Source: Patescibacteria group bacterium
GTDB taxonomy: Bacteria > Patescibacteriota > Minisyncoccia > UBA6257 > Colwellbacteraceae
Reading direction: 5' to 3'
Assembly: GCA_018826645.1 (NCBI GenBank)
Contig: JAHJZF010000050.1
Location: 1 to 36,295, forward strand
Length of the DNA: 36,295 nucleotides
Within the stretch, counting starts at the first letter, position 1; each line of letters begins with the position of its first letter. The notes beneath the pieces were generated by a model. That model ran no database searches. It had not been told where the DNA came from and saw only the letters and a list, made by a program, of their open reading frames with translations. Positions 1 through 36,295 of this stretch are shown here, in pieces. The translations under genes were made by a program, and so were the position numbers.

Positions 1-2
1 AG

Positions 3-344
3 TTTTTAGTAGACGTAGCGGCTAGTGCGATTAAAAAAGCAAAGGGATTAAGCGGGAGAAAGGAGTTGTCTGCGAACGAAGGTATGCTTTTTATATTTAG
101 CCCTCCTTCCCAGAGAACTTTCTGGATGAAAAATATGTTAATTCCGATAGATATTATTTGGATTAATGAGGGGGTGGTGGTAGGAATTGAAAATCAGGTT
201 GACCCAGAGATCAAGACATCTCTTTATAAGAAGCAGAGATATTCTTCGCCCGAAAGAGTTGATTATGTTCTAGAGATAGCTGGCGGTAGGGCAGAAGAGT
301 TAAATATCCAAAAAGGAAGCAAGGCTCACATAAGTTTTAAATAG
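3..344 (+). CDS. DUF192 domain protein (5' end probably outside the window)
   Basis: The frame is open from nt 3. The translation ...KGLSGRKELSANEGMLFIF...FWMKNMLIPIDIIWI fits the DUF192 pattern (GL-x-R ... GMLF ... WMKN..IPLDI). TAG stop at 342-344. Confidence 0.75.
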   Translation, partial: FLVDVAASAIKKAKGLSGRKELSANEGMLFIFSPPSQRTFWMKNMLIPIDIIWINEGVVVGIENQVDPEIKTSLYKKQRYSSPERVDYVLEIAGGRAEELNIQKGSKAHISFK

Positions 345-350
345 ATAGGA

Positions 351-356
351 TATAAT
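351..356 (+). promoter_or_regulatory. TATAAT -10 box 6 nt upstream of the gap ATG (candidate leaderless promoter)
   Basis: Perfect TATAAT at 351-356, spacer aaaagt, ATG at 363. No SD motif. The -35 is poor. Confidence 0.4.
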
Positions 357-362
357 AAAAGT

Positions 363-1382
363 ATGACAAAAATAGCAATAAACGGTTTCGGCCGAATTGG
401 TCGCCTCTTTTTAAAACAAATTCTCGAAGAGAAGGGTGTAAAAATAGTCGCCATTAATGATTTGGGAGATTTAGAAAACCTAGCCTATTTGCTTCAATAC
501 GATAGTGTCTATGGGAAATATGATAAGCAAGTCAAGACAAAGAAGGGAAAGCTTATTGTTGGAAAACATGAGATAGGGGTGTTGCAGATAAAAGATCCGG
601 CCGAGCTTCCATGGAAAAAATTGGGCGTAGATATAGTGGTTGAAGCAACGGGTGTTTTTAACTCATATGAAAAGGTAAAGCCCCACCTAAAGGCTGGCGC
701 CAAGAGAGTAGTGATTACAGCTCCTGCCAAAGATGCAGATGGCTCCAAGAATGCGACGGTTTTGGTTGGAGTGAATGAGAATAAGCTTAAGTCCGTTGTA
801 TTAAGTTCGAATGGTTCATGCACCACTAATGCCGTTTCGCCAGTGATATCTATTCTTTCAGAGAAGCTTGGAATTAAGAAAGCTATTCTTTCGACTGTGC
901 ACGGATATACCGCTACGCAATCTTTGGTTGATGGGCCAGTAAGAGGAGACGACTTCAGAAGAGGGAGAGCTGCGGCGCAAAATATAATTCCATCATCCAC
1001 AGGAGCTGCTATCGCAGTCGGACGCGCTATGCCTAAGATGAATGGCAAGTTTGACGGGGTGGCATTCAGGGTACCCGTCGTTGCGGGATCTCTAGCGGAC
1101 ATCACTTTGGTTTCTAAAAAGAAAACAAGCGTAGAGGAAGTTAATGGTATTTTAAAAAAGGCATCTAAAGACTCTCGATGGAAAAACATAATGAAAGTGA
1201 CGGAAGAGCCTATGGTCTCGACCGATATTATTAGTGAACCATACGGAGCAATAGTAGACCTCTCTTTCACAAGGGTGGTAGATGGAGATTTGGTGAAAGT
1301 TCTCTCTTGGTACGATAACGAGTTTGGATATGTAACAACCTTAGTGAAGCACGTGAAGCGGGTGGGCAGTTATCTAAAGTAG
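363..1382 (+). CDS. gap: type I glyceraldehyde-3-phosphate dehydrogenase
   Basis: N-terminal INGFGRIGR Rossmann motif and catalytic SNGSCTTN (the SxxSCTTN box). C-terminal WYDNEFGY motif. 339 aa. Confidence 0.95.
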   Translation: MTKIAINGFGRIGRLFLKQILEEKGVKIVAINDLGDLENLAYLLQYDSVYGKYDKQVKTKKGKLIVGKHEIGVLQIKDPAELPWKKLGVDIVVEATGVFNSYEKVKPHLKAGAKRVVITAPAKDADGSKNATVLVGVNENKLKSVVLSSNGSCTTNAVSPVISILSEKLGIKKAILSTVHGYTATQSLVDGPVRGDDFRRGRAAAQNIIPSSTGAAIAVGRAMPKMNGKFDGVAFRVPVVAGSLADITLVSKKKTSVEEVNGILKKASKDSRWKNIMKVTEEPMVSTDIISEPYGAIVDLSFTRVVDGDLVKVLSWYDNEFGYVTTLVKHVKRVGSYLK

Positions 1383-1391
1383 TTTTTTAAG

Positions 1392-2432
1392 ATGATTAAA
1401 ATTTTAGAGCGAGCACTCGTTTGGGTGCTTCTCGGGATGATTTTAGTTTTTCTTACTTGGTTCATTCTTTTTGCGAGGGAGCTTTATTCTATTAAAGCTA
1501 GTTTTGATTACTCGGTCGTAGCTATAGAAGAGATGGGGAAAAGATTAGCCATTATCGAAGAAGAACGAGTTAAGACAACCTTAGTTTTTGTCGGAGACAT
1601 TATGCTCTCAAGGGCTGTGGGGACAAAGATGAGCGCCCTAGATGATTACAAATATCCTTTTATGAAGACGGCAGAATTTCTCAAAAGTGCTGATTTAGCC
1701 TTTGGCAACTTAGAGACCCCAATCTCTAGTCAAGGTAAAAATCAAGGAAGTATTTATTCTTTTCGATCTGACCCTCGGGTAATTGAGGGGTTAACATATT
1801 CAGGATTTGATGTTTTATCTTTGGCCAATAATCATATTTGGGATTGGGGCGCTACGGCAATGCTCGATACCATCTCTTTGCTTGAAGAGGCCGAGATTCG
1901 TCCCGTTGGAGCAGGGGCAGATTATGCTAAAGCAAACCAACCGGCGTTATTCACATTGAATAAGCAAAAGATTGCGATAACGGCATATACCAATCTTTTG
2001 CTAGAGAGTTTGCAAGCTACTTCCGATACTTCAGGACTGAGCGATTTTAACCTAGATAAAATTAAGGCTGTTGTTAACGAACTCAAGAAAGAAGAAAATT
2101 TAGTTATAGTTTCGCTTCATTGGGGCGAGGAATATGCTGTTTCTTCCAATGAATTACAGAGGGCGATAGCTAGAGAGTTGGTGGATGCAGGCGTAGATAT
2201 AGTGGTGGGGCATCATCCGCACGTAGTGCAGGAACTCGAGCATTACAAGGATGGGTGGATAGCCTATAGTCTGGGTAATTTTATTTTTGATCAGACTTTT
2301 TCAGAAGAGACTATGCGAGGGGCAGCATTGCAGGTGGAGATTGTCGGGGGAGACATTGTGACAGCTAAGCTTTTGCCGGTTGAGATATCGCCCTTTTTCC
2401 AAGCCGATATAAATGTCGGTGAGTTGCCCTAG
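1392..2432 (+). CDS. CapA-family (PGA_cap) metallophosphatase-like protein with N-terminal TM helix
   Basis: FVGDIMLSR, GNLE, LANNH, HWGEEY and GHHPHV are the conserved CapA/metallophosphoesterase blocks. Hydrophobic N-terminus VWVLLGMILVFLTWFILF. Confidence 0.8.
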   Translation: MIKILERALVWVLLGMILVFLTWFILFARELYSIKASFDYSVVAIEEMGKRLAIIEEERVKTTLVFVGDIMLSRAVGTKMSALDDYKYPFMKTAEFLKSADLAFGNLETPISSQGKNQGSIYSFRSDPRVIEGLTYSGFDVLSLANNHIWDWGATAMLDTISLLEEAEIRPVGAGADYAKANQPALFTLNKQKIAITAYTNLLLESLQATSDTSGLSDFNLDKIKAVVNELKKEENLVIVSLHWGEEYAVSSNELQRAIARELVDAGVDIVVGHHPHVVQELEHYKDGWIAYSLGNFIFDQTFSEETMRGAALQVEIVGGDIVTAKLLPVEISPFFQADINVGELP

Positions 2433-2490
2433 ATTTAGTTTGATAAGTTGGTAGATTCTGGAAATTTAACATCACTTTGCCGAGATAGCT

Positions 2491-2496
2491 TATAAT
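2491..2496 (+). promoter_or_regulatory. TATAAT -10 box 7 nt upstream of the rpiB ATG (candidate leaderless promoter)
   Basis: Perfect TATAAT at 2491-2496, spacer ataaaga, ATG at 2504. Confidence 0.4.
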
Positions 2497-2503
2497 ATAA
2501 AGA

Positions 2504-2959
2504 ATGATTATATATATCGGAGCGGACCATAGGGGATTTAACTTAAAAGAACAGCTTAAGGCGTTTTTGCAAGAAAGTGGATACACGGTCAGCGACTTAG
2601 GTGCAGAAGCTATTTTGAAAGAAGATGATTATATTGATTATGCCAAAGCGGTAGCGGAGAAGGTGTCTATGGATCCAACCAATAGCAAAGGAGTTCTAGT
2701 GTGCGGTTCGGGTGTGGGGATGGATATAGCGGCAAACAAGTTTGCAAACGTTAGAAGTGTTTTAGCGATGTCTCCAGACCACGTGATGGCTAGTCGAAAC
2801 GATGACGACACAAATATAGTTTCTTTAGGCGCTAATTTTATTGATACAGAAACCGCCAAAAGAATTGTAAGCGTGTGGCTCCAAACCCCGTTTTCGGGAG
2901 AAGAAGAAGATAGGCGCAGAATAGAACAATTAAAAAACCTTGATCATACCAGCAATTAA
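2504..2959 (+). CDS. rpiB: ribose-5-phosphate isomerase B (RpiB/LacA/LacB family)
   Basis: IYIGADHRGFNLKEQLKAFL and VCGSGVGMDIAANK are the RpiB signature blocks. 151 aa. Confidence 0.9.
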   Translation: MIIYIGADHRGFNLKEQLKAFLQESGYTVSDLGAEAILKEDDYIDYAKAVAEKVSMDPTNSKGVLVCGSGVGMDIAANKFANVRSVLAMSPDHVMASRNDDDTNIVSLGANFIDTETAKRIVSVWLQTPFSGEEEDRRRIEQLKNLDHTSN

Positions 2960-3578
2960 TTGTCCCGATTTTATTAGTGCGAGCAGAAATATCAGACTGG
3001 CTGAAAGGTTTCTATCGCCATCTGTTGGTTGGATACACATAGACATATCAGATGGAAAGTTTAGCGATACCGAAAGTTGGGGAGACGTTGAGGAATTTTT
3101 AAATCTTAGAACACGTTTAAATATGGAAGTGCATTTGATGGTTGAAGAACCCGAAAAGATTGCGGGTGAGTGGCTTAAGGCTGGTGCTAAAAGATTCATT
3201 GTTTCCGTTCGGGATAAAAAAGCTATAAAAAGATTGGTGAAGGAGGCGAAAAAATATAAAGCCGAAATCGTCCCATCGTTTGATTTAGAGACATCAAATC
3301 AAGAAGCTCTTAGTTATCTTGAGGATTTTAATTATGTGCATGTTTTAGCGATTAACCCTGGTCCAAGTGGCCAATCTTTTAATTTCGGGGCGTTAGAAAA
3401 GATTGAATTTTTGCGAGGTCAAAACCGAGGTGTTAAAATAGAAGTAGACGGAGGAATTAATCCAGAAACTGGAATGCAGGCATTGGGCGCGGGGGCAGAT
3501 GTCTTAATCGTCGGGAGCTATATCTTTGAGAATGACGATCCAGCGTTGGCTTATCGAGAACTAGAATCACTTATCTAA
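2940..3578 (+). CDS. rpe: ribulose-phosphate 3-epimerase-like protein (divergent)
   Basis: TIM-barrel epimerase blocks: IIPAINCPDF, HIDISDGKF, HLMV, VDGGIN, VGSYIF. TTG start overlapping the rpiB end by 20 nt. Pathway context with rpiB and tkt. Confidence 0.7.
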   Translation: MIIPAINCPDFISASRNIRLAERFLSPSVGWIHIDISDGKFSDTESWGDVEEFLNLRTRLNMEVHLMVEEPEKIAGEWLKAGAKRFIVSVRDKKAIKRLVKEAKKYKAEIVPSFDLETSNQEALSYLEDFNYVHVLAINPGPSGQSFNFGALEKIEFLRGQNRGVKIEVDGGINPETGMQALGAGADVLIVGSYIFENDDPALAYRELESLI

Positions 3579-4435
3579 TGTATTTAGACGAAAAAGAACA
3601 AAAATTTTTACAGGAGACTGCTAATAAAATTAGGAGGAAGATTATTGATATTCTTGAAGATGCTGGAAGTGGTCATTCTGCTGGTTCTCTTGGAATGGCA
3701 GACGTCTTTACCGCGCTCTATTTCCATATTCTTAAACACGATCCTAAGAACCCAAGCTGGGAAGAGAGAGATCGATTGGTGCTTTCGAATGGTCATATAG
3801 CGCCTGTTCAATATGTTACGATGGCCTACGCTGGATATTTACCAGTAAAGGAACTGAAGACATTAAGAAAGCTTCATTCTCGTCTACAGGGGCATCCTCA
3901 TCGAGAGGCGTTGCCTGGCATAGAGACTACTTCTGGTCCTCTTGGCGCCGGTCTTTCGCAGGCGGCCGGCATGGCACTGGCTGCGAGATTAGATGGTAGA
4001 AAGCATAGAATCTATTGTTTAATGTCTGATGGAGAACAGCAAGAGGGGTTAATTTGGGAGGCATCCATGTTTATTGGCAATAATAAGCTCTCGAACATTA
4101 CGGCCATTATGGATAGAAATAACATCCAAATAGATGGTTCTACGGAAAACGTGATGCCCCTCGAGCCCCTTAAAGAAAAGTATGAGGCTTTTGGATGGCA
4201 TGTTTTAGATATAGACGGTCACGATATAGAGCAGATAGTAGACGCGACCAACGAAGCGAAAGCAATTACATATCAGCCGACCCTCATAGTCGCCCATACA
4301 ATCCCGGGGAAGGGCGTGAGTTTTATGGAAGGGGATTTTGGGTGGCACGGTAAAGCGCCAACAAGATCGCAAGAACAAAAAGCGTTGGCAGAACTTCGGA
4401 CTATGAAGGGTAAGATTAAATCAGAACACGAATAA
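3578..4435 (+). CDS. tkt: transketolase, N-terminal (TPP/PP-binding) subunit of a split enzyme
   Basis: GSGHSAGSLG, LSNGH and the GDG-type box CLMSDGEQQEG. 285 aa, followed directly by the C-terminal subunit. Confidence 0.9.
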   Translation: MYLDEKEQKFLQETANKIRRKIIDILEDAGSGHSAGSLGMADVFTALYFHILKHDPKNPSWEERDRLVLSNGHIAPVQYVTMAYAGYLPVKELKTLRKLHSRLQGHPHREALPGIETTSGPLGAGLSQAAGMALAARLDGRKHRIYCLMSDGEQQEGLIWEASMFIGNNKLSNITAIMDRNNIQIDGSTENVMPLEPLKEKYEAFGWHVLDIDGHDIEQIVDATNEAKAITYQPTLIVAHTIPGKGVSFMEGDFGWHGKAPTRSQEQKALAELRTMKGKIKSEHE

Positions 4436-4436
4436 T

Positions 4437-5435
4437 ATGTTTAATAGAGGGCAAAAATTAAATAAAAAACTTTTTAATAAAAATATTGAAAAAGCATCTC
4501 TTCGAGATGGTTATGGAGAAGGATTGGTTCTCGCCGGTGAAAAACATGATAGCGTAGTAGCGCTTTGTGCGGATTTAACAGAATCTACACGCACTAACGC
4601 TTTTGCGGAAAAATTTCCTGAAAGATATTTTGAGATAGGGGTTGCTGAACAAAATATGGCAGGCATAGCCGCTGGTTTAGGCGTGTCAGGTAAAATTCCA
4701 TTTATGGCGTCTTACGCTACTTTCTCGCCGGGCAGGAATTGGGAGCAGATTAGAACAAATATTTCATATAACAATTCCAACGTTAAGATTGCTGGACATC
4801 ACGCTGGCGTAAGTGTCGGTCCGGACGGAGCTACTCATCAGGCCATCGAAGACATCGCCACCATGAGAGTGATGGCTAATATGAGAGTTATCGTTCCCTG
4901 CGATATTAATGAAGCGCGCAAAGCAACCGTTGTCGCTTCGGAGGTGTGGGGGCCGACGTATTTGAGGTTCACCAAAGAAGAGACACCGGTTATTACATCT
5001 TCAGAGACACCTTTTCAGCCCGGAAAGGCAGAAATTTTCTGGGAATCTAAAAGTCCGCGATGTGCAATTATTGCTTGTGGACCCTTGGTTTATAATACAA
5101 TGCTTGCTGCCAAAGAGCTTGAGGGCGAGGGGATAGATACAATTGTGGTCAATAACCACACTATAAAGCCGATGGACAATGCCCTGATTCTTAGCGTAGC
5201 TAAACGTTGCGGAGCCGTAGTAACAGTTGAAGAACATCAAGTTGAAGGAGGTATGGGGAGTGCGGTAGCAGAAGTTTTATCTAGCAATTTGCCGACACCC
5301 CAAGAGTTTATTGGAGTGTCGGGTGTTTTTGGAGAGTCTGGAACACCTGATGAATTAATTGATAAATATGGCATGGCGGTTAAAGATATTAAGTCAGCGG
5401 TCAAAAAAGTTATTAAAAGAAAAAATGGGCACTAA
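4437..5435 (+). CDS. tkt: transketolase, C-terminal (pyrimidine-binding plus C-terminal domain) subunit
   Basis: FEIGVAEQNMAGIAAGL, GPDGATHQAIEDIA and VEEHQVEGGMGSAV blocks. 332 aa. Confidence 0.9.
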   Translation: MFNRGQKLNKKLFNKNIEKASLRDGYGEGLVLAGEKHDSVVALCADLTESTRTNAFAEKFPERYFEIGVAEQNMAGIAAGLGVSGKIPFMASYATFSPGRNWEQIRTNISYNNSNVKIAGHHAGVSVGPDGATHQAIEDIATMRVMANMRVIVPCDINEARKATVVASEVWGPTYLRFTKEETPVITSSETPFQPGKAEIFWESKSPRCAIIACGPLVYNTMLAAKELEGEGIDTIVVNNHTIKPMDNALILSVAKRCGAVVTVEEHQVEGGMGSAVAEVLSSNLPTPQEFIGVSGVFGESGTPDELIDKYGMAVKDIKSAVKKVIKRKNGH

Positions 5436-6420
5436 AAAACAATACGACTTCATTGCTATAGGAGACCAGACGACAGACGCTTTTATTAAGCTGAAAGATG
5501 CCGAGGTCCGCCATATTAATCATGACGAGCAATTAATTTGCATGCGTTTCGCAGATAAAATTCCTTACGAAGAAGTGAACGTAATACCAGCAGTCGGAAA
5601 TGCTGCCAACGCTGCAGTGAGCGCTTCGAGGTTGGGTCTCAAAAGTGCTTTTGTTTCGAATATAGGGGACGATAGAAATGGCGAAGATGCTCTAGCTGTT
5701 TTTAAAGAAGAGGGGGTGGGGACAGAATTTGTAAAAGTTCATAAGAATAAAAAAACGAACTATCACTACGTGCTTTCGTTCAAGGGAGAGAGAACGATTC
5801 TTATTAAACACGAAGAGTATAAATATGCTCTGCCTTCAATAGGCAGTCCTAAGTGGATTTATTTTTCATCTGTTGGTGACAAAACGCTTCCTTTCCATAA
5901 ACAGATAGAGAGGTATTTGGATAAACACAAGGGAGTAAAGATGGCTTTTCAGCCAGGAACTTTTCAAATGAACTTTGGAAAAGAGAAACTTAAAGGCATC
6001 TACCAAAGGACAGAATTATTCTTTTGCAATCGTGAAGAGGCGCAAAGAATTTTGGGTAAGTCAGAAAAAGATATTAAGAAGCTTCTGGATAGCATCCACC
6101 GATTAGGCCCTCAAATAGTTGTGATTACAGACGGGAAAGACGGTGCTTTTGTAAAAGAGGGTAAAAATTATTGGTTTATGCCGATATATCCTGATAAAAA
6201 ACCTCCGCTTGAGAGAACCGGAGCGGGAGATGCTTTTTCGAGCACTTTTGCTGTTGCGCTGGCACACGGTAGGGGAGTAGAAGAAGCTCTTATGTGGGCA
6301 CCTGTTAATTCGATGTCCGTGGTTCAAATGGTGGGTGCGCGCGCAGGACTAGTCTCGATGCGTGAGTTAGAGAAATATTTGTTGAGAGCCCCCAAGACTT
6401 ATAGACCCAAGAAGATTTAG
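5425..6420 (+). CDS. PfkB-family carbohydrate kinase (substrate unknown)
   Basis: N-terminal DFIAIGD...GNAANAAV and the C-terminal TGAGDAF anion-hole motif. I prefer the ATG at 5425 (MGTKKQYDF) over the ORF-track start at 5359, which overlaps the tkt C-terminus. Confidence 0.85.
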   Translation: MGTKKQYDFIAIGDQTTDAFIKLKDAEVRHINHDEQLICMRFADKIPYEEVNVIPAVGNAANAAVSASRLGLKSAFVSNIGDDRNGEDALAVFKEEGVGTEFVKVHKNKKTNYHYVLSFKGERTILIKHEEYKYALPSIGSPKWIYFSSVGDKTLPFHKQIERYLDKHKGVKMAFQPGTFQMNFGKEKLKGIYQRTELFFCNREEAQRILGKSEKDIKKLLDSIHRLGPQIVVITDGKDGAFVKEGKNYWFMPIYPDKKPPLERTGAGDAFSSTFAVALAHGRGVEEALMWAPVNSMSVVQMVGARAGLVSMRELEKYLLRAPKTYRPKKI

Positions 6421-6424
6421 CTAT

Positions 6425-7297
6425 ATGAGAATAAAAACTTTGCGATCAGCAATTGAATGGGCAAAAGACAAGGGCGTAGCGCTTGGGCATTTTAATATTT
6501 CAGACATATCCGCTTTTCACGCCATAACAAAGGCGGCCAAAGAGCTTGGCGTGCCAATTATTATCGGAACTTCTGAGGGTGAAGCGGATTATATTGACTT
6601 AGACGTGGCGATGGCGATGGTGATAGATGCGCGCAAAGAGCTCGACCACCCTATATTTTTAAATGCCGACCATTTTAGAAGTTTAGAAAAAGTAAGAGAA
6701 GCCGTAATAGCTGGATACGATTCAGTTATTTTTGATGCTGCGGGTCAATCTATTGATGAGAATATTGAGAAAACAAAGGAGGTCGTAGATTTAGTGAAGA
6801 CTATAGATAAAGAAATTTTCGTTGAAGGAGAGCTTGGCTATATTGGCGAGTCTTCTAAAATTTTTGAAGAGATTCCAGAAGGCGTTGAAATAGTTCGAGA
6901 TGCTTTGCCGATCCCAGAAGATGTGGCGCGTTTTGTTAAAGAGACGGGCGTTGATTTGATAGCTCCGGCGGTTGGGAATCTGCACGGTATGTTTAAGGAT
7001 GCTCCGAACCCAAAGCTAGATATCGATTTGATTAAATCAATTGGTGTATCGGCGGGTGTACCGATGGTGCTTCATGGAGGGTCTGGCATCAGTGACGAAG
7101 ATTTTAAATCCGCTATTGAGGCTGGAATGCGTATAATTCACGTCAATACAGAAATTAGAGTTGCTTGGCGCGAGGGCATTGAAGATGCATTAGAAGACAA
7201 GAGTAAAATCGCTCCCTATAAGGTTTTCCCAGAGTCTGAAGATAAGATTTATAAGATAGTCTTAGATAGATTGAAATTGTTTAACGGGATGTTATAA
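6425..7297 (+). CDS. fba: class II fructose/tagatose-bisphosphate aldolase
   Basis: GHFNISD, FLNADH, GELGYIG, GNLHG and VLHGGSG blocks of class II (metal-dependent) aldolases. 290 aa. Confidence 0.9.
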   Translation: MRIKTLRSAIEWAKDKGVALGHFNISDISAFHAITKAAKELGVPIIIGTSEGEADYIDLDVAMAMVIDARKELDHPIFLNADHFRSLEKVREAVIAGYDSVIFDAAGQSIDENIEKTKEVVDLVKTIDKEIFVEGELGYIGESSKIFEEIPEGVEIVRDALPIPEDVARFVKETGVDLIAPAVGNLHGMFKDAPNPKLDIDLIKSIGVSAGVPMVLHGGSGISDEDFKSAIEAGMRIIHVNTEIRVAWREGIEDALEDKSKIAPYKVFPESEDKIYKIVLDRLKLFNGML

Positions 7298-7309
7298 TCC
7301 CCCTTACTT

Positions 7310-7978
7310 ATGGATTTAGAATTAGAGGCACAAAAAAGAGAAGTGTTGGGTAAGAAAGTTGAGACCCTTCGTGAAAGCGGGTTTATTCCAGCAGAATTAT
7401 ATGGAAGTGGCGCAGAGAACGTTCATCTTTCTATTAAAGAAAGCGATTTTACTCGAGTTTATAAAGAAGCAGGAGAGAACACCATGGTCAATCTTACGTT
7501 TGGTGATCAGGCGAGGCCTATTTTTATACATGAAGTCCAAATAGATCCAATAACGGAGAATATATTGGCCGTCGACTTCTATCAGGTAAATCTTAAAGAG
7601 AAGACTACTGCTAATGTGCCCTTGGAGTTTGTGGGTGAATCGCATGCCGTTGAAGAGTTGGGCGGTATCTTAAACAAGGTGCTTGACGAGGTGGAGGTGG
7701 AGGCTCTACCAGCCGACATCCCCCACGTCATAGAAGTAGATATCTCTGCGTTAGACGACTTTAGTAAATCCATTACTGTTGCAGACCTTGTTAGAGAGGC
7801 TCAATTTGAAATTATGAATGATCCTGAGGTTGTTGTAGCGAGCGTGACTGAGCCGAGAGAGGAGGAGGAAGAGCCGATAGAAGAATTATCTCCAGAGGAT
7901 GTAGAGGTTGAAGGCGAGAAGCGTGATAAGGGGGATGAAGGGGAGGAAGAAGGCGGTGCTAACCAAGAAGACTCTTAA
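7310..7978 (+). CDS. rplY: 50S ribosomal protein L25/Ctc with acidic C-terminal tail
   Basis: The N-terminus LEAQKREVLGKKVETLRESGFIPAELYG is the typical L25/Ctc start. Two-domain length (222 aa). E/D-rich tail. Confidence 0.85.
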   Translation: MDLELEAQKREVLGKKVETLRESGFIPAELYGSGAENVHLSIKESDFTRVYKEAGENTMVNLTFGDQARPIFIHEVQIDPITENILAVDFYQVNLKEKTTANVPLEFVGESHAVEELGGILNKVLDEVEVEALPADIPHVIEVDISALDDFSKSITVADLVREAQFEIMNDPEVVVASVTEPREEEEEPIEELSPEDVEVEGEKRDKGDEGEEEGGANQEDS

Positions 7979-7985
7979 TACGTTG

Positions 7986-7991
7986 TATAAT
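7986..7991 (+). promoter_or_regulatory. TATAAT -10 box 7 nt upstream of the ATG at 7999 (candidate leaderless promoter)
   Basis: Perfect TATAAT at 7986-7991, spacer aaaagta, ATG at 7999. Confidence 0.4.
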
Positions 7992-7998
7992 AAAAGTA

Positions 7999-9438
7999 AT
8001 GAGACCCAGACCCCGCCTTTTAGTAGACATAAAGAGGGGGTGGAGGGTTGATGTTTTTACCCCGCGGTCGGGGCGCGTCAACTTAAGCCCTATATCTAAA
8101 ACCAGAGAGAGAAGACCTCTGTTAAAACCAGTTTTGGGAGTGTTGGCCACTATTGGCTTTGTTCTTATGGCTAATGGTTCAGCCTTTGCTCCGATAGGGG
8201 GAGGAGTGAGAGCTTTGACCATAGAGCAGGAGCGTGAACAACTTGAAGGCCAGCTTCAAAAATTAGAACAAGAGGCAAAACAATACGAGCAGACTATTAC
8301 TGAGTATCGAAAAAAAGGGAATACCCTACAGTCTGAGATAGATCGTCTTAATGCTCGGATTGCTAATATTAATGGCCAAATTGGCACGATTACATCCTCT
8401 CTTAATAAATTAACTGGCCAAATTAAAACGACCAGTTCAAGAATAGAAGAGGTCCAAGGGAAAATAGGACGCAGCAAAGATAGTCTTTCAGAAGTCGTTC
8501 AGAGGATGAGTCGAGATGAAGAGAAGGGTGTTTTGGAGATTCTCCTTACCAATCAAAACCTCTCAGATTTCTTTACAAGCGTGAATGACCTTCTGGTGAT
8601 TCAAGACAGTCTAAAGGAATCTATTATGAACTTAGATCAATTTAGAGAAGAACTTATTACGCAAAAAGAGATTCTTGCGCTTGAGAGATCTGACATAGAA
8701 GCATTGCGTCTTTATCAGGTAAGGCAGAAGCAAGAGGTGGACTCTGTAAAATCTGATAAAAACAACTTGCTGGCTGTTACCAAAGGAGAAGAAGCCGTGT
8801 ACCAACAATTATTAAACATAACAGAGCAAACAGCCGCAGAAATTAGGGCTAGAATCTTCCGTCTTTTGGGTGGTGGACAAATGACGTTCGAAGAAGCTTA
8901 TAAATTTGCGAGCTACGTCGAAAAAAGAACGGGCGTGAGAGCGGCTTTGATATTGGCCGTATTAGATAGAGAATCTGCTTTAGGTAGAAATGTGGGGCAG
9001 TGTAATTATAAAACGGCCATGGCGCCTGGTCCGCCTGAGTCTAGCCGAGACGACATTACGCCTTTCTTACAAATTACTAAGGCTCTTAATTTGGACCCAG
9101 ACAAGACATTAGTCTCGTGTCCGATAGTGGCCGATGGTTATTATGGCGGAGCGATGGGTCCGTCTCAGTTTATCCCTAGCACTTGGGTAGGATATCAAGC
9201 ACGTATCGAAGCGGTAACTGGCAACAGGCCAGCCAGCCCGTGGAATAATTTAGATGCCTTCGTTGCTACGGGCCTTTATTTGAAAGATTCTGGAGCAGCT
9301 TCAAACGAGCTTGCCGCCGCCGCTCGTTACTACTGTGGAGGAAATTGGCAGAGGTATGTCTGTACGAACGTCTATGGAAAAGCCGTGATAGAAAGAGCCA
9401 CTGATTTTGAGAGAGACATCAAGATTCTCGGGGGCTAA
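7999..9438 (+). CDS. membrane-anchored coiled-coil protein with C-terminal lytic-transglycosylase-like domain
   Basis: Arg-rich N-terminus, TM/signal segment VLGVLATIGFVLMANGSAFA, then about 200 aa of heptad-like coiled coil. The C-terminal block LAVLDRESALG...GGAMGPSQFIPSTW resembles SLT/MltB-type transglycosylases. Confidence 0.6.
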   Translation: MRPRPRLLVDIKRGWRVDVFTPRSGRVNLSPISKTRERRPLLKPVLGVLATIGFVLMANGSAFAPIGGGVRALTIEQEREQLEGQLQKLEQEAKQYEQTITEYRKKGNTLQSEIDRLNARIANINGQIGTITSSLNKLTGQIKTTSSRIEEVQGKIGRSKDSLSEVVQRMSRDEEKGVLEILLTNQNLSDFFTSVNDLLVIQDSLKESIMNLDQFREELITQKEILALERSDIEALRLYQVRQKQEVDSVKSDKNNLLAVTKGEEAVYQQLLNITEQTAAEIRARIFRLLGGGQMTFEEAYKFASYVEKRTGVRAALILAVLDRESALGRNVGQCNYKTAMAPGPPESSRDDITPFLQITKALNLDPDKTLVSCPIVADGYYGGAMGPSQFIPSTWVGYQARIEAVTGNRPASPWNNLDAFVATGLYLKDSGAASNELAAAARYYCGGNWQRYVCTNVYGKAVIERATDFERDIKILGG

Positions 9439-10178
9439 GAAGACTTTTTCTCTTGTTCAGCCTTTTTGAAAGCTTTAACGATGGGCGACATGTCGCCTCC
9501 TAAAATTTTTTCTAAATTGTGCCACTTTTTGCCGATGCGATGGTCTGTGATTCTATCTTGAGGGAAATTGTAGGTTCTAATCTTCTCTGATCTGTCGCCG
9601 GAGCCGATTTGGCTACGCCTAAGTTCTCCCATCTCTGCGCCCTGCTCCTCGATTTGATTCTCGTAGAGTTTAGAGCGGAGAATTTCAAGAGCTACCTCGC
9701 GGTTACTTTGCTGACTTCTGCCTGCCTGAGAGCTGACTACTATGCCGGTTGGTTTATGAACCATTCGGACGGCTGTCTCAACCTTATTGACGTTTTGTCC
9801 TCCAGGACCGCTTGAGCGGAAAAATGAGATTTCAACATCGCCCAAGTTAAGCTCAACTTCTTGGGGCTCTACGACGGGCATAATAGCCACAGAGGCGGTA
9901 GAGGTGTGGACTCTGCCGGACTTTTCGGTTTTTGGGATGCGTTGGACGCGGTGGACGCCTGATTCGTGTTTTAGCATGTTGTAGACGCCTTCGCCTTTAA
10001 TTTGGGCGATAAAGTTTTTATAGCCGTCGAGAGTGGTCTGACTACTGTCTAAGACGGAGAATTTCCAGCCTTGGGTTTCGGAGAAACGTTGGTACATACG
10101 CACCAAATCGCCTGCAAAAATAGCGGCTTCATCACCACCTGCCCCAGCTCTTATTTCTAGTATTACTTTATCGCTCAT
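9435..10178 (-). CDS. prfA: peptide chain release factor 1 lacking the N-terminal domain 1
   Basis: Starts at the block LEIRAGAGGDEAAIFAGDLVRMYQRF (about residue 110 of E. coli RF1). PKT tripeptide at the PxT codon-recognition position (QRIPKTEKSGRVHTS). GGQ motif SGPGGQNVNKVETAVR. Only 247 aa. Confidence 0.85.
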   Translation of the reverse strand: MSDKVILEIRAGAGGDEAAIFAGDLVRMYQRFSETQGWKFSVLDSSQTTLDGYKNFIAQIKGEGVYNMLKHESGVHRVQRIPKTEKSGRVHTSTASVAIMPVVEPQEVELNLGDVEISFFRSSGPGGQNVNKVETAVRMVHKPTGIVVSSQAGRSQQSNREVALEILRSKLYENQIEEQGAEMGELRRSQIGSGDRSEKIRTYNFPQDRITDHRIGKKWHNLEKILGGDMSPIVKAFKKAEQEKKSS

Positions 10179-10225
10179 AGGTCCACCTGCCCCGTAGTGC
10201 TTACAGAGTAAGCATTTTTCGGGGT

Positions 10226-10579
10226 TTACTTAGATACCTTTTTAAGGGCCTTCTTTCCGCCGGAGGCGGATCCGCCTTTGGCGGAAGGTTTTCTGACGGG
10301 TTTGGCTTCTTCAACTTCAGCTGTTTTAGGCTTCTTTTTAGGGGAAGGCTTGCTCTTGGCAGAAGCTTTTGTGAGCTCTGCTTTAGCTCTGCGCGCCTTG
10401 AATTTCTCAACCCTACCAGCGGTATCGATAAGCTTCTCTTGACCTGTAAAGAAAGGGTGACAGGCGCTACATATCTCTACTTTCATTTCTTCATGAGTTG
10501 AGCCAATTTCATGTACTTTTCCGCATGAACAAACGATTTTCGCAGTTGTATAGTATTGTGGGTGTATATTCTTTTTCAT
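10226..10579 (-). CDS. rpmE: 50S ribosomal protein L31 with about 50-aa Lys/Ala/Pro-rich C-terminal extension
   Basis: [10 protein letters not shown]...CSCG...[10 protein letters not shown] is the canonical zinc-type L31. 117 aa versus the usual length of about 70. Confidence 0.9.
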
Positions 10580-10836
10580 CCCGTTAGAGACAGGGAGCGC
10601 TTTAACCTATTTCTAAGATAGCGTTTTCCCATGCCTGATTTTAGATATTTTTCTCTTGACCTTGAATCTTGTTCGTTTGTACAAGCCTCGTAATAGATTA
10701 GCTCAAAGGGTCCTCGATCCTTTGTGGAAGCCACCTTTCCAGACACATGTTCTTTAAAGCGCTTCCGTAAATCTACCGTAGAGCCAGTATACCAGTTCCC
10801 GTCCTTTTTGCTAAGAAGTACATATGTGTAATACAT
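10576..10836 (-). CDS. small GIY-YIG nuclease family protein (UPF0213-like)
   Basis: YYTYVLLS...[16 protein letters not shown]...E...KYLK matches the GIY-(10-11)-YxG, R, E core of GIY-YIG domains. 86 aa. The TGA stop overlaps the rpmE ATG (ATGA). Confidence 0.85.
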
Positions 10837-10854
10837 AGTGGTCTCTAACGGGAT
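10578..10854 (-). repeat. inverted-repeat-bounded element carrying the GIY-YIG ORF (arms 10578-10591 and 10841-10854)
   Basis: ATCCCGTTAGAGAC at 10578-10591 and its exact reverse complement GTCTCTAACGGGAT at 10841-10854. Confidence 0.7.
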
Positions 10855-10868
10855 AAATCAACGGCTGA

Positions 10869-10897
10869 ATTATCATGGATTACCCGCATATAGTCAA
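10869..10897 (-). promoter_or_regulatory. sigma70-like promoter for the GIY-YIG-rpmE-prfA operon
   Basis: Read on the minus strand: TTGACT (10897-10892), 17-nt spacer, GATAAT (10874-10869). This sits about 33 nt upstream of the GIY-YIG ATG. Confidence 0.45.
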
Positions 10898-10998
10898 CCC
10901 ATACACTTAATGATGACGAGCGTTTTTAGGCGCCTAGAACCTAGTTGTCATTTTTGTGACGATAGGTCGTCATAAAGTGTGTAGGTCAAGGAAAAGCG

Positions 10999-11026
10999 TT
11001 GACATGACGTTAGGGGGGATTAGAAT
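10999..11026 (+). promoter_or_regulatory. sigma70-like promoter P1 (rightward)
   Basis: TTGACA (10999-11004), 16-nt spacer, TAGAAT (11021-11026). Confidence 0.45.
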
Positions 11027-11045
11027 AAGGTGGGTTATATATAGC

Positions 11046-11074
11046 TTGACTTTATCGTCAAGTTATGGTATAAA
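11046..11074 (+). promoter_or_regulatory. sigma70-like promoter P2 (rightward) with extended -10
   Basis: TTGACT (11046-11051), 17-nt spacer ending in TGG, TATAAA (11069-11074). A CTTGAC/GTCAAG inverted repeat overlaps the spacer. Confidence 0.5.
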
Positions 11075-11177
11075 ACTGTCATATGGTAAATCAACGCAAA
11101 TAGTGAGTAAAATCGCGTTTTTTTGCTTTGTACCTTTTCAACCTATTCATATAGGAAAATAGCAGGAAATATCTACA

Positions 11178-11231
11178 GCTAGCATGTGCTAAGTGTCCGT
11201 CAGAAGTGGTGGGTACTTAGCACATGCTAGC
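11178..11231. repeat. perfect 17-bp inverted repeat (hairpin) at the left edge of the high-GC insert
   Basis: GCTAGCATGTGCTAAGT (11178-11194), 20-nt loop, ACTTAGCACATGCTAGC (11215-11231). Confidence 0.85.
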
Positions 11232-11262
11232 AACCCCATCCTCATCGGAGAGGAGGTGACCC

Positions 11263-12609
11263 ATGCAGCGGTGCACCGGTAAGAAGAAGAACGGGAGCGA
11301 TTGTATGTCGCCGTTCATCGTGCCGGGCTCCAGCCCGTTGCGATGTGGGTGGCACCTCGAAGGTGCACCTCCCCCGAAGAGAAAGAAGGGAAAGATGGCC
11401 AAGGACAAGTCGGCGCGTCGCCGTATCGGCGCAGTAGAGACAGCGGTTACGAGCATTCAAGCTTCTGTGGCGAGCATTCCGCATGCCATGGCTACCGCGG
11501 TCCAGACTGCGTTCGATCGCGAGCGCACTGAGCGTGAGGCTGACGTTCGTCGTCTCAACGATCGGGTCAATGATGAGGGGCGTCGACGTCGTAACCTCGG
11601 AGGGTTCGTCGGTGGTGGACTTGGTTTGCTGGCGATCGTGGTCGCAATCGTTCTCTCCCTTATGGGAGGAAGGGTTGGGCGCAACGCCGACAACATCGGT
11701 GACAACGCCACGGCAATCACTGCCGTCAATGACCGAATCGACGGTGTCGTGACTTCCATCGCTGACTTGCGAGCTGATTTCGAGCGGTTCACGCTCGACT
11801 TCGGTCCGCGCGTTGGCGCTCTGGAGACAGATATCGCGGGCACCGACCAGGAGATCGCCGATCTCCGCGAATGGTTGAGCGATGAGCTCGGCTATATCCG
11901 CGGAGACATCCAGCGTTTCTACGATACGCTGGATGCGCGACTCCTAGTGGTCGAAGGTCGTGCCGAACCTATGACGACGGACGAGTTCCGTCTGATGGTT
12001 CTTGGCGTTCTCGCAGAGTGTGGCATTCCATGTCGCGTCTGCGAGATTCCTCCGTCGACGGTGCCTTACGCACCGCCGACAACCCGAGGAGGTGGTGGCT
12101 CGACGACGTCTACAACACAGGCGTCAACGACTACCACGGTGGCGCCGTCTACGACGACGACCACCGTGGCACCGACGAGCACGACGACTACGACCAGCAC
12201 TACGGTCCCGTCCACGACTAGCACGACGAGCACTACGACCACCGAACCGACCACGACTACGACCCTGAATGTCGGTCCTGAGATCATCTCGATTTCGGCG
12301 ACACTCGGGGAGACGAATTGTGAAGGTTTCGCAGAGGTCGTCTTCGGAGCGAGCGTCTCCGATCCAGACGGCGTGAGGTCGGTTGTGTTCTCTCTGGCAA
12401 ACGGCTCGTACTACTTGGGTTGGCACACTGTCACCGTGACGGCGACGGACAACCTTGGGGCATCGACGAGTCGCCCCTATAGGTTCAACGTCCCGGAGGT
12501 AGAGAATCCGGCGGCGTGCGGTAGTCAGCCCACCATTCCGACGGAGACGACGACCAGCACCACCGAGGGCGGTGGCAATCAGCCGACGATTCCGACGACG
12601 ATTCCGTAG
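11263..12609 (+). CDS. high-GC foreign-looking membrane/surface protein: Cys/His N-terminus, TM helix, coiled coil, Thr/Ser-rich linker, Ig-like C-terminal domain
   Basis: AGGAGG sits 6 nt upstream of the ATG. N-terminal C-x9-C-x13-C-x2-H (MQRCTGKKKNGSDCMSPFIVPGSSPLRCGWH). TM segment GGLGLLAIVVAIVLSLMGG. Low-complexity run TTSTTQASTTTTVAPSTTTTTVAPTSTTTTTSTT. The other long ORFs in this span are Arg-rich shadows typical of high-GC DNA. M45 (11395) is an alternative start. Confidence 0.7.
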   Translation: MQRCTGKKKNGSDCMSPFIVPGSSPLRCGWHLEGAPPPKRKKGKMAKDKSARRRIGAVETAVTSIQASVASIPHAMATAVQTAFDRERTEREADVRRLNDRVNDEGRRRRNLGGFVGGGLGLLAIVVAIVLSLMGGRVGRNADNIGDNATAITAVNDRIDGVVTSIADLRADFERFTLDFGPRVGALETDIAGTDQEIADLREWLSDELGYIRGDIQRFYDTLDARLLVVEGRAEPMTTDEFRLMVLGVLAECGIPCRVCEIPPSTVPYAPPTTRGGGGSTTSTTQASTTTTVAPSTTTTTVAPTSTTTTTSTTVPSTTSTTSTTTTEPTTTTTLNVGPEIISISATLGETNCEGFAEVVFGASVSDPDGVRSVVFSLANGSYYLGWHTVTVTATDNLGASTSRPYRFNVPEVENPAACGSQPTIPTETTTSTTEGGGNQPTIPTTIP

Positions 12610-12671
12610 TAATGGTCTCACGTAGGTAGCTCCTGCTATATCTCTCGACCTGTTCTAAGGTTCGGGAAAAA

Positions 12672-12710
12672 CCCATCTCTCTCTTACACTTCGTGTGCGA
12701 GAGAGATGGG
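12672..12710. repeat. 12-bp perfect inverted repeat with nested 4-bp stem at the right edge of the high-GC insert (terminator-like, no U-tract)
   Basis: CCCATCTCTCTC (12672-12683) and GAGAGAGATGGG (12699-12710). The loop contains ACAC-TTC-GTGT. Confidence 0.75.
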
Positions 12711-12801
12711 GCCTACGATTAAACTCTTGAAAATAAAGCGTCAAGGGTTTAAATGTGGGTATTCGAACTCACAAAAGGTTAAAAATAAATACAAAAAACA
12801 A

Positions 12802-15249
12802 ATGACTAATTTGTTAAAAGGTCAAAGAAAAGGATTGGTAGCCATTGTAACTGGTTTATTTGTGGCAGCTAACTTAGCGTTACCGTTGGTTAGTACCGTT
12901 TTTGCCGCTGCTGTCTTTAACCAGGGCTCTCAACCCTACGATTTTCTAAGAATAGGAAGCTCTAGCAACCAAGGAGGAACCTATAACTGGCAAAATCGAA
13001 ACATAAACGCTGAACTTGGTGATACAGTTGCCGCTGTCTTGTTTTTCAACAATACCGGTGACGATAGAGCCAATCGTTCTAAAGTGAGGATATATCCGAC
13101 TATTTCACCTGATGGTCGCAAAGTTAACATCAGGGGTTATGTTTGGGCGAATAATGCTCCTCAGAAAGCCGAAACAGTGGTTGTTAATCTGACTGGTGAT
13201 GGGAAGATTACAAACGTAGATCATCTTGCTACCGTTCAGACTACTCACTGGAATCCAGTACACGAAGTTCCTCTCTCGGGCAACCCAGAGGACGTACTTG
13301 ATAGTAGCGGTCTTTCAGTCGGGAATATTAATCCTGGTGAGAGAAATGCTGGTTTCATCGTAGTTAGTTTTAGAATTAACGGCGATGACGACCCGGAAAC
13401 AGGCGATAAACCAGAAGTAACAACCGTTTCTGCTAATAATGTAGATACAGATAGCGCTGTCTTGCGTTGTGACGTTGATGCTAATGGTGCCGATACAGAT
13501 GTTTGGTTCAAATGGAGTGACAACAGAAGCGATTTAGAAAATAAAACCGCCAATGTTTCTGTCGCTGCAAATAAAACCAACGAAAGAGTAACTAAGACCA
13601 TCACTGGTCTTGATGAAGATACAAAGTATTACTTCCGTTGTGCTGGTAAAAACAGTGAAGGAGGTAATTTGGGTAGTATCTTAGAGTTCACCACAAACGA
13701 TGGTGGAAATTCAGGCGACGCACCAGAAGCAACAACCGTCTCCGCTACTAATGTAGACGAAGATAGTGCAACTTTGCGTTGTGATGTTGATGCCAACGGC
13801 GACGACACTGATGTTTGGTTTGAATGGGGCGACAGTAGCAGTAACCTCGATGAGGATACTTCTACGGTAAATGTCGACGGTAGTGAGACTAACGAGAGAA
13901 TAGATAAAACTATCTCTGGTCTTGATGAAGACACCAAGTATTACTTTCGCTGTGTTGCCAGAAATGGCGAAGGCACAGATAGGGGTAGTATCTTGAACTT
14001 CACCACAGACGATAATGGCGGTGGATCAGGCGACAAGCCAAGTGCTACCACGTTATCTGCTACAAACATTGACGAAGATAGTGCCACCTTGCGTTGTGAG
14101 GTTGACACTAATGGCGATGACGCCGACGTCTGGTTTGAATGGGGCGAAGACAACGATCTTGATGAAAAGACTTCGAAGATTAGTGTTCAAGATGGAGAGA
14201 CTAATAAAACGGTCACAAAAACCATTACTGGTCTCGACGAGGATACTAAGTATTACTTCCGTTGTTTGATAGAAGATGATGGTGGTGAAGAGGACACAGG
14301 TTCCACCAGGAACTTCACTACTGACGACAATGGTAGAAGTTCATCTAATGATGCGCCTGACGTAACTACCTTAGCTCCAACAGGAGTTGGACAGAATGAG
14401 GCTACTTTGGAGGGTGATGTAGATACCAATGGAGACGACACTGATGTGTGGTTTGAGTGGGGTACTGGCATTAATAGCCTTAACAGAGAGACCCCTCGTG
14501 ACGATGTGGGCGATAACGATAATATCGATTTCGACTACAGAGTTACTGGTCTTGCCCAAAACACCACTTACTACTACCGTGCCGTGGCTAGAAACAGCGA
14601 GGGTACTGATTACGGTTATGTTAGAAGCTTCAGAACTGGAGCTCCGATAGTAAACGTGATTACCCGAGTTGTTGAAGTCTTTAGGACGGTTGAAGTAGAA
14701 GAGGAGCCAGAAGTACAAGCTCTCATAATTACCCTTGACGCTGATAGACGAGGTGCCGAGGATAGTCGCGAGATTGATTACACCGTTTCTTATGACAACC
14801 GCACTAGTGAAACTTTCACTAATGCGCAGTTGGTAGTCGATCTCCCTCGTGATCTTAACTTCATTGACGCTAGTCCTAGAGAGGACAACGAAAGAAGCGA
14901 TGTGCTGACGTTTACTATCGGCACCATCAAACCCGGACAGAATGACTCTTTCGTTATTACCACCGATGTGGACGACAGTGTTGACGTAAATGACACAGTC
15001 CGTTTCGTGGCCGACGTCGAATACACAGACAGTGGTACCCAGAAGCTCGTGACCGTTATTGACGAACACACTTTTGGTGAACTTGTCAGTGGTAGAGTTG
15101 GTGGAACTTTTACCGCCTTGCTTATAGACAGCTTGCGTAATTTTTTCACCAGTCCGATATTATGGCTGATTCTTTTGGCCATGCTTGTCTACTTCGCGAT
15201 TCGCTACTTTGTTGCTGGACGCGACAAGAGGTCTGCCGTACTAGTGTAA
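12802..15249 (+). CDS. large cell-surface protein: signal peptide, N-terminal beta-rich domain, four FN3-like repeats, DUF11-like domain, C-terminal TM anchor
   Basis: MTNLLKGQRKGLVAIVTGLFVAANLALPLVSTVFA looks like a signal peptide. I prefer the ATG at 12802 over the ORF-track start at 12706, which lies inside the hairpin. There are four repeats of about 105 aa (..TT.SAT.VDEDSATLRCDVDANGDDTDVWFEWG...GLDEDTKYYFRC..). The DUF11-like block is LVVDLPRDLNFIDASP...TFTIGTIKPGQNDSFVITT. The C-terminal anchor is ILWLILLAMLVYFAIRYFVAGRDKR. Confidence 0.85.
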   Translation: MTNLLKGQRKGLVAIVTGLFVAANLALPLVSTVFAAAVFNQGSQPYDFLRIGSSSNQGGTYNWQNRNINAELGDTVAAVLFFNNTGDDRANRSKVRIYPTISPDGRKVNIRGYVWANNAPQKAETVVVNLTGDGKITNVDHLATVQTTHWNPVHEVPLSGNPEDVLDSSGLSVGNINPGERNAGFIVVSFRINGDDDPETGDKPEVTTVSANNVDTDSAVLRCDVDANGADTDVWFKWSDNRSDLENKTANVSVAANKTNERVTKTITGLDEDTKYYFRCAGKNSEGGNLGSILEFTTNDGGNSGDAPEATTVSATNVDEDSATLRCDVDANGDDTDVWFEWGDSSSNLDEDTSTVNVDGSETNERIDKTISGLDEDTKYYFRCVARNGEGTDRGSILNFTTDDNGGGSGDKPSATTLSATNIDEDSATLRCEVDTNGDDADVWFEWGEDNDLDEKTSKISVQDGETNKTVTKTITGLDEDTKYYFRCLIEDDGGEEDTGSTRNFTTDDNGRSSSNDAPDVTTLAPTGVGQNEATLEGDVDTNGDDTDVWFEWGTGINSLNRETPRDDVGDNDNIDFDYRVTGLAQNTTYYYRAVARNSEGTDYGYVRSFRTGAPIVNVITRVVEVFRTVEVEEEPEVQALIITLDADRRGAEDSREIDYTVSYDNRTSETFTNAQLVVDLPRDLNFIDASPREDNERSDVLTFTIGTIKPGQNDSFVITTDVDDSVDVNDTVRFVADVEYTDSGTQKLVTVIDEHTFGELVSGRVGGTFTALLIDSLRNFFTSPILWLILLAMLVYFAIRYFVAGRDKRSAVLV
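13402..14646 (+). repeat. four tandem coding repeats with periods of 312, 315 and 321 nt (FN3-like modules)
   Basis: Repeat starts at 13402, 13714, 14029 and 14350. The first three are clearly similar at DNA level (ccagaag.aacaaccgt.tc.gcta.taatgtaga...gatgtttggtt.gaatgg). The fourth is more diverged. Confidence 0.85.
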
Positions 15250-15303
15250 ACTTGTGTTGAGCGAGACCCTGCTTACTAAATAGGTAAGATAGACTTAAAA
15301 GCG

Positions 15304-15340
15304 AACAAGAAAAGCCCCCATTACGGGGGCTTTTCTTGTT
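15304..15340 (+). terminator. rho-independent terminator after the surface-protein gene
   Basis: Perfect 16-bp stem AACAAGAAAAGCCCCC / GGGGGCTTTTCTTGTT with 5-nt loop. The 3' arm is T-rich. Confidence 0.8.
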
Positions 15341-15366
15341 GGAGTTAACCCACAAAGAGTCCTTGA

Positions 15367-15437
15367 CCCCGTTAGAGACCGCCCTCAACTTATGTTGACG
15401 GCTACGATCGTCTAGGGGTGCCCTGTCTCTAACGGGG
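15367..15437 (+). repeat. ORF-less hairpin doublet of the CCCGTTAGAGAC repeat family
   Basis: CCCCGTTAGAGAC (15367-15379), 45-nt spacer, GTCTCTAACGGGG (15425-15437). It shares the 13-mer CCCGTTAGAGACC and the 16-mer CCCTGTCTCTAACGGG with the GIY-YIG element read on the minus strand. Confidence 0.8.
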
Positions 15438-15465
15438 TTGACGGCAGATATTCGACTCATATAAT
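15438..15465 (+). promoter_or_regulatory. near-consensus sigma70 promoter of the 16S rRNA gene
   Basis: TTGACG (15438-15443), 16-nt spacer, TATAAT (15460-15465), about 240 nt upstream of the mature 16S 5' end. Confidence 0.6.
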
Positions 15466-15701
15466 ATCAAGACGGTCGGTTAAGTTAGAAATGATATATG
15501 GATTCATAGACAACTGACATACGAGAACTTTAAGAAATAGAGGTTCCGCCTCTACAGATGCTTGGTCACCACGACAACATATACAGGCGTTTGTAGAGGC
15601 GGAATTTACTTATATATAGGTAGAGTGCTTTTTAGTTGTCCCGAGCTTACATTTCGGTAAGTAAAGGTCTATTCCCTCTGGAGAGTTTCTTCAGAGCGAT
15701 T

Positions 15702-17290
15702 AATTAGGAGGATTTGATCCTGGTCCAGGATGAACGCTGGCGGCGTGGATAAGGCATGCAAGTTGAGCGCTGTATTTTCAATTGACCAAACCTTCGGGCG
15801 AGGTCGCCGAAAATACGGAGCGGCAAACGAGTTAGTAACACCTTGGTATCTACCCCATACTCAGGAATAAGCCATCGAAAGATGGTCTAATACCTGATAG
15901 TCCCCGCTTTCGCTTTTCGTTTCACGAAAAGCTACAGCGGGCAAGCCGCAAGGCCTGCCCACCGTAGCTCCTAGTGGAGCGCAGAGCGAAGGTGGGGTAA
16001 AACTTTTGTGGTATGGGAGGAGCCTAGGCCCGATCAGCTAGATGGTGTGGTAATGGCGCACCATGGCTATGACCGGTAGGGGAGGTGAGAGCCTGACCCC
16101 CAACGACGGAACTGAGACACGGTCCGTACACCTACGGGTGGCCGCAGTCGAGAATATTCCACAATGGGCGAAAGCCTGATGGAGCGACGCCGCGTGCAGG
16201 AAGACGGCCTTCGGGTTGTAAACTGCTTTTCTAGGGGAAAAATATTGATGGTACCTTAGGAATAAGGAGTGGCTAAATTCGTGCCAGCAGCAGCGGTAAT
16301 ACGAATACTCCAAGCGTTATCCGAATTTATTGGGCGTAAAGCGTACGTAGGGGGCTTGATGCGTCTACTGTTAAATCTCACCGCCCAACGGTGAGGCCGC
16401 AGTAGATACGGTCAGGCTAGAGAATGCGAGAGGTCTGTGGAACGCACGGTGTAGGGGTGGTATCCGTTGATATCGTGCGGAACACCAAAGGCGAAGGCAG
16501 CAGACTGGCGTATTTCTGACCCTGAGGTACGAAAGCGTGGGTAGCGAACGGGATTAGATACCCCGGTAGTCCACGCCGTAAACTATGTTGACTAGCTGTT
16601 TCGAGTATCGACCCTCGGAGTGGCGCAGCTAACGCGTTAAGTCAACCGCCTGGGAAGTACGACCGCAAGGTTAAAACTCAAAGGAATAGACGGGGGCTCG
16701 CACAAGCGGAGGAACATGAGGTTTAATTCGATACTAAGCGAGGAACCTTACCTAGGCTTGACACCTAGACGAACGCCAGCCGAAAGGCAGGCTTCTGGAT
16801 TTATTCAGCGGCTAGGCAGGTGCTGCATGGTTGCCGTCAGCTCGTGTCTTGAGATGTACCATTAAGTTGGGAAACGAGCGCAACCCTCATCATCAGTTAC
16901 AAGTGTCTGATGAAACTGCCCTGATTCACAGGGAGGAAGGAGAGGATGACGTCAAATCAGCATGGCCCTTTGATGCCTAGGGCTACACTCATGTTACAAT
17001 GGCCGATACAAAGGGTTGCAAAGGAGTGATCCCAAGCTAATCCCATAAAGTCGGCCCCAGTTCGGATTGGAGGCTGCAACTCGCCTCCATGAAGTCGGAT
17101 TCGCTAGTAATCGCGCATCAGCTATGGCGCGGTGAATACGTTCCCGAGCCTTGTACTCACCGCCCGTCACGTCAAGGGAGCCGGGGACACCTGAAGCTTT
17201 AATTAATTTGAAGTTAGGGTGAATTCGGTGACATGGACGAAGTCGTAACAAGGCACGCGTAGCGGAAGCTGTGCGTGGAACAATTAAACT
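15702..17290 (+). rRNA. rrs: 16S ribosomal RNA, about 1.59 kb, with an expanded V2 region and no anti-SD tail
   Basis: 5' end ggaggatttgatcctggtccaggatgaacgctggcggcg. Internal universal blocks: gtgccagcagcagcggtaatac, ggattagataccccggtagtcc, aaactcaaaggaatagacggg, gcatggttgccgtcagctcgtg, ccgcccgtcac. 3' end gaagtcgtaacaaggcacgcgtagcggaagctgtgcgtggaacaattaaact. Confidence 0.95.
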
Positions 17291-17334
17291 TTGAGAATAG
17301 GTCCCCGACCTTAATCGGGGAGATATTGATCGAG

Positions 17335-17397
17335 CCCCGTTACATACGGGGCAAGCTCCGAAACTATTCGTGGAAAATCTGCGGGTATGTAACGGGG
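17335..17397 (+). repeat. variant hairpin doublet (CCCCGTTACATAC / GTATGTAACGGGG) in the 16S trailer
   Basis: Perfect 13-nt arms at 17335-17347 and 17385-17397 with a 37-nt spacer. It has the same CCCCGTTA..AC core as the 10.6-kb and 15.4-kb copies, with three compensated substitutions. Confidence 0.75.
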
Positions 17398-17520
17398 CGA
17401 GGAGTCTTTAAGTCTCGATTATCTGATTTCAACATCAGATTACTAATGACCTATTACCGAGGAGGCCCGCCACTGGCGGGTAAAGCTTGGGGCAACTAAA
17501 AAGTAAAATTACCTATATAA

Positions 17521-17556
17521 AGAAAGGCCCACCATTTGAGTGGGTCTTTCTTTTGC
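17521..17556 (+). terminator. rho-independent terminator ending the 16S transcription unit
   Basis: AGAAAGGCCCAC / GTGGGTCTTTCT stem (one G-T pair), 7-nt loop, followed by a tttcttttg run. Confidence 0.75.
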
Positions 17557-17576
17557 ACTACAATTAGTTAATAGAT

Positions 17577-17981
17577 ATGTCCGAAGAAAAGATAAACACA
17601 GAAGTTAAGCAAAAAACCATTCTATTAGTTGAGGATGACGTTTTTTTGTCGAACCTTCTAATGTCGCGTCTTCAGAAAGCTGGCCTCAAGGTGGTTAAGG
17701 CAATGACGGGAGAGGAGGCAATCTCAATTTTAAAAACAGATAATGAGCCGGACTTAATATTGCTTGATATAATTTTGCCTGAGATGACGGGATTTGAAGT
17801 ATTGAAACAAATTCAGGAAGATCCGACTCTCGGCAAATCACCGGTTATTATTGCATCTAACTTGGGTCAAAGTACCGATATCGAAAGGGGTAAACAATTT
17901 GGAGTTGTGAACTATTTTATTAAAGCCCAGACGCCGATTGATAAATTGGTTGAAGAGGTCAAGAGAGTTGTGGGTAAATAG
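17577..17981 (+). CDS. single-domain CheY-like response regulator
   Basis: Receiver-domain residues are present: LLVEDD, phospho-acceptor context LILLDIILPEMTG, conserved S/T (IASN) and K (FIKAQ). 134 aa with no output domain. Confidence 0.9.
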   Translation: MSEEKINTEVKQKTILLVEDDVFLSNLLMSRLQKAGLKVVKAMTGEEAISILKTDNEPDLILLDIILPEMTGFEVLKQIQEDPTLGKSPVIIASNLGQSTDIERGKQFGVVNYFIKAQTPIDKLVEEVKRVVGK

Positions 17982-18021
17982 AGCTGTTCCACTTATTCAC
18001 CCCCCCCTCATTGCCCGAATT

Positions 18022-18030
18022 TGCTATAAT
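18022..18030 (+). promoter_or_regulatory. extended -10 promoter element upstream of the pilin gene
   Basis: TGcTATAAT at 18022-18030, about 40 nt upstream of the ATG at 18072. No good -35. Confidence 0.35.
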
Positions 18031-18071
18031 AAAGGCGTAAAAATAAAAAGTCGTTTTTAAGTTTAAATAAA

Positions 18072-18617
18072 ATGGAACAAACAAAAAAAGGTTTTACTTT
18101 AGTCGAACTTCTAATCGTAATCGGTATTTTGGGGATTTTAGCCGCTGCGGTTGTGGTGGTTCTAAACCCTGCTGAGCTTTTGAAGCAGGCCAGAGACTCT
18201 AAAAGGATGCAGGATTTGGTTAGCATTGATTCTGCTCTCGGTTTGTACCTAGTTTCGACCTCTACTCCTAATGTTGGTGACGGGGCGATTAATATAACGC
18301 AGACTGCAGGAGGGTGCGACGAGGGTGCTACTCCAGGCGTGGTGGCCACTAGAACAACGGATGGCGCCGGATGGGTTAATGTTGATTTAGACGAGCTTAC
18401 GGGAGGCTCTCCTTTATCTGTTTTGCCGATAGATCCTACTAACAGTGGCACTTACGCTTATTGTTACATGGGCAGTAGTACGCCTCTCACTTGGGAGCTA
18501 GCGGCTATTTTAGAGAGCACCAAGTTTGGTACGACTGATAACTTGGACGCAATTGATGGAGGAACAGACGATACGGTCTATGAGATTGGTTCAGACCTCA
18601 GTTTGATAACCAACTAA
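18072..18617 (+). CDS. type IV pilin (prepilin-type N-terminal cleavage/methylation domain)
   Basis: MEQTKKGFTLVELLIVIGILGILAAAVVV has the class III signal peptide: G|FTLxE plus a hydrophobic helix. Confidence 0.9.
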   Translation: MEQTKKGFTLVELLIVIGILGILAAAVVVVLNPAELLKQARDSKRMQDLVSIDSALGLYLVSTSTPNVGDGAINITQTAGGCDEGATPGVVATRTTDGAGWVNVDLDELTGGSPLSVLPIDPTNSGTYAYCYMGSSTPLTWELAAILESTKFGTTDNLDAIDGGTDDTVYEIGSDLSLITN

Positions 18618-18624
18618 CATTGGT

Positions 18625-19215
18625 TTGAGCGAAATTCTTGTTAGTTTTATTCCAACCGTCCTTGTTGTGGGGGCGGTTGGTCTTGTGTTGAGAGTAAGAA
18701 AAGGACGAAATAAAGCACGCTCTTTGAAGGGTGCTTTTTATATCTTTGTATTACTTGTTTTCTCGTATAGTAGTTGGCTAAGCTATTTGCAGTACAAAAT
18801 ATGGGCGGGTAACGAACTTGGAAGATATTTTCTTCCTGAATATCAGGTGGGATACTTCTACTTCTATTCATTTACCCTTTTTTTCTTACCCTACTTACTA
18901 TCCTTTATTTTGGGGGCACTTTTCATATATTTACTGACTAAACTTAACAATAGTCGCGACAAGACGTTGTTTGAGGACGAAGAGCCCTATATTGCAGGGC
19001 TCTTTATGTTCTTATCTGGCTATCCGGGAATCTTAATATATTTTGTTTCGATACTTGCCGTATATCTGCTCTGGCACATAGTCGAAATGTTTAGGGGGGC
19101 AAAAGATGTTAGGTTGCCCCTTTACTATTTATGGCCAATCGCCGCCCTTTTAATGATATTGGTTTGGCGCTCCTCCTTCGTAAGGTCTGATATCTGGTTA
19201 CTTCTAAAAATCTAA
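18625..19215 (+). CDS. polytopic membrane protein of unknown function inside the pilus cluster
   Basis: Five to six hydrophobic segments. TTG start. I recognised no family motif, and no GxGD-type aspartyl peptidase box. Confidence 0.55.
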   Translation: MSEILVSFIPTVLVVGAVGLVLRVRKGRNKARSLKGAFYIFVLLVFSYSSWLSYLQYKIWAGNELGRYFLPEYQVGYFYFYSFTLFFLPYLLSFILGALFIYLLTKLNNSRDKTLFEDEEPYIAGLFMFLSGYPGILIYFVSILAVYLLWHIVEMFRGAKDVRLPLYYLWPIAALLMILVWRSSFVRSDIWLLLKI

Positions 19216-19271
19216 TTGTAAGATTGTGTTAAAATTGAATTATAGGCGATGTAACGGCTATATTTTTGGTA

Positions 19272-20981
19272 ATGATAAATATTCCAGACTCTAAATTAAA
19301 ACAAATACTTATAGCTGATGGCTTAATCAGTGAAGAATCGTTTAATTCTGTTGTAGAAGAGGCGGTGCGTCTTAGCAATACGGTTGCAGAGGTTCTGATA
19401 TCTAGAAATATTATTACTAATGATTACTTTCTTAATCTTGTTTCAAAACATCTTAATGTCCCTTTGGCCAAGTTAGAAGAGGAGAATATTAATACCAATG
19501 TTTTAAATCTTCTGCCTGAAGATATCGCTCGTCAGAAACATTCCGTGCCTTTTGCGCAGAACCAAGATGGCTCTGTATCCGTGGCCATGGAAGATCCAAG
19601 CAACCTTGTCGATATTGAGTTCCTGAACCGGTATTTAAAAACTCGCATTATTCCCTACCTTGCTTCTGCAGACGACCTCAATAAGGGATTCTCATTCTAT
19701 GGAAAAACTACGGTTCACGGTTTTAAGAAAATAATCGAAGACAACATCAAGCTTTCTCTTAAAAGCAGGACTAAGGGCGAAGAAGCAGTTCACGATGTTC
19801 CGATTGTGGCTATTGTAGATAATATCTTGTCTTATGCTATGTCTTTGCAGGCCTCGGATGTACACCTCGAAGTTTTTGATAATTTTATCATTGTTCGCTA
19901 TCGCATAGATGGCGTCTTGCATGAGATTTTGAGAATTCCAAAAGATGTTCATCCGGCCATTATCGCTAGGATAAAATTGTTGGGGGAATTAAAGATTGAT
20001 GAACACTCTAAACCGCAAGATGGTAGGTTTAGATACAAAATAGGTGGAGACGTAGTAGATATCAGGGTTTCAATAATGCCTACTTTCTATGGAGAGAAGG
20101 CGGTCATGAGGCTTTTGAGGTCTACTAATCGACCATTGTCCTTTAGGGAGCTTGGCATGCTTGATGATACGGCTAAAGTTCTTAACGAAAATATTAATAA
20201 AAGTTACGGCATGGTGTTGGTCACAGGACCAACCGGATCTGGTAAAACGACTACCTTGTATTCAGTGCTTAACCTCCTTAATAAGCCAGAGGTGAACATA
20301 GTGACTATTGAAGATCCAATCGAGTACGACATGAACTACATTAATCAAACGCAGATTAATCCTGCTGCGGGGGTGACATTTGCTGTCGGACTACGTTCAT
20401 TTTTAAGGCAAGACCCAAATATCATCATGGTAGGTGAGATTCGTGATCCAGAAACGGCAGAAATTGCTGTTCAATCTGCCCTTACTGGACATTTGGTTTT
20501 GTCGACTCTTCACACCAACGACGCCACTACGGCCGTACCGCGGTTGATAGATATGAAAGTACAGCCGTTTTTAACGTCAGCAGTTTTGAACGCAGTCTTG
20601 GCGCAAAGATTGGTTCGAAAAATTCATACAGATTGTGTCGAGTCGTATGAGCCAGATGAGGCGATGCTTTCTGCGATAAGGGCACAGCTTAAAGAGCTGG
20701 GCTTAAATCCAGATGAGATTGAATTACCCAAACATTTTTATAGGGGTAGGGGGTGTGCAGCCGATGGCCACACTGGTTACCAGGGTAGGATTGGTATTTT
20801 TGAGATACTAAATGTAAGCGACAGGATAAGAGCAAAGATTAGTCAGCCCCAATTTTCTCTAGAAGAGCTTAAAAAATCTGCTCGCGAGGAGGGGATGATT
20901 ACAATGTTTGAAGATGGTTTAAGAAAGGCGCAAATGGGGATGACAACCATAGAAGAAATAATGAGAGTAGTGAAAGAATAG
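19272..20981 (+). CDS. pilB: type IV pilus assembly ATPase (GspE/PilB family)
   Basis: N-terminal T2SSE_N-like domain, Walker A VTGPTGSGKTTTL, Asp box EDPIEY, Walker B/His box IIMVGEIRD...TGHLVLSTLHTND. Tetracysteine-like region (C...C..GC). I prefer the ATG at 19272 to the TTG at 19266. Confidence 0.95.
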   Translation: MINIPDSKLKQILIADGLISEESFNSVVEEAVRLSNTVAEVLISRNIITNDYFLNLVSKHLNVPLAKLEEENINTNVLNLLPEDIARQKHSVPFAQNQDGSVSVAMEDPSNLVDIEFLNRYLKTRIIPYLASADDLNKGFSFYGKTTVHGFKKIIEDNIKLSLKSRTKGEEAVHDVPIVAIVDNILSYAMSLQASDVHLEVFDNFIIVRYRIDGVLHEILRIPKDVHPAIIARIKLLGELKIDEHSKPQDGRFRYKIGGDVVDIRVSIMPTFYGEKAVMRLLRSTNRPLSFRELGMLDDTAKVLNENINKSYGMVLVTGPTGSGKTTTLYSVLNLLNKPEVNIVTIEDPIEYDMNYINQTQINPAAGVTFAVGLRSFLRQDPNIIMVGEIRDPETAEIAVQSALTGHLVLSTLHTNDATTAVPRLIDMKVQPFLTSAVLNAVLAQRLVRKIHTDCVESYEPDEAMLSAIRAQLKELGLNPDEIELPKHFYRGRGCAADGHTGYQGRIGIFEILNVSDRIRAKISQPQFSLEELKKSAREEGMITMFEDGLRKAQMGMTTIEEIMRVVKE

Positions 20982-22190
20982 ATGGCAAAATTTCATTACA
21001 TAGCCTCGAACATTCAAGGGAAGATGATTGAGGGAGATATTACTGCGGGTAGCGCCGCCTCCGTTTTGGGTTGGATGTCTGACCAAGGCTTAAGGCCGGT
21101 TTCTGTTAAAGAAACAGAAGTCGGCTCTTGGATGAAGAAGTCTTTTAAGGAGTCTATCAATATGGAGGACAAGGTTTTTATTACTAAATATCTTGCACTT
21201 ATGTTAAGAGTCGGGACAGACCTTTTTAAGGCCATAGATATTTTAGTAGCCGATTTTGATAAACAAGCAGTCAAATCACTTCTTTTGGAGATTAAAGATA
21301 CTTTGGGTAAGGGTCAGCCCCTTTATACGGCTTTTGCGAATCATCCTAATGAATTTTCTCCAGTTTTCGTAAGCCTTATACGGGCTGGAGAAGAGACTGG
21401 TAATTTGGAAGAAGCTTTTGGTCGTCTTAGTAAAGACATTGAAAAAGAAAAAGCATTAAAATCAAAAGTTAAGGCCGCTTTAATATATCCAGTTATTTTA
21501 GTTGGCCTTTCATTGACGATACTTTTTTTGATGGTTACATTCGCCCTTCCAAAGATTGCAGAGACATTCATTGGAGGCGACGCCGAGATACCCACCTTTT
21601 CTAGAATAGTTTTTTCGACAGGACTCTTTTTTAGGAACTATATACTAGTTATCTTACCTATTTTTGCGACGGCTACTTTTGGTATGTTTTATTTTTTTTC
21701 CAAAACAACTGGTGGCAAAAAGATTGGGGCTAGGATTATTGCTTCGACGCCCGTCATAAAAGGAGTCGTAAAAAAGATGGCCATCCAGAGGTTCGCAGGT
21801 ACATTAGCCTCTCTTTTAAAATCGGGCACACCAATCTTAGACGCCCTAGAGGTTACAGCAGATGCAGTTGGGTCGTCCGAGCTTGAGGCGGTATTAAGAC
21901 GGATTGCTAGGGAAGGAATAAAAAAGGGTTTAACAGTGGGAGAGGCGTTTCGTAAGGAGCCTTATTTCCCGAAAGTGGTTGCTAACTTAATAGGCGTTTC
22001 TGAACAGGCTGGTCATATGGAGGATGTGCTTGAAACACTTGCAGAGTTCTACGAAGGAGAAATAGATTCCTCAATCAAGACTTTGGTATCTTTTCTTGAA
22101 CCGATGTTGCTGTTAGTGATTGGTATAATAGTCGCTATTATCGCCCTGGCAATCATCGTTCCGGTCTATCAATTAGTTGGTCAAATTTAA
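20982..22190 (+). CDS. pilC: type IV pilus platform protein (GspF/PilC family)
   Basis: Duplicated T2SSF domains with three TM segments. 402 aa. Located immediately after pilB. Confidence 0.9.
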   Translation: MAKFHYIASNIQGKMIEGDITAGSAASVLGWMSDQGLRPVSVKETEVGSWMKKSFKESINMEDKVFITKYLALMLRVGTDLFKAIDILVADFDKQAVKSLLLEIKDTLGKGQPLYTAFANHPNEFSPVFVSLIRAGEETGNLEEAFGRLSKDIEKEKALKSKVKAALIYPVILVGLSLTILFLMVTFALPKIAETFIGGDAEIPTFSRIVFSTGLFFRNYILVILPIFATATFGMFYFFSKTTGGKKIGARIIASTPVIKGVVKKMAIQRFAGTLASLLKSGTPILDALEVTADAVGSSELEAVLRRIAREGIKKGLTVGEAFRKEPYFPKVVANLIGVSEQAGHMEDVLETLAEFYEGEIDSSIKTLVSFLEPMLLLVIGIIVAIIALAIIVPVYQLVGQI

Positions 22191-22193
22191 AAT

Positions 22194-22667
22194 ATGCGAG
22201 TTTCAAACGAAAAAAAAGGCTTCACATTAACAGAGCTTATAATTGTAATAGGGGTCATGGCTATCATAGGGTCGATAGGTATGCCAAATTATTTTTCGTT
22301 TCGGCAGAAGTCTATTATAGATGGAGAAGCGCAGAAATTAATGGCTTTAATGAGGGACGGCGTTGGTAGGGCAAAATCTCAAGAAGATGGGGTGGTGTGG
22401 GCTATTGAGATAAATAATGCGGACGCAGATTTTTATCAACTTAGAAGCGGTGGCGCAACGGGTACGCCGGTTGGGATTCATTATTTAAATTCAGTGGTTG
22501 AATTTTCGGGTGCAACCCCGAGCGTTGTTAAAACTTTATCTGGAGGTCCTAACGTTCAAATAACAGCTACAAACACTGTGGTTGGTTTAACCAGCCAAAA
22601 CGATAGGTTTACTGATACAATAACAATGGATACGTACGGGAGAGTAACAAGGGAAAGTAATTATTAG
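22194..22667 (+). CDS. minor pilin / pseudopilin (GspH/FimT-like)
   Basis: KKGFTLTELIIVIGVMAIIGSIG prepilin N-terminal methylation motif. 157 aa. Confidence 0.8.
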   Translation: MRVSNEKKGFTLTELIIVIGVMAIIGSIGMPNYFSFRQKSIIDGEAQKLMALMRDGVGRAKSQEDGVVWAIEINNADADFYQLRSGGATGTPVGIHYLNSVVEFSGATPSVVKTLSGGPNVQITATNTVVGLTSQNDRFTDTITMDTYGRVTRESNY

Positions 22668-22669
22668 GT

Positions 22670-23698
22670 ATGAATTCTAAAAATGGGGGACAGTCTCTTT
22701 TTGAAATAATTATAGCTGTCGGGGTGGCGGCCATTATTATCGGTTCTGCGACAATGGCAATGACGGTCTCTTTAAAGTCGAGCAAGAATAGCGCAGAATC
22801 TCAAAAAGCCTATGCCATTACTCAAAGTATTTTAGAAAATATACGCTCTTACGCCGAAGCAAATTGGGCAACTCTTTATGCGACTTCTACTCCTGGCCAA
22901 ACTTATTATTTAGCCGAAGACGTGATTACGGCGACATCTACTACGCTGTCTTTAAATACAGGGACGACAACTATCTTGTTGTTTGAGAATAGTGCTACTA
23001 CGACTTATACTGCTTGGTTTGTAATCGAGAATGTTTATAGAGATTCAAATAATAATCTTTCAACAAGCACTTCAGAACAGAAAGACCCCATTACACTTAA
23101 GGCGACCATTCATGTAAGTTGGCCTATTGGCGGTAGTACGAGAGAAATTGAATTGCCTCAGTATATATCGAGAATTAAGAGCGATACGTATCTATTTACA
23201 GATTGGGGTGGTAGCGCCCTTGGAACTATTACGTCTATAACAAATCCTTTGGGCGACGACTATTATTATGCTTCTTCCGTGATGGCTACGGGGGCGTCAG
23301 GGGGCTCTATTACACTTACCGATACTGAGAGCGAAGGTTATCTAGAATCGCTTACTTTTGATACTGGGAAAACGGATGGATTCGCTATTAATTCTATTAT
23401 GTGGAATGGGACACAAAATAGCGGAGCCGTTAGTTTTCAAATAGCAGTATTTAATGCACTAGATGCTGATATAACATTCCGAGGTCTTGGGGGGAGTACG
23501 ATTTTAAATTATCAGGCAAGCGAGGGCATACCAATTACAATTGATAGCGGAATTACAGCTGATGATAGTAGTAAAAGTCATAATTTTTTTAGACAATACT
23601 ATAGATATTTTAGATATAGAGTTTATATAAGCAGAGCTACCCCCGATGCAGACACAGCACCTGTTCTTGATAGCGTTGTTATTAATTGGTCTTATTAA
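22670..23698 (+). CDS. large pilin-like protein (prepilin-type N-terminus, 300-aa C-terminal domain)
   Basis: NGGQSLFEIIIAVGVAAIIIGSA resembles a class III signal peptide with Glu at +5. Pilus-cluster context. Confidence 0.6.
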   Translation: MNSKNGGQSLFEIIIAVGVAAIIIGSATMAMTVSLKSSKNSAESQKAYAITQSILENIRSYAEANWATLYATSTPGQTYYLAEDVITATSTTLSLNTGTTTILLFENSATTTYTAWFVIENVYRDSNNNLSTSTSEQKDPITLKATIHVSWPIGGSTREIELPQYISRIKSDTYLFTDWGGSALGTITSITNPLGDDYYYASSVMATGASGGSITLTDTESEGYLESLTFDTGKTDGFAINSIMWNGTQNSGAVSFQIAVFNALDADITFRGLGGSTILNYQASEGIPITIDSGITADDSSKSHNFFRQYYRYFRYRVYISRATPDADTAPVLDSVVINWSY

Positions 23699-23699
23699 A

Positions 23700-24185
23700 A
23701 TGGCATTTTGGATGAATCGAAAAGATTTTAATACAGGAGTTTCGGCCCTGCCCGTCGTCCTCATAATGTCCAGCATTATTTTGGAAGTTCTAGTTGCTGG
23801 TTTAGTTATTAGCGGTCTGTTAAGTAGTAACATGGCTAATGAGCAGGCTTCTTTGAAAGCGCTTGAGATTGCTAAAAGCGGTGCACATAACGCGATTACA
23901 CGTGTTATTCGTTATGTAGACTGTCCCCAATCAGTATATTGTCCCGCTACGTCTACGTTAGTTATTGGAGATGGAGAGGCGTGCATCAACATAGAGCAGA
24001 CAGTAAATAACAGAGAGGTTACAATCTATTCAAGGGGTACGGTTCAAAGAAGAGAGAAATATATTAAAATCGTACTAGGCATCTTCCCAGCTCGTGGAAC
24101 TGTTGATGTTCAAATACTTAAAGAGGTAGAGAGTCCAACTAATGACAACGACGAGACTACAAGTTTCACAGAGTGTTCGTCATAG
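23700..24185 (+). CDS. PilX-like minor pilus protein (N-terminal TM helix only)
   Basis: MAFWMNRKDFNTGVSALPVVLIMSSIILEVLVAGLVISG. The ATG at 23700 directly follows the previous stop. The ORF-track start at 23646 overlaps the upstream gene. Confidence 0.5.
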   Translation: MAFWMNRKDFNTGVSALPVVLIMSSIILEVLVAGLVISGLLSSNMANEQASLKALEIAKSGAHNAITRVIRYVDCPQSVYCPATSTLVIGDGEACINIEQTVNNREVTIYSRGTVQRREKYIKIVLGIFPARGTVDVQILKEVESPTNDNDETTSFTECSS

Positions 24186-24196
24186 GCATAAGATAA

Positions 24197-25693
24197 ATGA
24201 AAAAAAATATATCTAAAATCTTTTTTAAACTAACTCCGAAGATGGAGGTCGCAGGTCTTTGGATTACTGATGGTTGGCTGAGTTACTACAATTTTGGTCG
24301 TGGCGGAGAGGGTGGCCAAATTTCTTTAAGGTTACCACCGGGCGTTGTGAGTGGAGGGAAGGTTCAGAATCGGGCATCTCTGACGAAAATTTTGGCGGAA
24401 TTATACAAAAGAACAGCAATCGGTCCTTCCAAACATGAGCAAAGTGTTATTTTAACAATCCCGATAACGAATGTTTATATACAACCTTTTGTTTTGCCAG
24501 TTGTTACTTCTGACGATTTAGCAGAATCAGCCGAGTTGAACATGAAGATGATATCGCCCATCGATGTCGAGAAGGCCTATTATGATTGGCAAAAAATATC
24601 TGAAGAAAATGCAGACCAAACAGAAATGATCGGGGCTTTTGTAGCTAAAGATGTCGTGGATGAATTTATTGTATGTGTTCAAGACGCTGGCTATAGCGTG
24701 GCAGCGGTTGAGTTCAGCGCATTGAGTATAATCCGAGCTGCGCTAAGAGCTAACGTTATAGATAAAGAAAATCCATATTTGATATTAAGCATTACTCCAG
24801 AAGGTCTTAACTTTTCTATAAATCATCAAGGACACCTCTTCTTCCATCATTTTATGGCTTGGAACACTTTCCAGGATGGGGCCAAAGAGATATCGACTGA
24901 AAAGTTTAAGGAAGGGCTTACAGACGAGATTAGAAGAATAATCAATTTCTACTCTACTAATCGTAAGGGCCAAGAAGTAAAGAATATGGTTCTGATATCC
25001 TCGCACTATCTTAAAGAAATACAAGAAGTTGTTGCTGGTAATTTTCCTGGATTAGAGGTAAGAGTTGCCGACCCAAAACAAGTAAATCCTGCGATCGGGG
25101 CTGCCGTTAGAGGGCTTTCACCTCGTTCTGCAGACGCCGAGATTAGTTTGGCTAGTTTGAGTGCTCTTGAGGTTTTTCGAAAACGTCAGTTAGGTAACTT
25201 TATTCTTATATGGCGAAATATTTTGTTAGTAACATTAGGGGCTCTGCTCTTTATTTTCCTTTCGTCGGCATTGGTGCTTAAAAATATTTCGACTCAAGTG
25301 GTGGCCAACGATCCTTTTCAAAAAGGAGTTAAAGAGAATACAGAGCTTGTTTCTCTTAGTGAGCAGGCTCAAAAATTCAACGAGCTAACGTCGATTATTA
25401 AAATCCTGCTTGCCGAAAAATATGAATTTGGAACGTTGATAAGCGACTTGGATAAATCGTCGGGACTGTTTATAGAAATCGTCGGAATTAATCTGAACGG
25501 CATTCCGCCCAAAGTGAAAATAGAAGGAGTGGGTGGTAACAGAGATGTGGTTAAGAGTTTCCAGGGCCGACTATCAGAACAACCTCAATTTAAAAATGTT
25601 AGCCTACCCCTAACTGATTTACAGGAACAACCCAACGGAACAGTCGTCTTCGTTTTGGGCCTAGACGTTGAGAGGGTCGATTCTGGAGAATAA
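24197..25693 (+). CDS. PilM/PilN-like fused pilus assembly protein (cytoplasmic domain, one TM, extracytoplasmic domain)
   Basis: Position at the end of the pilus cluster. About 330-aa N-terminal domain, TM helix FILIWRNILLVTLGALLFIFLSSALVL, then 140-aa C-terminal domain. No unambiguous motif seen. Confidence 0.5.
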   Translation: MKKNISKIFFKLTPKMEVAGLWITDGWLSYYNFGRGGEGGQISLRLPPGVVSGGKVQNRASLTKILAELYKRTAIGPSKHEQSVILTIPITNVYIQPFVLPVVTSDDLAESAELNMKMISPIDVEKAYYDWQKISEENADQTEMIGAFVAKDVVDEFIVCVQDAGYSVAAVEFSALSIIRAALRANVIDKENPYLILSITPEGLNFSINHQGHLFFHHFMAWNTFQDGAKEISTEKFKEGLTDEIRRIINFYSTNRKGQEVKNMVLISSHYLKEIQEVVAGNFPGLEVRVADPKQVNPAIGAAVRGLSPRSADAEISLASLSALEVFRKRQLGNFILIWRNILLVTLGALLFIFLSSALVLKNISTQVVANDPFQKGVKENTELVSLSEQAQKFNELTSIIKILLAEKYEFGTLISDLDKSSGLFIEIVGINLNGIPPKVKIEGVGGNRDVVKSFQGRLSEQPQFKNVSLPLTDLQEQPNGTVVFVLGLDVERVDSGE

Positions 25694-26236
25694 TTCATTC
25701 AAGACTAATAGGTCTTCTTTGTTAATTTTTTTCAATACGAAATCTCCTGCTTTGCCTGGTCTCTTTCGAATTCCTATGCGTACGCGTGTGAAATTATTTG
25801 TCTTGAGGTGGCGGGCAATAGACTCCACGCCTTTGTGTCCTGCTGGCCCTCGATTAAAAGAAGTCTTATATTCTCCCAATTGAAGGTCGCTGTCGTCATG
25901 AATGATGACTGTTTCTTCTGGGAGCAGATTAAAGTGTTTTAAGATTTTAGAGACTGCGTTGCCAGAATTGTTCATAAAGCCCAAGGGTTTTACTATCATC
26001 AGGGAATTTAGCTTAAAGAAGTTAAATTCTTCTTTATATTTTTCAAATTGTTGATTGTTTCTATTAGCTAAGTAATCCGCATAGGCAAATCCAACATTAT
26101 GGTAAGTGTTCTTATATTTCTCACCCGTATTTCCAAGGGCTATCAGAACCTTTGTGGTAGCGGAAGTCGTTTTTGAGAGTCTTGCTTCTTGCGGTTTTAT
26201 TTTAAATAGAAAGGGTATCTTGAACATACGTCTCAA
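25661..26236 (-). CDS. pth: peptidyl-tRNA hydrolase
   Basis: LIALGNTGEKYKNTYHNVGF matches the GLGNPG..Y..TRHN.GF signature, and the later GHKGVES block is present. TTG at 26236 or ATG at 26227 as start, with an unusually long pre-core N-terminus either way. Confidence 0.85.
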   Translation of the reverse strand: MRRMFKIPFLFKIKPQEARLSKTTSATTKVLIALGNTGEKYKNTYHNVGFAYADYLANRNNQQFEKYKEEFNFFKLNSLMIVKPLGFMNNSGNAVSKILKHFNLLPEETVIIHDDSDLQLGEYKTSFNRGPAGHKGVESIARHLKTNNFTRVRIGIRKRPGKAGDFVLKKINKEDLLVLNELFSRIDPLNV

Positions 26237-26246
26237 TTTTATTAAA

Positions 26247-26786
26247 ATGCCTGCGATGAAGCAATTTTTTCTTTCACTTCTTGAGGTCTTCGAGGTATTA
26301 ATCGTTGCCCTTGTATCTATATACCTAGTCTATACTTTTATTGCTCAGCCTTTTCGGGTTGAAGGATCGAGCATGGAGCCAAATTTTTCAGGAGGAGATT
26401 ATCTTGTAGTTGACGAGATTAGTTATAGATTTAGAAATCCAGCTAGAGGAGAGGTAATTGTTTTGCATAATCCCGCCAAGAACACAGAATTTTTCATTAA
26501 GAGAATCGTTGGTTTGCCGGGTGAGGAGCTGATTATAAGGAATGGAGAAGTCTCTATAGACGGAAAACTTTTAAAGGAAGATTATTTGCCCCCTGATATT
26601 GGATTAAAGGGAGACTACTATTTTACTCTCGATGAAGGTGAATATTTTGTTATGGGCGACAATCGTTTGCAAAGTTTTGATTCTAGGAGTTGGGGTCCGC
26701 TAGGCAGAGGTGATATAGTGGGTACCGTACGAGTAAGGTTCTGGCCACTAGGGGGGCTTGAAACATATAGCCTTAAAACTAGTTAG
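26247..26786 (+). CDS. lepB: signal peptidase I
   Basis: TM helix, then catalytic Ser box GSSMEPNF, Lys box FIKRIVGLPGE, and GDNRLQSFDSRSWG. I prefer the ATG at 26247 over the ORF-track start at 26106, which overlaps pth. Confidence 0.9.
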   Translation: MPAMKQFFLSLLEVFEVLIVALVSIYLVYTFIAQPFRVEGSSMEPNFSGGDYLVVDEISYRFRNPARGEVIVLHNPAKNTEFFIKRIVGLPGEELIIRNGEVSIDGKLLKEDYLPPDIGLKGDYYFTLDEGEYFVMGDNRLQSFDSRSWGPLGRGDIVGTVRVRFWPLGGLETYSLKTS

Positions 26787-26787
26787 T

Positions 26788-28113
26788 ATGCCTTCAAATA
26801 AAATAAATAAGAAAAAAATAAAGAAATCTGGCCCTAAGGGAAAACAGATTTTATCACCCAAGGGTATGCACGATGTTTTACCCGAGGAAGCACAGGCGCG
26901 GGATAAGCTATATAAGGTGGCAAAAGACGTACTGGAATTTTATGGATTCGGCAAAATAGAGACTCCAATTGTTGAGAATGCAGAGCTTTTTTCAAGAACA
27001 GTAGGAGAAAGTACAGATATTGTGGAGAAAGAGATGTATGCAGTGCGTAGTAGGGGAAAAGAGCACCTTGTGATGCGCCCAGAGATGACTGCTTCGGTGG
27101 TTAGGAGCTATCTTGAACACGGGCTTCATCGTTTACCTCAACCACAGTTCCTATATTATATTGGACCCGCTTTTAGACACGAGAATCCTCAGGCTGGACG
27201 ATATCGTCAATTTTGGCAAATAGGAGCCGAAGTCCTTGGTGGCGAGAGCGATCCTATTTATGACGCTCAAATAATAATAGCTTTTTCAAGGTTACTCGGA
27301 GAGCTTAAACTTAAAAATTTAATAGTCGGTATTAACAGTATCGGGGGTACGGCGGATAGACAGAATTATAAGAAGAAGCTTTTGGAACATTACAGACTTC
27401 ACAATAAAGAGATTTGTAAGGATTGTATGCGAAGAATGAAAACTAACCCACTTCGCCTTTTAGATTGTAAAAGCAGGAGCTGTCAAAATATTATAGATGA
27501 AGCGCCTAGCGTTTTGGACCATCTCTCAAGTCCGTCTAAGGCTCATTTTAAGAGCGTCTTAGAATTTCTTGATGAGGCGGGTATTCCGTATGTTTTAAAG
27601 CCAAGGCTTGTTCGGGGGTTGGACTATTATAATAAGACAGTCTTTGAAATATTTACTGAAGATGACGAGAAGGGAGAGCTATCGTTGGTGGGTGGTGGCA
27701 GATATGATTATTTAGCAGAAATCTTAGGTAGGCGTTCTGTGGCCGGTGTGGGTGCAGCGATGGGCGTAGAGAGAGTCTTGGAAGCGGCGAAAGAGCGTGA
27801 CCCATCTTTTGGCACACCGCGCTCCAAAAAACGTGTTTATTTGATTCATATTGGAGATTTGGCTAAACGAAAGAGCATATCTTTGTTGGAAGAGTTTAGG
27901 GAAGCCCATCTTCCTATTATTGGTAATCTTGGGAAGACGTCTCTTTCTAATCAACTTGAGGCAGCTGACAAAGCTGGTGCTACCCTGGCTTTGATATTGG
28001 GACAGAAAGAGGTTTTTGAGGAGGATATTATCATTCGCGATATGAAGACTGGGGCGCAAGAGACTATCCCTCTAAAGAAGGCGGTTAAAGAAATCAAAAA
28101 GAGGCTTAAATAA
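26788..28113 (+). CDS. hisS: histidine--tRNA ligase
   Basis: Class II motifs: MRPEMT, FRHENPQAGRYRQFWQ, VGGGRYDYL, GVGAAMGVERV. C-terminal anticodon-binding domain. ATG at 26788. Confidence 0.9.
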   Translation: MPSNKINKKKIKKSGPKGKQILSPKGMHDVLPEEAQARDKLYKVAKDVLEFYGFGKIETPIVENAELFSRTVGESTDIVEKEMYAVRSRGKEHLVMRPEMTASVVRSYLEHGLHRLPQPQFLYYIGPAFRHENPQAGRYRQFWQIGAEVLGGESDPIYDAQIIIAFSRLLGELKLKNLIVGINSIGGTADRQNYKKKLLEHYRLHNKEICKDCMRRMKTNPLRLLDCKSRSCQNIIDEAPSVLDHLSSPSKAHFKSVLEFLDEAGIPYVLKPRLVRGLDYYNKTVFEIFTEDDEKGELSLVGGGRYDYLAEILGRRSVAGVGAAMGVERVLEAAKERDPSFGTPRSKKRVYLIHIGDLAKRKSISLLEEFREAHLPIIGNLGKTSLSNQLEAADKAGATLALILGQKEVFEEDIIIRDMKTGAQETIPLKKAVKEIKKRLK

Positions 28114-28526
28114 TGGATTGGTTGTTTTGCAAGATAGCTTCTGGAGAAGTGTCGGCGCATATTATATATGAAGACGACAAAACATCGGCCTTTTTAGATA
28201 TTGAGCCTTCGTCATTGGGGCACACGATGGTAGTGCCCAAAGAGCATTATCAAGATTTTATGGATTTACCCGTCGATAATATGGACAATCTATTTGGGTC
28301 GGTTCAAAAAGTGGTGGACATGCTCGGAAAAACCTTTGGAGCAGATCATTTTACAATCGGGGTAAATAGCGGTAAAATCCTCGGACGTCATGTGGATCAT
28401 CTCCACGTGCACGTAATTCCTCGTTTTTCGGACGATGGAGGGGTTTTTCTGCAGGGAGTGGTAAAGAGTCCCCCTAAAGAAAGCTTGGAAGAAATAAAAG
28501 ACAAAATTTTAAAGGCTAATGGCTAA
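28113..28526 (+). CDS. HIT-family (histidine triad) protein
   Basis: Histidine triad HLHVHVIPR. 137 aa. The start overlaps the hisS stop (TAATG). Confidence 0.9.
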   Translation: MDWLFCKIASGEVSAHIIYEDDKTSAFLDIEPSSLGHTMVVPKEHYQDFMDLPVDNMDNLFGSVQKVVDMLGKTFGADHFTIGVNSGKILGRHVDHLHVHVIPRFSDDGGVFLQGVVKSPPKESLEEIKDKILKANG

Positions 28527-28743
28527 TATCAATCTAAAAAAGAAAGACGGCGAATCAACAAACTCCTTAGTTTATCGTTTTGGTAAGAAGGTCATGAGGA
28601 GCGGTATATTGAGAGAAGCTAGAAAGAGGAGATTTAATCACCGTCCTGTTAATCGTAACAAAAGGCGCGTTTCGGCGCTTCATAAAGCCGAAAAGAAGAA
28701 AGAGATAGATAAGGCAAGGAGAATGGGGACATTTAAATTTTAA
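28519..28743 (+). CDS. rpsU: 30S ribosomal protein S21
   Basis: 74-aa highly basic protein with an S21-like core: SLVYRFGKKVMRSGILREARKRRFNHRP...KR. Confidence 0.75.
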   Translation: MANINLKKKDGESTNSLVYRFGKKVMRSGILREARKRRFNHRPVNRNKRRVSALHKAEKKKEIDKARRMGTFKF

Positions 28744-28761
28744 ATTATTTTAATATCATAA

Positions 28762-29259
28762 ATGGCTCTTCTAGAAGATCTTAAGAAAGATTCGGAGAAC
28801 GCCTTAAGGGCGGGCGATTCTTTAAGAACAGAAACTCTACGCATGATTTTGGCGTCAGTTCATAATGAACAGATAGCTAAAGGCAAAGACGAAGAATTTA
28901 AAGAAGAGGAAGTGGTTAATGTGATTCGCAAAGAAGCCAAGAAGAGGCGTGAGGCTGCAGAGATTTATGAGAATGCAGGCAGGGGTGAGTTAGCAGAGAA
29001 AGAGAATAATGAATTAGAAATTATTAAATCCTATCTCCCGCCCGAGATGAATGAAGAAGAAATAGTATTGATAATTAAAGAAGTGGTCGTAAATGGCGAA
29101 ACAAACTTCGGCAAAGTCATGGGCCAGGTAATGAATAAAGTTGCCGGACGAGCTGAACCGGGTAAAGTAAGCGAGTTAGTTAAGGGGGTCTTAGAGGAGG
29201 GTAAGGCTAAAGTCGTCGATGGCGACTCGCCCGACACTTCTGTGTCTAGGGACAACTGA
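28762..29259 (+). CDS. GatB/YqeY domain protein
   Basis: LKKDSENALRAGDSLRTETLRMILASV...EIYENAGRGELAEKENNELEIIKSYLP...GKVMGQVM is the typical YqeY pattern. Confidence 0.85.
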   Translation: MALLEDLKKDSENALRAGDSLRTETLRMILASVHNEQIAKGKDEEFKEEEVVNVIRKEAKKRREAAEIYENAGRGELAEKENNELEIIKSYLPPEMNEEEIVLIIKEVVVNGETNFGKVMGQVMNKVAGRAEPGKVSELVKGVLEEGKAKVVDGDSPDTSVSRDN

Positions 29260-29675
29260 TGGTCGAGGTCAATCTTGTAAGTTTTGATAAAAGGTTTGAT
29301 GTCTTAGCAGAACCCCTGAGGCAAAAAGCCGAAAGGGTTCTTAGGTTTTTAAAGGAAAAGAACATTGTTTTGGATATATATCTTATTGGCGCCTCTAGAA
29401 TGAGAAAATTGAACCATCAATATAGGGGTAAAGATTCTGTGACAGATGTTTTAGCGGTTGAGCCTCCAAAAGACTTTCCCCAATTGGCAAAGAGAGCCAT
29501 TGGAGAGGTTTATCTAAACCCGCCATGCGTAAGAAAGAAAAATTATGATATCGATTATGCTCTAGTCCATGGCGTTTTGCACCTTATAGGTTTTAGGCAT
29601 GAACGGAAAAGTGATAAGATTGAGATGGAAAAACGAGAAAAAAAGATACTTCAATGGCTCACCAACACATCTTAG
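29259..29675 (+). CDS. ybeY: rRNA maturation endoribonuclease YbeY
   Basis: Zinc-binding HGVLHLIGFRHE (H-G-x-L-H-L-x-G-x-x-H). 138 aa. The ATG overlaps the yqeY TGA. Confidence 0.85.
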   Translation: MVEVNLVSFDKRFDVLAEPLRQKAERVLRFLKEKNIVLDIYLIGASRMRKLNHQYRGKDSVTDVLAVEPPKDFPQLAKRAIGEVYLNPPCVRKKNYDIDYALVHGVLHLIGFRHERKSDKIEMEKREKKILQWLTNTS

Positions 29676-30883
29676 GACTTGATATAGGGTCTGACACGGT
29701 CAAGGCCGTTTTAACCGAACCTACCGTAGACGGAAAACTTGCTTTGATAAAAGCTTTTACAAAACCTTCAAGAGGTATAAGGAAGGGTGTGGTTATTGAT
29801 ATGGATGGAGTGGTGAGTGTTATTAATAGTTTATTTGATGAAGTTGCAGAAGTTTCAAAAACGGGTCTTAAAAATATTTTTTTGAGCGTTGGAGGGGCTG
29901 ACGTTATGGTTAGGTCTTCGCGCGGATCATCGGCTGTATCAAGGGCAAACTCTGAGATTCACCAAGATGATATAGACAGGGCTGTCGAGGCATCTGTGGC
30001 AGTTAAGCCTCGTTCAAATCGGTTTAACCTCCACACACTTAATCAGGAATTTATTGTAGATGGAGTGGGAGATATTCAAGATCCTTTGGGAATGGTGGGT
30101 GCGCGTCTCGAGGTTATTAATTTGGTTATAGATGCTTTTGAACCGAGCGTCAGAAATTTACAAAAATGTATCAAGCTTGCAAATGGAGAAGTAAGCGCTC
30201 TCGTTTTTACGCCACTGGCGTCCGCTAAATCTGTCTTAACAGATAAACAAAAAGAATTAGGGGTGGTTTTAATAGACATCGGCGCTGGATCGACCGGAAT
30301 TGCTGTCTATGAAGAAAGTAAACTTTTACACACAAAAGTATTTAAAATGGGTGCTAATAATATTACAAATGATTTGGCACTGGCTCTTCAAGTGCCGGTA
30401 GAGGTAGCTGATAAAATCAAACTTTCTTATGGATATGCAATCGCCAAAGAAGTTCCAAGTAGAGACTATATAGATCTAAAGACGATTAATCCTGAAATTA
30501 ATGGTAAGCCTGCTAAAAAATTTGTGGCAGAGGTGATAGAAGCTCGCCTGTCAGAGATTTGCGAAGTTGTCAACGATGAACTAAAATCTATTGGTAAGGA
30601 TAAAAGTTTGCCGGGAGGGGCTGTTGTGGTAGGTGGAGGGGCCAAGATGCCAGGAATGGCGGATTTGGTTCAGTCTGAGCTTAAGCTTGCCTCACAAATA
30701 GGAGTAGTAAATCCTTCATTGTTTGTTGCAAAAGATTCGTCTACTCGCGAACTTTTGACTTCGCCAGAGCATACTTGTGCTTTGGGCCTACCTCTTTATA
30801 GTGAGCAGGCTAAGATGAGGATTCGTCCAAGCGGTTCAATATCTGGATTCGCCAAGGGTCTCATCGACAAGATAATGCCTTAG
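29654..30883 (+). CDS. ftsA: cell division protein FtsA
   Basis: Actin-fold phosphate-1 motif LGLDIGSDTVKAV, then VLIDIGAGSTGIAVY and VVGGGAKMPG. Immediately upstream of ftsZ. Confidence 0.9.
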   Translation: MAHQHILGLDIGSDTVKAVLTEPTVDGKLALIKAFTKPSRGIRKGVVIDMDGVVSVINSLFDEVAEVSKTGLKNIFLSVGGADVMVRSSRGSSAVSRANSEIHQDDIDRAVEASVAVKPRSNRFNLHTLNQEFIVDGVGDIQDPLGMVGARLEVINLVIDAFEPSVRNLQKCIKLANGEVSALVFTPLASAKSVLTDKQKELGVVLIDIGAGSTGIAVYEESKLLHTKVFKMGANNITNDLALALQVPVEVADKIKLSYGYAIAKEVPSRDYIDLKTINPEINGKPAKKFVAEVIEARLSEICEVVNDELKSIGKDKSLPGGAVVVGGGAKMPGMADLVQSELKLASQIGVVNPSLFVAKDSSTRELLTSPEHTCALGLPLYSEQAKMRIRPSGSISGFAKGLIDKIMP

Positions 30884-30885
30884 AT

Positions 30886-32418
30886 ATGGCTAGACTTAAA
30901 AAAGATAAAATCAAAAAACCTATTAAAAAGACGGCCGTAAAACTGGTTAGTAAAAGGCCGGCCAAAAAGATAGTGCCTAAAAAAGCTATTAAGAAAGAAG
31001 GAGTCGTTAAAAAAAATTTAAAAGTTAAAAAAGTAGCCCCCAAAAAGAAGGCTGAAAAGATTGTGGTTAAGACGAAGAAGAAAGTTGTCCTCAAGAAACC
31101 TATTAAAAAAACAGCCCCTAAGCCAAAAAATAAAATAGAGAAGAGTCCTGTTAAAAAAGCTATAAAACAAAAACCAATAAAGAAAAGTGTTTCGAAAAAG
31201 AAAACATTAGTAGTAAGAAAGACAAAACATTCCAAATATAGACCAATTGTAAAAATTAAAGTGATGGGCATTGGTGGTGGAGGAGGCAATGCCCTCACTC
31301 GCATGAGTAAAGATCCTTTGAGGGGAGTAGAGTTTGTGGCCGTGAACACAGACCTCCAAGATTTAGAATCTTGCGAAGCAAGAAGGAAAATTCATATAGG
31401 CAAAACTATTACTCGTGGAATGGGGGCTGGCATGAATCCTGAATTAGGTCAGCAATCAGCGGAAGAAAGCAGAGAGGAATTAGAAAATGTATTGCAGGGG
31501 ACAGACATGGTTTTTCTAACAGCTGGTCTTGGAGGAGGTACCGGAACGGGGGCGACGCCGGTCATAGCCGATATAGCTAGAGATATGGGCATTCTAACGG
31601 TGGCGGTGGTTACCAAGCCTTTTTCATTTGAAGGCTCTGTTAGGGCTAGGTTAGCTGAGGAGGGGTTGGCTAAATTAAGAAATAGGGTGGATACGCTTCT
31701 CGTAATTCCTAACGATAGAATATTCAATATTATTGATGCCAATACGCCGGTTCTAAAAGCTTTTGATAAAATAGATGAGATTTTAAGAAACTCTGTCAGG
31801 GGGATAGCAGATATGATTACAGCCTCCGGCTTAGTCAATGTAGATTTTGCGGACGTGAATGCTGTGATGAAAGATGCTGGAATAGCTGTGGTAGGTGTGG
31901 GTGTGGCAAAGGGTAAAGATAGGGCCAGCAAGGCGGTTAACGAAGCCGTCAACTCTCCCCTCCTTGATGTATCGATAGATGGCGCTAGGGGAGTGCTTTT
32001 CAGTGTGGCTGGTGGGCGAGACCTTAAAATGTCAGAGATCAATGAAGCGGCTCAGATGATAACGGAGAATATAGATACAGGGGCTAAGATTATATTCGGC
32101 GCCCACTATGATCGTAAATTAAGAAAAGGAGATATGAAGATTATCTTAATTGCTACAGGATTTAATAGCTCTCAACGATTTACTAGAGAGCAAGACAACT
32201 TCAGTCTTTTTAGTTTAGACGACGATGAGGATTCTAGTGTGGAAAATGACGAAGATAAAGAATACGAGAGCCCAGATAAGGTGGAGGGGGGTAGGGAGAA
32301 GATTAAAGATCGTTCAAGAAGTAAAAAAGAAGAGAAAAAAGAGGTTTTAGACGAAGGCAAGAGTGAAGAAGAGATGTGGGAAGTGCCTACATTTTTGAGA
32401 CGACGCAAAAAGCGTTAA
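30886..32418 (+). CDS. ftsZ: cell division GTPase FtsZ with about 120-aa polylysine N-terminal extension
   Basis: Core IKVMGIGGGGGNALTRM and tubulin signature GLGGGTGTGATPVIA, plus NDR and T7-loop blocks. Preceded in frame by Lys-rich repeats (KKPIKKTA.K). The C-terminal tail ends in WEVPTFLRRRKK, an FtsA-binding-type peptide. Confidence 0.9.
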   Translation: MARLKKDKIKKPIKKTAVKLVSKRPAKKIVPKKAIKKEGVVKKNLKVKKVAPKKKAEKIVVKTKKKVVLKKPIKKTAPKPKNKIEKSPVKKAIKQKPIKKSVSKKKTLVVRKTKHSKYRPIVKIKVMGIGGGGGNALTRMSKDPLRGVEFVAVNTDLQDLESCEARRKIHIGKTITRGMGAGMNPELGQQSAEESREELENVLQGTDMVFLTAGLGGGTGTGATPVIADIARDMGILTVAVVTKPFSFEGSVRARLAEEGLAKLRNRVDTLLVIPNDRIFNIIDANTPVLKAFDKIDEILRNSVRGIADMITASGLVNVDFADVNAVMKDAGIAVVGVGVAKGKDRASKAVNEAVNSPLLDVSIDGARGVLFSVAGGRDLKMSEINEAAQMITENIDTGAKIIFGAHYDRKLRKGDMKIILIATGFNSSQRFTREQDNFSLFSLDDDEDSSVENDEDKEYESPDKVEGGREKIKDRSRSKKEEKKEVLDEGKSEEEMWEVPTFLRRRKKR

Positions 32419-32460
32419 GGATAAAGTTATTCACATTTGGATATTCGGCTTCGATTGGTT

Positions 32461-32497
32461 AGAATTAGCGCACAAGTGAGGCGCTAATTCTTTTATA
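32461..32497 (+). terminator. rho-independent terminator after ftsZ
   Basis: AGAATTAGCGC / GCGCTAATTCT stem (11 bp), 9-nt loop, then ttttat. Confidence 0.7.
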
Positions 32498-32502
32498 GAT
32501 AT

Positions 32503-35256
32503 ATGAATCAATACAAAAATACAGTACTAGATCTTTTGCCCAGAAGCGGTCAAATCGCTGGTTTTAAACTCGATAGACTTTTCACTAAAGAAGGAGTTCA
32601 TCCATATGATGAAATTGAATGGGAGGAGAGAGATGCTCGTGTCGGGAATTTTGAACAAAAGGGAGTAGAGTTTCCAAGCTCTTGGTCTGACAATGCCGTC
32701 AACATAACCACTGCTAGATATTTTAGAGGCAAGTTAAACGTTCCTGAAAGAGAGAAGAGTTTAAAGCAGATGATTAACCGGGTAGTTAAGACTATCCGAA
32801 GTTGGGGAGATGAATTTGGATACTTTAAAGATTCAGAGCAAGCTCAAATTTTCGAAGACGAGCTCACATACCTTCTTGTTCGTCAGAGAGGTTCTTTTAA
32901 TAGTCCCGTTTGGTTCAATGTTGGCGTTCATGAGAGGCCACAATGTTCTGCTTGCTTTATTCTTTCGGTGGAAGACGATATGAATTCCATTTTAAATTGG
33001 ATAAGCACGGAAGGGATGATTTTTAAGGGCGGTTCGGGCGCAGGCGTTAATCTGTCGCCTCTCCGTTCGAAAGGTGAAGGACTCTCGGGAGGGGGTGAAT
33101 CTTCGGGACCAGTTTCCTTTATGCGTGGTGCCGATTCGGTTGCGGGAATGATAAAGTCAGGAGGAGGAACGCGTAGAGCCGCCAAAATGGTGGTTTTAGA
33201 TATCGACCACCCAGACATTTTAGAGTTTGTGAAGTGTAAGGCAGAAGAGGAGAAAAAGATTCATGCCTTAATTAGGGGAGGATATGATATGGCCAATCTT
33301 AATAATTCGGCTTGGGATTCAATTCAATTCCAAAATGCGAACAACTCTGTTCGTATCACAGATGATTTTATGAAAATGGCGATTAATGGAGGAACTTGGA
33401 ACACTAGAAATAGATTAGATGGAACGGTTGCTGATACTTATGAAGCCAAAGAGCTTCTAAGCGAGATTGCACAGGCTGCGTGGGAGTCGGGAGATCCGGG
33501 CGTACAATTCGACACCACTATTAATACATGGCACACGTGCCCAAATTCAGGTCGGATTAATGCTTCAAATCCATGCGCTGAATATATGCATATAGATGAT
33601 TCGGCCTGCAACCTGGCCTCTATTAATCTTCTTAGATTTTTAAATAAAGATGGTTCTTTTGCTATAGATGAATTTAAACAAGCCGTTCGAGTATTTATTT
33701 TGGCGCAAGAGATGTTAATTGATGGGTCCGGATATCCAACGGAGAAAATAACTAAAAATGCCAGAGACTACAGACAACTTGGTCTAGGGTTTGCCAACTT
33801 GGGGGCGCTTCTAATGGCGAAAGGTTTGCCCTACGATTCTGATGAGGCACGTGTTTGGGCTGGCACCATTACAAGCTTGATGGCGGGTGAGGCCTATCGT
33901 TTTTCTGCAGAGGTTGCAGGAAAGAAGGGCTCTTTTGCCGGATTTGATATTAATAGAGAGCCGATGCTAGGCGTTATTAGCAAGCATCGCGATAAGGCGC
34001 TAGAGATAGACGATACGTTAATGTCGCAAAAAAGACTTATTGAAGAGGCGCGAAAAGTTTGGAACGAAGCCTTAAGTCTTGGTAGAAAATATGGATTTCG
34101 AAATTCGCAGGTTACGGTAATCGCCCCTACTGGCACCATTGCCTTTATGATGGATTGCGATACTACGGGTATAGAGCCAGATTTTTCTTTGGTAAAAATG
34201 AAGCAGTTGGTTGGTGGCGGTTCGATGAAGATTGTGAATCAAGCCATATCGAGAGCGTTGGTTAATCTGAATTACAGAGAAGAAGAAGTGGAGGATATTG
34301 TAAATTGGATTACTGAGCACGGCACGGTTGAAGGAGCTCCTCGTATTAAAGAGGGGCATTTAGCAATCTTTGATACTGCCGTTCAGCCAGAAGAGGGGTC
34401 GCGCTATATTTTATGGCAAGGACACGTAAAGATGGTCGCCGCCGTTCAACCATTCATTTCAGGCGCCATTTCAAAGACTTTTAATATGCCGAACGATGCC
34501 ACTAAAGAAGATATAGAAAAAGCTTATATAATGGCTTGGGAAATGGGCATCAAGGCTTTTGCAGTTTATCGCGATGGCTCAAAGGCATCTCAACCCCTTG
34601 CTACGGGAGCTTCTTCTAAGACAGGAAACGAGGATAAAGAAGATGCTTCACCTTCTGAAAGAACAGCTCCTGCCACTCACATAGGGAACAGAGAAAGATT
34701 ACCAGATACACGTTCTTCAGAGACGCACAGATTTGTTATTGCTGGGCACAAAGGATATTTGACATATAGCCTTTATGAAGATGGTCGATTGGCAGAAATA
34801 TTTATACGAATAGCTAAGCAGGGAAGCACGTTGGCTGGCCTTTTGGATGCTTTCGCCCTTTCTGTTTCTATCGCTCTTCAGCACGGGGTTCCGCTTGGTT
34901 TATTGGCGGAGAAATATGTTCGCACTAGGTTTGAGCCAGCGGGCTATACGGAGAATCCACAGATATTTGTTGCCACCAGTATCGTAGATTATATCTTCCG
35001 ATATCTTGCGTTAAGGTTTTTGCCCGAAGACGATTTGTATTCTTTAGGGCTTATGTCTGTCGATATGGGAGAGGTGATTAGTGATGTCTCAAGAATAAGT
35101 GACGGCGAAAAAAAAGAGGAGATTACTCGCGCCGAACAAAAATCTAATTATGTGGATGCAGGCATTGTTTGTCAGGATTGTGGAGGAATGATGGTTCAAA
35201 GCGGAACTTGTTATACTTGCCTCGATTGTGGAGGAGCATCGGGCGGTTGTTCGTAG
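32503..35256 (+). CDS. nrdJ: adenosylcobalamin-dependent (class II) ribonucleotide reductase
   Basis: The N-terminus (RLFTKEGVHPYDEIEWEERDA...GVEFPSSWSDNAVNITTARYFRG) matches my recollection of long-form NrdJ. Active-site blocks SACFILSVED, NPCAEY and SACNLASINL. C-terminal Cys-rich zinc-ribbon/redox tail CQDCGG...CYTCLDCGGASGGCS. Confidence 0.9.
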   Translation: MNQYKNTVLDLLPRSGQIAGFKLDRLFTKEGVHPYDEIEWEERDARVGNFEQKGVEFPSSWSDNAVNITTARYFRGKLNVPEREKSLKQMINRVVKTIRSWGDEFGYFKDSEQAQIFEDELTYLLVRQRGSFNSPVWFNVGVHERPQCSACFILSVEDDMNSILNWISTEGMIFKGGSGAGVNLSPLRSKGEGLSGGGESSGPVSFMRGADSVAGMIKSGGGTRRAAKMVVLDIDHPDILEFVKCKAEEEKKIHALIRGGYDMANLNNSAWDSIQFQNANNSVRITDDFMKMAINGGTWNTRNRLDGTVADTYEAKELLSEIAQAAWESGDPGVQFDTTINTWHTCPNSGRINASNPCAEYMHIDDSACNLASINLLRFLNKDGSFAIDEFKQAVRVFILAQEMLIDGSGYPTEKITKNARDYRQLGLGFANLGALLMAKGLPYDSDEARVWAGTITSLMAGEAYRFSAEVAGKKGSFAGFDINREPMLGVISKHRDKALEIDDTLMSQKRLIEEARKVWNEALSLGRKYGFRNSQVTVIAPTGTIAFMMDCDTTGIEPDFSLVKMKQLVGGGSMKIVNQAISRALVNLNYREEEVEDIVNWITEHGTVEGAPRIKEGHLAIFDTAVQPEEGSRYILWQGHVKMVAAVQPFISGAISKTFNMPNDATKEDIEKAYIMAWEMGIKAFAVYRDGSKASQPLATGASSKTGNEDKEDASPSERTAPATHIGNRERLPDTRSSETHRFVIAGHKGYLTYSLYEDGRLAEIFIRIAKQGSTLAGLLDAFALSVSIALQHGVPLGLLAEKYVRTRFEPAGYTENPQIFVATSIVDYIFRYLALRFLPEDDLYSLGLMSVDMGEVISDVSRISDGEKKEEITRAEQKSNYVDAGIVCQDCGGMMVQSGTCYTCLDCGGASGGCS

Positions 35257-35297
35257 ATTTTCTAAAAGATACAATCTATTTTGGGTAGATTATCGGT

Positions 35298-35303
35298 TAT
35301 AAT
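35298..35303 (+). promoter_or_regulatory. TATAAT -10 box 7 nt upstream of the ATG at 35311 (candidate leaderless promoter)
   Basis: Perfect TATAAT at 35298-35303, spacer ataacta, ATG at 35311. Confidence 0.4.
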
Positions 35304-35310
35304 ATAACTA

Positions 35311-36252
35311 ATGGAACAGGACAAACATGCTCTTTGGTTTGCGGTTTTAGTAATCGTATCTCTCGCGACGTATGGTCTGTATGGTGAAACTAGACGCTCT
35401 TTAAGCGAAACTAACGAAGAACTTCATAGGGCTCAAGAAGAAATTGCACGTATAGTAGGAGAAAGCGAAGAGACCATCTCAACCCAACGCGACCTTATAG
35501 TCCAAAAGGATGAAGAGTTAGAGCAAAGTAAAGAGAGCGAAGAGCTTCTTCAAGAGGCGGTTGCAAGCCTGCAGAACACTTCGAGTAAGACCCAGACGTC
35601 TTTAAACAGCCTCTTAAGTGATTTTGCGCCTGCGGTAGTGAGGCTCGTTTGTCTTAGCGACTCTCTTACTCGTGGACTCCAGCAAGGCTCAGGAGTTCTT
35701 TATAAGGGCACTTCAATGTCTGGCATAGGACCATATTATGTACAGACGAACTTACATGTAATAGAAACAGAAGACGGATCTTCCTCGCAATGCGTTATTG
35801 CCGTCTATCCCGACCCTAATCGATCAGATTTTTATTATATCTATAAAAGCAATGGATATAAGCTCTATAAATCAGGAGTGGACTTGGCTTTTCTAGAGCC
35901 AGAGCTGGTTAGTGGACATTCAAAAGCTGGTACTCTCGGTCAGCTTAGTGATTCGGCCAGAAGTTCTGTCGACACCGCTCTTTGCACTACTGCTGGCATA
36001 GGGGACCACATAACTGTTCTTGGATATCCGGGCATTGGTGGAGACACTTTAACGGTAACGGATGGCATTGTTTCGGGATTTGAATTTCGTGAAGGGGCGA
36101 GATATATCAAAACTTCGGCCAAGATTGACCAGGGCAATTCAGGAGGAATCGCCATCAAAGATTCTGGCTGTTTGGTTGGAATACCAACCTATGTTCAATT
36201 TCAAAACGAGAGTTTAGGTAGAATATTAGATTTGTATCACCTGCTTAACTAG
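35311..36252 (+). CDS. membrane-anchored trypsin-like serine protease (S1 family, no PDZ seen)
   Basis: TM helix ALWFAVLVIVSLATYGLY and a coiled-coil segment. Catalytic-triad contexts TNLHVIE (His), DLAFLE (Asp), GNSGGIAI (Ser). Confidence 0.8.
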   Translation: MEQDKHALWFAVLVIVSLATYGLYGETRRSLSETNEELHRAQEEIARIVGESEETISTQRDLIVQKDEELEQSKESEELLQEAVASLQNTSSKTQTSLNSLLSDFAPAVVRLVCLSDSLTRGLQQGSGVLYKGTSMSGIGPYYVQTNLHVIETEDGSSSQCVIAVYPDPNRSDFYYIYKSNGYKLYKSGVDLAFLEPELVSGHSKAGTLGQLSDSARSSVDTALCTTAGIGDHITVLGYPGIGGDTLTVTDGIVSGFEFREGARYIKTSAKIDQGNSGGIAIKDSGCLVGIPTYVQFQNESLGRILDLYHLLN

Positions 36253-36295
36253 GAGAAATATGTAGCTCCGATTATTAGTGTTCCTAGGAATAAAA

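Follow-up and report, generated by a model that had tools for sequence, protein, structure and literature searches.

Repeat-Associated GIY-YIG Nucleases and Related Systems

The Ssn family comprises small, single-domain GIY-YIG nucleases which act on ssDNA and are each encoded by a gene with its cognate hairpin repeats, termed NTS or SRM, on either side (Chenal et al., 2025, Nat Commun, PMC11893778). These proteins are about 90 aa long (CDD cd10448), the repeat that brackets the gene is dispersed in further copies through the genome, and each protein subfamily is paired with a repeat of its own. The same source notes the IS-like NTS-ssnA-NTS layout and the analogy to RAYT proteins and REP sequences (PMC11893778). 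Small size with a single domain, the bracketing and dispersed repeat and the pairing of a protein subfamily with its own repeat are shared by the locus described here, which lies in a 36,295-nt stretch of patescibacterial DNA (the window), and Ssn/SRM is the closest described system. An earlier sequence-only reading of the window was not aware of a described equivalent for UPF0213-type GIY-YIG proteins, a view that the report of the Ssn family and its flanking repeats has made outdated (Chenal et al., 2025, PMC11893778). A search of the accessible literature on the motif and on GIY-YIG mobile elements found no description of the window element itself.

The architecture recognized by the sequence-only reading was that of RAYT transposases and their REPINs. 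This comparison holds in that the nuclease gene and the hairpin doublets form one family: both systems combine a single-copy nuclease-type gene with short palindromic repeats which spread as non-autonomous doublets, and in both a conserved sequence tag accompanies a stem that needs only to pair. It fails where the window ORF occupies the “loop” and where mechanism is concerned, as RAYTs are HUH/Y1 proteins of the IS200/IS605 type that use ssDNA and leave no target duplication, whereas the window protein is a GIY-YIG nuclease and its element is associated with 4-bp duplications. Furthermore, REPINs are pairs of separate REP hairpins, whereas each window doublet forms one stem, and the arms around the window ORF are the ends of one element joined in a long-range stem rather than two local REP hairpins. 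RAYT/REPIN systems are also mostly inherited vertically, whereas the window element looks horizontally spread.

The layout of the element is closer to that of an IS with MITE derivatives than to RAYT/REPIN. Terminal inverted repeats, a short duplication of fixed length, one small ORF, internally deleted non-autonomous copies with the same ends, paralogous copies and decay are common to both. Unlike an IS, the element encodes no DDE, DEDD, serine, tyrosine or HUH transposase, its sole protein being the 86-aa GIY-YIG nuclease, and with 275 bp it lies far below the size of any autonomous IS. Its ends show a hairpin-type compensatory covariation, which also sets it apart from IS elements and MITEs. 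GIY-YIG homing endonucleases such as I-TevI and T4 Seg share the catalytic core (a weak TIGR01453 match and a Foldseek match to I-TevI) and a selfish position between or before conserved genes. However, these enzymes carry DNA-binding extensions, cut the empty allele and spread by homologous repair, and therefore do so without inverted ends, target duplications or miniature derivatives. Closest by sequence and fold are the UPF0213 or prokaryotic Slx1-like proteins (BH0048, 1zg2; EF2693, 1ywl; E. coli YhbQ type), and we know of no report in which these are mobile or associated with inverted repeats on their flanks.

The Window Copy and Its Nuclease

The features of the full copy and of two ORF-less copies are collected in Table 1. 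As the sequence-only reading had it, a perfect 14-nt inverted repeat, ATCCCGTTAGAGAC at 10578–10591 and its exact reverse complement at 10841–10854, brackets the 86-codon GIY-YIG ORF, and its coordinates were all verified. Likewise confirmed was the placement of the arms: in gene orientation the 5′ arm stands 4 nt (CACT) before the GIY-YIG ATG, and the other arm covers the last codons and the rpmE start. The element’s 3′ end contributes the A of the rpmE ATG and, since the final two bases of the 3′ arm are the AT of this codon, the TGA stop of the nuclease and the rpmE start overlap as ATGA. Element boundaries were set from 101 copies and three empty sites, and the A:T pair at the far ends of the “14-nt” repeat is probably flanking target sequence outside the element, which the earlier note had missed. 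The flanks of the window full copy are TTTA and TGAA, without a direct repeat.

Table 1. Coordinates of the element copies and associated features in the window.
Feature	Position	Strand	Details
Full ORF-bearing element, 275 bp	10579..10853	minus	T-CCCGTTAGAGAC ... GTCTCTAACGGG-A, covarying -1/+1 pair included
5′ terminal inverted repeat	10841..10854	minus	A, then TCCCGTTAGAGAC; conserved in 73/80 homologous loci
3′ terminal inverted repeat	10578..10591	minus	GTCTCTAACGGGA, then T; codes S-L-T-G of the nuclease
GIY-YIG nuclease ORF, 86 aa, standalone Slx1/UPF0213-like domain	10576..10836	minus	Pfam, PDB sequence search, AlphaFold2, Foldseek
rpmE (L31), host gene, ATG overlapping the nuclease stop	10226..10579	minus	sequence
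Promoter-like site TTGACT-17-GATAAT	10869..10897	minus	~8–15 nt upstream of the 5′ arm
ORF-less MITE-like copy, 71 bp	15367..15437	.	C-CCCGTTAGAGAC ... GTCTCTAACGGG-G; 4-bp duplication TTGA
ORF-less copy, 63 bp	17335..17397	.	C-CCCGTTACATAC ... GTATGTAACGGG-G; 4-bp duplication CGAG

Altogether, three element copies lie within the 36-kb window. The sequence CCCGTTANNNAC occurs six times as opposed to 0.18 expected occurrences, a number reached in 0 of 100 shuffles, and the 14-mer with at most two mismatches occurs four times (0.24 expected). The promoter-like site before the 5′ arm agrees with the consensus at 10 of 12 positions and is also kept in a syntenic relative (L085/L086). If functional, this predicted promoter would drive a GIY-YIG-rpmE-prfA transcript that holds both arms.

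The 86-aa protein matches Pfam PF01541 (GIY-YIG; E 1.5e-16, 60.9 bits vs. a cut-off of 22.6), the only domain detected, and a PDB sequence search identified the UPF0213 protein BH0048 (1zg2; E 3.7e-11). Its AlphaFold2 model (pLDDT 90.9) consists of three strands and three helices in a predicted GIY-YIG fold, for which the best Foldseek matches are UPF0213, Slx1 and I-TevI, ranks 1–8 being held by UPF0213 and Slx1. Y5, Y16, R26, H30, and N76 do not vary across 30 homologues, in which E62 reaches a conservation of at least 90%; judged by motif order, the catalytic residues would correspond to Y6/Y17/R27/H31/E75/N90 of I-TevI. With its catalytic residues conserved and its fold confidently predicted, the enzyme appears to be active. 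A conserved C-terminal helix, which ends in FLSLTG, is specific to the clade of the window protein. Identity of the nuclease across phyla amounts to 70–83%, whereas identity to the rpmE of the nearest relative is no higher than 73%, and the nearest protein relatives (83% identity) are found within a type I restriction-modification operon, away from rpmE.

A Repeat-ORF Unit Across Phyla

The association of small GIY-YIG homologues with flanking repeats, suspected from the window alone, extends to 73 of 80 homologous loci, where CCCGTTAGAGA arms with at most one mismatch bracket an ORF of about 86 aa; in four further loci the arms are diverged yet complementary. Loci with the bracketed ORF belong to Patescibacteria, Omnitrophota, Nitrospirota, Desulfobacterota, Planctomycetota, Elusimicrobiota, and one DPANN archaeon. 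Arm pairs are present beyond the window, and 101 copies were collected under the element definition Y-CCCGTTAG…CTAACGGG-R. All of them carry complementary ends of 13–14 bp. In the arm alignment 98.4% of cells are paired, as opposed to 33–46% in slid controls, and compensatory changes occur in 7 of 14 pairs, a result equaled by 0 of 500 shuffles. Such end-to-end covariation would also be expected if both ends matched one binding protein, and by itself it does not prove a hairpin intermediate.

The codons of the 3′ arm, TCT-CTA-ACG-GGR, have synonymous positions that are either fixed or covary with the 5′ arm. In 73–77 of the 80 loci, which span many phyla, the nuclease gene ends with the 3′ repeat as its final four codons, so that repeat and ORF have evolved together. 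No second gene or transposase lies between the arms in any of the loci (about 0.45 Mb). A larger IS with the same ends was considered and rejected, the unpaired arm-like matches being chance matches or lone arms. A phage-borne element was likewise rejected, with no IMG/VR relative found by single protein or by alignment, and plasmid relatives are limited to three weak matches, one of which served as Ssn-type control.

Insertion Sites and ORF-Less Copies

An exact 4-nt direct repeat flanks 49 of the 101 copies, whereas permuted flank pairings yield 16 on average and never more than 24. The duplications are mostly TNNA and comprise nine different 4-mers, with TGAA and TGAG dominating in Patescibacteria-type copies. 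Among the 69 full copies, inverted flanks (left TTYA, right TRAA) are present in 17, the window copy included, and neither direct nor inverted flanks in 22, which counts against the mode of insertion proposed below. Element definitions that drop the -1/+1 pair or make one end asymmetric were discarded, as fewer copies fit them than fit Y...R with a 4-bp duplication.

Insertion together with duplication is evident from three empty sites (TTGA, CGAG, and TGAG). One of these concerns ychF, where L032 and L058 hold an ORF-bearing copy and L096–L101 an empty site (duplication TGAG). At rpmE, the window carries an intact copy, two relatives (L087–L089) hold nothing, and another (L085/L086) retains a decayed remnant in which the 5′ arm is mutated, the ORF truncated and the 3′ arm missing. 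The rpmE genes of these relatives start identically (ATGAAAAAG), the intact element being absent. Furthermore, a single-cell genome contains two copies that are homologous between the ends, with homology lost just outside. The target-site duplications, empty sites, same-genome paralogs and the decayed copy show the repeat family to be mobile, and the grouping of the nuclease ORF with the scattered hairpin doublets in one repeat family is supported.

Host start codons are frequent at the ends of the element. An ATG lies at the 3′ boundary of 37 of the 69 full copies, and in 29 of these cases it begins a reading frame of 50 codons or more, as opposed to 30% for any ATG in the loci. Just upstream of the 5′ arm, an ATG is present in 33 of 70 copies, 18 of which are in frame and open. 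Shine-Dalgarno motifs at this position are not significantly enriched (24% vs. 22%), and a model in which the stem would reunite the halves of a divided ribosome-binding site was dropped for this reason.

The two ORF-less doublets with the same arms, the second in variant form, had been noted from the sequence and are real, each forming a perfect 14-bp stem. In the 71-bp copy the stem (15366–15379/15425–15438) encloses a loop of 45 nt, and the TTGA duplication lies at 15363–15366 and 15438–15441, its right-hand repeat belonging to the -35 element TTGACG (15438–15443) of the 16S promoter, with TATAAT at 15460–15465. Folding of this copy as ssDNA yields z-scores of -4.7 and -6.3, and the copy is missing from the orthologous site in L090/L091. 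The 63-bp copy starts 45 nt past the 16S 3′ end and is framed by CGAG at 17331–17334 and 17398–17401; its stem (17334–17347/17385–17398) encloses a loop of 37 nt and carries a CATAC/GTATG variant, compensated on both arms at three positions. At the equivalent position, both L090 and L091 show a clean empty site, TTGAT-CGAG-GAGTC.

In the loci examined, about 32–39 ORF-less copies were found, one of which keeps a truncated ORF; a deletion derivative in L081 (3043–3161) retains the first 19 ORF codons. The 16S rRNA gene (15702–17290) sits between the two window doublets, a point missed in the earlier note. A role of the hairpins in rRNA processing or a tie to tRNA/rRNA genes was rejected in view of relatives that lack both 16S-flanking copies, and no tRNA or rRNA gene was found near the ORF-less copies in 22 other loci (0/22), the sole exception being one tmRNA. 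A known RNA family was also rejected, as Rfam gave no matches on arms or doublets.

These copies bear on whether the inverted repeat could be a device of the RNA level only, namely a long-range mRNA stem controlling the translation of nuclease and rpmE. Both arms lie inside the predicted transcript, a 17-bp stem is present in the minimum-free-energy as well as the centroid RNA structure, and the nuclease stop overlaps the rpmE start. However, non-coding DNA also harbors ORF-less copies with these ends, for which target duplications and empty sites are seen, and the RNA fold of the whole region is not unusual (z-score -1.68). The insertion polymorphisms largely refute such an RNA-only device and leave it highly improbable, although an additional RNA role could exist.

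The insertion data also bear on the identity of the mobilizing enzyme. A 4-bp duplication is a typical product of DDE transposases, and combined with terminal inverted repeats it constitutes the classical DDE signature. The ends might thus define a MITE/IS set moved by an unlinked transposase, for example of the DDE type, with the GIY-YIG gene as a nested passenger of the homing or addiction type. That ORF-less copies are common speaks for such a set, as does the established knowledge that GIY-YIG nucleases hydrolyze DNA, joining not being known for them (Dunin-Horkawicz, 2006). This reading nevertheless appears unlikely, since the 3′ repeat doubles as the end of the nuclease gene in 73–77 of 80 loci from many phyla, the arms enclose neither a transposase nor other cargo, the hosts include tiny Patescibacteria genomes, and the nuclease is under strong purifying selection across phyla.

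Relation to Ssn Nucleases

Ssn enzymes cut ssDNA beside the hairpin repeats that flank their genes (PMC11893778). The window hairpins fold well as ssDNA, and the window protein is 33% identical (residues 2–66, pairwise E 9e-12) to an Azospirillum homologue with four exact SRM hairpins, which was used as a proxy for SsnA. The nuclease could hence be a host-maintained, site-specific ssDNA endonuclease of the Ssn type with the hairpins as its recognition sites, mobility being past or secondary; such sites might, for example, limit or shape incoming or replicating ssDNA. The protein resembles UPF0213 BH0048 about as strongly as the Azospirillum homologue, with which its C-terminal third does not align. 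While Ssn proteins carry KKWNRDWK...NP.W.DL in this third, that of the window protein differs.

The repeats are equally distinct. Arms of the CCCGTTAG type lie 250 nt apart in the window, as opposed to the 28-nt local hairpins (CGTCATTCCCGCGMAVGCGGGAATCYRG) of the Ssn system, and, unlike the arrangement known there, the window ORF lies inside one element with its C-terminal codons formed by the repeat. An identity of the repeat with SRM/NTS was rejected: HGTCWYN0-2YYVSBRHN0-5WNVSBRGN0-2RNCYNB has 0 matches in the 36-kb window and four in the control L084. Where SRM matches occur in other loci, they adjoin a different, Ssn-like GIY-YIG gene, as in the element-bearing L033 and also in L071 and L075. 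L033 holds both the element and SRM hairpins beside this other gene, and the two are therefore separate systems. Four-bp duplications and empty sites are found for the window element, and none are reported for Ssn in the available part of its description (PMC11893778). The hosts of the window element, unlike those of Ssn, mostly belong to uncultivated phyla missing from RefSeq. The decayed remnant at rpmE and the patchy distribution favor a selfish element over a maintained host function, and an Ssn-type role is on the whole doubtful.

A Proposed Mechanism of Spread

Inverted ends, target duplications and empty sites characterize an IS/MITE-like element with a standalone GIY-YIG nuclease as its only gene. 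The bracketed region is, on balance, likely to be a copy of such a compact, horizontally spreading transposable element, whose sole gene encodes the 86-aa nuclease. Its ends are inverted repeats of about 13 bp, Y-CCCGTTAG(A/N)4 ... (N/T)4CTAACGGG-R, the 3′ repeat supplying the last four nuclease codons. Insertion usually duplicates 4 bp of the target, mostly TNNA, and Patescibacteria-type copies are frequently inserted at the beginning of a host gene, in its first codons. The host ATG, with its promoter or leader, could then read in frame into the nuclease ORF, and the terminal A of the element together with the duplicated TG would rebuild an ATG overlapping the nuclease stop (ATGA), leaving the host gene translatable by coupling. 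Internal deletion gives rise to ORF-less hairpin copies of 31–155 bp with unchanged ends; the two 16S-flanking doublets are of this kind, presumably mobilized in trans.

Being the element’s only gene, the ORF is the obvious candidate for the mobilizing enzyme. Of the corresponding suggestion in the sequence-only reading, the mobile family and the sole gene stand; that the nuclease itself mobilizes the element we infer, as we do its action on the hairpin and the translational consequences outlined above. The nuclease may recognize the invariant CCCGTTAG in the stem of the paired ends and cut at the stem base. Single-stranded DNA or an extruded cruciform might provide this stem, as with Ssn nucleases. 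We tentatively put forward the possibility that the 86-aa GIY-YIG protein is the transposase of an unrecognized class of prokaryotic transposons, with about 275 bp the smallest autonomous one known, which might combine a hairpin or cruciform intermediate formed by its own ends, a target cut with a 4-nt stagger and “start-codon capture.” The latter would consist of inserting in the first codons of a host gene, borrowing its promoter and ATG, and returning translation via the rebuilt ATG. To our knowledge, no GIY-YIG enzyme is known to catalyze strand transfer.

Implications

If the nuclease drives movement, GIY-YIG would join DDE, HUH, serine, tyrosine and Cas1 enzymes as a class of prokaryotic transposition, represented by an element small enough for complete dissection. 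Thousands of genes annotated as “GIY-YIG nuclease family protein” in uncultivated phyla, which group into 5355 clusters when a 90% identity level is used and about 1000 for 50% identity and E≤1e-10, would gain a context, and the high identity of the nuclease across phyla (70–83%) would be explained. As its members occur in Patescibacteria, Omnitrophota and Planctomycetota as well as in a DPANN archaeon, the family can serve to trace gene exchange among them. The Ssn concept is extended by a second, unrelated repeat type paired with a small GIY-YIG nuclease, and by target duplications and empty sites, which the available part of the Ssn report does not mention (PMC11893778). The invariant CCCGTTAG tag beside a freely variable stem suggests a candidate sequence- and structure-specific nuclease for DNA tools. 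Finally, insertions at start codons or near the 16S promoter will mislead gene callers; artefacts of this kind include N-terminally extended nuclease ORFs and nuclease-pilin fusions.

The element in the window

The 86-aa GIY-YIG ORF is bracketed by a perfect 14-nt inverted repeat exactly where the sequence-only reading had placed it, and the 5' arm lies, as also described there, 4 nt from the nuclease ATG in gene orientation. The 3' arm, said to cover the last nuclease codons and the rpmE start, forms the S-L-T-G codons, after which the nuclease TGA and the rpmE ATG overlap as ATGA. Both ORF-less doublets reported with the same arms were likewise recovered; the variant one, at 17334-17398, carries CATAC instead of GAGAC, with the other arm changed to match. 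CCCGTTANNNAC occurs six times in the window (0.18 expected). The same GIY-YIG protein is also encoded on GCA_043819735.1, and Candidatus Colwellbacteria are the closest syntenic relatives of the window, itself a Patescibacteria MAG contig. Just upstream of the 5' arm lies a promoter-like TTGACT-17-GATAAT, kept in the rpmE-site locus L085, from which nuclease, rpmE and prfA are probably co-transcribed.

Features of the GIY-YIG element and its surroundings in the window
Feature	Position	Strand	Description
GIY-YIG nuclease ORF	10576-10836	minus	86 aa, single domain PF01541, E 1.5e-16
Inverted repeat arms	10578-10591; 10841-10854		ATCCCGTTAGAGAC and its exact reverse complement; bracket nuclease ORF
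ORF-less doublet	15366-15438		14-bp stem, 45-nt loop; ends as in full element
ORF-less doublet	17334-17398		14-bp stem, 37-nt loop; ends as in full element
rpmE	10226-10579		
prfA (RF1)	9435-10178	minus	247 aa
448-aa ORF	11263-12609	plus	no Pfam match, long Thr/Ser/Pro runs
Perfect 17-nt inverted repeat	11178-11231		GCTAGCATGTGCTAAGT / ACTTAGCACATGCTAGC; 5' of 448-aa ORF
16S rRNA gene	15702-17290		one doublet on each side; no 23S or tRNA after it
Response regulator, type IV pilin / T2SS-like genes	17577-19215		directly after 16S

Arms and ORF-less copies across the nuclease family

Nuclease relatives comprise more than 5000 clusters at 90% identity (73–83% identical among the matches listed) and, at 50% identity, about 1000 clusters that reach E≤1e-10; none were found in the viral contigs searched. 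Eighty genome loci were compared, from Patescibacteria, Omnitrophota, Nitrospirota, Thermodesulfobacteriota, Planctomycetota, Elusimicrobiota, Endomicrobia and one Woesearchaeota MAG. In 73 of these, CCCGTTAGAGA (≤1 mismatch) lies a few nucleotides 5' of the nuclease ATG and its reverse complement over the last codons, and in four further loci the arms are diverged yet still complementary. Arms bracketing the ORF are a trait of the nuclease family.

The C-terminal peptide, ...KRFLSLTG, hardly varies. Within the 3' arm, the Ser-Leu-Thr codons are always TCT-CTA-ACG, while the third base of the Gly codon (A or G) covaries with its partner in the 5' arm. Across 58 distinct arm pairs, 98.4% of the cells of the 14-bp helix are paired, with two-sided changes at seven helix pairs (87 cells); these pairing and covariation values were reached by none of 500 shuffles, and slid controls pair at only 33–46%. 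The arm core CCCGTTA was fixed by the anchoring of the comparison; the adjoining G and A exceed 90% conservation, and inner positions 9–11 vary freely with complementarity kept.

The same loci hold 32–39 ORF-less doublets of 31–155 bp with identical ends. One of them, at 3043-3161 of locus L081, retains the first 19 nuclease codons, which shows that it arose by internal deletion. Extended arms (...AGAAGCCGCGATCGC) characterize one sub-lineage. In the loci holding doublets no association with tRNA or rRNA genes was seen, and a search of Rfam returned no matching family. In most ORF-less copies a short GC-rich stem-loop, e.g., GGTTGCCTAAGGGCAACC, sits 2–3 nt inside one arm (for example L020 542-607, L025 26-88, L035 2114-2184 and L077 3264-3381). 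ORF-bearing copies lack this stem-loop, which may serve as a terminator or a second recognition hairpin, or be a remnant. A Nitrospirota MAG (L017, 1181-3503) contains five ORF-less copies of 95–107 bp that are packed into a 1.6-kb stretch shortly after a tmRNA gene; its GIY-YIG gene ends in ...SLPR and is without the usual bracketing arms.

Target duplications and empty sites

With the element boundaries defined as Y-CCCGTTAG...CTAACGGG-R, 49 of 101 copies are flanked on both sides by an exact 4-nt direct repeat; permuting the flank pairings yields 16 such copies on average and 24 at most. The duplicated 4-mers are TGAA (25 copies), TTTA (11), TAAA (4), TGAG (3), TGGA (2) and TTCA, TTGA, TCAA and CTCG (one each). 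Because of their TNNA bias, positions -2 and -5 appear paired in the arm alignment, and 14 rather than 13 complementary bases had been counted. In 17 of the 69 full copies, including that of the window, the flanks are TTYA / TRAA, inverted rather than direct, and in 22 more they belong to neither class. Blunt or microhomology-based insertion at TTYA|TRAA could account for such flanks, as could selection for a stop codon in the right flank or recombination between copies.

Three sites can be compared with and without the element. At the 17334-17398 doublet, Colwellbacteria relatives that share the gene order fn3/PhoD protein, 16S, response regulator and pilin read ...TTGAT-CGAG-GAGTC..., and the window reads TTGAT[CGAG]-element-[CGAG]GAGTC. 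These relatives also lack the doublet upstream of the 16S gene, where the left side aligns less cleanly and the TTGA duplication adjoins the conserved 16S promoter TTGACG-16-TATAAT. An ORF-bearing copy lies at ychF in the Saccharibacteria loci L032 and L058 (...TAAAATAGACGC-A[TGAG]T-CCCG...CGGG-A[TGAG]TTTATC); the empty site is seen in L096, the closest ychF relative (77% aa identity), as ...TAAAATAAACGC-ATGAGTTTATC, and ychF is uninterrupted in L097–L101 as well. At rpmE, L085 and L086 retain a remnant in which the 5' arm reads ATGCCGTTAGAGAT, followed by ATGTATTACGCATACGTA...; much of the rest is deleted and the 3' arm is missing. L087–L089 show no trace of the element despite a syntenic neighbourhood throughout.

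Within one Elusimicrobiota single-cell genome, two copies (L026 and L044) can be aligned from GTTYAC-CCCG until shortly beyond the 3' arm, and farther out their flanks are unrelated; the stretch shared past this arm is 11 nt long and includes the downstream ATG. The closest relatives of the window nuclease (83% identity; metagenome contigs L092–L095) come from a type I restriction-modification operon, with hsdS on one side and hsdR on the other. In these contigs the element occupies about 2470-2770 of the locus, the operon also carries a DUF3800 gene, and the hsdS frame stays open across the 5' arm until a stop shortly ahead of the nuclease ATG.

The sequence-only reading had named three observations that would speak against it (a motif confined to these sites, other GIY-YIG paralogs without flanking repeats, and an rpmE-upstream ORF conserved with its flanks as ordinary synteny), and as far as the data allow none of the three was seen. 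The comparative evidence of transposition is direct, and the element is very probably mobile as such.

Association with host start codons

An ATG directly follows CGGG in 37 of the 69 full copies and in 29 of these opens an ORF of ≥50 codons, compared with 30% for ATGs in general. The host genes behind the element are varied (rpmE, ychF, pyrG, accD-like and others). On the other side, 33 of 70 copies have an ATG just 5' of the 5' arm; 18 of these share the frame of the nuclease ORF with no stop in between, giving products of 93–95 aa that start with MNPVRD or MSPVRT. The empty ychF site shows how this arrangement comes about. The element inserted after ATGAG. The original host ATG, 6 nt past a TAAAAT box, is thereby placed as the nuclease start, and the terminal A of the element and the duplicated TG restore a host ATG overlapping the nuclease TGA. 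We infer that nuclease and host gene are translationally coupled; a test for a Shine-Dalgarno motif beside the 5' arm was negative. A TTTA duplication supplies no stop, so the nuclease ORF enters the downstream gene. This start-codon lifestyle is unusual. In five loci from Omnitrophota and relatives (L005, L015, L020, L022 and L038), the right flank is GTTTAC and the ORF extends 126–302 codons past ...SLTG; some downstream genes have prepilin-like N-termini (GFTLLE), giving apparent nuclease-pilin fusions of 205–388 aa.

Nuclease, mechanism and related systems

The AlphaFold2 model of the nuclease is confident (pLDDT 90.9) and consists of three strands plus three helices, of which the C-terminal one is long and basic. 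Conserved catalytic residues are Tyr, Tyr, Arg, His, Glu and Asn. The top structure and sequence matches are UPF0213 BH0048 (1zg2), then Slx1 and I-TevI, corresponding to the "standalone Slx1-like" group (Dunin-Horkawicz et al., 2006).

On the reading with the best support, this is a selfish TIR-TSD element that has MITE-like derivatives and owes its mobility to its own GIY-YIG nuclease. That the nuclease is responsible for mobility is slightly favoured; to our knowledge no joining activity that could carry out integration is known for GIY-YIG nucleases. Strict pairing of otherwise free arm positions favours a step involving both ends as a stem. The two ends would form a single-stranded hairpin or a cruciform, in which CCCGTTAG may, by analogy with Ssn, act as the sequence tag; a hairpin intermediate is a more tentative proposal than the role of the nuclease. 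All features fit IS and MITE families save the transposase: the element encodes only a hydrolytic nuclease, and its size is well below that of any autonomous IS known to us.

The core idea of the sequence-only reading holds in spirit. From RAYT/REPIN, with which that reading drew a parallel, the element differs in enzyme class, in repeat layout and in having target duplications. Its remark that it was aware of no described equivalent for UPF0213-type GIY-YIG proteins has been overtaken. Chenal et al. (2025; PMC11893778) present Ssn proteins as ~94-aa single-domain GIY-YIG nucleases (cd10448) that cleave ssDNA next to their cognate hairpin repeat, NTS/SRM; this repeat flanks the ssn gene and is scattered through the genome; the IS-like layout and the RAYT/REP parallel are pointed out there as well. 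The concept of a nuclease with a cognate repeat was therefore already published, so the element does not represent a new category. We regard it as a distinct variant, undescribed as far as the literature search showed, which returned no paper with the motif in a relevant context and no description of a GIY-YIG element that has inverted ends and duplicates its target.

The published SRM pattern has no match in the window. On an Azospirillum plasmid, used as an Ssn-type control, it detected four perfect NTS-like hairpins, which surround a GIY-YIG gene; over the first 66 residues the product of this gene is 33% identical to the window nuclease, and the C-termini are unalignable. The control (L084, Azospirillum lipoferum 4B plasmid NC_016623.1, 255506-255799) encodes 97 aa between sufB and sufC, with a head-to-head pair of near-identical hairpins (CGTCATCCCCGCGAAGGCGGGGATCCAG) on each side, and is a textbook Ssn/SRM locus within an Fe-S cluster operon. 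Canonical SRM hairpins (TGTCATTCCCGCGAAGGCGGGAATCTAG) also occur in three Patescibacteria loci that carry the CCCGTTAG-type element (L033 3696-4041, L071 1037 and L075 2489), so both nuclease-repeat systems coexist. In L033 the hairpin lies 6 nt 5' of a second, Ssn-like GIY-YIG gene and not of the CCCGTTAG-type gene. The two systems are parallel nuclease-repeat pairings.

Neighbouring genes

The PCRF domain match of the short prfA product starts at model position 100, its N-terminal part being absent; orthologues in relatives are of similar length (243–246 aa), indicating a lineage trait rather than a truncation artefact. The 448-aa ORF has 53–55% G+C, compared with about 42% around it, and relatives carry a hypothetical ORF of 349–419 aa at its position. 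The order of solitary 16S, response regulator and pilin is conserved in Colwellbacteria relatives. In one of these (L091, GCA_040900445.1), about 500 nt beside the 16S 3' end (2787-3300), missing in the window and in the related locus L090, contain a match to the group II intron D1-D4 model RF01998 at 37.6 bits (gathering score 35).

What the first reader, a model, noticed from the sequence alone, without database searches (positions are those of the whole stretch)
15367..15437. Miniature ORF-less copy of the GIY-YIG element abutting the rRNA promoter
What the sequence shows:
- CCCCGTTAGAGAC, a 45-nt spacer, then GTCTCTAACGGGG.
- Identity to the GIY-YIG element extends asymmetrically beyond the palindromic core. 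The 13-mer CCCGTTAGAGACC is shared on the 5' side and the 16-mer CCCTGTCTCTAACGGG on the 3' side, when the GIY-YIG copy is read on the minus strand.
- The right arm ends one base before the -35 TTGACG of the 16S promoter.

Interpretation: the asymmetric identity means the two loci are oriented homologous copies, not independent palindromes. This copy looks like a MITE/REPIN-like deletion derivative retaining only the ends. Its position may insulate the promoter from, or couple it to, upstream transcription.
Basis: seen in the sequence. Interest (0 to 1): 0.6.

Follow-up and report, generated by a model that had tools for sequence, protein, structure and literature searches.

The report
Miniature GIY-YIG-family mobile element at 16S promoter
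The 71-base palindrome-ended unit in front of the 16S rRNA promoter is a gene-less copy of a tiny mobile DNA element whose full form carries only a small GIY-YIG nuclease gene; it landed on the first four bases of the promoter's -35 box and rebuilt that box behind itself, so it is most likely a passenger, not a regulator.

Summary
The arms are at 15367-15379 and 15425-15437, 45 nt apart, and the right arm is flush with TTGACG-16-TATAAT. The unit is flanked by a direct TTGA repeat.

It belongs to a family of 63-128-nt inverted-repeat elements. The arms match those around the 86-codon GIY-YIG gene at 10578-10854, and around about 70 of 80 homologues from many phyla.

- Identical 4-nt flanks occur in 52 of 108 elements (15 expected).
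- Three sibling copies have clean empty sites in a same-genus genome, including the closest relative of this copy and the second hairpin at 17335-17397.
- A second arm family in this genome also pairs a GIY-YIG gene with minis.
- One mini in another genome is a plain internal deletion of its full-length neighbour.

At the 16S site itself the relative shows only a decayed stretch, so this copy is probably old. I found no evidence for an insulating role; a separate terminator lies upstream.

No DDE, rve or Y1 transposase was found. That the GIY-YIG nuclease moves the element is inferred.

The closest published system is Ssn/NTS (PMC11893778), but its SRM motif is absent. This scan has reported the same family, including the -35 seat, on other genomes.

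The parts
15363..15366 (+). Left copy of the 4-bp target-site duplication TTGA
   Evidence: Read directly. Family-wide test of identical 4-nt flanks: 52 of 108 against 15.0 expected.
15367..15379 (+). Left terminal inverted repeat CCCCGTTAGAGAC
   Evidence: The same arm flanks GIY-YIG genes in about 70 of 80 loci from many phyla.
15380..15424 (+). 45-nt interior without an ORF: hairpin 1 at 15381-15402, junction CTACGA, and a weak 4-bp hairpin at 15414-15424 abutting the right arm
   Evidence: DNA fold. The architecture is shared with minis of other genera. A hairpin next to one arm is enriched in the family: 17 of 42 against 0.93 expected.
15425..15437 (+). Right terminal inverted repeat GTCTCTAACGGGG. 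It is preceded by CCCT, which it shares with the 3' end of the GIY-YIG ORF.
15438..15441 (+). Right copy of the target duplication TTGA, which is also the first four bases of the -35 hexamer
   Evidence: Sibling copies on C28 and C27 have a single TTGACA at the empty site in G002.
15438..15465 (+). 16S rRNA promoter: -35 TTGACG (15438-15443), 16-nt spacer, -10 TATAAT (15460-15465)
   Evidence: 11 of 12 matches. Both boxes are conserved in the same-genus genome G002.
15304..15340 (.). Perfect 16-bp GC-cored hairpin flanked by A and T runs; terminator-like end of the upstream surface-protein gene (12706-15249)
   Evidence: I12. Conserved in G002. Only terminator-type Rfam near-hits fall here. 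The simple terminator scan did not flag it.
15702..17290 (+). 16S rRNA gene
   Evidence: Rfam RF00177, 1406 bits.
17331..17401 (+). Second miniature element in the 16S trailer: arms CCCCGTTACATAC / GTATGTAACGGGG (17335-17397), with target duplication CGAG at 17331-17334 and 17398-17401
   Evidence: A clean empty site with a single CGAG is present in G002.
10578..10854 (-). Full-length element with arms ATCCCGTTAGAGAC and its complement GTCTCTAACGGGAT. It encloses an 86-codon GIY-YIG ORF (10576-10836, minus strand) whose stop TGA overlaps the ATG of rpmE.
   Evidence: Pfam PF01541 E=1.5e-16. The downstream ORF is ribosomal protein L31.

Best explanation
The unit at 15367-15437 is a non-autonomous, ORF-less member of a family of very small mobile elements. 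The elements have terminal inverted repeats that begin YCCCG. The full-length form, about 275 bp, carries a single 80-95-residue, single-domain GIY-YIG nuclease gene. One full-length copy with the same arms lies 4.5 kb away, at 10578-10854.

The element inserted at the tetranucleotide TTGA that begins the -35 hexamer of the 16S rRNA promoter and duplicated it. The hexamer TTGACG is therefore rebuilt immediately after the right arm, and the promoter keeps working.

**Shown:**
- terminal inverted repeats;
- a 4-bp target duplication;
- multiple copies;
- cognate arms between the minis and the GIY-YIG copies;
- empty sites for sibling copies in a congener;
- covariation between the two arms of each element.

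**Inferred:**
- The arms pair as a hairpin or cruciform on single-stranded DNA.
- The GIY-YIG nuclease supplied in trans makes the cuts, by analogy with the hairpin-directed ssDNA nuclease SsnA.
- A 4-nt staggered target cut is filled in by the host.
- At this site the element is a near-neutral passenger. It pushes upstream DNA 75 bp away from the -35 box and does not act as a regulator.
For: **Family and arms.**
- Family members sit at seven places in this 0.59-Mb genome (C2 twice, C3, C22, C28, the C45/C35 tandem array, and a decayed copy on C46), plus an arm variant on C43, all sharing CCCCGTTA ends.
- About 70 of 80 GIY-YIG homologues (67-79% identity, many phyla) are flanked by the same arms in the same register.

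**Target duplication.**
- Identical 4-nt flanks occur in 52 of 108 non-redundant elements against 15.0 expected; among minis, 22 of 39 against 4.1. No shuffle out of 5000 reached the observed count.

**Empty sites in the same-genus genome G002.**
- The C28 mini is 79% identical to this copy by my count on A1; G002 has a single TTGACA there.
- The C27 mini has a single TTGACA in G002.
- The mini at window 17335-17397 has a single CGAG in G002.

**Second arm family.**
- The GIY-YIG gene at C16:12903-13194 has arms ATCCCCACACCTAAT. A mini at C5:1881-1965 shares 15 of 15 arm bases, and C27 carries a related one.

**Other support.**
- Arm positions 9-13 are complementary within an element in 94 of 109 cases, against 24.4 under shuffled pairing.
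- The L108 mini shares its first ~75 nt with the adjacent full element.
- Among the 60 relatives, minis are commoner in genomes with a close GIY-YIG homologue: 5 of 7 against 8 of 53, Fisher P=0.004. Kin are not independent.
- No DDE_Tnp_1, rve or Y1_Tnp match was found in the 91%-complete genome.
- The promoter boxes are conserved in G002, where no intact element is present.
Against: - No movement was observed and no enzyme activity was tested, so the GIY-YIG nuclease as the mover is inference. No published GIY-YIG enzyme is known to make a 4-bp duplication.
- For this particular copy G002 gives no clean empty site. It has 29-40 nt of decayed or unrelated sequence, so insertion here rests on the TTGA repeat and on sibling copies.
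- The full-length copy in the window has no matching flanks (TTTA against TGAA).
- Eight of the 13 relatives with minis lack a close GIY-YIG homologue.
- The genome is 91% complete, so an unassembled transposase cannot be excluded.
Confidence: 0.8

Rival explanations
1. Ssn-type reading. The hairpin repeats are above all recognition sites for a site-specific ssDNA nuclease that restricts or shapes incoming or recombining single-stranded DNA, as NTS/SsnA does in Neisseria. On this reading the repeats spread by some other route, and the nuclease is not a transposase. The 71-nt unit is still a repeat cognate to the GIY-YIG gene, but its meaning is genome-defence or recombination control.
For: - The protein is a single-domain GIY-YIG of 86 aa, like SsnA (94 aa; PMC11893778).
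- The gene lies between cognate repeats, and ORF-less cognate repeats are dispersed in the genome.
- The paper itself notes the IS-like layout of NTS-ssnA-NTS.
Against: - The published SRM search motif gives 1 hit in this genome (0-4 by chance) and none near any GIY-YIG gene.
- The arms are long-range partners, not self-contained hairpins on each side of the gene.
- Copy number is about ten, not hundreds.
- Target duplications and fresh insertions since the split from a congener show that the repeats themselves move.
- The nearest solved relatives are UPF0213 proteins. Membership of cd10448 could not be tested.
Confidence: 0.2
2. Reverse derivation. A palindromic repeat family existed first, and the GIY-YIG gene is a homing passenger that inserted into the loop of one repeat. 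The mini would then be the ancestral form, not a derivative.
For: - Minis have their own conserved two-hairpin interior, which is not recognisably ORF-derived.
- Orphan minis occur in genomes without a close GIY-YIG homologue.
Against: - In about 70 of 80 loci from many phyla the ORF sits in the same register between the arms: the left arm 0-13 nt before the ATG in nearly all, the right arm covering the last codons.
- Three paralogues in this genome each have their own covarying arms.
- The L108 mini retains the first ~75 nt of the full element, including the start of the ORF.
- Minis keep the CCT of the ORF's 3' end next to the right arm.
Confidence: 0.08
3. Host regulatory module. The palindrome is part of the rRNA promoter, acting as an UP-element, an operator for a transcription factor, or an insulator or terminator against read-through from the surface-protein gene.
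For: - Copies lie immediately upstream of 16S, rpoB, grpE-dnaK and, as a decayed copy, rpsL.
- Five of 7 TTGA-flanked minis abut a promoter-like site, against 6% of intergenic TTGA words.
Against: - The enrichment shrinks to P=0.006 against the five-letter word TTGAC, of which 21% of intergenic occurrences are promoter-like.
- G002 has the same promoters without the element at two sites, and an intact 16S promoter next to a decayed stretch.
- Flanking duplications differ from copy to copy.
- The same arms flank a nuclease gene in many phyla.
- The arm is GC-rich, unlike an UP element, and has no T-run. A separate terminator-like hairpin lies at 15304-15340.
Confidence: 0.05
4. Structured small RNA gene or RNA-processing signal: stems that bracket RNAs for nuclease processing.
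For: - The fold is strong.
- The copy at 17335-17397 lies inside the 16S trailer.
- Similar stems enclose tRNA genes on C43 and C52.
Against: - The copy in question lies upstream of the -35 box and after the terminator, so it is probably not transcribed.
- There is no Rfam match.
- The trailer copy is absent from G002 with a clean empty site.
- Both strands fold equally well, as expected for a DNA palindrome.
Confidence: 0.03

Closest known systems
Ssn nucleases with NTS/SRM hairpin repeats (Neisseria meningitidis SsnA; Chenal et al., Nat Commun 2025, PMC11893778)
   Same: - The nuclease is a single-domain GIY-YIG protein of about 90 aa.
- Its gene lies between cognate repeats.
- ORF-less cognate repeats are dispersed in the genome.
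- The repeats form hairpins.
- The authors themselves note the IS-like layout.
   Different: - Here the two flanks are complementary to each other (13-21-nt terminal inverted repeats); they are not separate 20-50-nt hairpins.
- The published SRM motif is absent.
- Copies carry 4-bp target duplications and have empty sites in a congener, neither of which that paper reports.
- Copy number is about ten, not hundreds.
- The nearest solved relatives are UPF0213 proteins. Membership of cd10448 was not testable.
Bacterial MITEs and their parent insertion sequences (for example Correia/NEMIS elements of Neisseria)
   Same: - Short, ORF-less elements with terminal inverted repeats and a target duplication.
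- Several copies, with cognate ends on an ORF-bearing element.
- Insertion close to genes and promoters, and a hairpin-forming sequence.
   Different: - The parent element carries no DDE, serine or tyrosine transposase, only a GIY-YIG nuclease.
- The parent is about 275 bp, far below any insertion sequence I know of.
- The target is TNNA (TTGA, TGAA, TTTA), not TA.
- The two arms covary within an element, which points to a pairing constraint.
REP/REPIN elements with RAYT (Y1 HUH transposase) genes
   Same: - A small nuclease-type gene is flanked by inverted copies of a repeat.
- That repeat also exists as ORF-less hairpin doublets of about 70-110 nt in the same genome.
- Several gene and repeat lineages coexist in one genome.
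   Different: - No Y1_Tnp domain is present in the genome; the protein has an unrelated GIY-YIG fold.
- Target duplications are present here; as far as I know, REPINs are not described with them.
IS200/IS605 family
   Same: - A hairpin next to an element end.
- Probable single-strand intermediates.
- Very small elements.
   Different: - As I recall, IS200/IS605 elements have no terminal inverted repeats and make no target duplication, and they use a Y1 transposase.
- No Y1_Tnp domain was found here, and both terminal inverted repeats and target duplications are present.

Membership tests
MITE (non-autonomous TIR element) | Terminal inverted repeats | tested here: met
   A 14-nt perfect inverted repeat at 15366-15379 / 15425-15438.
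MITE (non-autonomous TIR element) | Target-site duplication | tested here: met
   TTGA on both sides. Family-wide, 52 of 108 elements have identical 4-nt flanks against 15.0 expected.
MITE (non-autonomous TIR element) | No coding capacity; small size | tested here: met
   The unit is 71 nt with a 45-nt interior. The only ORF overlapping it is a spurious 104-aa antisense frame.
MITE (non-autonomous TIR element) | ORF-bearing element with the same ends in the same genome | tested here: met
   The element at 10578-10854 shares 13 of 13 arm bases plus asymmetric extensions. A second arm family shows the same gene/mini pairing.
MITE (non-autonomous TIR element) | Presence/absence polymorphism with a clean empty site | tested here: inconclusive
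   Met for three sibling copies. For this copy G002 shows a decayed or unrelated 29-40-nt stretch, not a clean empty site.
MITE (non-autonomous TIR element) | Mobilisation in trans by the parent's enzyme | not testable with these tools
   This needs a mobilisation assay.
Ssn/SRM system (PMC11893778) | Single-domain GIY-YIG protein of about 90 aa | tested here: met
   86 aa; PF01541 covers residues 1-68, E=1.5e-16.
Ssn/SRM system (PMC11893778) | Membership of CDD cd10448 (GIY-YIG_unchar_3) | not testable with these tools
   No CDD library is on hand. The best solved relatives are UPF0213 proteins BH0048 (E=3.7e-11) and EF2693.
Ssn/SRM system (PMC11893778) | SRM motif HGTCWYN(0-2)YYVSBRHN(0-5)WNVSBRGN(0-2)RNCYNB flanking the gene and enriched in the genome | tested here: not met
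   One hit in the genome against 0-4 in shuffles; none within 500 nt of any GIY-YIG gene or of the finding.
Ssn/SRM system (PMC11893778) | Site-specific cleavage of ssDNA only | not testable with these tools
   This needs a biochemical assay.
REPIN/RAYT | Associated Y1 (HUH) RAYT transposase | tested here: not met
   PF01797 has no match in the genome.
IS200/IS605 | No TIR, no TSD, Y1 TnpA | tested here: not met
   A TIR and a TSD are present, and there is no Y1_Tnp.
Intrinsic terminator or UP element of the rRNA promoter | GC stem followed by a T-run, or an A/T-rich block at -40 to -60, conserved with the promoter | tested here: not met
   No terminator-like site was called. The arm next to the -35 box is GC-rich. 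G002 keeps the promoter without an intact element.
Known RNA families (Rfam 15) | Match to a covariance model | tested here: not met
   There is no match over 15363-15441 at the gathering or E<=1 thresholds.

The most novel reading that the evidence does not exclude
The single-domain GIY-YIG nuclease is itself the transposase of a minimal class of bacterial mobile elements of about 275 bp, with terminal inverted repeats and a 4-bp duplication. The class would work through a hairpin formed by the two arms on single-stranded DNA. Its target word (TTGA-C or A-TGA-A) makes it land on -35 hexamers and start codons, which it rebuilds behind itself. That would let it colonise the most highly expressed genes of ultra-small genomes (16S rRNA, rpoB, rpmE, smpB, grpE) without harm.
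Probability: 0.4. Interest if true: 0.8.

Novelty: new variant of a known kind. Interest (0 to 1): 0.55.

Why it matters
If the GIY-YIG nuclease does move these elements, they would be the smallest self-contained DNA transposons I know of. They would also use an enzyme fold not known to drive cut-and-paste or copy-and-paste transposition in bacteria.

Their habit of landing on the signals of gene expression (-35 boxes, start codons) and rebuilding them would explain how selfish DNA survives in 0.5-Mb genomes with almost no spare sequence.

There is also a practical point for annotation. Palindromes glued to TTGAC boxes or start codons in CPR genomes should be read as element ends, not as operators, UP elements or leader structures.

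For this window specifically, the 16S gene is bracketed by two such insertions. One of them arose after the split from a congener, which shows the family was recently active in this lineage.

Tried and rejected
- **Transcript evidence.** I therefore could not test whether the unit is transcribed or whether upstream transcription stops there.
- **Rfam.** Nothing matches the unit at gathering or E-value thresholds. The only hits are terminator-like near-matches to the hairpin at 15304-15340.
- **Empty site at the 16S promoter.** G002 aligns on both sides but has a 29-40-nt stretch between them that does not align. It keeps CTTG-CCCCGAT on the left and GGGTTGACG on the right. I read this as a probable decayed relic, which is not decisive. 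G001 gave no match.
- **Consensus fold.** RNAalifold on 12 minis recovered only the outer stem plus an odd inner pairing, because MAFFT did not put the sequence-divergent hairpins in register. I replaced it with a per-sequence test for a hairpin next to an arm.
- **SRM motif of the Ssn paper.** It was not found beyond chance.
- **Canonical transposases.** PF01609, PF00665 and PF01797 have no match. Other transposase families were not searched.
- **Nested tRNA on C43 as a spliced intron.**
  - ARAGORN with introns allowed did not call the outer tRNA.
  - No 4-bp duplication flanks the insert.
  - The nested layout was not found in 40 relatives.
  - The 3' half of the outer tRNA resembles tRNA-Thr(CGU) of two relatives.
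  - I left this as an observation.
- **Promoter seat as proof of targeting.** The 5 of 7 enrichment is strong against TTGA words (P=1.5e-5) but modest against TTGAC words (P=0.006), so the target word explains most of it.

Full report
**1. The observation**

CCCCGTTAGAGAC lies at 15367-15379 and its complement at 15425-15437, 45 nt apart. The perfect inverted repeat runs one base further on each side, to 14 nt.

This is more than chance would give. The 13-mer with up to two mismatches occurs six times in the window against 0.5 expected. As single-stranded DNA either strand folds with z = -5.5 or -6.6.

The shared 13-mer CCCGTTAGAGACC and 16-mer CCCTGTCTCTAACGGG with the minus-strand GIY-YIG copy are both real.

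The right arm is flush with TTGACG. With a 16-nt spacer and TATAAT this gives an 11-of-12 promoter match. The 16S gene starts at 15702.

**2. The family in this genome**

The assembly is 590,796 bp in 68 contigs and 91% complete. It holds further units with CCCCGTTAGAG... ends:
- C3:21048-21113, directly upstream of rpoB;
- C22:1100-1167, upstream of grpE-dnaK;
- C28:8915-8985;
- a tandem array with a 67-nt period at the ends of contigs C45 and C35;
- a decayed copy in front of rpsL on C46;
- arm variants at window 17335-17397 (in the 16S trailer) and on C43.

The genome has seven GIY-YIG paralogues. Three of them sit between inverted repeats with the same layout but different sequence:
- ATCCCGTTAGAGAC (window);
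- ATCCCGATAGTGAT (C57);
- ATCCCCACACCTAATCAGTTT (C16).

The C16 arm recurs on ORF-less minis at C5:1881-1965 (15 of 15 bases) and, in related form, at C27:1170-1254. So two independent arm families each pair a nuclease gene with cognate minis.

**3. The family elsewhere**

The pattern CCCGTTAG...CTAACGGG with a 35-65-nt gap occurs in 13 of 60 related genomes, across several families of the order.

The nuclease has homologues of 67-79% identity in Patescibacteria, Omnitrophota, Thermodesulfobacteriota, Elusimicrobiota, Planctomycetota and others. About 70 of the 80 loci fetched carry the same arms in the same register: the left arm 0-13 nt before the ATG in nearly all, the right arm over the last codons (...LSLTG, then stop).

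Arm positions 9-13 vary between elements (GAGAT, GAGAC, GAGAA, GAAAC and so on). Within an element they are complementary in 94 of 109 cases, against 24.4 under shuffled pairing. That points to a pairing constraint or a copy mechanism, not only to protein recognition of a fixed end.

**4. The units are insertions**

- Over 108 non-redundant elements, the 4 nt left of YCCCG equal the 4 nt right of CGGGR in 52 cases. Shuffled pairing gives 15.0, and none of 5000 shuffles reached 52. Among minis alone the count is 22 of 39 against 4.1.
- The duplicated words are TGAA (22 of 24 preceded by A, so ATGAA, a start codon), TTTA (mostly followed by C) and TTGA (always followed by C).
- The same-genus genome G002 has clean empty sites for three copies. 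When the G000 flanks are joined with one duplicate removed, they align straight through the junction.
  - At the C28 mini, the closest relative of the copy in question (79% identical by my count on A1), G002 has a single TTGACA.
  - At the C27 mini of the other arm family, G002 again has a single TTGACA.
  - At window 17335-17397, G002 has a single CGAG.
- The grpE and rpoB copies are present in both species. Their arms are conserved and their interiors diverged.

**5. This particular copy**

At the 16S promoter, G002 aligns on both sides. The terminator hairpin and the promoter TTGACG...TATAAT are conserved. Between them it has 29-40 nt that do not align.

The left junction CTTG-CCCCGAT and the G-run before TTGACG suggest a decayed, internally deleted relic. 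I cannot call it either an empty site or a relic with confidence.

The copy is therefore probably older than the G000/G002 split. Its status as an insertion rests on its own TTGA repeat and on its siblings.

Its interior is a hairpin (15381-15402), the junction CTACGA, and a weak 4-bp hairpin abutting the right arm. This follows an architecture shared with minis in other genera, with different hairpin sequences. A perfect hairpin of 6 bp or more within 4 nt of one arm occurs in 17 of 42 minis, against 0.93 expected.

So this is not a fresh deletion product of the neighbouring GIY-YIG copy. It belongs to an established mini lineage. Minis do arise by internal deletion: L108 shows it, where a 121-nt mini next to a full element shares that element's first ~75 nt, including the start of the ORF. 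The CCCT shared here with the 3' end of the ORF fits the same origin.

**6. Why it sits at the -35 box**

Five of seven TTGA-flanked minis in this genome abut a site that passes the promoter rule. Only 6% of intergenic TTGA words do (P=1.5e-5).

Measured against the five-letter word TTGAC, 21% of intergenic occurrences are promoter-like, and P is 0.006. The target word plus survival in intergenic DNA therefore explains most of the seat. Some extra preference for promoters is possible but not shown.

Because the duplicated TTGA is the start of the hexamer, the -35 box is rebuilt after the element. The start-codon copies do the same...GGGATGAAA rebuilds the ATG of rpmE and smpB.

I found nothing to support an insulating or coupling role. 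The upstream gene ends in its own 16-bp hairpin at 15304-15340. The arm has no T-run, and the promoter is conserved in a genome without an intact element.

**7. Mechanism**

Shown:
- terminal inverted repeats;
- a 4-bp duplication;
- covarying arms;
- cognate nuclease genes;
- recent insertions;
- no match to DDE_Tnp_1, rve or Y1_Tnp in the genome.

Inferred:
- the arms pair on single-stranded DNA;
- the GIY-YIG nuclease recognises that structure and cuts;
- the target is opened with a 4-nt stagger and filled in.

The inference leans on SsnA of Neisseria, a 94-aa single-domain GIY-YIG enzyme. It binds a hairpin repeat and cuts only single-stranded DNA upstream of it. Its gene is flanked by its own repeats (PMC11893778).

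Membership of that family is not established. The SRM motif is absent, the arms are long-range partners and not local hairpins, and the nearest solved relatives are UPF0213 proteins.

Among the 60 relatives, minis are commoner where a close homologue of the nuclease exists: 5 of 7 against 8 of 53, Fisher P=0.004. Kin are not independent. Orphan minis also exist.

**8. Literature and earlier notes**

Full-text searches found no description of a bacterial GIY-YIG element with terminal inverted repeats and target duplications.

A survey of insertions in CPR rRNA genes noted GIY-YIG ORFs in insertions that are neither group I nor group II introns and that do not look like homing (PMC11270868).

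This scan has already described the same family on other genomes and on this window's GIY-YIG copy. Those notes include the start-codon seat and the -35 seat. I re-derived the points used here from the sequences. They agree.

**9. Verdict**

The regulatory suggestion is not.

The finding is a further member of a family that appears undescribed in print but is no longer new to this scan.

Noticed in passing
L006 (G000:C43) 3715-3935, minus strand: A complete tRNA-Met(CAT) gene (3795-3869) sits between arms CCCCGTTATTCAC and GTGAATAACGGGG. The whole block lies inside the anticodon loop of a second tRNA-like gene, whose halves are at about 3893-3930 and 3723-3770. No 4-bp duplication flanks the block. 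ARAGORN with introns allowed does not call the outer tRNA. The nested layout was not found in 40 relatives.
   Followed up: partly
L006 (G000:C43) 3918-4050, minus strand: A 55-nt promoter-like segment is duplicated (4050-3996 and 3972-3918). The first copy is followed by a tRNA remnant hairpin, GCCGGCGTGGCACTTTATTTGCGTCGGCG.
   Followed up: no
L005 (G000:C45) 5196-5385 and L004 (G000:C35) 2063-2168: A mini is amplified as a tandem array with a 67-nt period that runs off two contig ends, so the contigs are probably joined by the array. Internal junctions read CTCTGGGTTGACCCCG. They lack the AACG of the right arm but keep TTGAC.
   Followed up: no
G000:C52 4657-4819: tRNA-Arg(TCG) at 4732-4804 is enclosed by a 12-nt inverted repeat, TTTTTACCCCGT and ACGGGGTAAAAA. 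A further TTTTACGGGG lies inside. It resembles the element ends.
   Followed up: no
G000:C47 4437-4534 and G000:C3 13091-13188: There is another mini family of about 98 nt, with arms ACCCCGCTCTCTAAGC and ATCCCGCCCTCT. The interiors are AT-rich and homologous, and both copies have GCTCAA beyond one end.
   Followed up: no
G000:C6 7778-7847 and 23617-23699: Two 13-nt inverted repeats are made of T-arm-like sequence (GATTCGAACC... and GGGATTCGAACCT...), although ARAGORN calls no tRNA gene on that contig.
   Followed up: no
L003 (G000:C28) about 8700-8860, minus strand: Downstream of the TTGACA that the C28 mini landed on lies a stretch almost identical in G002, with a long hairpin ACGACGTTCGCGTTGTGG...CCACAACGCGACCGTCGT. 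It has no credible ORF and no Rfam match, so it may be an unannotated small RNA.
   Followed up: partly
L004 (G000:C35) 226-855: There is a match to bacterial RNase P RNA class A over 630 nt, against a model length of 367. It scores 46 bits, below the gathering score of 100, with E=5.4e-12. This suggests an RNase P RNA gene with large insertions.
   Followed up: no
G000:C15 7022-7823 and G000:C16 11719-13194: GIY-YIG paralogues cluster next to RNA genes. Two lie just downstream of a tRNA-Met, and two bracket the smpB-tmRNA pair. Four of the seven paralogues have no recognisable inverted arms.
   Followed up: no
L031-L110: The 86-aa nuclease has homologues of 67-79% identity in very distant phyla and in one Woesearchaeota MAG. 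This implies frequent horizontal transfer of the element.
   Followed up: partly
L017 (G002:C1) 1500-1566 and G000:C3 21048-21113: These are orthologous minis upstream of rpoB in two species of one genus. They keep 16-17-nt perfect arms while their interiors have diverged almost beyond alignment. The TTGAC after the element lies only about 33 nt before the rpoB ATG, which would imply a leaderless or near-leaderless mRNA if that promoter is used.
   Followed up: partly

Follow-up and report, generated by a model that had tools for sequence, protein, structure and literature searches.

The 16S rRNA gene and its 3' end

The window, i.e. the whole stretch of 36,295 nucleotides analysed here, comes from a tiny-genome member of the Parcubacteria (CPR), the genome of which (hereafter G000) amounts to 590,796 bp in 68 contigs with 42.6% GC and is 91% complete. 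It holds only one complete bacterial 16S rRNA gene, which matches the Rfam family RF00177 (SSU_rRNA_bacteria) over model positions 1-1533 with 1406 bits (Table 1). The 3' end of the gene was resolved per residue by a second cmscan of the region 16900-17650, in which helix 45 is aligned as CACGCGTAGC-GGAA-GCTGTGCGTG with posterior probability '*'; the pairing of its arms, which can also be written as CACGCGUAGC-GGAA-GCUGUGCGUG, is complete. This agrees with a previous annotation of the same DNA made from its letters alone (hereafter the sequence-only reading), where helix 45 was described as well conserved.

The 13 nucleotides that follow helix 45 read GAACAATTAAACT, the Rfam consensus at this place being GAUCACCUCCUUu; the tail GAACAAUUAAACU hence stands where GAUCACCUCCUUA is usual. 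The skeleton of the canonical tail, comprising G1, A2, C4, A5 and U8, is retained, and the four C residues of CCUCC have all become A or U. Alignment to the Rfam 16S model thus confirms that the tail lacks an anti-Shine-Dalgarno (anti-SD) sequence and that ATTAA replaces the CCTCC core, as the sequence-only reading had claimed. The mature 3' end of the 16S rRNA would be located at or near ...AAUUAAACU, and the single CCTCC present within the 16S gene lies in the rRNA body, at 17084.

Table 1. Location of the features of the window that are discussed in the text
Feature	Positions	Strand	Basis or remarks
TATAAT -10 box of a putative leaderless-type promoter, 12 nt before the ATG at 363	351..356	+	Genome-wide -12 peak
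TATAAT -10 box, 13 nt before the ATG at 2504	2491..2496	+	
TATAAT -10 box preceded by TG, 13 nt before the ATG at 7999	7986..7991	+	
Strong orphan SD GGAGAGGAGGTGA before the 61%-GC gene 11263-12609	11247..11259	+	SD also present in the G002 allele
Conserved rRNA-leader motif TTTTTAGTTGTCCC, boxA-like and complementary to the tail	15629..15642	+	No covariation with the tail
16S rRNA gene, complete, solitary (23S and 5S absent downstream)	15702..17290	+	RF00177; sole 16S 3' end of the genome
Helix 45 with GGAA loop, canonical	17254..17277	+	cmscan alignment, every pair standard
13-nt 3' tail GAACAAUUAAACU	17278..17290	+	cmscan; per-position conservation in 47 genomes of the order
AUUAA at the positions of the CCUCC anti-SD core	17283..17287	+	Sequence and cmscan
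Structured 3' trailer without CCTCC, near-identical in the sister species except for one insertion	17291..17520	+	Sequence; alignment with G002
67-nt hairpin element within the trailer, CGAG on either side	17331..17397	+	Alignment A1; site empty in G002
Intrinsic-terminator-like hairpin and T run, end of the 16S transcription unit	17521..17556	+	Sequence; weak terminator-type Rfam matches at 17479-17556
Ribosomal protein bS21 gene, retained	28519..28743	+	ORF; PF01165 match at 28543-28689
TATAAT -10 box, 13 nt before the ATG at 35311	35298..35303	+	

Integrity of the tail

Errors of assembly or binning, or a 16S pseudogene copy in decay, might give rise to a tail of this kind. Such a concern is fed by the condition of G000 itself, a 68-contig MAG, and by the bin of a relative (G063) in which three differing 16S genes occur, one of them canonical. 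However, the Rfam match is full-length and high-scoring, and no other 16S, nor any second 16S 3' end, was found anywhere in the 590-kb genome. Near-complete relatives (1-7 contigs) each carry a single 16S of the anti-SD-less type. In addition, an exact search for helix 45 followed by GGAWCAATTAAAC recovered the identical 48-nt segment of helix 45 and tail from 87 independent species-level assemblies, i.e. species-representative genomes assigned to Candidatus Harrisonbacteria, Liptonbacteria, Colwellbacteria, Paceibacter, the Parcubacteria group and Paceibacterota. We regard an artefactual tail as exceedingly improbable. In this regard, the sequence-only reading had called for an inspection of all rrs copies of the genome and of sister lineages; with one 16S 3' end in G000 and the same kind of tail recurring throughout the order, the tail is not an assembly error.

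The canonical-tail 14-mer GGATCACCTCCTTA occurs once in the genome (contig C45, ~3932-3945, minus strand). Its interpretation as an rRNA fragment was rejected, as it runs antisense to a GC-rich ORF, at the 3' end of the latter; this ORF codes for ...KEAKEVILQ..., and we judge the match to be a coincidence.

The region downstream of the tail bears on another explanation, namely that the real CCUCC tail has been displaced by a 3'-terminal insertion or intron, or forms part of a longer mature rRNA. Insertions are common in CPR rRNA genes, and the trailer of this 16S gene does hold an inserted element, a perfect-stem hairpin of 67 nt whose uninterrupted counterpart in the sister species G002 reads GATCGAGGAGTC (alignment A1). 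Nevertheless, G002, which is devoid of the hairpin, carries the same tail as G000. Moreover, CCTCC is absent from 17291-17560, the 270 nt that extend from the tail to the terminator, and in 25 relatives the 600 nt that follow helix 45 contain no displaced GATCACCTCC. A canonical GAUCACCUCC downstream of an interruption, by which a terminal exon hidden by an intron could be recognized, was likewise not found. The 67-nt insertion itself looks like a small mobile hairpin element and not like an intron that hides a terminal exon. A displaced tail therefore has, in our view, virtually no chance of accounting for the data, in keeping with the sequence-only reading, where a 3'-terminal intron concealing the real tail was deemed unlikely.

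Distribution of the loss within the order and the class

A survey of the order covered 121 genomes from 32 families and yielded, by a hand tally of matches, ~85 16S 3' ends with a genuine helix 45. All of them are non-canonical, save for one extra 16S in bin G063. This 1.1-Mb bin, which is probably mixed, displays three different 16S 3' ends on contigs C10, C31 and C33, one of which belongs to a divergent extra 16S and has a canonical CACCUCC tail. The commonest tails within the order are GGAUCAAUUAAACU and GGAACAAUUAAACU, and GGAUCAUUUAA.., GAAACAUUUCUUUU, GGACCAAUUCU.. and GGAUCAUCUUUAAA are found as well.

Conservation along the tail was analysed in 47 genomes of the order. Positions 2, 5 and 8 are conserved at 98% and positions 4 and 7 at 85%, entropy reaches 0.75-1.2 bits at the four former C positions, and past position 13 it takes near-random values of 1.5-1.9 bits. 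This per-position pattern indicates that the tail has retained both its length and the G-A-n-C-A...U skeleton, and that it is specifically the SD-pairing C residues that have been lost. The order as a whole has lost the CCUCC anti-SD.

At the level of the class, 251 genomes were sampled and 158 matched, the categories being approximate counts made by hand: ~58 genomes retain the canonical GGAUCACCUCCUUU, ~20 carry eroded tails in which CUCC is still held (CAUCUCCUUU, UUUCUCCUUU and AUUCUCCUUU), and ~70 are without any anti-SD. The class is a graded series that runs from canonical through eroded to lost tails, with the order of the window at the lost end.

Initiation signals upstream of the genes

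With CCUCC lost, start codons cannot be selected by SD pairing. Upstream signals were analysed on gene starts that rest on our own ORF heuristic instead of a trained gene finder: ORFs with 100 codons or more were taken, overlaps were resolved, and the start set was made up of the 341 genes whose first start codon is an ATG at most 60 nt from the upstream in-frame stop. No enrichment of G was found upstream of these 341 starts, the G fraction being 0.10-0.22 at -20..-1. A and T are enriched, with A reaching 54% at -4, and SD words are not, GGAG for instance occurring 24 times as compared to 31 in the control window.

Native genes (GC < 0.50) show an SD word in -18..-4 in 15 of 325 cases, against 31 of 325 in the control window, which amounts to a depletion. 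The genes with a GC content of at least 0.50, which double as an internal positive control for SD detection, show it in 13 of 16 (Fisher p=1.7e-13 versus native genes). The depletion was repeated in a member of the same family, G020 (9/242 versus 16/242 in the control; 400 kb analysed). Genome-wide statistics on ribosome-binding motifs had been recommended by the sequence-only reading, and they bear out its statement that native genes lack SD motifs. Accordingly, no enriched SD motif precedes the ORFs of G000, which is the mark of SD independence in Amin et al. (2018).

A positive signal was found in the form of a promoter box. Among hexamers in the 22 nt upstream of the starts, TATAAT ranks first, and the start positions of TANNNT peak sharply at -12 (46 versus a background of ~10), with TG upstream. 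Strict variants of the -10 box occur within -16..-6 in 71 of the 325 native genes, compared to 18 of 325 in the control window, and Table 1 lists four such boxes from the window. With a hexamer at -12..-7, the start of transcription falls on the A of the ATG, the hallmark of a leaderless mRNA; judging from the position of the box, the genes that carry it would thus be transcribed from their start codon onwards. Many genes of G000 therefore present the arrangement that characterizes leaderless-rich genomes, i.e. a -10 hexamer at a fixed 6-7 nt before the start codon. The -12 peak is also observed in G020 and in G319, a complete genome that belongs to the same class and keeps a canonical tail. 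Together, the absence of the anti-SD, the depletion of SD words and this leaderless signal lend support to the SD-independent initiation that the sequence-only reading had taken to be implied by the tail.

Distances between genes on the same strand peak at -4 and -1 (overlaps of 4 or 1 nt), and 181 of the 344 same-strand pairs lie at most 30 nt apart. These overlaps and short gaps are consistent with translational coupling or reinitiation. No positioned upstream motif was found in the operon-internal genes that have no promoter box.

Possible roles of the A/U-rich tail

The upstream regions also bear on whether the tail could be an alternative anti-SD, with AAUUAA pairing with a co-evolved ribosome-binding site of the UUAAUU type. 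The positions of the tail are indeed far more conserved than the trailer, and 5- and 6-mers complementary to AACAAUUAAAC lie marginally above those of permuted tails upstream of genes (p about 0.05-0.06). The 7-mer complement, however, shows no excess (p=0.87), and the complementary k-mers remain well below the top upstream words, TATAAT and AATAAA. A sharp positional peak is missing, also in the operon-internal genes without a promoter box, and families with other tails (AUUUCUUUU, AUUUAA...) give the same general pattern. In addition, a 6-bp helix composed of A:U pairs only would have approximately zero stability according to our own nearest-neighbour estimate, and a variant anti-SD matched by a variant SD was not found by Amin et al. 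(2018; PMC6107228). As neither the k-mer nor the positional and permutation tests revealed a convincing enrichment, AAUUAA:UUAAUU pairing was rejected, and an alternative anti-SD appears very improbable.

Another possibility is that the tail is not inert but is kept by base-pairing with a leader motif, UUUUUAGUUGUCCC, in the pre-16S rRNA, as a processing or assembly helix. The motif TTTTTAGTTGTCCC was found, with up to 4 mismatches, in 35 of 47 genomes of the order, between -23 and -127 relative to the 5' end of the 16S and alongside any variant of the tail; a boxA-like element for antitermination or processing is its probable identity. In G000, the MFE dimer joins 17277-17293 to 15621-15643 through 18 bp, and several members of the family have a like complementarity. 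The energy of this dimer, however, is no better than that obtained with shuffled leaders (z=-1.2), the motif is equally conserved in genomes with non-complementary tails, and the motif of L016 clearly pairs with a segment of the trailer instead (z=-5.6). Across the 47 genomes, pairing between a leader and the tail of the same genome is no better than that between mismatched ones (permutation p=0.30). As covariation is missing, pairing with TTTTTAGTTGTCCC was rejected as the cause of tail conservation, and we consider it quite unlikely that a helix with the leader maintains the tail.

Ribosomal proteins and Era

Searches with PF00687 found no ribosomal protein uL1 in G000, nor in 5 relatives that are 98-100% complete; the same profile detected the protein in 14 of 14 reference genomes. 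Era was missing from the results for G000 and for 5 relatives as well, the GTPase matches corresponding to IF2 and Obg. With G000 being 91% complete, both absences lean partly on the relatives. In this regard, Era recognises GAUCACCUCC and most CPR are without Era (PMC10582724), and Paceibacteria have no rplA and mostly no era (PMC12641178).

Neither uL1 nor Era was found in the canonical-tail genome G319. The notion that the loss of Era or uL1 tracks that of the anti-SD was rejected on this basis, so that their loss would be permissive at most, and not coupled to that of the anti-SD. As for the use of SD sites in G319, they precede 23 of 198 genes (~12%), versus 12 of 198 in the control. This single comparator suggests that low SD use and a lost Era constraint preceded the erosion of the anti-SD, an order of evolutionary events that we infer.

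A gene for bS1 was not found in G000, whose S1 domains belong to PNPase and NusA only. G002, of the same genus, as well as G014, G020 and G026, encode a protein of 390-430 aa with 3-4 S1 domains. The idea that the organism is devoid of bS1 was rejected in view of these relatives, and the missing gene most likely reflects the incompleteness of the assembly. The gene for bS21, a protein that helps to expose or sequester the anti-SD in other bacteria, is retained in the window though the anti-SD is gone, and is also present in most relatives.

GC-rich genes with orphan SD sites

Around 30 genes of G000 are GC-rich (0.51-0.61, versus a genome median of 0.42) and occur in islands on otherwise native contigs. 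Most of them are SD-led with textbook sites, and GTG or TTG starts are frequent among them. GC-rich genes of the SD-led type are located on C6 (7-23 kb), C19, C22, C24, C28, C31, C34, C44, C45, C52, C54 and C61. The one in the window that is preceded by a strong SD (Table 1) is represented by only two alleles, the G000 type and the G002 type, in the collections searched.

The GC-rich genes annotated by Pfam include a sigma-70 region 4-alpha C-terminal fusion, an SPFH protein and two truncated AlaRS-like proteins, and others have no Pfam match. The fusion is encoded on C22 (6743-7939, minus strand) by an SD-led gene in which an HTH and sigma-70 region 4 are fused to the C-terminal domain of the RNA polymerase alpha subunit. 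The AlaRS-like proteins (402 and 433 aa) are encoded by two tandem, overlapping SD-led genes on C54 (2965-5471), and each consists of the AlaRS class II catalytic domain only (PF01411).

No homologue of the island protein C6:11824-12978 was found in 250 genomes of the class, and the family member G020 has few GC-rich genes, without a clear SD. The proposal that these cassettes are shared with anti-SD-bearing Paceibacteria is thus unsupported; rather, the set looks specific to the genus of G000. The simplest reading is that the GC-rich genes would be mobile or recently acquired DNA, with SD-using organisms as donors, and that their SD sites would be inert in G000.

These sites, together with the tail, bear on a broader possibility, i.e. 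that the loss of the anti-SD is not simple decay and that the cells still use the A/U tail, the SD sites, or both. It builds on the GAnCAwUU skeleton, conserved far above the trailer, and on the ~30 GC-rich genes that keep a textbook SD, a signal which the ribosomes of G000 are not expected to read. The tail could have acquired a new docking or assembly role, or the SD could be read by something other than the 16S tail. In a more mundane form, a pool of mobile genes would shuttle between anti-SD-bearing and anti-SD-less Parcubacteria and would be selected only in the former. On the whole, we hold this broader possibility to be unlikely, and favour a loss that followed relaxed constraint.

A model for initiation without the anti-SD

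SD:anti-SD pairing is the textbook mechanism of start-site selection in bacteria, and few known RNA sequences are as conserved as the CCUCC tail. Starting from what is directly observed, namely the sequence of the tail, its spread within the lineage, the depletion of SD words and the position of the promoter box, we consider it highly probable that the sole functional 16S rRNA of this member of the Parcubacteria/Paceibacteria shares in an order-wide loss of CCUCC and that initiation proceeds free of SD pairing.

According to this model, the first genes of transcription units would be translated from leaderless mRNAs, as a -10 box lies 6-7 nt before their ATG. Operon-internal genes would probably rely on termination-reinitiation or coupling, given starts that overlap the stop of the gene before or lie right next to it, and the remaining starts, with an A/U-rich and G-poor upstream region, would probably be aided by a short bS1 of 3-4 domains. 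The loss of the anti-SD itself probably took place after constraint had been relaxed, since Era and uL1 are missing class-wide and the canonical-tail sister genome is already SD-poor (~12%).

The existence of a large, species-rich environmental lineage without the anti-SD, beyond a few endosymbionts, means that an entire bacterial proteome can do without SD:anti-SD pairing. Tails of the canonical, eroded and lost kinds constitute a natural series in which to study how the loss happens. From a practical point of view, gene finders that rely on SD motifs will mis-call starts in anti-SD-less genomes.

Comparison with known systems

Loss of the anti-SD had been described as uncommon by the sequence-only reading, which is correct in general but not for the lineage of the window, where it is the rule and has already been published (PMC9297842). 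In what it states on the 16S 3' end, the work of Tsurumaki, Saito, Tomita and Kanai (2022, RNA 28:1041) reports CCTCCT in only 48% of Parcubacteria, places the anti-SD-less lineages in overlap with the uL1-lacking group, and presumes that SD helices do not form there. The genome of the window belongs to the same Parcubacteria/Paceibacteria lineage and displays the same feature, i.e. a full-length 16S with helix 45, a tail devoid of CCUCC and, in line with the uL1-lacking group, no uL1 found. The window is a member of this published case; the loss being known for the lineage, the present instance adds detail and is not a discovery.

The statement of Tsurumaki et al. (2022) on this point is short, and within it neither the replacement tail nor graded erosion, a leaderless promoter signature or SD-bearing accessory genes are mentioned. 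As to the link with uL1 made there, this protein is missing also from the canonical-tail genome G319 in our sample. No paper linking anti-SD loss to leaderless promoters was found in the literature searched.

Beyond this lineage, 128 taxa without a CCUCCU anti-SD and without SD have been described (Amin et al., 2018, PLoS One; PMC6107228; cf. Lim et al., 2012). They likewise have a 13-nt tail after helix 45 with no anti-SD, are devoid of SD motifs and show no variant SD. They are mainly Flavobacteriia (Chryseobacterium, Elizabethkingia, Riemerella, Blattabacterium), along with Mycoplasma and Carsonella, and the CPR lie outside that picture.

G000 also resembles Bacteroidetes-type initiation, with genes that have no SD, A-rich upstream regions and a retained bS21. 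In Bacteroidetes, the anti-SD is reported by Jha et al. (2021) and Baez et al. (2019) to be present but sequestered by bS21/bS18/bS6. These bacteria keep CCUCC in the tail, whereas the 16S of the window does not; therefore, sequestration of the Bacteroidetes type is not the mechanism operating here.

Leaderless-rich bacteria, the 'group C' of GeneMarkS-2, are represented by Actinobacteria and Deinococcus. The likeness with G000 lies in the -10 box, whose distance to the start codon is fixed at 6-7 nt in many first genes. Actinobacteria and Deinococcus, however, retain a canonical anti-SD and use SD sites for leadered genes, whereas G000 has no SD alternative.

The mammalian mitochondrial 12S rRNA offers a further parallel, as it is without an anti-SD and the mRNAs are leaderless or near-leaderless; the anti-SD is absent from mitochondrial SSU rRNA (PMC10582724). 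Mitochondria, however, are organelles that have dedicated factors and translate just a handful of mRNAs, whereas here an entire bacterial genome with about 600 genes is concerned.

Follow-up and report, generated by a model that had tools for sequence, protein, structure and literature searches.

The 63-nt hairpin at positions 17335–17397, downstream of the 16S rRNA gene, is very probably a non-autonomous, MITE-like copy of a small mobile DNA element, which inserted into the 16S trailer after this lineage had split from its closest sampled relative and duplicated the tetranucleotide CGAG in doing so. On this reading, the hairpins around the 16S gene are insertions rather than parts of rRNA biogenesis in these ultra-small bacteria, and a false lead is removed. 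At its present site the 17335–17397 copy is most likely a neutral passenger, transcribed with the pre-16S trailer and trimmed away. The window referred to below is the whole stretch of 36,295 nt that was analysed, and its relevant features are as follows.

10579–10853, minus strand: ORF-bearing copy with ends TCCCGTTAGAGAC / GTCTCTAACGGGA, enclosing an 86-codon GIY-YIG gene (ORF 10576–10836)
15367–15437, no strand assigned: second ORF-less copy, 71 nt, with an interior of the 'hairpin doublet' type and TTGA/TTGA flanks (15363–15366 and 15438–15441)
15438–15465, plus strand: promoter-like site TTGACG-16-TATAAT (11/12 matches), starting where the upstream copy ends and conserved in G002, a genome of the same genus
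15628–15648, plus strand: 5' strand of the predicted pre-16S processing stem, 21 nt, 90% complementary to 17483–17503; conserved in G002
15702–17290, plus strand: stand-alone 16S rRNA gene (RF00177, 1406 bits)
17331–17334, no strand assigned: left CGAG of the target-site duplication; a single CGAG stands here in G002
17335–17397, no strand assigned: ORF-less, non-autonomous hairpin element, 63 nt, consisting of two arms and a 37-nt interior; the site is empty in G002
17398–17401, no strand assigned: right CGAG of the target-site duplication; a single CGAG stands here in G002
17483–17503, plus strand: 3' strand of the predicted pre-16S processing stem, with the element located between it and the mature 3' end of the 16S rRNA

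Insertion into the 16S trailer

Comparison with the same-genus genome G002 reveals an empty site. The G002 sequence aligns to window positions 16903–17334 at 93% identity and picks up again at 17398, with the two matches overlapping by 4 nt, and the trailer outside the hairpin is approximately 95% identical between the two genomes. Where G002 reads ...ttgatCGAGgagtc..., this genome reads ...ttgatCGAG(63 nt)CGAGgagtc...; aligned at the insertion, ...gatgttgatCGAGgagtcttc... in G002 corresponds to ...gatattgatCGAG(63 nt)CGAGgagtcttt... here. Because a single CGAG in G002 is matched by CGAG on both sides of the 63 nt in this genome, the hairpin has been inserted precisely, duplicating a 4-bp target. 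The sole ORF across the element (17275–17499, 74 aa) begins within the 16S gene and continues through the rRNA trailer, and it is therefore taken as non-coding.

The second ORF-less copy, with arms CCCCGTTAGAGAC (15367–15379) and GTCTCTAACGGGG (15425–15437), is placed between the terminator of the preceding gene (15304–15340) and the predicted 16S promoter. The −35 hexamer of this promoter (TTGACG, from 15438) starts one base past the end of the copy, which therefore lies outside the predicted 16S transcript. The downstream copy, on the other hand, sits in the trailer and inside the helix formed by 15628–15648 and 17483–17503, thus in a different transcriptional context. Since this helix is conserved in G002, it is taken to be the real precursor-processing stem. 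The hairpin itself does not keep its position among close relatives as a processing helix would, being missing from G002, where the predicted stem is conserved.

The reading made from the sequence alone had stressed that the 16S gene is flanked on both sides by family members. This is true of the positions, but the upstream copy is outside the predicted transcript and the downstream copy inside the processing stem. In G002 no family copy was found upstream of the 16S promoter; the sequence there has diverged too far for an empty site to be defined, and on this side of the 16S gene the similarity of the two genomes starts exactly at the promoter. A G002 copy at C1:3561 was considered as an orthologue of the upstream copy and rejected because it lies on a different contig from the G002 16S gene. 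With the downstream site empty and no upstream copy in G002, the flanking is thus a lineage-specific outcome of two insertions, and the link to the 16S gene or rRNA drawn earlier loses its support. The 23S gene was not found in this assembly. The 16S 3' tail (17277–17290) reads GGAACAATTAAAC, lacking the CCUCC core of the anti-Shine-Dalgarno sequence, and the tail of G002 is the same.

It is also conceivable, if unlikely, that the family has been domesticated in the manner of the Neisseria NTS/Ssn system, with copies around important loci such as the rRNA gene acting as sites of ssDNA cleavage and thereby restricting or shaping how incoming DNA recombines, which would be compatible with a mobile origin. 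The 16S bracket, however, is not conserved even within the genus, and no particular genes are consistently accompanied by copies in this genome. In favour of domestication are the bracketing of the 16S gene by two copies, the occurrence of small GIY-YIG genes in 300 of 401 genomes of the order, and the finding that SsnA cuts NTS-bearing ssDNA and lowers transformation of an NTS-bracketed gene (PMC11893778).

The repeat family and its 13-bp stem

Members of the family share the pattern CCCCGTTA followed by five variable, paired base pairs and closed by TAACGGGG, and seven complete copies were identified in this genome (0.59 Mb, 68 contigs, 91% complete). The search pattern CCCCGTTA-N(20–130)-TAACGGGG was found in 127 of 401 sampled genomes of the order, whereas the reversed-pattern control was found in seven of 401, once in each; among 401 genomes sampled across the phylum it was present in 46, with up to 49 copies per genome. 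Copies range from minimal hairpins of 27 nt to approximately 140 nt and are often nested within one another. They show an intergenic bias; their locations include spacers that are not transcribed, tRNA genes, and sites next to, and perhaps inside, protein-coding sequence.

Flanking tetranucleotides are identical at all four positions in 43 of 87 distinct copies and at three of four in another 20, compared with one of 87 for shifted and seven of 87 for permuted controls. The duplicated targets are chiefly TTTA/TAAA, TCAA/TTGA, and TTCA/TGAA, together with CGAG/CTCG, TGAG, and CGTG. A perfect repeat is missing in about half of the copies, and a minority, including all tRNA-carrying copies, have flanks of the TTCA...CAAG type, which a simple 4-bp staggered cut does not explain. 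The possibility that the variable 5-mer specifies the 4-nt flank in a guide-like manner (cf. IS608) was rejected, the mapping between flank and inner stem being inconsistent across loci. In one 69-nt subfamily (metagenome loci L182, L189, and L198), some copies carry mixed flanks with TTCA on one side and CACG/CGTG on the other, a pattern that rearrangement of the intervening DNA, by recombination of copies at separate sites, would produce.

In the 17335–17397 copy, the left arm CCCCGTTACATAC (17335–17347) and the right arm GTATGTAACGGGG (17385–17397) are perfect complements separated by 37 nt, as the sequence-only reading had stated, and a G17334/C17398 pair lengthens the stem to 14 bp. Its observation that three bases had changed in both arms is likewise borne out, with positions 9–11 reading GAG in the 15.4-kb copy and CAT here and complementarity being kept. 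The covariation analysis of all copies that it had proposed was performed on 131 copies with 127 distinct arm pairs from several dozen genomes, in which the outer 8 bp are invariant by design of the search, and it identified arm-to-arm covariation limited to the 13-bp stem. At positions 9–13 the left arm shows 44 different 5-mers, and standard pairs are formed in 120, 124, 124, 114, and 117 of the 127 copies (90–98%). Positions 9–10 are GA in more than 80% of copies; positions 11–13 use all four Watson–Crick types, and G·U pairs occupy only seven of 635 cells at positions 9–13. Pairing drops to a background of 34–50% at positions 14–18, and slid-partner controls are 35–49% paired. The covariation score is 0.298, as against 0.108 ± 0.008 for shuffled arms (reached in none of 500 shuffles) and 0.07–0.10 for slid partners. 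The distribution of perfect stem lengths has a sharp mode at 13 bp (73 of 131 copies), which is also the stem length of the 17335–17397 copy.

Since the arms co-vary across 127 copies, the family maintains complementarity along a 13-bp stem. That wobble pairs are so rare, and that pairing stops at exactly 13 bp, speaks for a stem of defined length formed in DNA and not for an RNA helix. The compensatory changes had been read earlier as direct evidence for a selected hairpin, in DNA or RNA; the covariation holds, but it does not by itself prove selection on the hairpin, and the RNA side of that claim is not supported by so few G·U pairs. The arms would be complementary owing to the family's need for a 13-bp stem rather than to ribosome making, although the pattern does not prove this either, because one arm templating the other by copying or repair would look alike.

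Folding of the 17335–17397 copy gives different results for RNA and for ssDNA, both far below shuffled controls. The RNA minimum-energy fold (−35 kcal/mol, z = −5.5) leaves the long stem unused and includes the local hairpin CCCCGT-tacat-ACGGGG at 17335–17351, whose presence had been noted in the sequence-only reading, whereas the ssDNA minimum-energy fold is the 14-bp long-range stem (−17.7 kcal/mol, z = −4.55). The suggestion that two mutually exclusive folds constitute a designed switch finds no support: ACGGGG occurs in none of 126 other sampled left arms, so such folds are confined to this copy, and its alternative fold is probably incidental. For 15 copies of the 'doublet' type, RNAalifold recovered the outer stem and fragments only; a hand-drawn 'doublet' structure with a second helix and two hairpins, paired at 91%, 55%, and 76%, is moderately supported.

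These results make it very improbable that the hairpin functions as an RNA structure within the 16S precursor, for example by signalling processing or anti-termination, with compensatory changes that would reflect selection on RNA folding. Such a role might be expected from its location in transcribed sequence past the 3' end of the 16S gene but within the processing stem, from its stable RNA fold, and from a 100-nt family copy with an 18-bp stem that lies directly upstream of the 23S rRNA gene 5' end in another genome of the order (L045; G180:C11:11741–11840). Yet the long stem is unused in the RNA minimum-energy fold and G·U pairs are nearly absent, the same type of element is also present in untranscribed spacers, beside or possibly within coding sequence, and in tRNA genes, and the hairpin is missing from the otherwise nearly identical trailer of G002, the sequence of which implies that 16S maturation would proceed normally in a relative without it.

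As a DNA element, the 17335–17397 copy is a minority form of the family. C stands at stem position 9 in 18 of 131 copies, and the exact CATAC inner stem had no match in the metagenome collection. Because neither this inner stem nor the interior has a close match, the copy is not a recent derivative of the resident ORF-bearing copy. A search relaxed to CAT retrieved 45 metagenome loci, mostly a 46-nt human-gut palindrome with an AAACG/CGTTT extension. This palindrome, AAACG-CCCCGTTACAT...ATGTAACGGGG-CGTTT, is conserved in approximately 30 human-gut metagenome contigs (L157–L200) and has an 11-nt core in common with the family; it extends outward as an inverted repeat, lacks direct-repeat flanks, and is probably an unrelated hairpin or a distant cousin. 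This genome (G000) also contains a tandem array of element-derived 67-nt units on contigs C45 (5196–5385) and C35 (2059–2168); the array continues past the end of each contig, in opposite orientation on the two. Internal units lack CGTTA in the left arm, and the two contigs probably join through a collapsed array.

The nuclease-bearing form and its proposed movement

The ORF-bearing copy is located 6.5 kb upstream of the 17335–17397 hairpin, and its ends match those of the short copies, with an outermost T·A pair instead of C·G. A 14-nt inverted repeat (10578–10591 and 10841–10854) brackets the GIY-YIG ORF, the 86-aa product of which is a single-domain protein matching PF01541 (GIY-YIG) over residues 1–68 (E = 1.5e-16). 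Its nearest PDB sequences are the UPF0213 proteins BH0048 and EF2693 (1zg2, E = 3.7e-11), and NCBIfam gave only a sub-threshold match to a group I intron endonuclease family. When read on the minus strand, the upstream ORF-less copy has 16 nt on the left and 13 nt on the right in common with the ends of the nuclease-bearing copy, beyond the palindrome; the 15.4-kb copy is probably an internal-deletion derivative of the ORF-bearing copy.

The association between nuclease and ends extends well beyond this genome. Within the order, nine of the 12 closest nuclease homologues (71–79% identity) are flanked by CCCGTTAGAG...CTCTAACGGG, 273–276 nt apart. In other phyla, scanned with one genome per species, the same ends are present at 69 of 80 homologue loci (67–79% identity), typically next to TGAA, TTTA, or similar 4-nt repeats. 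Over the loci in the order and in other phyla together, the spacing of the ends is 272–285 nt. The hosts of the homologues include Omnitrophota, Nitrospirota, Thermodesulfobacteriota, Planctomycetota, Elusimicrobiota, Clostridia, many lineages of Patescibacteria, and one Woesearchaeota bin. The copy in this archaeal bin (L143, PCVE01000136.1) encodes a 70%-identical nuclease and has the same CCCGTTAGAGAC ends and TGAA flanks, and represents either a cross-domain transfer or a binning error.

Six small GIY-YIG paralogues were identified in this genome. At least two besides the window copy, located at C57:13085–13366 and C16:12903–13194, have inverted ends of a different kind, namely ATCCCGATAGTGAT and the 21-nt repeat ATCCCCACACCTAATCAGTTT, so that a single genome of 0.6 Mb contains several nuclease/hairpin pairs. 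At 10576–10579 in the window, the flanking tetranucleotide contains the stop codon of the GIY-YIG ORF, which overlaps the ATG of a downstream 117-codon ORF (10226–10579) as ATGA. The sequence ...ATGAA likewise adjoins many homologous elements elsewhere, so that a host start codon is provided or kept intact by the end of the element.

We propose that the 86-aa GIY-YIG nuclease encoded by the full-length form (10579–10853) would mobilise the short element in trans. The arms may fold into the 13-bp stem once the DNA is single-stranded or extruded, and the nuclease might then read the outer 8 bp (CCCCGTTA/TAACGGGG) by sequence and measure the stem. The inner 5 bp would need only to pair, which would explain their free but compensated variation. 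Cleavage would occur a few nucleotides outside the foot of the stem, and host repair and ligation could finish the move and leave the 4-bp repeat; for the nuclease chemistry this scheme follows the analogy with Ssn. Against the proposal, a GIY-YIG nuclease alone is not known to move DNA, and no strand-joining activity is encoded. The 13-bp limit, with eight fixed and five co-varying pairs, provides a testable model of nuclease recognition that could be useful for programmable ssDNA cutters.

The nuclease/SRM hairpin system of the Ssn proteins is the closest published parallel. Ssn nucleases are single-domain GIY-YIG proteins of approximately 94 aa (CDD cd10448) that bind hairpin repeats as ssDNA only and cut a few nucleotides upstream, and their genes are bracketed by NTS/SRM hairpin repeats in a layout that the authors note to be insertion-sequence-like (Chenal et al., 2025, Nat Commun, PMC11893778). 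The family described here similarly has a single-domain GIY-YIG protein of about 90 aa (86 aa in this copy), a gene flanked by hairpin-forming repeats, many ORF-less copies, and several nuclease/repeat pairs per genome. This likeness to cd10448 is one of layout, and the nearest solved structures of the 86-aa nuclease are UPF0213 proteins. Each Ssn repeat is a self-contained hairpin of approximately 30 nt, whereas the ends here pair across the whole element, in a 13-bp stem that encloses 4–140 nt or a gene; the repeat sequence is unrelated to NTS, and cargo such as tRNA genes is carried. The 4-bp duplication and empty site, which show transposition here, are not reported in that study (PMC11893778), where the idea is raised as an analogy only; they provide direct evidence at the genome level for transposition of the hairpin repeats that accompany small GIY-YIG nucleases. 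The feature belongs with these hairpin repeats, here with clear transposon hallmarks.

Like bacterial MITEs, the 17335–17397 element and its relatives are short, ORF-less, and multi-copy, share terminal inverted repeats, duplicate their target, show an intergenic bias and, in this case, an empty site, and have a larger coding relative with the same ends. They differ from MITEs in that the putative mobilising protein is an 86-aa nuclease and not a DDE transposase, in that the interiors of the copies are largely unrelated to each other, and in that the inner 5 bp vary freely but with compensation, which the terminal repeats of ordinary MITEs do not. Examples of bacterial MITEs are Correia/NEMIS in Neisseria, RPE in Rickettsia, and Nezha in cyanobacteria.

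Similarities are also evident to the REP/BIME repeats of RAYT (Y1 HUH) enzymes and to IS200/IS605 elements, in which hairpin DNA is recognised as a single strand, a small enzyme gene is flanked by its own repeats, and repeats have expanded genome-wide. The conserved hairpin foot with a variable interior, the length of 28–140 nt, the intergenic bias, and the nested copies would be compatible with a REP/BIME-type repeat served by a Y1 (RAYT) transposase, or with a site resembling integron attC, and we nonetheless consider both highly improbable. The enzyme belongs to another superfamily, and no Y1 transposase was found in this 91%-complete genome with PF01797, which was positive in control genomes. 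The foot is CCCCGTTA and carries no 5' GTAG motif, which is not conserved here, and 4-bp target duplications are present, whereas REP and IS200/IS605 elements make none. Judged by textbook attC anatomy, the integron reading was rejected: the GTT/AAC triplets are opposite in orientation to the attC R box, the stem is perfect and lacks extrahelical bases, and the elements stand alone instead of forming cassette arrays.

The possibility of a chance palindrome with an 8-mer coincidentally in common with other copies, a concern raised by the shortness of the core, can be practically dismissed: CCCCGTTA occurs four times in the window as against 0.9 expected (four was reached in none of 100 shuffles), the 13-bp stem is the family mode, CAT-type copies are multi-copy with their own flank repeats in other metagenomes, and the empty site with its precise 4-bp duplication refutes coincidence, so that the 17335–17397 copy is a true family member and the doubt voiced in the sequence-only reading is settled.

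tRNA genes as cargo and as targets

On contig C43 of this genome (3733–3925, outside the window), a family copy at 3779–3887 with arms CCCCGTTATTCAC / GTGAATAACGGGG encloses an intact tRNA-Met(CAU) gene and itself sits in the anticodon loop of a second, native tRNA-Met gene. In G002 this second gene is uninterrupted, with both halves 100% identical and in the same neighbourhood beside tRNA-Asp. The enclosed tRNA is 88% identical to the interrupted gene, and no orthologue of it was found in the relatives searched. Compared with the empty site, the junction has changed from a loop CA to TTCA-element-CAAG, which is not a simple duplication. The insert was considered as a tRNA intron, and this was rejected: archaeal bulge-helix-bulge splicing and every contiguous excision tried with ARAGORN failed to restore the CUCAUAA loop, for which the uninterrupted G002 orthologue was the reference.

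Six of the eight tRNA-carrying copies examined (the C43 copy together with L007, L017, L026, L027, and L028) lie inside a tRNA gene and in the same orientation. The tRNA types involved are Met, Ala, Val (three copies), and Ile, the insertion in the Ile case being in the D-loop; matching tRNA identity was read from the body or the loop and is weakest for L017. The flanks of these tRNA-in-tRNA copies are TTCA...CAAG-like and not a direct repeat. Such copies illustrate how a minimal element can survive insertion into an essential gene when the genome has hardly any redundancy.

Among known GIY-YIG enzymes, the tRNA-carrying copies alone recall SegB of phage T4, which targets a conserved motif in tRNA genes, cleaves with a 2-nt stagger, and drives inheritance of the tRNA genes nearby (PMC2330249). 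The likeness to SegB is the association of a GIY-YIG enzyme with tRNA genes. SegB is a multi-domain phage protein without hairpin ends, whereas here a chromosomal tRNA gene receives an entire substitute tRNA of the matching type, carried in by an ORF-less hairpin.

A broader reading, to which we give slightly less than even credence, is that the hairpin-ended elements may form a class of transposons moving by means of a GIY-YIG single-strand nuclease of about 86 aa and host repair only. The 13-bp stem, 8 bp recognised by sequence and 5 bp by shape, would be their whole cis-requirement, and the loop could carry any cargo, including tRNA genes that replace the one destroyed. If this were true, small nucleases of the Ssn/UPF0213 type, annotated as hypothetical in thousands of genomes across phyla, would be the enzymes of a widespread and undescribed class of mobile DNA.
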